From the IMG/VR virus record IMGVR_UViG_3300023290_000120: a DNA stretch of 9,411 nt; one strand, written 5' to 3'. The notes beneath the pieces are model-generated. The model made no database searches and was not told the origin of the DNA. It was given only the letters and a program-made list of their open reading frames with translations. This document shows, piece after piece, positions 1 to 9,411 of the stretch. The stretch comes from a virus (lineage: Duplodnaviria > Heunggongvirae > Uroviricota > Caudoviricetes). Position numbers and translations under genes: made by a program. Each line of letters begins with the position of its first letter. The first letter of the stretch is position 1.

Positions 1-203
1 CGTCGGTGCGTAGCAACAGCCCGCAAGAAGAACGCTATGAGAAAAAAACGGCAAGTAACGGCAAATTCTATTTCAATCTGAAAGCCGCTAATCATCAAAT
101 TATCGGCTCCAGCCAGATGTACGCCACCGCGCAATCTCGTGAAACCGGAATTGCCTCCGTTAAAGCCAATGGCACAAGCCAGACGGTGAAAGACAATACG
201 TAA
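1..203 (+). CDS. yegP: YegP (DUF1508/UPF0339 family), C-terminal part; 5' end cut by window edge
   Basis: The frame is open from the window edge (codon phase from base 3) to TAA at 201-203. The translation ...SNSPQEERYEKKTASNGKFYFNLKAANHQIIGSSQMYATAQSRETGIASVKANGTSQTVKDNT matches the second DUF1508 repeat of E. coli YegP as I remember it. The ORF-track start at 6 is an internal GTG, not the true start. Its position just upstream of yegQ fits E. coli gene order. Confidence 0.8.
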   Translation, partial: SVRSNSPQEERYEKKTASNGKFYFNLKAANHQIIGSSQMYATAQSRETGIASVKANGTSQTVKDNT

Positions 204-210
204 TTACGAT

Positions 211-244
211 GCCGGGCGTGGGTTGTTGGCGTCCGGCTTTATAT
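211..244 (+). terminator. Probable intrinsic terminator of yegP
   Basis: Stem 211-218 gccgggcg pairs with 230-237 cgtccggc (8 bp, one G.U), with an 11-nt loop, followed by tttatat at 238-244. It begins 8 nt after the yegP stop. Confidence 0.5.
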
Positions 245-355
245 CCAAATAACGCTTAGTTATTAATAATTAAGAGTAACCGCCGCCATTAAAATAGTGG
301 GCACTGACGAGCACTCGTTGTGCTTTCTTTGTTTACCATCCCATACTTATCCTCC

Positions 356-367
356 TGAACATGTTCA
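356..367. promoter_or_regulatory. Perfect 12-bp palindrome TGAACATGTTCA upstream of the antitoxin gene; candidate operator
   Basis: Read directly: tgaacatgttca is its own reverse complement. It lies about 90 bp upstream of the antitoxin ATG in an AT-rich stretch. RHH antitoxins typically autoregulate through inverted repeats. No clear sigma70 -35/-10 pair could be assigned. Confidence 0.3.
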
Positions 368-456
368 TGTGCCAAAATATCTTCTAATACTTTCGTGACG
401 CTATCCGGTTTATGACATACACTGATGTAAGATTTTTACTTACAGGCGGGCGTAAA

Positions 457-708
457 ATGGCCAGAACGATGACGGTTGATCTCGGCGATGAGTTGCGTGA
501 ATTTATCGAGTCCTTAATTGAATCCGGCGACTATCGCACCCAAAGCGAAGTGATCCGTGAGTCACTGCGATTACTTCGAGAAAAGCAAGCAGAGTCTCGC
601 CTGCAAGCGTTACGTGACATGCTCGCAGAAGGGTTGAGTAGTGGTGAAGCTCAGCCGTGGGAAAAGGACGCGTTCTTACGGAAGGTGAAAGCAGGGATAA
701 GGAAATAA
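457..708 (+). CDS. ParD-family (ribbon-helix-helix, CopG/Arc-like) type II antitoxin, 83 aa
   Basis: Translation MARTMTVDLGDELREFIESLIESGDYRTQSEVIRESLRLLREKQAESRLQALRDM... has the N-terminal RHH pattern and size of ParD/COG3609 antitoxins. ATG at 457-459 has a GGCGGG purine-rich patch upstream. The stop TAA at 706-708 lies 1 nt before the toxin start. The track ORF begins at 412, but that 15-codon extension is not typical for the family. Confidence 0.8.
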   Translation: MARTMTVDLGDELREFIESLIESGDYRTQSEVIRESLRLLREKQAESRLQALRDMLAEGLSSGEAQPWEKDAFLRKVKAGIRK

Positions 709-709
709 T

Positions 710-1006
710 GTGCGTATTATTAAACTCATGCCAAAAGCCAATGAGGATTTAGAAGGCATCTGGTATTACAGCTATCACCATTTCGGCGAACCACAAGCCG
801 ACAGATATGTGGAACATCTTTCAGACGTTCTCCAGATTCTGAGTAACAATAATATAGGTACGCCCAGACCTGAATTAGGCGAAGGTATTTTTGTTCTTCC
901 TTTTGAACGCCACGTCATTTATTTCCTGCAATCACCAGGGGAAATTATCGTCATTCGTATCCTTAACCAAAACCAGGACGCCACCAGACATTTACACTGG
1001 AGCTAA
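710..1006 (+). CDS. ParE/RelE-family type II toxin, 98 aa
   Basis: GTG start at 710-712 is preceded by AAGGAA at 699-704. The N-terminal pattern MRIIKLMPKANEDLEGIWYY matches the ParE signature (hydrophobic strand, then A..DL..I..Y). The C-terminal HVIYFLQSPGEIIVIRILNQNQD matches the conserved ParE/RelE beta-sheet core. Size and antitoxin-first order are canonical. An alternative ATG start at 728 would remove the first beta-strand. Confidence 0.8.
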   Translation: MRIIKLMPKANEDLEGIWYYSYHHFGEPQADRYVEHLSDVLQILSNNNIGTPRPELGEGIFVLPFERHVIYFLQSPGEIIVIRILNQNQDATRHLHWS

Positions 1007-1058
1007 ACCCGCCGATTGCGCTACAATGCCCGCCCTTAAAGTGGGGGCACTCCCCTAA

Positions 1059-1079
1059 CCGCTTCATCAGGTGAAGCGG
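1059..1079. other. Perfect stem-loop (8-bp stem ccgcttca/tgaagcgg, 5-nt loop) between the toxin gene and yegQ
   Basis: Read directly from the sequence. There is no downstream U-run, so it is not a classical intrinsic terminator. It could be an RNA-stability or processing element, or the edge of the TA insertion. Confidence 0.3.
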
Positions 1080-1108
1080 ATCTGACCTGTCATCAGAACG
1101 AGAGAATT

Positions 1109-2470
1109 ATGTTTAAACCGGAACTCCTTTCCCCGGCGGGAACGCTGAAAAATATGCGTTACGCTTTCGCTTATGGCGCAGATGCTGTTTATGCGGGCCA
1201 GCCGCGTTATTCCCTGCGTGTGCGCAACAACGAATTCAACCACGAAAATCTTCAGCTCGGCATCAATGAAGCCCACGCGCTGGGGAAAAAGTTTTATGTC
1301 GTGGTCAACATTGCACCGCACAACGCCAAGCTGAAAACCTTTATCCGTGACCTGAAACCGGTGGTGGAAATGGGGCCGGATGCGCTGATTATGTCCGATC
1401 CAGGGCTGATTATGCTGGTGCGTGAGCACTTCCCTGAAATGCCGATCCACCTTTCGGTGCAGGCTAACGCCGTGAACTGGGCGACGGTGAAATTCTGGCA
1501 GCAAATGGGCCTGACCCGCGTGATCCTCTCTCGCGAGCTGTCGCTGGAAGAGATTGAAGAGATCCGCAATCAGGTGCCGGATATGGAGATCGAGATCTTC
1601 GTTCACGGCGCGCTGTGCATGGCCTACTCCGGTCGCTGCCTGCTCTCTGGCTATATCAACAAGCGCGACCCGAACCAGGGCACCTGCACCAACGCCTGCC
1701 GCTGGGAGTACAATGTCCAGGAAGGGAAAGAAGATGACGTCGGCAACATCGTACACAAGTACGAGCCGATTCCGGTGCAAAATGTTGAGCCGACGCTGGG
1801 TATCGGCGCGCCAACCGACAAAGTGTTTATGATCGAAGAAGCCCAGCGTCCGGGCGAGTATATGACCGCGTTTGAAGATGAGCACGGCACTTACATCATG
1901 AACTCGAAAGATCTGCGCGCCATCGCCCATGTAGAACGCCTGACCAAAATGGGCGTGCATTCGCTGAAAATCGAAGGTCGTACCAAATCTTTCTACTATT
2001 GTGCACGCACCGCACAGGTTTACCGCAAAGCTATCGATGACGCCGCTGCGGGAAAACCGTTCGATACCAGCCTGCTGGAAACTCTGGAAGGTCTGGCGCA
2101 TCGTGGCTATACCGAAGGTTTCCTGCGTCGTCATACTCACGACGATTATCAGAACTACGAATACGGTTATTCAGTTTCTGACCGCCAGCAGTTTGTTGGT
2201 GAGTTTACCGGTGAGCGCAAGGGGGACCTCGCGGCGGTAGCGGTGAAAAATAAATTCTCCGTTGGCGACAGCCTTGAGCTGATGACGCCGCAAGGCAACA
2301 TTAACTTTACCCTTGAGCATATGGAAAACGCCAAAGGTGAAGCGATGCCGGTCGCACCAGGCGATGGTTATACTGTGTGGCTCCCGGTGCCGCAGGATCT
2401 TGAGCTAAATTACGCGCTGCTGATGCGTAATTTCTCCGGGGAAACCACGCGTAACCCCCACGGTAAGTGA
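1109..2470 (+). CDS. yegQ: Peptidase U32-family protein YegQ (TrhP, tRNA U34 hydroxylation)
   Basis: Uninterrupted 453-aa ORF with ATG at 1109 and GAGAG upstream. The protein, with its conserved Cys-rich block CTNACRWEY and MFKPELLSPAGTLKNMRYAF start, matches E. coli YegQ as I recall it. The 357-aa ORF on the opposite strand is a shadow frame. Confidence 0.95.
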   Translation: MFKPELLSPAGTLKNMRYAFAYGADAVYAGQPRYSLRVRNNEFNHENLQLGINEAHALGKKFYVVVNIAPHNAKLKTFIRDLKPVVEMGPDALIMSDPGLIMLVREHFPEMPIHLSVQANAVNWATVKFWQQMGLTRVILSRELSLEEIEEIRNQVPDMEIEIFVHGALCMAYSGRCLLSGYINKRDPNQGTCTNACRWEYNVQEGKEDDVGNIVHKYEPIPVQNVEPTLGIGAPTDKVFMIEEAQRPGEYMTAFEDEHGTYIMNSKDLRAIAHVERLTKMGVHSLKIEGRTKSFYYCARTAQVYRKAIDDAAAGKPFDTSLLETLEGLAHRGYTEGFLRRHTHDDYQNYEYGYSVSDRQQFVGEFTGERKGDLAAVAVKNKFSVGDSLELMTPQGNINFTLEHMENAKGEAMPVAPGDGYTVWLPVPQDLELNYALLMRNFSGETTRNPHGK

Positions 2471-2501
2471 TTAATTTCGATTATTTTTCCCGGATGGAAA
2501 A

Positions 2502-2547
2502 TTCTTAGAAACCGATCACATACAGCTGCATTTATTAAGGTTATCAT
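2502..2547 (+). promoter_or_regulatory. cyaR promoter region: putative CRP site (about 2502-2523, TCACA half-site at 2516-2520) and -10-like TATCAT (2542-2547)
   Basis: TATCAT ends 7 nt before the inferred CyaR 5' end. The TCACA half-site puts a CRP site centre near -42, consistent with the known class II CRP dependence of cyaR. The left half-site is degenerate (ttaga), so exact boundaries are uncertain. Confidence 0.4.
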
Positions 2548-2606
2548 CCGTTTCGCTGAAAAACATAACCCATAAAATGCTAGCTGTACCAGGAACCACC
2601 TCCTTA

Positions 2607-2641
2607 GCCTGTGTAATCTCCCTTACACGGGCTTATTTTTT
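2607..2641 (+). terminator. CyaR intrinsic terminator
   Basis: Stem 2607-2616 gcctgtgtaa pairs with 2623-2632 ttacacgggc (10 bp, one G.U), loop tctccc, followed by ttatttttt at 2633-2641. Confidence 0.75.
2615..2641. other. P2-type attachment-site core (27 bp) at the prophage/host junction, inside the CyaR terminator
   Basis: aatctcccttacacgggcttatttttt is the reverse complement of AAAAAATAAGCCCGTGTAAGGGAGATT, which I recall as the P2 att core. It lies about 100 bp from the ogr stop, where P2 places attP relative to ogr. Confidence 0.75.
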
Positions 2642-2682
2642 ACGCGTAATACAATGAAATAAAAGGATTTATTTCTGGTCAC

Positions 2683-2700
2683 GTCCACACATTGACCACA
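2683..2700 (-). promoter_or_regulatory. Two direct repeats (- strand TGTGGTCA ... TGTGGACG, 11 bp apart) in the att arm; candidate integrase arm-type sites
   Basis: Seen on the + strand as gtccaca (2683-2689) and gaccaca (2694-2700), one helical turn apart, between the att core and ogr. I recall the P2 Int arm-site consensus as TGTGGACA-like, but I am not certain of that. Confidence 0.25.
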
Positions 2701-2703
2701 TCG

Positions 2704-2731
2704 ACAAAAAAGCCCCTCGACTGAGGGGCTT
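2704..2731 (-). terminator. Intrinsic terminator downstream of ogr
   Basis: Perfect hairpin gcccctc / gact / gaggggc (2712-2729, extendable to 9 bp), followed on the - strand by a U-run (+ strand aaaaaa at 2706-2711). It starts about 12 nt after the ogr stop. Confidence 0.7.
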
Positions 2732-2742
2732 CCTGTTTGTAA

Positions 2743-2961
2743 TTACATCCACATAATTTGCTGCCCTGACGGCAACGGGTGCGGTCTTACGGCGTGGACT
2801 TCTCCCGGCTTCACGATGTATCGCTGTACCGACTCATAAGTGATGAACGTGGCGCTGCAATTCACGTTCTGGCACTGGTGATAACGCTCTTTTGTCGTGT
2901 CAGTGATATAGCGACTTGTACGCGCATGTGCGGCATGCTGGCATAAAGGACAATGAAACAT
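2743..2961 (-). CDS. ogr: Ogr, zinc-finger activator of P2 late transcription, 72 aa
   Basis: Translation MFHCPLCQHAAHARTSRYITDTTKERYHQCQNVNCSATFITYESVQRYIVKPGEVHAVRPHPLPSGQQIMWM has the Cys-X2-Cys-X22-Cys-X4-Cys Ogr/Delta zinc-finger spacing. ATG at 2959-2961 (+ strand cat) has GAAGAGG upstream. The 93-aa track ORF adds 21 in-frame codons that are not part of Ogr. Confidence 0.9.
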   Translation of the reverse strand: MFHCPLCQHAAHARTSRYITDTTKERYHQCQNVNCSATFITYESVQRYIVKPGEVHAVRPHPLPSGQQIMWM

Positions 2962-3042
2962 CGCGAGCACCTCTTCCGGTTTTGTTGATGGTGCTATTTT
3001 AGTCAATTTATCCTTATAAAACAAACAGATAAAATAAAGACA
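2962..3042 (-). promoter_or_regulatory. ogr upstream region with a -35-like TTGACT (+ coordinates 3001-3006)
   Basis: TTGACT is read directly on the - strand. No convincing -10 sits at 16-18 bp spacing, so the promoter assignment is tentative. Confidence 0.25.
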
Positions 3043-4206
3043 TCACTCATCATCTTCTGTTTCGTACTCCACATCAGAAAGCCTGACCTCAAGCTCCAAG
3101 GACGTCGTGAAGCCGCTATTATTCAGAAAATGTGTCACCTTAGTGATTGTCCAGTCCTGCTCGTCTATGACGCGCTTAAAGCCTGACACTTTAACCGGTG
3201 TTTCCGTGTAAATATCTGCCCGACCGGTAGCCAGGCTGATGGAGAACTCCGCAACGCCCCGTTGCAGTTTGTCCCACTTCGCCTGAGCGGCGCGCATGGC
3301 CTGCGCTTTCGTGGCATATACCGTGGTCAGGGCAAAAACGTTGTCAGCCTCACCGGCCATGTATTCACCTTCACGCGCTTCCGGTACTTTAGGCGCTTTC
3401 TTCTGCCTGACCGGTTTCGCTTTCGGGTGCTCCAGTGCGCGCAGGTGTTTCTCTTTCTTTTTGCGTTTCAGTTTTACCTTCTGCTTTTGCGGCTTCGGGT
3501 CTTTGGTGTGTAACCACTTTGCCGTTACGCCGGTATAGGCTCCACGATCAGCAATCGCAAAATGATGACGGTCACCGTCGCTGCGGGTGATGGTAATCTG
3601 CGGGATTTTTTTACCGCTGGCAGTCACCCCCTGCCCCGCTTTGAGAAACAGCAGTTTTCCCATTTTTACCGACACCTCACCGCCGTTGCGTTCAGCAAGA
3701 CGGGTCAGGAATTTCGCATCAGACTCCTGCGACTGGTCGATGTGCGGGATTTTAATTCCGGCCAGTGACGGAGCAACACGGGCTTCCAGCCTGTTACGGG
3801 AGGCTATCGCCTCAACAATCGCACCGAGCGTGGTGTCATGCCAGGAGCCTTCCCGGCGGGAATTGAGCGTCCCGCGAAAATCTGCACTCCGGGCGCGGAT
3901 GGTGACCACATCCGGCGCGCCCCGGTGTTCAACCTCATCAACGGTAAATTTCCCTTTGCATACCAGGGCAAAACCTTTCCAGCCGATATACACCGTCAGG
4001 ACAGCGCCACGAACCGGCAGCCCGACCTGCCCGTCGGCATCGTTCAGTTCAATATCAAGCTGGTCAGCCTCAAAGCCCCGGTTATCCGTCAGGGTCATGC
4101 TCATCAGACGGTCGCTGATATTGCCGGTAATATCCCTGCTGTCGAGCATCAGCATGTAATCCGGCGTCAGCGTACTGCCTGCATCAAATGTCAGCGCATC
4201 CAGCAT
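3043..4206 (-). CDS. D: P2 gpD-like tail protein (late control gene D family), 387 aa
   Basis: 387-aa ORF in the P2 position between U and ogr. Its ATG overlaps the U stop as TAATG. It contains an internal Lys/Pro-rich basic linker. Confidence 0.9.
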   Translation of the reverse strand: MLDALTFDAGSTLTPDYMLMLDSRDITGNISDRLMSMTLTDNRGFEADQLDIELNDADGQVGLPVRGAVLTVYIGWKGFALVCKGKFTVDEVEHRGAPDVVTIRARSADFRGTLNSRREGSWHDTTLGAIVEAIASRNRLEARVAPSLAGIKIPHIDQSQESDAKFLTRLAERNGGEVSVKMGKLLFLKAGQGVTASGKKIPQITITRSDGDRHHFAIADRGAYTGVTAKWLHTKDPKPQKQKVKLKRKKKEKHLRALEHPKAKPVRQKKAPKVPEAREGEYMAGEADNVFALTTVYATKAQAMRAAQAKWDKLQRGVAEFSISLATGRADIYTETPVKVSGFKRVIDEQDWTITKVTHFLNNSGFTTSLELEVRLSDVEYETEDDE

Positions 4207-4685
4207 TATCCCGCCCCCGTCATACCCGTGAATTTAGTCGCCATACTGCCAGCCTTACCGATGAGCGATTCCGCCTGTTTACCGATATCGCCATAAAGCG
4301 CGGCCAGTGATTCATCCACGCGGGTGAGTGACAGCGTAAAATCAATTTTCCGGGGTGTGCCGTCTGCAAAGAAAATACTCCCTGTTTCACTCACCCTGCT
4401 GATGACATACATGCCGTAAATCATGCCGGTGCCATCCAGCAACGGCCACGCCCGGCCTTCCTCTGCCATCAGTCTGAGCGTGGTCATCGTCAGCTTTCCG
4501 CCGGTCAGTTCAGGATAAAGCACACCGGCAAGCGTAATGTTTTCCTCACCCACACCGAGAAACTGGTAGGCATCCCGTTTACCGATACGGGAATTTGACG
4601 GCCAGCGATAATCTGATTCACGCTGCATGGTCTGGTGTGGCAGCGTCTGGCGCATAAAAACAAACATACCTAACGCGAGCATCAT
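4206..4685 (-). CDS. U: P2 gpU-like tail protein, 159 aa
   Basis: 159-aa ORF in the P2 position. AGGAGG lies 7 nt upstream of the ATG, and the stop overlaps the D start. Confidence 0.9.
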   Translation of the reverse strand: MMLALGMFVFMRQTLPHQTMQRESDYRWPSNSRIGKRDAYQFLGVGEENITLAGVLYPELTGGKLTMTTLRLMAEEGRAWPLLDGTGMIYGMYVISRVSETGSIFFADGTPRKIDFTLSLTRVDESLAALYGDIGKQAESLIGKAGSMATKFTGMTGAG

Positions 4686-4699
4686 TTTTCGTCACCTCC

Positions 4700-7147
4700 T
4701 TAACCGTCATGCATCATGCTGGCACGGGCGCGCGCACGTTTATCCCGCTCGTATTTTTCGAGTGCATCCTGTAACTGGCGGTCGAGCTGTGTCCCCGGCG
4801 CAGTACCGCCCGTCAGGTTGATGTGATATTCGTTTTTACTCTGGTCCACATAAGAGCGGCCAGCCGGTGCCGTGACCGGCTGATAAGCCTGATAACCTGC
4901 ATAAGAGCTGGCCGCCGGAATATAACCACCGGTGCCATACGTGGCGGCATGAGTTCTGGCGGCGGTCTGGTCAAGCGTGCCTGACTCTTTGTTGATAACG
5001 CCGAGTTTTTCCAGTACCCAGTCAATACCGCCGCGCAGTTTGTTGAACGCATTAAGCGGCAGCATCAGCGCGTCAGCCAGTGCCTGCCCGAACATGACGC
5101 CAGTATCACGGCAACGGTTCAGGGTGTCCTGGGTGGCTTTGACCGGGGCAATCAGGTTTTTAAACCACTGCCACGCGGCCTGTAACTTTTCACCCAGCCA
5201 GTCAAACACCGGCTTAAGTGGCGTGAACAGTTCCCCCACCGGCGCAAATGCCGCTTTCAGCCCTTCAACCACACCGCCGAAGAATGCGCTGACAGGCTCC
5301 CAGTATTTACGGATAAGCAACGCCCCGGCGACAATTGCGGCCACCACGGCCACAACCGGCCAGCTAATCGCCCCGATGGCGGTCATAACAGCACTGCCAA
5401 CCGTCATGAAGACTGCCCCCATTGCGCCTGCTGCCGCGATGATGGCATTGATGCCGGTGATAACCGGCCAGGCTACGAGGCCAATGGCACCGATGATGCC
5501 AATCAGCGCCAGCGCGCCACCGACAATGAGGCCGATGGTTGACGCCAGTGATTTGTTTTTCTGGATCCAGCCGTCGAGTTTTAACACATACTTTGTGGCC
5601 GTCTGCGTGAGCTTACGCAGTGCGCCTTCCTGCTGGTCAAACAGGTCTGTCCCCACCGCCTCATAAGCGGACTGAAACTCCTTAAAGTCACCGCCGAGGT
5701 TGTCCTGCATGATATTTACCAGCTCGGCAGTCTTCCCGTCTGAGGCTTTAAACGCAGCGGTCAGTTTGTCCAGCTTTCCGGTTGAGGCGGCAGTCATCAG
5801 CACGGCGGCGGCTGAGCTGGCCTCCTCCCCGAAAATAGTTTTCATGTATTCAGCCTGCTGGGCAGTACCGAGCCGGTTTTTCTCAAAACTGGCCTGCATT
5901 TCTTTCAGAATGGTAAATATTGGCCGGGTGTTTCCCTTGCTGTCTGAGGTTTTCACTCCAAGCTCTTTGAGTGCATCCCATGCTTTTCCCGTCGGTGCCT
6001 GCAGGCGGCTTAACACGGCACGGCTTCCCGTCCCCGCCATTGAGCCTGTGATTTTTGCATCATGCAGCGCCCCGACCATTGCGGCGGTTTCTTCAATGCT
6101 GACACCGGCATTTTTTGCCACAGGTGCGGCATAGGTCAGCGCATCGCTCATACCGTCAAAATCGGCGGCGGTTTTGTTCATCGTCATGGAGAGAACATCC
6201 CCGATATGAGCAACCTTATCGTTTGAAAGCTGAAAGGCAGATTTCATCCCCATCAGCAGGGCGGCGTTTTCTTCCATCGTGCGACGGTTCGCCAGCGCCA
6301 TATTCAGCGTGACCGGCGTTGCCGCCTGAATGGCATCAACATCCCCACCCGCTTTCGCGATGATTATCTGTGCACCGGCCGCATCATCCGCCGAGGCGGC
6401 GGTATTGTCGCCGAGCTGGCGCGCCTGCTTGCGTAGCGCGGCCATTTCGGCGGAGTCTTTTGCCACACCGAGCACGGCCTGTAATTCTGAGTTTTTCTGC
6501 GCAAATTCATAACCGGGCATCAGCAGCTTAACACCGGCCATCGTTCCCGCCGCCGCAATCCCCACACCGGCAGCGCCCACTGAGGCCATATTTCCGGCCA
6601 GCTCCTTTCCTGCCTGATAGCGCTGTTTTACTGCGTTAAGTTTTGCCTGTTGCGCACTGACACGCGCCAGCGCGTCACGCTGCCGGTTAAGCTGTGCGGT
6701 GGTTTCACTGATACGGTTTTTCAGTCCCTGCTCATCATGTGCAAGATTGCGGGTATTAATTCCCACAGCGGCCAGTTCCCGCTGCTGGCGTTTAACGGAA
6801 TCCGTCAGGCGGTTATATTTCGCCTGTAAGTCCTCCGCCGCTCGCTTTGCGGATTCCAGCACTTTCGCCTGAGCACGGGTCGGACGTTCGGTGTTTTTAA
6901 ACTGTGTGGCAAGGGCTTCGGCTTCCTGCCGTGCCTTTTCAAGTGCATGACCAGTCACGGCGAGCTGCGCACTGGTCTTGCGAAATCCCTCAATACGGGA
7001 TGCGTGACCGTTCAGCTCGCGCAGTGATTTTTGTGTTTCCCGGATATCCCCCGACAGCGACTTGCTCGCTGTGCGGATGGATTTAAACGGGCGGGATGCC
7101 TGGTCAACAGCCCTGAGCAATACCTGTAATTTTACATTGTTACTCAT
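4700..7147 (-). CDS. T: P2 gpT-like tail tape measure protein, 815 aa
   Basis: 815-aa ORF with a coiled-coil-like N-terminal half (Ala, Gln, Arg, Leu-rich heptads) and a long Gly/Ala/Ile-rich hydrophobic segment (IGLIVGGALALIGIIGAIG...), both typical of tape measure proteins. It sits between E/E' and U. Confidence 0.9.
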   Translation of the reverse strand: MSNNVKLQVLLRAVDQASRPFKSIRTASKSLSGDIRETQKSLRELNGHASRIEGFRKTSAQLAVTGHALEKARQEAEALATQFKNTERPTRAQAKVLESAKRAAEDLQAKYNRLTDSVKRQQRELAAVGINTRNLAHDEQGLKNRISETTAQLNRQRDALARVSAQQAKLNAVKQRYQAGKELAGNMASVGAAGVGIAAAGTMAGVKLLMPGYEFAQKNSELQAVLGVAKDSAEMAALRKQARQLGDNTAASADDAAGAQIIIAKAGGDVDAIQAATPVTLNMALANRRTMEENAALLMGMKSAFQLSNDKVAHIGDVLSMTMNKTAADFDGMSDALTYAAPVAKNAGVSIEETAAMVGALHDAKITGSMAGTGSRAVLSRLQAPTGKAWDALKELGVKTSDSKGNTRPIFTILKEMQASFEKNRLGTAQQAEYMKTIFGEEASSAAAVLMTAASTGKLDKLTAAFKASDGKTAELVNIMQDNLGGDFKEFQSAYEAVGTDLFDQQEGALRKLTQTATKYVLKLDGWIQKNKSLASTIGLIVGGALALIGIIGAIGLVAWPVITGINAIIAAAGAMGAVFMTVGSAVMTAIGAISWPVVAVVAAIVAGALLIRKYWEPVSAFFGGVVEGLKAAFAPVGELFTPLKPVFDWLGEKLQAAWQWFKNLIAPVKATQDTLNRCRDTGVMFGQALADALMLPLNAFNKLRGGIDWVLEKLGVINKESGTLDQTAARTHAATYGTGGYIPAASSYAGYQAYQPVTAPAGRSYVDQSKNEYHINLTGGTAPGTQLDRQLQDALEKYERDKRARARASMMHDG

Positions 7148-7567
7148 TCGTGTTTCCGCTTCGCCGGAGCGCCTTTTCGCGCCATGTGATGAGTTCAGTC
7201 AGGCTCATGGGATACAGTTCTGATGGCGGCCAGTGAAATATCACTGCCACATCCGCCATCAGGTCATCGACCGAGAGATTTTTCGGAAACGTCACTGCAC
7301 CGAGTTCGGCGACAAAAAACCGACCACCTTACCGGCCAGCGCCACAAGGTCAGGCAGTTCCAGCGCGGCGACTTCCTGCTCGGTCAGCATCGGTGCCGTC
7401 ATGCGCGGCAGCACTTTAATCAGTGCATCGACTTCGGAGTTCGCGACTGCAGCCAGACTGACACCGCGCAGCGTCCCGGCATTGGGTTTCATCAGCGTGA
7501 CCTGTTCGATAACCTGCTCACCACGTTTGACCGGATTGTCTAGGGTAATGACGTTTTCTTTGTTCAT
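7140..7567 (-). CDS. E+E': P2 E+E' tail assembly chaperone made by -1 programmed frameshift, 142 aa
   Basis: After a -1 slip at TTTTTTG the frame stays open for 57 codons (VAELGAVTFPKNLSVDDLMADVAVIFHWPPSELYPMSLTELITWREKALRRSGNTNE) and ends at TAA (7140-7142) inside the T start as ATGAGTAA. Total length is 85 + 57 = 142 aa. I translated this by hand from the reverse complement. Confidence 0.75.
7292..7567 (-). CDS. E: P2 gpE-like tail assembly chaperone (zero-frame product), 91 aa
   Basis: 91-aa ORF between FII and T ending ...GFLSPNSVQ, with stop TGA at 7292-7294. Confidence 0.85.
   Translation of the reverse strand: MNKENVITLDNPVKRGEQVIEQVTLMKPNAGTLRGVSLAAVANSEVDALIKVLPRMTAPMLTEQEVAALELPDLVALAGKVVGFLSPNSVQ
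7313..7319 (-). other. Slippery heptamer T TTT TTG (- strand) for the E to E+E' frameshift
   Basis: The + strand caaaaaa at 7313-7319 gives - strand TTTTTTG, placed 6 codons before the E stop. This is the T6G motif described for the P2 E/E' frameshift. Confidence 0.7.
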
Positions 7568-7595
7568 GGTTTTCTCACTTCTGAATCGGGGTTAA

Positions 7596-7616
7596 CCGGT
7601 CAGCCAGGCTGACCGG
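7596..7616 (-). other. Perfect 9-bp stem-loop (ccggtcagc / cag / gctgaccgg) between the FII stop and the E start
   Basis: Read directly from the sequence. It sits 8 nt after the FII stop and 28 nt before the E ATG, with no U-run. It could protect the 3' end of the upstream FI-FII message or reduce translation of E and T. Confidence 0.35.
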
Positions 7617-7623
7617 ATGAAAA

Positions 7624-8142
7624 TCACAGGCCGATATTGCGGCGGTGTTGCTCCAGCCGGTCGACGCCGTTCACCTTCTCAATCATGTTGATGGTGTCGA
7701 TTTCGACCAGCTCCTTACCGTCCATCGTCAGCCGGAAATAGGTGCAGACCACGGAGATTTTCGACTCGGTGTCTTCTCCCTGTTTGCCCTCGCCGGTGTC
7801 GATTTCTTTCTGACGTCCACGCATGACCACCTCGACGGCCACCGTTTCGCCGGTATCGTCGCGCTGGTAAGAGCCTGCAAAACGAATCGGTACGGCATCC
7901 ACACCGGTTGCGGCGTAAAGCTCCCAGATAACCGAATCCGGGAAGCCACCGAGCGACCACTCCATTGACAGCGCATCGTCATCAAGGCCGAGGTCTACCG
8001 GTGCGCTGCCGTTCATCCCCGCACCGCGATAGTTTTCGAGCTTACGGGTCAGTTTTGGCAGCGTGACGGACTTCGCGACGCCCTGATAGCTGTAGCCGTT
8101 CAGAAAGACGTTCATTAACTTGAGTTTGCGCGGCATTGCCAT
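7624..8142 (-). CDS. FII: P2 gpFII-like major tail tube protein, 172 aa
   Basis: 172-aa ORF immediately downstream of FI with a 12-nt spacer containing GGAG. Size and position match P2 FII. Confidence 0.9.
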   Translation of the reverse strand: MAMPRKLKLMNVFLNGYSYQGVAKSVTLPKLTRKLENYRGAGMNGSAPVDLGLDDDALSMEWSLGGFPDSVIWELYAATGVDAVPIRFAGSYQRDDTGETVAVEVVMRGRQKEIDTGEGKQGEDTESKISVVCTYFRLTMDGKELVEIDTINMIEKVNGVDRLEQHRRNIGL

Positions 8143-8154
8143 CGGTCAGGCTCC

Positions 8155-9345
8155 TTAATTGCTGTTAACCGAGGTGACCAGATTTGCCAGGTATTTATCA
8201 GTAATACGCTGGCGCAGGGTCAGGTTTTCAAGAGGAGGCACCGGGGTATAGTCGTAGTCGATATACAGTTTTCCGGCCTTGAGGGTTTCCGCATCGTTGG
8301 ATTCTTCGCTGAACCAGCAGGTCGCATCCACGATATAGCCGTTTGTTTTCAGCTCACGGAATTTGGCATTGATGCCGTCAACGATGTCGCGAATCAGCGT
8401 TGCGGTGATGGGCTTGTCCACCGCCCACATGTGCGCCTCAGCCATCGTGTCGGCCAGCACCTGCGCGGTGCGGGTGTAGTTTTCAAAGAGGAACAGCGGG
8501 TCATCAGAGCAGGTACGGTTACCCCAGAAGCGAAAACCGTCGCGGCGAATCAGCGTTGTGACGCCTGACTCGTTAAGCAGGTCAGCATCGGTGCCGGACT
8601 CCTGCAAATCCCAGAATACAGAGGCGCTGATGCCGGTAACACCGTTCACCCCGACATTGGACAGCGTTTTATGCCAGCCCTGCTCCTGGTCGATTTTAGC
8701 GCGCAGCCCCAGCGCACGGGCGGTGGCATACGCGGTGGCGGTGGTACTGGTGACCGTATCCCATGCGAGGAAATCCGGCCAGATGACCATCAGCTCACGC
8801 TGGCTGAAATTCTGACGGTAGGCTTTCACCTCGGAAATGGTTTTACAGCCCCATGCGCTGATATACCCGAAAGCGCGCAACTTCTGACAGACTGATGCCA
8901 GTGCAACAGCCACCTCTTTGGTGTCCAGTCCCGGCACGCCGAGAATACGCGGTTTAACACCGGTTACCGACTCCGCCGCCAGCAGGGCTTTCAGTCCGGT
9001 GTACTGACCGTTTTCGTCGGTGGTGCCGATGATATTGGAAACGGTCTGCGCGAGTTTCGTTTCCTCGTCGTCGCCGGTGCCGTCTTCCACACGCACGACA
9101 ACGGTGACCGGTTTTGACTGGTCGGCGATGGCCTGCAACGATGCCGCCAGCGTGCCTTTTTTACCGGCCTTTGCAATTGCGCTCTGCACATTGGTAATCA
9201 GCACAGGTTTATTGAGGGGGAAGGTTTCCGCATCCGCATCGCTGGCCGTGCAGACCATGCCGACAATGGCCGTGGATACGGTGGAAATGACGCGGGTGCC
9301 GTCGTTAATCTCCAGCACCTGCACGCCATGATGATAGTCACTCAT
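8155..9345 (-). CDS. FI: P2 gpFI-like contractile tail sheath protein, 396 aa
   Basis: 396-aa ORF, first gene of the FI-FII-E-T-U-D block. Size and position match the P2 sheath protein. Confidence 0.9.
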   Translation of the reverse strand: MSDYHHGVQVLEINDGTRVISTVSTAIVGMVCTASDADAETFPLNKPVLITNVQSAIAKAGKKGTLAASLQAIADQSKPVTVVVRVEDGTGDDEETKLAQTVSNIIGTTDENGQYTGLKALLAAESVTGVKPRILGVPGLDTKEVAVALASVCQKLRAFGYISAWGCKTISEVKAYRQNFSQRELMVIWPDFLAWDTVTSTTATAYATARALGLRAKIDQEQGWHKTLSNVGVNGVTGISASVFWDLQESGTDADLLNESGVTTLIRRDGFRFWGNRTCSDDPLFLFENYTRTAQVLADTMAEAHMWAVDKPITATLIRDIVDGINAKFRELKTNGYIVDATCWFSEESNDAETLKAGKLYIDYDYTPVPPLENLTLRQRITDKYLANLVTSVNSN

Positions 9346-9411
9346 CCGTTTAACTCTGAATCGCCACAGATAATCTAGACACTTCCGAGCCGCTGATAAT
9401 ATTGTTTTTCG
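9346..9411 (-). promoter_or_regulatory. FI leader and probable late promoter (P_F-like), truncated at the window edge
   Basis: On the - strand a TAGATT/GATTAT -10-like element lies about 25-30 nt upstream of the FI ATG. An Ogr-type TGT-N12-ACA site centred near -55 would straddle or lie beyond base 9411; only a possible ACA half (9402-9404) is visible. Confidence 0.3.

What the first reader, a model, noticed from the sequence alone, without database searches (positions are those of the whole stretch)
204..1108. ParD/ParE-like toxin-antitoxin pair in the yegP-yegQ intergenic space
yegP and yegQ are separated here by about 900 bp holding a coupled antitoxin-toxin pair (RHH ParD-like 457-708, ParE/RelE-like 710-1006, 1-nt spacing). 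From memory, these genes are close neighbours in E. coli K-12 with no TA module between them, so this looks like a small strain-variable insertion. The island is visibly more AT-rich than its flanks and has a perfect palindrome upstream and a perfect hairpin downstream. It sits about 1.5 kb from a prophage junction. Chromosomal TA pairs next to prophage integration sites are candidates for abortive-infection or prophage-stabilisation roles, but nothing in the sequence shows function.
Basis: partly seen in the sequence, partly recalled or inferred. Interest (0 to 1): 0.5.

Follow-up and report, generated by a model that had tools for sequence, protein, structure and literature searches.

The report
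Chromosomal ParD/ParE toxin-antitoxin insertion
A 780-bp insertion between the E. coli core genes yegP and yegQ carries an ordinary, already-annotated ParD/ParE toxin-antitoxin pair that about a third of sequenced E. coli strains have and that shows no link to the neighbouring prophage.

Summary
Window 457-708 encodes an 83-aa ParD antitoxin (Pfam PF03693, E 4e-19). Window 710-1006 encodes a 98-aa ParE toxin (PF05016, E 2e-13), one base downstream. The insertion spans 238-1017, not 204-1108. It replaces 21 bp of the empty K-12, O157:H7 and E. albertii allele, and its GC is 44% against 54% for yegQ.

It is accessory: 1844 of 5426 complete E. coli genomes carry it, always at this locus. RefSeq already annotates both genes as a ParD/ParE pair. 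Another 298 genomes have a 5.3-kb four-gene cassette there, still bounded by the island's left arm and the last ~20 nt of parE. An unnamed Escherichia species keeps only a decayed parE tail.

The closest solved relative is PrpA/PrpT of Pseudoalteromonas rubra. IncF-type plasmids carry homologues with ParD 90-92% and ParE 63-65% identical. They share the inverted repeat TGTAAG-N7-CTTACA beside a -10 box, the likely operator.

The prophage idea is not supported. yegQ and cyaR separate the pair from the P2-like prophage. Prophage occupancy is 15.2% with the pair and 13.1% without. No defence-system model matches.

Function (gyrase poisoning, autoregulation) is inferred from family, not shown. Interest is low.

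The parts
238..1017 (.). Inserted island (780 bp) between yegP and yegQ. It replaces 21 bp of the empty allele. It has no target-site duplication, no terminal inverted repeats and no recombinase gene.
   Evidence: Alignments to C600, O157:H7, E. albertii and NRG857C. GC 0.440.
238..303 (.). AT-rich left arm of the island. It is also kept in the B2-type 5.3-kb cassette allele and, diverged, in the Escherichia sp. E1V33 remnant. It contains the 10-nt palindrome TTATTAATAA (260-269), which strain CT282 has deleted.
   Evidence: No plasmid relatives for 238-425.
356..367 (.). Perfect 12-nt palindrome TGAACATGTTCA, about 30 bp upstream of the putative -35. It is unchanged in six E. coli alleles although positions 352 and 369 vary. 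Its role is unknown.
   Evidence: Chance expectation is 21% of shuffles.
395..423 (+). Putative sigma-70 promoter of parDE: -35 GTGACG (395-400), 17-nt spacer, -10 TACACT (418-423). It matches 8 of 12 consensus positions, below the scanner's threshold.
   Evidence: Read from the sequence. A -10 box sits at the same position in plasmid homologues: TATAAT, TATAGT, TAAACT. The consensus scan did not report it.
426..444 (.). Inverted repeat TGTAAG-ATTTTTA-CTTACA, between the -10 box and the start codon. It is the predicted ParD (RHH) operator.
   Evidence: Unique in the window, 0 of 200 shuffles. The arms are conserved in three plasmid homologues while upstream DNA is unalignable. Invariant in six E. 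coli alleles.
457..708 (+). parD: 83-aa ribbon-helix-helix antitoxin. The true start is most likely ATG 457, not RefSeq's ATG 412.
   Evidence: PF03693 E 4.3e-19 and TIGR02606 E 2.3e-25, both matching from residue 1-4. PrpA (7YCS chain D) E 1.9e-27. Plasmid homologues start at the equivalent ATG. Strain CT282 has a +1 insertion at 456 that breaks the 412 frame but leaves the 83-aa ORF intact.
710..1006 (+). parE: 98-aa ParE/RelE-superfamily toxin with a GTG start, one base after the parD stop.
   Evidence: PF05016 E 1.8e-13. PDB matches: PrpT 7YCS 2.3e-12, M. tuberculosis ParE1 8C24 5.8e-8, Caulobacter ParE1 3KXE 2.3e-7, V. cholerae ParE2 7R5A 6.8e-7. The GTG is conserved in plasmid homologues. 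RefSeq WP_001220181.1.
1059..1079 (+). Perfect 8-bp-stem hairpin. It is NOT part of the island: it lies in the core yegQ upstream spacer and is present in the empty alleles.
   Evidence: The 1000-1110 fold is no more stable than shuffles (z -0.72).
6..203 (+). Context: 3' end of yegP (DUF1508).
1109..2470 (+). Context: yegQ/trhP (U32-family tRNA hydroxylase), a core gene that separates the TA pair from the prophage.
2553..2638 (+). Context: CyaR sRNA. The P2-like prophage (ogr, D, U, T and onward) begins at about 2643, immediately after it.
   Evidence: Rfam RF00112, 100.7 bits. Alignment to a prophage-free strain. ORFs and Pfam.

Best explanation
This is a two-gene type II toxin-antitoxin operon of the ParD(PF03693)/ParE(PF05016) kind. 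It was inserted once into the yegP-yegQ spacer of an Escherichia ancestor and is now fixed at that one locus as a segregating accessory allele.

**Shown here**
- The family membership of both proteins.
- The antitoxin-first, tightly coupled gene order.
- The insertion boundaries.
- The presence/absence pattern across genomes.
- The relation to plasmid-borne homologues.

**Inferred from the family**
- A weak sigma-70 promoter (395-423) drives both genes.
- A ParD dimer binds the inverted repeat at 426-444 through its N-terminal ribbon-helix-helix and represses the operon.
- The ParD C-terminal half wraps and neutralises ParE.
- If ParD is degraded faster than it is replaced, free ParE poisons DNA gyrase and stops growth.

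The pair most likely persists as a selfish or neutral addiction-type module of plasmid ancestry, not as a partner of the nearby P2-like prophage.
For: **Family and gene order**
- Pfam and NCBIfam scores are well above the curated cut-offs.
- Every solved-structure match at E < 0.01 is a ParE or ParD chain, covering 92 of 98 and 77 of 83 residues.
- One base separates the genes, and the GTG start is conserved.

**Promoter and operator**
- The inverted repeat at 426-444 is unique in the window, with 0 of 200 shuffles matching.
- It is conserved, with an adjacent -10 box, in plasmid copies of about 70% nucleotide identity whose upstream DNA does not align.
- It is invariant in six E. coli alleles.

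**Intactness and constraint**
- Both ORFs are intact in all six alleles examined.
- ParD is under strong constraint: dN 0.05 with saturated dS against the plasmid copies.

**Distribution and ancestral state**
- 1844 of 5426 genomes carry it.
- The exact ParE protein was found only in the baeSR-yegP-parD-parE-yegQ context in the 10 distinct places shown.
- The empty allele is ancestral: E. albertii is identical in form to K-12, and Enterobacter, Citrobacter and Kluyvera have yegP and yegQ about 150 bp apart.
- Plasmid ancestry is plausible: 881 plasmids carry homologues at 60-80% nucleotide identity.
Against: - No experiment on this locus was found. Toxicity, neutralisation, DNA binding and the target are all inferred.
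- The promoter matches only 8 of 12 consensus positions, and the scanner did not call it.
- Three residues implicated in V. cholerae ParE2 toxicity (F20, W25, H88; preprint 10.1101/2025.07.24.666505) correspond here to Y20, F25 and N86. The usually conserved His is lost. W25F lowered toxicity in that study.
- Neither PrpT paper searched mentions gyrase, so the closest characterised relative gives no target.
- parE shows more amino-acid change than parD: 6 nonsynonymous to 4 synonymous, against 1 to 6, among six alleles. The toxin may be attenuated.
Confidence: 0.8

Rival explanations
1. Phage-related role. The pair acts as an abortive-infection module, or it stabilises the adjacent P2-like prophage or its integration site.
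For: It lies 1.64 kb from the prophage junction. Some TA systems are known to act in phage defence or to stabilise prophages (review PMC7167474).
Against: - The core gene yegQ and the sRNA gene cyaR lie between the pair and the prophage.
- Of 1844 genomes with the pair, 280 (15.2%) have the P2-type prophage at this site. Of 3580 without it, 470 (13.1%) do. The odds ratio is about 1.2, not corrected for phylogeny.
- Neither protein matches a PADLOC defence model.
- Only one weak, partial phage-record match was found.
Confidence: 0.07
2. Anti-addiction or cross-talk module. The chromosomal ParD neutralises or cross-represses the homologous parDE carried by IncF-type plasmids, while the toxin matters little.
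For: - ParD is 90-92% identical to the plasmid ParDs, with 49-50 of the first 50 residues the same. ParE is only 63-65% identical.
- The operator repeat is shared.
- ParE accumulates amino-acid changes within E. coli while ParD does not.
- Homologues occur on 881 plasmids, 461 of them from Escherichia.
- PrpA, 61% identical to this ParD, has a second DNA-binding role at a plasmid origin (PMC7848731).
Against: - Cross-neutralisation was not tested.
- parE stays intact in every allele examined, and the exact toxin protein is indexed in about 69,000 blocks of public assemblies. That is not expected if only the antitoxin mattered.
- The one E. coli IncF copy examined is already a pseudogene.
Confidence: 0.1
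3. Decaying remnant. The module no longer works as a toxin-antitoxin pair and is drifting toward loss.
For: - Loss is tolerated. Escherichia sp. E1V33 keeps only a frameshifted 3' third of parE.
- 298 E. coli genomes replaced the genes with another cassette.
- parE dN/dS is 0.64 between the window and RS571, on only seven changes.
- The conserved His of the ParE C-terminal region is absent.
Against: - Both ORFs are full length in all six diverged alleles.
- parD has 6 synonymous changes to 1 nonsynonymous.
- The operator and start region are conserved. Strain CT282 even gains a better Shine-Dalgarno sequence.
Confidence: 0.1
4. The toxin is a RelE-like ribosome-dependent mRNA nuclease rather than a gyrase poison.
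For: ParE and RelE share one fold and one Pfam clan. RefSeq names the protein only 'RelE/ParE family toxin'. The target of the closest relative, PrpT, is not reported in the papers read.
Against: No RelE chain appears among PDB matches up to E = 1. All significant matches are ParE toxins, three of them from systems reported to act on gyrase (M. tuberculosis ParE1, Caulobacter ParE1, V. cholerae ParE2). The partner is a ParD-type antitoxin, not RelB-type.
Confidence: 0.08

Closest known systems
PrpA/PrpT of Pseudoalteromonas rubra megaplasmid pMBL6842 (PDB 7YCS, 7YCU; PMC7848731, PMC9731233)
   Same: It is the same pairing of a PF03693 ParD-type RHH antitoxin with a PF05016 ParE toxin, antitoxin first. 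It gives the best solved-structure matches: ParD E 1.9e-27 with 47 of 77 residues identical, and ParE E 2.3e-12 with 31 of 93 identical. In both cases the antitoxin is much more conserved than the toxin.
   Different: PrpAT is plasmid-borne, and PrpA also binds origin iterons to set plasmid copy number. Here the pair is chromosomal with no origin nearby. PrpA's reported motif (G/A)TTTG(T/A)AAT(A/G) is not the TGTAAG-N7-CTTACA repeat found here.
Plasmid-borne parDE homologues of Enterobacterales (e.g. K. pneumoniae pINF078-VP, Pantoea stewartii pDSJ09, E. coli IncFIA/FIB plasmids)
   Same: Nucleotide identity is about 69-71% from the operator through the parE stop. ParD is 90-92% and ParE 63-65% identical. 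They share the -10 box, inverted repeat, ATG and GTG starts, and the 98-aa toxin length.
   Different: Plasmid parD is 88 aa and overlaps parE by 14 nt. Here parD is 83 aa and ends one base before parE. The 180 bp left of the operator has no plasmid counterpart. The E. coli IncF copy examined is a pseudogene.
Gyrase-poisoning ParDE systems: M. tuberculosis ParDE1 (8C24), Caulobacter ParDE1 (3KXE), V. cholerae ParDE2 (7R5A)
   Same: There is significant sequence similarity over nearly the whole toxin (E 6e-8 to 7e-7) and antitoxin (E 3e-12 to 9e-11). They have the same RHH antitoxin plus ParE toxin architecture.
   Different: V. cholerae ParE2 residues F20, W25 and H88, linked to toxicity, are Y20, F25 and N86 here. 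Gyrase inhibition was not tested for this protein.
RK2 ParDE and the IncI/IncF ParDE-I system (PMC6614396)
   Same: Both have ParE-superfamily toxins with RHH antitoxins and act as plasmid addiction modules.
   Different: According to PMC7848731, the RK2 antitoxin belongs to a different family (PF09386). ParDE-I has a 93-aa toxin and a COG3905-type antitoxin. Neither was shown here to be a close relative.
PaaR2-PaaA2-ParE2 of E. coli O157:H7 cryptic prophages
   Same: It is a ParE-family toxin on an E. coli chromosome.
   Different: It has three components and lies inside a prophage, where it is thought to stabilise it (PMC7167474). The pair here has two components and lies outside the prophage. 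The ParE2 structure 5CZF was not among the PDB sequence matches up to E = 1.

Membership tests
Type II ParD/ParE toxin-antitoxin system | The toxin matches the ParE/RelE-superfamily profile above the curated threshold. | tested here: met
   PF05016: 51.3 bits against a cut-off of 23, covering profile positions 1-88 of 89. PDB ParE chains match at E 2e-12 to 7e-7.
Type II ParD/ParE toxin-antitoxin system | The antitoxin is a ParD-type ribbon-helix-helix protein. | tested here: met
   PF03693: 69.2 bits against 21. TIGR02606: 88.4 against 46.2. A weak RHH_1 match. PDB ParD chains match at E 2e-27 to 9e-11.
Type II ParD/ParE toxin-antitoxin system | The antitoxin gene lies directly upstream of the toxin gene in one tightly coupled operon. 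| tested here: met
   The parD stop is at 706-708 and the parE GTG at 710, both on the same strand. The arrangement is conserved in plasmid homologues.
Type II ParD/ParE toxin-antitoxin system | The operon is autoregulated through an operator repeat at the promoter. | tested here: inconclusive
   The inverted repeat at 426-444 next to a -10-like box is unique and conserved across plasmid and E. coli alleles. Binding and repression cannot be tested here. The promoter is sub-threshold in the consensus scan.
Type II ParD/ParE toxin-antitoxin system | The toxin arrests growth, and the cognate antitoxin neutralises it by direct binding. | not testable with these tools
   This needs expression experiments. 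The only indirect support is that both ORFs are intact in six alleles.
ParE branch (gyrase poison) as opposed to RelE branch (mRNA nuclease) | The toxin acts on DNA gyrase. It is closer to ParE than to RelE. | tested here: inconclusive
   All PDB matches are ParE and none is RelE, up to E = 1. However, the V. cholerae ParE2 toxicity-linked residues are only partly conserved (Y20, F25, N86). Activity cannot be tested here.
Known anti-phage defence systems (PADLOC) | A protein matches a model of a known or candidate defence system. | tested here: not met
   Neither protein matches at E <= 0.01.
Prophage-borne or prophage-linked TA module | The module lies inside the prophage or co-occurs with it. 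| tested here: not met
   It lies outside the prophage, separated by yegQ and cyaR. Prophage occupancy is 15.2% with the pair and 13.1% without. The same ParE protein is seen with and without the prophage.
Autonomous mobile element (IS, transposon, integron cassette, integrative island) | The element has a recombinase or transposase gene, terminal repeats or a target-site duplication. | tested here: not met
   The island holds only the two TA genes. No repeats at the ends were seen in the junction alignments. It occupies a single fixed locus.

The most novel reading that the evidence does not exclude
The unusually conserved chromosomal ParD may have a job beyond neutralising its own toxin. Its RHH domain is essentially identical to that of IncF-plasmid ParDs, and it is 61% identical to PrpA, which controls plasmid copy number. 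It could act in trans on IncF-type plasmids that carry homologous, often decayed, parDE copies next to their RepFIB-type replication genes. The effect could be anti-addiction, cross-repression or an influence on plasmid copy number. One third of E. coli strains would then treat these plasmids differently from the rest.
Probability: 0.08. Interest if true: 0.55.

Novelty: already known. Interest (0 to 1): 0.15.

Why it matters
It matters little beyond bookkeeping. It confirms a strain-variable ParD/ParE module that RefSeq already annotates (WP_001307279.1, WP_001220181.1).

The checks add a few useful details:
- exact insertion boundaries;
- the likely correct antitoxin start (457 rather than 412);
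- a candidate operator;
- evidence that the yegP-yegQ spacer is a small replacement hotspot with three states in complete E. coli genomes: parDE 34%, a 5.3-kb four-gene cassette 5.5%, and the remaining ~60%, empty in every strain examined.

It also removes the tempting link to the adjacent prophage. If the toxin were shown to be active, it would be one more chromosomal ParE to compare with plasmid copies. That would be of interest mainly for plasmid-chromosome cross-talk.

Tried and rejected
- **Prophage association.** Three megablast counts gave a 2x2 table: 280 of 1844 against 470 of 3580. There is no meaningful enrichment.
- **Defence-system models.** PADLOC gave nothing for ParD or ParE, and nothing for the four proteins of the alternative cassette.
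- **Phage records.** The only hit was one partial match at 72% identity in a 2-kb Salmonella phage fragment.
- **Origin of the left 188 bp of the island.** The only plasmid-collection hits are two chromosome records filed as plasmids.
- **Terminator or structured RNA downstream of parE.** The fold of 1000-1110 is no better than shuffles (z -0.72). Rfam at gathering threshold finds only CyaR in 1-3200.
- **Consensus promoter scan.** It found no + strand promoter upstream of parD. The promoter proposed here rests on comparison with plasmid copies.
- **Small ORFs in 204-460.** Only 28-aa and 33-aa ORFs were found. I did not follow them up.
- **Literature.** No paper mentions the two RefSeq accessions or a TA pair between yegP and yegQ. 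The E. coli defence-island survey does not mention yegP, yegQ or cyaR in its main text.
- **ParDE-I of IncI/IncF plasmids.** I rejected it as the closest plasmid relative because its toxin length and antitoxin family differ.
- **Not run.** I did not run the large protein homology searches or structure prediction. Profile and PDB sequence matches had already settled family membership.
Full report
**1. What is in the window.**
The window runs through these features in order:
- the 3' end of yegP (6-203, DUF1508);
- a 905-bp spacer;
- yegQ/trhP (1109-2470, peptidase U32 family);
- the CyaR sRNA (2553-2638; Rfam RF00112, 100.7 bits);
- a P2-like prophage read leftward from ogr (2743-3024, minus strand) through genes for D, U, the tape measure, E, FII and FI.

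The spacer holds two + strand ORFs. One is at 457-708 (ATG, 83 aa). The other is at 710-1006 (GTG, 98 aa). The first stop codon is at 706-708, so a single base separates them.

**2. Boundaries of the inserted DNA.**
I aligned the window to C600 (K-12 lineage), O157:H7 strain 2571 and E. albertii. Identity runs up to position 237 and resumes at 1018. In between, the window has 780 bp where those genomes have 21 bp (GCTTTACCAGAGCCCCCCACA, or a near variant).

A few bases at each edge can be aligned either way (TTTA on the left, CCCGCC/CCCCCC on the right). The break points are therefore good to about ±5 bp. There is no target-site duplication, no terminal inverted repeat and no recombinase gene.

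Island GC is 0.440, and 0.379 in its non-coding left part. This compares with 0.483 for the yegP fragment and 0.543 for yegQ.

The 12-nt palindrome TGAACATGTTCA (356-367) is real, but 21% of shuffles contain one as long. The perfect hairpin at 1059-1079 is real (7.6% of shuffles). However, it lies in the core spacer that the empty alleles share, so it is not an island feature. It has no T-run, and the region folds no better than shuffles.

**3. Family of the two proteins.**

| Protein | Profile matches | Best solved-structure matches |
|---|---|---|
| 83 aa (ParD) | PF03693 ParD_antitoxin, E 4.3e-19, 69.2 bits vs cut-off 21; TIGR02606, E 2.3e-25, 88.4 vs 46.2 | PrpA, 7YCS chain D, E 1.9e-27, 47/77 identical |
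| 98 aa (ParE) | PF05016 ParE_toxin, E 1.8e-13, 51.3 bits vs 23 | PrpT, 7YCS chain A, E 2.3e-12, 31/93 identical |

The identity of 7YCS as PrpT/PrpA of the Pseudoalteromonas rubra megaplasmid comes from PMC13048266.

The next-best structures are M. tuberculosis ParDE1 (8C24), Caulobacter ParDE1 (3KXE) and V. cholerae ParDE2 (7R5A). No RelE chain appears up to E = 1. RefSeq already annotates the two genes as 'ParD family antitoxin' (WP_001307279.1) and 'RelE/ParE family toxin' (WP_001220181.1). The TA call is therefore sound, and it is not new.

**4. Start codon, promoter and operator.**
RefSeq starts parD at ATG 412 (98 aa). Four observations favour ATG 457:
- Both antitoxin profiles align from residues 1-4 of the 83-aa form.
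- Plasmid homologues start at the equivalent ATG and have no upstream in-frame ATG region that aligns.
- E. coli CT282 has a +1 insertion at 456. RefSeq therefore flags its parD as 'frameshifted', yet the 83-aa ORF is untouched. The same allele changes AGGCGGG to AGGAGAG, a better ribosome-binding site.
- A -10-like hexamer (TACACT, 418-423) lies downstream of the 412 ATG. It sits where the plasmid copies have TATAAT, TATAGT or TAAACT.

Together with GTGACG at 395-400 and a 17-nt spacer, this makes an 8-of-12 promoter. The consensus scanner did not report it, so it remains putative.

Directly after it lies the inverted repeat TGTAAG-ATTTTTA-CTTACA (426-444). It is unique in the window, with 0 of 200 shuffles matching. 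Its arms are conserved in three plasmid homologues whose upstream DNA is unalignable. It is invariant in six E. coli alleles. By analogy with other RHH antitoxins, this is the likely ParD operator. Binding itself is inferred.

**5. Distribution.**
Of 5426 complete E. coli genomes, 1844 (34%) contain at least 80% of window 1-1200, meaning the island.
- Carriers include O104:H4, O111:H8 and O121 strains.
- K-12, BL21-derived BAP1, HS, O157:H7, O145:H28 and ST131 strains have the empty allele.

The exact ParE protein is indexed in about 69,000 blocks of public assemblies. In all ten distinct places shown, it sits in the same baeS-baeR-yegP-parD-parE-yegQ context, with or without the P2-type prophage downstream.

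Outside E. coli:
- E. albertii has the empty allele.
- Enterobacter, Citrobacter braakii and Kluyvera georgiana have yegP and yegQ about 150 bp apart, with no parDE.

Empty is therefore the ancestral state, and the island is an insertion.

**6. The site is a small replacement hotspot.**
In NRG857C and 297 other genomes (5.5%), the spacer holds a different 5.3-kb cassette. This group includes the type strain ATCC 11775. The cassette has four minus-strand genes: a hypothetical protein, DUF4034, DUF1266 and a PcfJ-like protein.

The cassette is bounded on the left by the first ~65 bp of the parDE island. On the right it is bounded by the last ~20 nt of parE (ACATTTACACTGGAGCTAA) plus the island's right edge. 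It therefore replaced parDE in an allele that once had it.

Escherichia sp. E1V33 keeps a diverged left arm joined to the 3' third of parE, which is frameshifted and has lost its stop codon. The insertion is thus old within Escherichia. It has been lost or overwritten more than once, and it now segregates with the ancestral empty allele.

**7. Relation to plasmid copies and selection.**
A sensitive DNA search finds homologues at 60-80% identity (69-71% in the copies listed) on 881 plasmids. Most are conjugative, and 461 are from Escherichia. The match runs from the operator to the parE stop. The 188 bp to the left has no plasmid relative.

| Comparison | ParD | ParE |
|---|---|---|
| Window vs K. 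pneumoniae and Pantoea plasmid copies, amino-acid identity | 90-92% (49-50 of first 50 residues identical) | 63-65% |
| Same comparison, dN (dS saturated) | about 0.05 | about 0.24 |
| Six E. coli alleles, synonymous : nonsynonymous changes | 6 : 1 | 4 : 6 |

Three of the parE changes fall in residues 90-92. The counts are small, but the direction matches the long-term pattern: the antitoxin is more constrained than the toxin. Both ORFs are nevertheless full length in all six alleles.

**8. Mechanism and its limits.**
The best-supported reading is a conventional ParD/ParE module with these steps:
- A ParD dimer represses the operon at 426-444.
- The ParD C-terminal half neutralises ParE.
- Free ParE poisons gyrase.

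Only the family membership and the architecture are shown here. There are three caveats:
- In V. cholerae ParE2, residues F20, W25 and H88 contribute to toxicity, and only Tyr fully replaces W25 (preprint 10.1101/2025.07.24.666505). The aligned residues here are Y20, F25 and N86.
- The two PrpT/PrpA papers do not mention gyrase at all.
- The toxin evolves quickly.

An attenuated toxin, or a different target, therefore cannot be excluded.

**9. The prophage idea.**
The pair lies outside the prophage, with yegQ and cyaR in between. The prophage junction follows the 3' end of cyaR at about 2643.

Counts from three searches give the following:

| | P2-type prophage at this site | Total genomes | Share |
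|---|---|---|---|
| parDE present | 280 | 1844 | 15.2% |
| parDE absent | 470 | 3580 | 13.1% |

In all, 750 genomes hold the prophage junction. The odds ratio is about 1.2 without any correction for shared ancestry, so there is no real association. No PADLOC model matches. The abortive-infection and prophage-stabilisation suggestions are therefore unsupported, though experiment has not excluded them.

**10. Novelty and score.**
Automatic annotation already recognises the module in every RefSeq genome checked here. The general pattern is also described in the literature: TA pairs inserted between core genes, at plastic sites that can hold other elements (PMC7167474). I found no paper on this particular locus.

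I therefore file it as already known and rate interest at 0.15. The one lead with some potential is the very high conservation of ParD relative to ParE, and its near identity to plasmid ParDs. That could mean cross-talk with IncF-type plasmids. I give this about 8%.

Noticed in passing
L005 466-5792 (E. coli NRG857C, NC_017634.1 2187865-2193191); corresponds to window 238-1017: An alternative 5.3-kb cargo sits at the same yegP-yegQ site in 298 of 5426 genomes, including the type strain ATCC 11775. It has four co-oriented genes: a hypothetical protein (201 aa), DUF4034 (702 aa), DUF1266 (238 aa) and a PcfJ-like protein (404 aa). Remnants of both ends of the parDE island flank it. None of the four proteins matches a PADLOC model, and the function is unknown.
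   Followed up: partly
window 457-708 vs 710-1006; L006 2532-3081; L008 2534-3083: The antitoxin is far more conserved than the toxin. ParD is 90-92% identical to the plasmid homologues and ParE 63-65%, with saturated synonymous divergence. Against PrpA/PrpT the figures are 61% and 33%. In many TA families the antitoxin diverges faster, so this hints at an extra constraint on ParD.
   Followed up: partly
window 412-456; L103 431-728 (E. coli CT282): RefSeq starts parD at ATG 412 (98 aa), so it flags the CT282 copy as a frameshifted pseudogene. The +1 insertion lies upstream of the conserved ATG 457, and the 83-aa ORF is intact. This looks like an annotation artefact.
   Followed up: yes
L007 2545-3089 (E. 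coli IncFIA/FIB plasmid pRIVM_C039227_1): The plasmid parDE homologue here is a pseudogene: parD is frameshifted after about 50 codons, and parE has a Trp-to-stop change. It lies about 1.4 kb from a RepB-family replication initiator gene. The same 68.6%-identity match recurs in many E. coli IncF plasmids listed.
   Followed up: no
window 356-367: The perfect palindrome TGAACATGTTCA is unchanged in six E. coli alleles, although positions 352 and 369 on either side vary. It is not statistically unusual, and no binding protein is suggested.
   Followed up: partly
window 262-274: E. coli CT282 has a 13-bp deletion that removes most of the AT-rich near-palindrome in the island's left arm (CTTAGTTATTAATAATTAAG). 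That palindrome is therefore not essential.
   Followed up: no
L009 (CP169086.1, labelled Enterobacter hormaechei B17-3): This record's YegQ is 100% and its YegP 99% identical to the E. coli proteins, and it has an E. coli-type empty spacer. The genome is probably a mislabelled E. coli.
   Followed up: no
NZ_CM148369.1 1757283-1759258 (hit H1): One E. coli strain has an IS1 element inserted within the region that corresponds to window 1-1200. The match is 100% identical but split into two pieces.
   Followed up: no
CP061244.1 and NZ_OL790696.1 in the plasmid collection: Two records of 1.4 Mb and 4.8 Mb that carry the island at 100% identity are filed as plasmids in PLSDB. They are evidently chromosomal sequence.
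   Followed up: no
window 2643-9411: The P2-like prophage abuts the 3' end of cyaR. K-12 strains keep only an ogrK-plus-D' remnant with the same junction. 750 of 5426 genomes have a P2-type ogr-D junction at this site.
   Followed up: partly

What the first reader, a model, noticed from the sequence alone, without database searches (positions are those of the whole stretch)
2555..2745. P2-type att core lies inside the CyaR sRNA terminator
The 27-bp core (2615-2641) covers the loop, the 3' half of the stem and the U-tract of the CyaR terminator, so the 3' end of the sRNA gene is supplied by the shared core sequence. Integration at the 3' end of a regulatory RNA gene while preserving it is classic for tyrosine integrases, here at an sRNA rather than a tRNA. 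I believe this is the locus that holds only the ogrK/yegZ remnant in K-12. If so, it is known biology, but the junction is seen intact here.
Basis: partly seen in the sequence, partly recalled or inferred. Interest (0 to 1): 0.4.

Follow-up and report, generated by a model that had tools for sequence, protein, structure and literature searches.

The report
P2 prophage junction inside cyaR terminator
This is the ordinary, already documented right-hand junction of a P2-type prophage sitting in its preferred E. coli site, where the 27-bp crossover sequence doubles as the end of the CyaR small-RNA gene and so leaves that gene intact.

Summary
Rfam places CyaR at 2553-2638 (100.7 bits), equivalent to the K-12 cyaR annotation at 2555-2641. 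The 27-bp sequence at 2615-2641 matches the attP core annotated in phage P2 at 27 of 27 positions.

Homology to P2 begins exactly at 2615 and runs rightward through the P arm, the ogr terminator, ogr and the tail genes D to FI. To the left lies host yegQ/trhP and cyaR.

The core covers the last 2 nt of the 5' stem half, the loop, the 3' stem half and the U-tract. These are the last 27 nt of the 87-nt sRNA.

Three closely related lysogens carry an identical second core beside a P2-type int (335/337 to P2 Int in the one compared) about 31 kb away. Prophage-free strains (B, O157) carry a single core. K-12 has an identical junction followed only by ogrK and yegZ.

Published tables already list "cyaR RNA"/ryeE as a P2 insertion site, so this is known biology.

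One side observation goes further. The "empty" E. coli site itself looks like a roughly 0.8-kb fossil P2-like prophage: core, then a P-arm relic, then yegR, then a decayed P'-arm plus core. P-arm relics also follow cyaR in Citrobacter, Enterobacter and Buttiauxella.

The parts
1109..2470 (+). Host gene yegQ/trhP (U32-family tRNA hydroxylase), the conserved upstream neighbour of cyaR.
   Evidence: Pfam Peptidase_U32 plus the U32 C-terminal domain. Annotated trhP/yegQ in matching genomes. From the yegQ start codon to the core there are 14 mismatches in 1506 nt against K-12.
2471..2554 (+). yegQ-cyaR intergenic region holding the cyaR promoter (host DNA).
   Evidence: Window 2471-2641 is 100% identical to K-12. 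The best match is at least 99% identical in 5369 E. coli records. The promoter function itself rests on the literature and was not tested here.
2555..2641 (+). cyaR (ryeE) sRNA gene, 87 nt.
   Evidence: Rfam RF00112 at 100.7 bits, E 9.1e-20. The K-12 ncRNA annotation b4438 maps here. The fold has the seed hairpin and the terminator.
2606..2633 (+). CyaR intrinsic terminator hairpin: an 11-bp stem with one U.G pair and a 6-nt loop, followed by UAUUUUUU.
   Evidence: (-15.9 kcal/mol, z -4.9).
2615..2641 (.). 27-bp P2 att core (the crossover region). It equals the last 27 nt of cyaR.
   Evidence: 27/27 to the annotated P2 attP core. Unique in the window. Phage homology starts at 2615. Present once in empty sites and twice in lysogens.
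2640..2673 (.). Region homologous to the annotated P2 IHF-binding site in the P arm.
   Evidence: Positional homology to the P2 protein_bind feature 24324-24357, with 5 mismatches in 34. Identical to the K-12 remnant.
2677..2704 (.). Int arm-type binding site (P arm), containing GTCCACA and GACCACA repeats.
   Evidence: 28/28 identical to the P2 'Int, P arm' feature 24293-24320. The repeats fit the tgTGGaCa consensus of PMC3448106.
2709..2732 (-). Rho-independent terminator of ogr and the late F operon. The same hairpin also scores as a terminator on the + strand.
   Evidence: 23/24 identical to the annotated P2 terminator. Folds at -19.9 kcal/mol on the - strand and -18.4 kcal/mol on the + strand. 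Listed on the + strand by the terminator scan.
2743..2961 (-). ogr, the late-gene activator (72 aa).
   Evidence: 72/72 identical to P2 Ogr. Pfam Ogr_Delta.
3043..9345 (-). P2-type tail genes: D (3043-4206), U (4206-4685), T tape measure (4700-7147), E (7292-7567), FII tube (7624-8142) and FI sheath (8155-9345). All are intact ORFs.
   Evidence: Pfam Phage_GPD, Phage_P2_GpU, PhageMin_Tail, Phage_TAC_7, Phage_tube and Phage_sheath. Same gene order as P2 and as prophages in 701 E. coli genomes.

Best explanation
Window 2555-2745 is the ogr-side junction of a P2-type (Peduovirus) prophage. In P2 nomenclature this is attR, arranged P arm - core - host. The prophage is integrated by a tyrosine integrase at the preferred E. 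coli attachment site, which lies at the 3' end of the sRNA gene cyaR.

Shown here. The 27-bp core is identical in attP and attB. It makes up the last 27 nt of cyaR: two stem bases, the loop, the 3' stem half and the U-tract. Recombination within it therefore rebuilds an unchanged cyaR next to yegQ and places a second core copy at the int end of the prophage.

Inferred. After integration, the distal part of the CyaR terminator is physically phage-derived DNA. The sRNA is expected to be made with the same sequence and 3' end. K-12 supports this: it carries an identical junction and is a strain in which CyaR and its terminator have been studied. The ogr/F-operon terminator 69-91 nt downstream probably shields cyaR from antisense late transcription. 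It may also act as a backstop for CyaR read-through.
For: - CyaR covariance-model hit at 2553-2638, 100.7 bits.
- Core 27/27 to the annotated P2 attP and unique in the window.
- Phage homology begins exactly at 2615 for P2 and its closest relatives. No similarity to attP lies left of it.
- The Int arm site is 28/28, the terminator 23/24 and Ogr 72/72 identical to P2.
- The five-sequence alignment of attB, the window junction, attP and both junctions of lysogen MB06102 shows the classical pattern of shared core and swapped flanks.
- Three related lysogens carry an exact second core beside int, followed by the yegR-side host flank. The MB06102 Int is 335/337 identical to P2 Int.
- K-12 is identical over window 2545-2738, then carries only ogrK and yegZ, ending in the right 18 nt of a second core.
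- Terminator folds are the same in the lysogen and in the empty site.
- Literature: ryeE is a known phage target (PMC3603311). 'cyaR RNA' is listed as a P2 insertion site with ogr-D' in K-12 (PMC3032704).
Against: - Nothing contradicts the explanation.
- The int end and the second core of this particular prophage lie outside the window.
- Int activity, excision competence and CyaR expression were not measured.
- The IHF-site region differs from P2 at 5 of 34 positions. It is identical to the variant in K-12 and in many E. coli genomes.
Confidence: 0.95

Rival explanations
1. The element is a cryptic remnant, like K-12's ogrK-yegZ (PR-X), or an otherwise defective prophage. It would not be an excisable prophage, and the junction would be a dead scar.
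For: - Remnants at this site are common. 1273 genomes have the cyaR-core-P-arm junction, but only 701 hold at least 80% of the 9.4-kb window.
- The int end is not visible in the window.
- One related prophage carries an IS1 insertion.
Against: - The window extends 6.8 kb into the prophage with intact ogr, D, U, T, E, FII and FI ORFs.
- K-12's remnant diverges from the window after about 640 bp.
- The closest genomes carry complete 31-kb prophages with int, C, cox, replication, head, lysis and tail genes.
Confidence: 0.1
2. Integration subtly changes CyaR biogenesis even though the gene sequence is preserved. The DNA immediately after the U-tract changes, which could alter termination efficiency, read-through products or the Hfq-binding tail.
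For: - The base after the core is A in the lysogen and in K-12. Some empty sites have T, giving a 7-T run in B and O157. Others have A, giving a 6-T run in ST131 and ECMA0423.
- The CyaR terminator is leaky, with 41% read-through in a reporter (PMC9765468).
- In the lysogen, read-through would run into the P arm and meet the ogr terminator hairpin.
Against: - The hairpin and its predicted energy are identical.
- The 6-T form also exists in empty sites, so it falls within natural variation.
- CyaR is functional in K-12, which has the lysogen-type junction.
Confidence: 0.15
3. The resemblance between the CyaR terminator and the P2 core is coincidental or convergent, and the prophage boundary lies elsewhere.
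For: None beyond the general fact that terminators share hairpin-plus-T-run architecture.
Against: - 27/27 identity, with 0 matches expected by chance.
- Homology to P2 starts at exactly 2615, and host homology ends at 2641.
- Lysogens carry a duplicated core and empty sites a single core.
Confidence: 0.01

Closest known systems
Bacteriophage P2 attP / E. coli locI site-specific recombination system (P2 Int, IHF, Cox)
   Same: - Identical 27-bp core.
- Identical Int P-arm site.
- The same order: core, IHF site, arm site, terminator, ogr, D.
- In the lysogen compared (MB06102) Int is 335/337 identical to P2 Int.
   Different: - The IHF-site region has 5 of 34 substitutions relative to the P2 reference.
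- The tail-gene block is about 97-98% identical rather than identical.
- int lies outside the window.
- That this site is the classical 'locI' of E. coli C rests on my memory of Barreiro & Haggard-Ljungquist 1992. It was not checked here.
E. coli K-12 cryptic prophage PR-X (ogrK-yegZ remnant next to cyaR)
   Same: The junction sequence is identical from window 2545 to 2738. The core, P arm, terminator and ogr are the same.
   Different: K-12 keeps only about 640 bp: ogrK plus a fragment of D (yegZ). This is joined to the right 18 nt of the second core. The window continues through intact D, U, T, E, FII and FI.
Prophage Wphi2 of E. coli W and P2*B of E. coli B REL606, tabulated at insertion site 'cyaR RNA'
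   Same: P2-type prophages at the same RNA-gene site (PMC3032704 Table 2).
   Different: These are different strains. Their sequences were not compared here.
Integration into the 3' ends of tRNA, tmRNA and other sRNA genes. Examples are phage 186 at tRNA-Ile, Fels-2 and SopEPhi at ssrA, and phages at ryeB/sdsR in Salmonella.
   Same: A tyrosine integrase is used. The core overlaps the 3' end of a structured RNA gene and restores it after integration (PMC3448106; PMC3603311; PMC3333887).
   Different: - The target is an Hfq-dependent regulatory sRNA.
- The duplicated segment is a Rho-independent terminator, not a tRNA T-arm or acceptor stem.
- The P2 phylogeny paper describes P2-type integrases as integrating mostly 'between other genes' and does not mention cyaR.

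Membership tests
P2-type prophage att junction (attR: P arm - core - host) | Core sequence identical or near-identical to the P2 attP core. | tested here: met
   27/27 to NC_001895 24356-24382.
P2-type prophage att junction (attR: P arm - core - host) | Phage homology on one side of the core only, and host homology on the other side only. | tested here: met
   Phage matches start at 2615. Host matches (yegQ-cyaR) end at 2641 in empty-site genomes.
P2-type prophage att junction (attR: P arm - core - host) | Arm-type Int binding repeats and an IHF site beside the core. | tested here: met
   The Int P-arm site is 28/28 identical to the P2 annotation. The IHF region is present with 5/34 differences. 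Actual protein binding was not testable.
P2-type prophage att junction (attR: P arm - core - host) | A second core in direct orientation at the other prophage end, next to a tyrosine integrase gene. | tested here: inconclusive
   This end lies outside the 9.4-kb window. In three closely related lysogens the exact core is present beside int. The MB06102 Int is 335/337 identical to P2 Int.
P2-type prophage att junction (attR: P arm - core - host) | Unoccupied sites with a single core exist in the same species. | tested here: met
   BLR(DE3), O157:H7 and ST131 have yegQ-cyaR-yegR with no phage genes. About 4208 of 5426 genomes hold the empty-type junction.
P2-type prophage att junction (attR: P arm - core - host) | Int-, IHF- and Cox-dependent integration and excision. 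| not testable with these tools
   Needs recombination assays.
CyaR/RyeE sRNA (Rfam RF00112) | Covariance-model score above the gathering threshold. | tested here: met
   100.7 bits against 47, with the full model 1-85 matched.
CyaR/RyeE sRNA (Rfam RF00112) | Conserved position downstream of yegQ. | tested here: met
   yegQ is at 1109-2470 and cyaR at 2555-2641. tblastn found yegQ in 118 of the 120 species loci that contain the CyaR pattern.
CyaR/RyeE sRNA (Rfam RF00112) | Intact Rho-independent terminator with a U tail. | tested here: met
   An 11-bp stem followed by UAUUUUUU, identical to K-12.
CyaR/RyeE sRNA (Rfam RF00112) | cAMP-CRP-dependent expression and Hfq-dependent regulation of targets such as ompX. 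| not testable with these tools
   The promoter region 2471-2554 is identical to K-12. Expression was not measured.

The most novel reading that the evidence does not exclude
The 'unoccupied' E. coli attachment site may itself be the attR of a roughly 0.8-kb fossil P2-like prophage.

The 801 bp between the cyaR core and the ancestral yegS upstream sequence has three features.
- It starts with a P-arm relic that includes an Int arm-type repeat.
- It contains the E. coli-specific orphan gene yegR.
- It ends with a decayed P'-arm plus core.

Modern P2 phages would then re-use the one core copy that selection on the CyaR terminator has kept intact.

P-arm relics directly after cyaR in Citrobacter, Enterobacter and Buttiauxella suggest a wider pattern. 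cyaR may be an old, multi-genus docking site for P2-like phages, whose decay always spares the cyaR-proximal junction.
Probability: 0.6. Interest if true: 0.3.

Novelty: already known. Interest (0 to 1): 0.12.

Why it matters
As a finding it mainly confirms textbook behaviour. A tyrosine-integrase phage targets the 3' end of a structured RNA gene and carries a copy of that end, so the host gene survives.

Its practical value is for annotation. PGAP does not annotate cyaR ('none' under the matches). The prophage boundary should be drawn inside the sRNA gene.

It also shows that the CyaR in K-12, a strain in which the sRNA and its terminator have been studied, is the lysogen-type allele.

The side observation that the empty site is a fossil junction would, if upheld, have two consequences. 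It would illustrate how selection on a host terminator preserves a phage attachment site over long periods. It would also suggest a prophage origin for yegR.

Tried and rejected
1. Free phages with host-variant cores. I looked for sequenced phages whose attP core matches the cyaR terminator variants of other genera, to test core-host co-variation. The phage collection returned only E. coli P2-group phages with the E. coli core, at 77.9-82% identity in the rows listed. Co-variation therefore could not be tested and I do not claim it.

2. Is yegR phage-borne? Only two 'phage' records contain it. One begins at the core and has yegR near its other end, and the other also carries the host yegQ gene, so both appear to include host flank. 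This gives no independent support.

3. tblastx of the DNA downstream of cyaR in other genera against a complete E. coli P2-type prophage. Only Citrobacter youngae has ogr and D. The other loci with P-arm sequences are short relics without a second core.

4. Primary papers. Wassarman 2001 and De Lay & Gottesman 2009 are not held in the library. The 'known' status therefore rests on secondary statements. My memory of Barreiro & Haggard-Ljungquist 1992 is marked as memory.

5. One literature search using 'locI'/'locII' matched the ordinary word 'loci' and was useless.

6. Chance resemblance of a terminator to the core was considered and rejected.

Full report
**Observation**

Rfam's covariance model for CyaR/RyeE (RF00112) matches window 2553-2638 on the + strand. 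The score is 100.7 bits against a gathering score of 47, and the whole model is covered. The K-12 ncRNA annotation for cyaR (b4438, 87 nt) maps to window 2555-2641.

The terminator predicted by the model, by single-sequence folding and by two simple scans has these parts:
- an 11-bp stem, 2606-2616 paired with 2623-2633, containing one U.G pair;
- a 6-nt loop, 2617-2622;
- the tail UAUUUUUU, 2634-2641.

The 27-mer AATCTCCCTTACACGGGCTTATTTTTT occupies 2615-2641. It is unique in the window, and none are expected by chance. The core therefore covers the last two bases of the 5' stem half, the loop, the whole 3' stem half and the U-tract. These are the last 27 of CyaR's 87 nt.

**Is it the P2 core?**

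The P2 reference record (NC_001895) annotates attP at 24356-24382. It is flanked on the ogr side by an IHF site, an Int 'P arm' site and the ogr/F-operon terminator. On the int side it is flanked by Cox sites and the Int 'P' arm' site.

The window core is 27/27 identical to that feature. A BLAST search of window 2400-3100 against 50,697 phage records shows that homology to P2 and its closest relatives starts at query base 216, which is window 2615. That is exactly the left edge of the core.

Identity to P2 to the right of the core:

| Feature | Window position | Identity to P2 |
|---|---|---|
| Int P-arm site | 2677-2704 | 28/28 |
| ogr/F-operon terminator | 2709-2732 | 23/24 |
| Ogr protein | 2743-2961 | 72/72 |
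| IHF-site region | 2640-2673 | 29/34 (5 substitutions) |

The ORFs that follow are gpD, gpU, the tape measure, gpE, the tail tube and the tail sheath, by Pfam. Left of 2615 there is no similarity to attP. That DNA is host yegQ/trhP plus the cyaR promoter and body. It is 100% identical to K-12 over 2471-2641 and is present in 5422 of 5426 complete E. coli genomes.

By the arm names in the P2 record, the window junction read on the minus strand is P arm - core - host. That makes it attR.

*Test 1: the reference core.* It is identical, as shown above.

*Test 2: the far end.* It lies outside the window, so I examined the closest genomes.
- In strain MB06102 (98.4% identical over window 1-9356), a complete P2-type prophage lies between yegQ/trhP-cyaR and yegR.
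- That prophage has exact cores 31,384 bp apart. The second core lies 79 bp from the end of an int gene, and its product is 335/337 identical to P2 Int.
- Strains S56 and 89-3156 show the same exact second core beside int, followed by the yegR-side host flank.

A five-sequence alignment shows the classical pattern of shared core with exchanged flanks. It includes empty attB from BLR(DE3), the window junction, P2 attP and both MB06102 junctions.

**Empty sites and K-12**

BLR(DE3), an O157:H7 strain and an ST131 strain have yegQ-cyaR-yegR with no phage genes.

K-12 MG1655 has trhP, cyaR, the annotated 'cryptic prophage PR-X', ogrK, the yegZ pseudogene and yegR. Its sequence is identical to the window from 2545 to 2738. 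About 640 bp into the phage DNA, the D fragment is joined directly to TACACGGGCTTATTTTTT, the right 18 nt of a second core. The normal yegR-side flank follows.

It also follows that the CyaR in K-12, a strain in which the sRNA and its terminator have been studied, comes from a lysogen-type junction. This is indirect evidence that the junction supports normal CyaR production. For example, the K-12 CyaR terminator was assayed in PMC9765468, with 41% intrinsic read-through.

**How common is it?**

Counts among 5426 complete E. coli genomes:

| Feature | Genomes |
|---|---|
| cyaR-core-P-arm junction | 1273 |
| At least 80% of the whole 9.4-kb window | 701 |
| Empty-type junction | about 4208 |

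The empty-type count includes slight double counting of short remnants. K-12 laboratory strains probably inflate the junction count.

**Mechanism**

*Shown.* The core is identical in attP and attB. Any crossover within it regenerates cyaR unchanged and duplicates the core.

*Inferred from the established mechanism of heterobivalent tyrosine integrases.* P2 Int, bound to the arm sites and bent by IHF, exchanges strands within the core. After integration, the part of the CyaR terminator distal to the crossover is physically phage DNA.

The only sequence change near CyaR is the base after the core. It is A in the lysogen. Empty sites have T in B and O157, giving a 7-T run, or A in ST131 and strain ECMA0423, giving a 6-T run. 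The predicted hairpin energies are identical.

The ogr/F-operon terminator at 2709-2732 folds well on both strands and scores as a + strand terminator. It probably keeps late phage transcription from running antisense through cyaR. It may also stop CyaR read-through. Both points are inference.

**Comparison with what is known**

- Bobay et al. state that ryeE in E. coli was 'previously known to be targeted by phages', citing Wassarman et al. 2001 (PMC3603311).
- The E. coli W genome paper tabulates 'cyaR RNA' as an insertion site holding Wphi2 (P2) in W, ogr-D' in K-12 and P2*B in REL606 (PMC3032704).
- From memory, not checked here: Barreiro & Haggard-Ljungquist 1992 described the 27-nt locI core and the K-12 P2 remnant with part of D, ogr and attR.

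The finding is therefore already known, and the window is one more instance of it. One small point of interest is that the P2 phylogeny paper describes P2-type integrases as integrating mostly 'between other genes' (PMC3448106). The best-known P2 site in fact lies inside an sRNA gene.

**Side observation, followed up**

A pattern scan for the CyaR seed plus terminator loop returned 120 species-level loci across the Enterobacterales. In most Enterobacteriaceae, yegS begins 75-145 nt after the CyaR terminator. In E. coli the gap is 875 nt.

In prophage-free E. coli, the ancestral yegS-upstream sequence (GACTTTCATCCTGTTCTGAC...) resumes 801 bp after the core. In Escherichia sp. E1V33 that sequence begins 7 nt after the core.

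That 801-bp segment has three features.
- It begins with a stretch collinear with the P2 P arm. The local alignment score is 38, against 14.8 +/- 2.3 in 2000 shuffles, none of which reached it. The stretch includes the 15-mer CATTGACCACATCGA of the Int arm site.
- It contains yegR. Among the 120 loci, yegR was found only in E. coli.
- It ends with a stretch collinear with the P2 P'-side sequence plus a decayed core. The global score is 11, against -9.7 +/- 4.1 in 5000 shuffles, none of which reached it. This is the best-scoring position in the whole 8.2-kb locus apart from the true core.

The simplest reading is that the 'empty' site is the attR of a fossil P2-like prophage. Its cyaR-proximal core has been kept intact because it is the CyaR terminator.

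P-arm-like sequences also follow cyaR directly in these genomes:
- Citrobacter sp. Awk 4;
- 'Bacterium BS0013';
- a Buttiauxella MAG;
- Enterobacter sp. UNJFSC 003;
- Citrobacter youngae, which also has ogr and part of D.

No second core was found within the sequence available (1.4-6.8 kb downstream of cyaR). I could not find yegR in genuine phage genomes, nor free phages with the variant cores. The prophage origin of yegR and any core-host co-variation therefore remain untested.

**Verdict**

This is known biology with a low interest score. The fossil-junction reading of the empty site is a modest extra that I rate probable but unproven.

Noticed in passing
L004 4172-4972 (E. coli BLR(DE3), prophage-free site). 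The equivalent flank lies beyond the int end of lysogens: L003 9344-9403, L128 4408 onward.: The 'empty' E. coli attB is followed by an 801-bp, apparently E. coli-specific segment. It starts with a P2 P-arm relic that shares the Int arm-site 15-mer CATTGACCACATCGA. It contains yegR. It ends with a decayed P'-arm plus core, just before the ancestral yegS upstream sequence. It looks like a fossil P2-like prophage whose attR core is the present attachment site.
   Followed up: yes
L042 (Citrobacter sp. Awk 4), L062 (Bacterium BS0013), L091 (Buttiauxella MAG), L106 (Enterobacter sp.) and L118 (Citrobacter youngae), immediately 3' of cyaR.: P2-type P-arm sequences (GAAATAAA..., GTCCACA / GACCACA repeats, a terminator hairpin) directly follow the host-specific cyaR terminator in other genera. 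Most lack recognisable P2 genes, and no second core was found in the 1.4-6.8 kb available. C. youngae keeps ogr and part of D, with about 950 bp of extra DNA between the P arm and ogr.
   Followed up: partly
window 412-708 and 710-1006 (+).: A parD/parE type II toxin-antitoxin pair sits between yegP and yegQ (Pfam ParD_antitoxin and ParE_toxin). It is present in lysogen MB06102. It is absent from K-12, BLR(DE3), O157:H7 and ST131, where yegP and yegQ are about 146 bp apart.
   Followed up: partly
L006 4145-4171 (ST131 strain 2822).: The att core and CyaR terminator carry a G-to-A change (ACACGGGC to ACACAGGC). It converts the single U.G pair of the stem into U-A, shifting the predicted energy from -15.9 to -16.6 kcal/mol. 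It makes the core 26/27 to P2. Whether it lowers P2 integration was not examined.
   Followed up: no
window 2710-2731.: The ogr/F-operon terminator hairpin also scores as an intrinsic terminator on the + strand (tail CCTGTTTGTA). It lies 69 nt beyond the CyaR 3' end, so it could catch read-through from the leaky CyaR terminator.
   Followed up: partly
window 9357-9411.: Homology to the best-matching E. coli prophages stops at 9356, just upstream of the FI sheath gene start. The last 55 bases differ from those genomes, which carry an invertase-type recombinase and tail-fibre genes there. This is probably a mosaic boundary of the P2-like genome.
   Followed up: no
L042 1256-2365 and L062 391-1543 (minus strand, in cyaR-oriented coordinates).: The same two-gene cassette lies inside the P2-like relics next to cyaR in two different taxa. 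It encodes proteins of about 200-237 aa and about 142-149 aa, the larger containing '...GEYFEFRPRNPPLNSKP.VDDESGM...'. It may be phage cargo. No function was assigned.
   Followed up: no
L022, L119 and L120 (Enterobacter chinensis, E. asburiae, E. soli), immediately 3' of cyaR.: About 630 nt of shared non-P2-like sequence lies between the cyaR terminator and yegS. It gave no tblastx or tblastn match to P2 genes and was not identified.
   Followed up: no

What the first reader, a model, noticed from the sequence alone, without database searches (positions are those of the whole stretch)
9346..9411. Window ends at the FI promoter, just before the P2 variable locus
In P2-like phages the segment between tail-fibre assembly gene G and FI (the Z/fun position) is a known hotspot carrying diverse, often uncharacterised anti-phage systems. 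Given the gene order here, that locus would start immediately past base 9411. Any novel cargo associated with this prophage is more likely there, or at the tin/old locus, than in the conserved tail block in this window.
Basis: established knowledge. Interest (0 to 1): 0.45.

Follow-up and report, generated by a model that had tools for sequence, protein, structure and literature searches.

The report
Insertion sequence end, not FI promoter
The last 55 bases of the window are the tip of a common jumping gene (an IS3-family insertion sequence) that landed 11 bases in front of the phage tail-sheath gene, so the expected promoter is not there; this is an ordinary event that probably cripples the prophage.

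Summary
The window holds the E. coli yegP'-parDE-yegQ-cyaR flank, then the right arm of a P2-like prophage on the minus strand (ogr, D, U, T, E/E', FII, FI), with the FI ATG at 9345.

The stretch 9346-9411 is not the FI promoter. Homology to every P2-like phage or prophage stops at base 9356. Bases 9357-9411 (55 nt) are the IRR end of a 1,228-bp IS3-family element, called ISEhe3 in the phage SfIV record. They carry the terminal TGAATCGCCACAG and the last 11 codons plus stop of orfB. The IS sits 11 nt upstream of the FI ATG, inside the Shine-Dalgarno sequence (GGAG becomes AGAG).

In 13 relatives, the Ogr-type dyad (TGT-N12-CCA) and the -10-like element lie at -91 to -33. That puts them on the far side of the IS, outside the window. 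The junction is absent from all collections searched.

Sister prophages are 100% identical over 2530-9356 and lack the IS. Between G and FI they carry two unannotated genes, each with an invariant HEPN-like Rx4H motif. This supports the general hotspot idea, but that locus does not start "immediately past 9411", and I could not show that it is still attached in this genome. The finding itself is ordinary and of low interest.

The parts
9357..9411 (-). Terminal 55 nt (IRR end) of an IS3-family insertion sequence (ISEhe3-like). It contains the 13-nt terminal inverted repeat TGAATCGCCACAG (9357-9369), and the orfB stop codon plus last 11 codons (9375-9410, minus strand, EKQYYQRLGSV*). The transposase reads in the same direction as FI.
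   Evidence: matches to annotated IS3-family/ISEhe3 copies. (full 1,228-bp copy with TGAATCGCCACAG...CTGTGGCGATTCA ends). (orfB NF033516 334 bits, rve; orfA HTH_Tnp_1). (C-terminal peptide matches).
9346..9356 (-). Surviving 11 nt of the native FI leader (GAGTTAAACGG before ATG). The Shine-Dalgarno GGAG is cut to AGAG by the IS end.
   Evidence: the relatives read CCACGGAGTTAAACGGATG, the window reads GATTCAGAGTTAAACGGATG.
8155..9345 (-). FI, tail sheath gene. It is intact and is the first gene of the late FI-FII-E/E'-T-U-D operon.
   Evidence: Phage_sheath_1 domains; the exact protein is listed in 25,082 blocks of the collection.
3043..8142 (-). Rest of the tail operon: FII 7624-8142, E 7292-7567 and E' 7140-7295, T 4700-7147, U 4206-4685, D 3043-4206. 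All are intact and identical to the sister prophages.
2743..3024 (-). ogr, the late-gene activator. The longest ORF is 93 aa; the annotated product is 72 aa.
   Evidence: Ogr_Delta; annotated ogrK.
2553..2638 (+). CyaR sRNA gene next to the prophage right end. Prophage homology begins at about 2647-2654.
   Evidence: RF00112, 100.7 bits; alignment starts of prophages integrated at other sites.

Best explanation
Bases 9357-9411 are the right (IRR) end of an IS3-family insertion sequence about 1.2 kb long in full-length copies. It has transposed into the 5' untranslated leader of the P2-type tail operon, 11 nt upstream of the FI start codon and inside its Shine-Dalgarno sequence.

Shown:
- the identity of the 55 nt
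- the exact breakpoint
- the orientation (transposase co-directional with FI)
- the intactness of all tail genes
- the absence of the insertion in every relative

Inferred:
- In uninterrupted relatives, the Ogr-dependent promoter PF (dyad TGT-N12-CCA at -91..-74, -10-like GAAAAT at about -39..-33, start near -27) lies upstream of the insertion point. In this genome it would therefore be displaced by the length of the IS.
- FI-FII-E-T-U-D would then be reached only by read-through from PF or from the IS's own weak pIRL promoter, and FI would be translated from a damaged ribosome-binding site.
- The likely outcome is a polar, recent, strain-private insertion that strongly lowers tail production and leaves a defective or poorly productive prophage.

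The window contains no FI promoter.
For: Breakpoint at 9356 in all comparisons.

55/55 nt identity to E. coli IS3-family copies and 54/55 to the SfIV ISEhe3 copy, with annotated orfA/orfB.

The full copy is 1,228 bp with 13-nt perfect terminal inverted repeats TG...CA. Transposase family was confirmed, and the orfB C-terminus is encoded in the window.

Position and conservation of PF elements in 13 relatives, and their absence from the window. PF drives FI FII E E' T U D with consensus TGT-N12-ACA (PMC3931495).

The prophage part 2530-9356 is 100% identical to IS-free sisters L015/L019, so the insertion is recent.

The only sigma-70-like promoter pointing toward FI in a composite model is the IS's pIRL, about 1.2 kb upstream. 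None was found in the IRR end.
Against: Only 55 nt of the IS are visible. A full-length element, a simple insertion and a target duplication are therefore assumed, not seen.

The PF start site is placed by the -55 rule and by conservation, not by mapping.

Read-through transcription and the residual GAG could still give some FI expression. No expression data exist.

The source genome could not be found.
Confidence: 0.85

Rival explanations
1. One reading: 9346-9411 is the native FI (PF) promoter, and the Z/fun variable locus begins right after 9411.
For: In relatives the FI promoter does lie upstream of FI.
Against: Homology to all relatives ends at 9356. 9357-9411 is IS sequence. There is no TGT-N12-ACA-like dyad or conserved -10 in the flank. 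In intact sisters, the cargo starts about 185 nt upstream of FI.
Confidence: 0.02
2. The IS end marks a rearrangement boundary rather than a simple insertion. An IS-mediated deletion or inversion would have removed or relocated PF, the Z/fun cargo and the rest of the prophage, leaving only an ogr-to-FI remnant at the cyaR/yegQ site.
For: The other IS junction was not found anywhere. Remnant P2 prophages are known at this very site: the ogr homologue here is annotated ogrK, and from my own knowledge E. coli K-12 has an ogrK/yegZ remnant there. Other copies of this IS sit in rearranged contexts, with truncated neighbours and a nested IS30.
Against: The visible 6.8 kb of prophage has no decay at all relative to intact sisters, which fits a very recent single event. 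The far junction was absent only from collections that also lack the near junction, so its absence says nothing either way.
Confidence: 0.2
3. The 55 nt are only a contig-end overlap or a chimeric assembly join, so there is no real FI-IS junction in the genome.
For: The IS portion is exactly 55 nt, a common final k-mer size of short-read assemblers, and IS copies typically break assemblies (inference). The junction is seen nowhere else.
Against: A de Bruijn contig that runs from unique sequence into the first k bases of a repeat still requires reads spanning the junction. The break falls precisely at the IS's terminal TG, as expected for true transposition. The left end of the window is single-copy DNA.
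Confidence: 0.05
4. The sequence is a short solo remnant of the IS (an IRR fragment), not a complete element, so PF may lie only a little further upstream.
For: Only 55 nt are visible. Truncated or interrupted copies of this IS exist in E. coli.
Against: The fragment is 100% identical to functional-looking copies, and the host prophage shows no other decay. Most matches lie under annotated transposase genes.
Confidence: 0.1

Closest known systems
ISEhe3 / IS3-family insertion sequences (the copy in Shigella phage SfIV, KC814930, and copies in E. coli chromosomes)
   Same: 54-55 of 55 nt are identical. Same terminal inverted repeat TGAATCGCCACAG and same orfB C-terminus. Full copies have orfA (HTH_Tnp_1) and orfB (rve, NF033516) with a programmed frameshift.
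   Different: This is a new insertion site, the FI leader of a P2-like prophage, not seen in 5,426 complete E. coli genomes or the other collections. Only the end of the element is in the window. The name ISEhe3 is taken from a GenBank annotation and was not checked against ISfinder.
Phage P2 late promoter PF (Ogr-dependent, TGT-N12-ACA near -55)
   Same: Relatives of this prophage have a conserved TGT-N12-CCA dyad and a GAAAAT(A) -10-like element in front of FI. The operon content matches PF's FI FII E E' T U D (PMC3931495).
   Different: None of it is in the window. The IS has replaced everything beyond -11.
P2 Z/fun variable locus between G and FI
   Same: Relatives show different cargo here, flanked by conserved DNA and an inverted repeat. 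The literature names it as a hotspot (PMC13586616).
   Different: It is outside the window. In this lineage the cargo is two orphan genes with HEPN-like Rx4H motifs, not fun/Z, and it is found in only 1 of 5,426 complete E. coli genomes.
Cryptic P2 remnant at cyaR/yegQ in E. coli K-12 (ogrK, yegZ)
   Same: Same chromosomal site and the same ogr-proximal end of the prophage. RefSeq names the ogr homologue ogrK. The K-12 comparison is from my own knowledge.
   Different: Here at least ogr through FI is intact and identical to the complete sister prophages.

Membership tests
IS3 family insertion sequence | Terminal imperfect inverted repeats beginning 5'-TG and ending CA-3' | tested here: met
   The window's IS part starts TGAATCGCCACAG at 9357. 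Full copies end ...CTGTGGCGATTCA.
IS3 family insertion sequence | Two overlapping ORFs (orfA with HTH, orfB with a DDE/rve domain), fused by programmed -1 frameshift | tested here: met
   Tested on full-length copies that match the window's 55 nt. orfB scores NF033516 at 334 bits (cut-off 160) and has rve; orfA has HTH_Tnp_1. RefSeq annotates 'programmed frameshift'. In the window itself only the last 11 codons of orfB are present.
IS3 family insertion sequence | Short (3-4 bp) target-site duplication flanking the element | not testable with these tools
   The other end of the element lies outside the window, and the source genome was not found.
P2 late promoter PF | Ogr-binding dyad TGT-N12-ACA about 55 nt upstream of the start site | tested here: not met
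   No match with up to 1 mismatch in the window's flank. It is present at -90/-91 from the ATG in all 13 relatives.
P2 late promoter PF | Sequence homology of the FI upstream region to P2-like phages | tested here: not met
   Homology ends 11 nt upstream of the ATG.
P2-like (Peduovirus) prophage tail operon | Gene order FI-FII-E/E'-T-U-D-ogr with the corresponding protein families | tested here: met
   (Phage_sheath_1, Phage_tube, Phage_TAC_7, Phage_P2_GpE, PhageMin_Tail, Phage_P2_GpU, Phage_GPD, Ogr_Delta). 95-99% DNA identity to P2-like phages.
Z/fun variable locus | Unrelated cargo between the conserved G and FI genes in otherwise similar prophages | tested here: met
   Met in relatives only. 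For the window's own genome it is not testable.
HEPN superfamily (sister-prophage cargo proteins A and B) | Conserved Rx4-6H motif | tested here: met
   Invariant R230-N-E-R-F-H235 in 59 homologues of A. In 58 homologues of B, R112 and N113 are nearly invariant and H117 is invariant (R-N-A-Y-V-H).
HEPN superfamily (sister-prophage cargo proteins A and B) | All-alpha HEPN fold / match to HEPN family models | tested here: inconclusive
Known anti-phage defence systems (PADLOC-DB 2.0) | Match to a defence-system protein model | tested here: not met
   0 families at E <= 1 for both cargo proteins.

The most novel reading that the evidence does not exclude
If the IS is a simple insertion, this genome still carries the cargo seen in the identical sister prophages just beyond it. 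That cargo is two independently mobile, unannotated genes (304 aa and 172 aa), each with an invariant HEPN-like Rx4H motif, and absent from PADLOC, Pfam and PHROGs. They could be two new single-gene abortive-infection or RNase-type anti-phage modules at the P2 Z/fun hotspot. The IS insertion may have frozen the prophage in place as a non-excising carrier of them.
Probability: 0.25. Interest if true: 0.5.

Novelty: already known. Interest (0 to 1): 0.15.

Why it matters
For the scan, the value is corrective. The flagged 66 bases are not a promoter and give no direct access to the hotspot. The right-hand neighbour is a repeat element, which may also explain why the sequence stops there.

Biologically, it is a textbook case of a prophage being disabled by a single IS hop into the leader of its tail operon. 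This is useful only as an annotation note: the prophage should not be scored as intact.

The one lead worth keeping lies outside the window. The lineage's Z/fun cargo is a rare pair of unannotated HEPN-like genes that no defence database recognises.

Tried and rejected
1. I searched for the exact FI-IS junction in four collections and found nothing, so the source could not be extended: complete E. coli genomes, GTDB species genomes, JGI metagenomes and IMG/VR.

2. I searched for the predicted far junction (PF side joined to IRL, 0-8 nt gap) in metagenomes, genomes and viral contigs. Nothing was found.

3. An exact-protein look-up with FI and with yegQ returned alleles too common to locate the source. 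The look-up with T found the sister prophages, but only long, IS-free contigs were read.

4. I looked for an outward promoter in the IS end that could drive FI. None was found by a consensus scan.

5. I tested whether cargo A and B form an obligate two-gene system. This was rejected: distant homologues of each occur without the other, and the two are not related to each other.

6. Sequence searches of A and B against PDB and of A's model against viral structures gave no significant match. The afdb50 fold library was unavailable.

7. I checked GenBank AJ512685 for an annotated PF. Its -35/-10 features belong to the cargo ORF, not to PF.

Full report
**What the window is**

The ORF map and the annotated matches show two parts.

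- Chromosomal E. coli genes on the plus strand: the 3' part of yegP, a ParD/ParE pair at 412-1006, yegQ/trhP at 1109-2470, and the CyaR sRNA at 2553-2638.
- The right arm of a P2-like prophage on the minus strand: ogr (2743-3024), D (3043-4206), U (4206-4685), T (4700-7147), E'/E (7140-7567), FII (7624-8142) and FI (8155-9345).

The Pfam families recorded for the identical proteins in related contigs agree with these names.

**What is at 9346-9411**

Every comparison breaks at the same base.

- Megablast of 7600-9411 against phage records covers the query only up to window position 9356.
- The whole window against 5,426 complete E. coli genomes aligns 1-9356 and never further.
- A pairwise alignment with a P2 genome shows identity through ...CCGTTTAACTC and none after it.
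- Local BLAST against all fetched loci gives the same end point.

The remaining 55 nt (9357-9411) match the end of 'IS3 family transposase' elements in E. coli at 55/55 nt (E about 5e-20). They match the element annotated 'ISEhe3 orfA/orfB' in Shigella phage SfIV at 54/55 nt.

In SfIV and in E. coli CFSAN061762, the full element is 1,228 bp. It is bounded by TGAATCGCCACAG ... CTGTGGCGATTCA. Its orfB scores 334 bits on NCBIfam 'IS3 family transposase' (cut-off 160) and carries rve domains. Its orfA has HTH_Tnp_1.

The window's minus strand at 9375-9410 encodes EKQYYQRLGSV*, the C-terminus of orfB. SfIV has ENQYYQRLGSV*.

The window therefore contains the IRR end of the IS, and its transposase reads toward FI.

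**Where the promoter really is**

P2 has four Ogr-dependent late promoters with the consensus TGT-N12-ACA. One of them, PF, drives FI FII E E' T U D (PMC3931495).

I examined 13 relatives: a P2 genome, a prophage at the same site, ten prophages encoding the identical FI protein, and a sister prophage. All have:

- a TGT-N12-CCA dyad starting at -90/-91 from the FI ATG
- a conserved ACAGAAAATA block at about -42 to -33
- the sequence CCACGGAGTTAAACGGATG

Placing the dyad centre at -55 puts the start site near -27 (inference). The window reads GATTCAGAGTTAAACGGATG. The IS therefore entered between -12 and -11, downstream of the promoter, and converts the GGAG ribosome-binding site to AGAG. No dyad-like sequence exists in the window's flank. 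The 'FI promoter' of the finding is not in the window.

**How recent and how private the insertion is**

An exact-sequence look-up of the T protein returned ten contigs with the same prophage at the same yegQ/cyaR site.

The window is 99.7-99.8% identical to them over 1-9356. Against L015 and L019, every difference lies at or below 2529. All but one (2529, just upstream of cyaR) are in yegQ, so 2530-9356 is 100% identical.

None of these sisters has the IS. The junction was also not found in complete E. coli genomes, GTDB species genomes, JGI metagenomes or IMG/VR. The tail genes are all intact.

This indicates a single, recent, strain-private transposition.

**Likely consequence (inferred)**

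If the insertion is simple, a full-length copy would displace PF by about 1.23 kb. A consensus scan of a composite model (sister upstream + IS + window) finds only the IS's own pIRL-type promoter (TTAACA-17-TAAGAT) pointing toward FI, about 1.2 kb away. It finds none in the IRR end. Several weak terminator-like hairpins lie on that strand inside the IS.

FI is needed in large amounts. It would then depend on read-through transcription and a weakened ribosome-binding site. I therefore expect a strong polar reduction of tail synthesis, and hence a defective or low-yield prophage. This is not shown.

**What cannot be decided**

Only 55 nt of the IS are visible. I cannot tell whether the element is complete, whether it is a simple insertion, or whether it marks a deletion or inversion end-point.

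Searches for the predicted far junction gave nothing. That is uninformative, because those collections lack the near junction too.

The IS part is exactly 55 nt, a common assembler k-mer. This hints that the source contig simply ends in the repeat (inference). The left end of the window is single-copy DNA.

The idea that G-FI is a hotspot is sound. It is named in the literature (PMC13586616, 'Z/fun locus' and a hotspot within the tail genes). GenBank holds 'proviral Z-region' records with flanking inverted repeats.

Among prophages with the identical FI protein, the G-FI interval holds:

- an invertase with an invertible fibre segment
- a 259-aa orphan
- a 461-aa + 348-aa pair
- an HNH-like 307-aa gene
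- a 359-aa + 55-aa pair

In the sister prophages of this window, the interval is a 2.2-kb module bounded by a 36-nt inverted repeat (L015 5364-5399 / 7583-7618). The module holds ORF-A (304 aa, 5755-6669, late-gene direction) and ORF-B (172 aa from the ATG, 6822-7340, opposite direction). A terminator hairpin (7678-7698) and then PF follow.

So even without the IS, the cargo would begin about 185 nt upstream of the FI ATG, not at 9412.

**What the sister cargo looks like**

- Neither protein hits PADLOC, Pfam or (significantly) PHROGs.
- Each has about 100 or more homologues, all 'hypothetical', in Proteobacteria and a few Firmicutes.
- Alignments show an invariant R-N-E-R-F-H in A and a near-invariant R-N-A-Y-V-H in B. 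These are Rx4H motifs of the HEPN kind.
- AlphaFold models are confident and all-helical: pLDDT 92 for A and 96 for B, pTM 0.90 for both.
- A few B homologues hit Pfam HEPN_RiboL-PSP weakly. A's homologues hit none.
- A and B are unrelated to each other.
- They are not an obligate pair. A occurs without B in Duganella (next to an integrase, an HNH gene and DUF4145), in Xanthomonas and in Aliarcobacter (25 nt after an SMC-like ATPase). B occurs without A in a Stenotrophomonas integrase island with BrxR and in Aeromonas.
- The cassette is rare. It is in 1 of 5,426 complete E. coli genomes and in no phage record.

These are reasonable candidates for new single-gene HEPN-type defence or abortive-infection modules. 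The evidence is a motif plus a weak fold match plus context only. Their presence in the window's own genome is inferred from sequence identity of the neighbouring prophage arm.

**Verdict**

The 66 bases are 11 nt of FI leader plus the tip of a known IS.

The feature in the window is an already-known kind of event, with low interest.

Noticed in passing
L015 5364-7618 (sister prophage, outside the window): The Z/fun cargo of the lineage is two orphan genes: ORF-A of 304 aa at 5755-6669 (+) and ORF-B of 172 aa at 6822-7340 (-). Each has an invariant HEPN-like Rx4H motif, and neither has a PADLOC or Pfam hit. The module is bounded by a 36-nt inverted repeat and is present in only 1 of 5,426 complete E. 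coli genomes.
   Followed up: partly
window 2553-2638 (+): A complete CyaR/RyeE sRNA gene (Rfam, 100.7 bits) lies directly next to the prophage end. Homology to prophages integrated elsewhere begins at about 2647-2654, so the attachment site abuts the 3' end of cyaR.
   Followed up: partly
window 1714-2455 (yegQ): All 14 differences shared against the ten sister contigs fall in two clusters inside yegQ (1714-1840 and 2305-2455), while the prophage is identical. The window's yegQ protein is the commonest E. coli allele. This suggests a recombination tract in the flank, or the same prophage in a different host background.
   Followed up: partly
window 412-1006 (+): A ParD/ParE toxin-antitoxin pair sits between yegP and yegQ. 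It is present in some E. coli contexts (L004, L010, L015, L026) and absent in others (L012, L025), so this intergenic spot is itself variable.
   Followed up: no
window 7140-7567 (-): The overlapping E (91 aa) and E' (51 aa) ORFs have the arrangement of the P2 tail-chaperone programmed frameshift. I did not examine them further.
   Followed up: no
L002 3001-5390 and L043 2501-4889: Two E. coli copies of the same IS3-family element, at unrelated chromosomal sites, both carry an IS30 inserted at about the same internal position (about 900-980 nt from the IRR end, after the 894-nt annotated orfB remnant in both), in opposite IS30 orientations. This could be an IS30 hot spot or a composite that moves.
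   Followed up: no
window 9357-9411: The IS portion is exactly 55 nt long, equal to a commonly used final assembler k-mer. The window may simply be the end of a short-read contig that stops at a repeat.
   Followed up: partly
L038 1700-4888; L035 3285-5815: Distant homologues of cargo protein A sit 25 nt downstream of a 758-aa SMC-like ATPase (Aliarcobacter), and between an HNH/ScoMcrA-like gene and a DUF4145 gene next to an integrase (Duganella). These are defence-island-like contexts.
   Followed up: no
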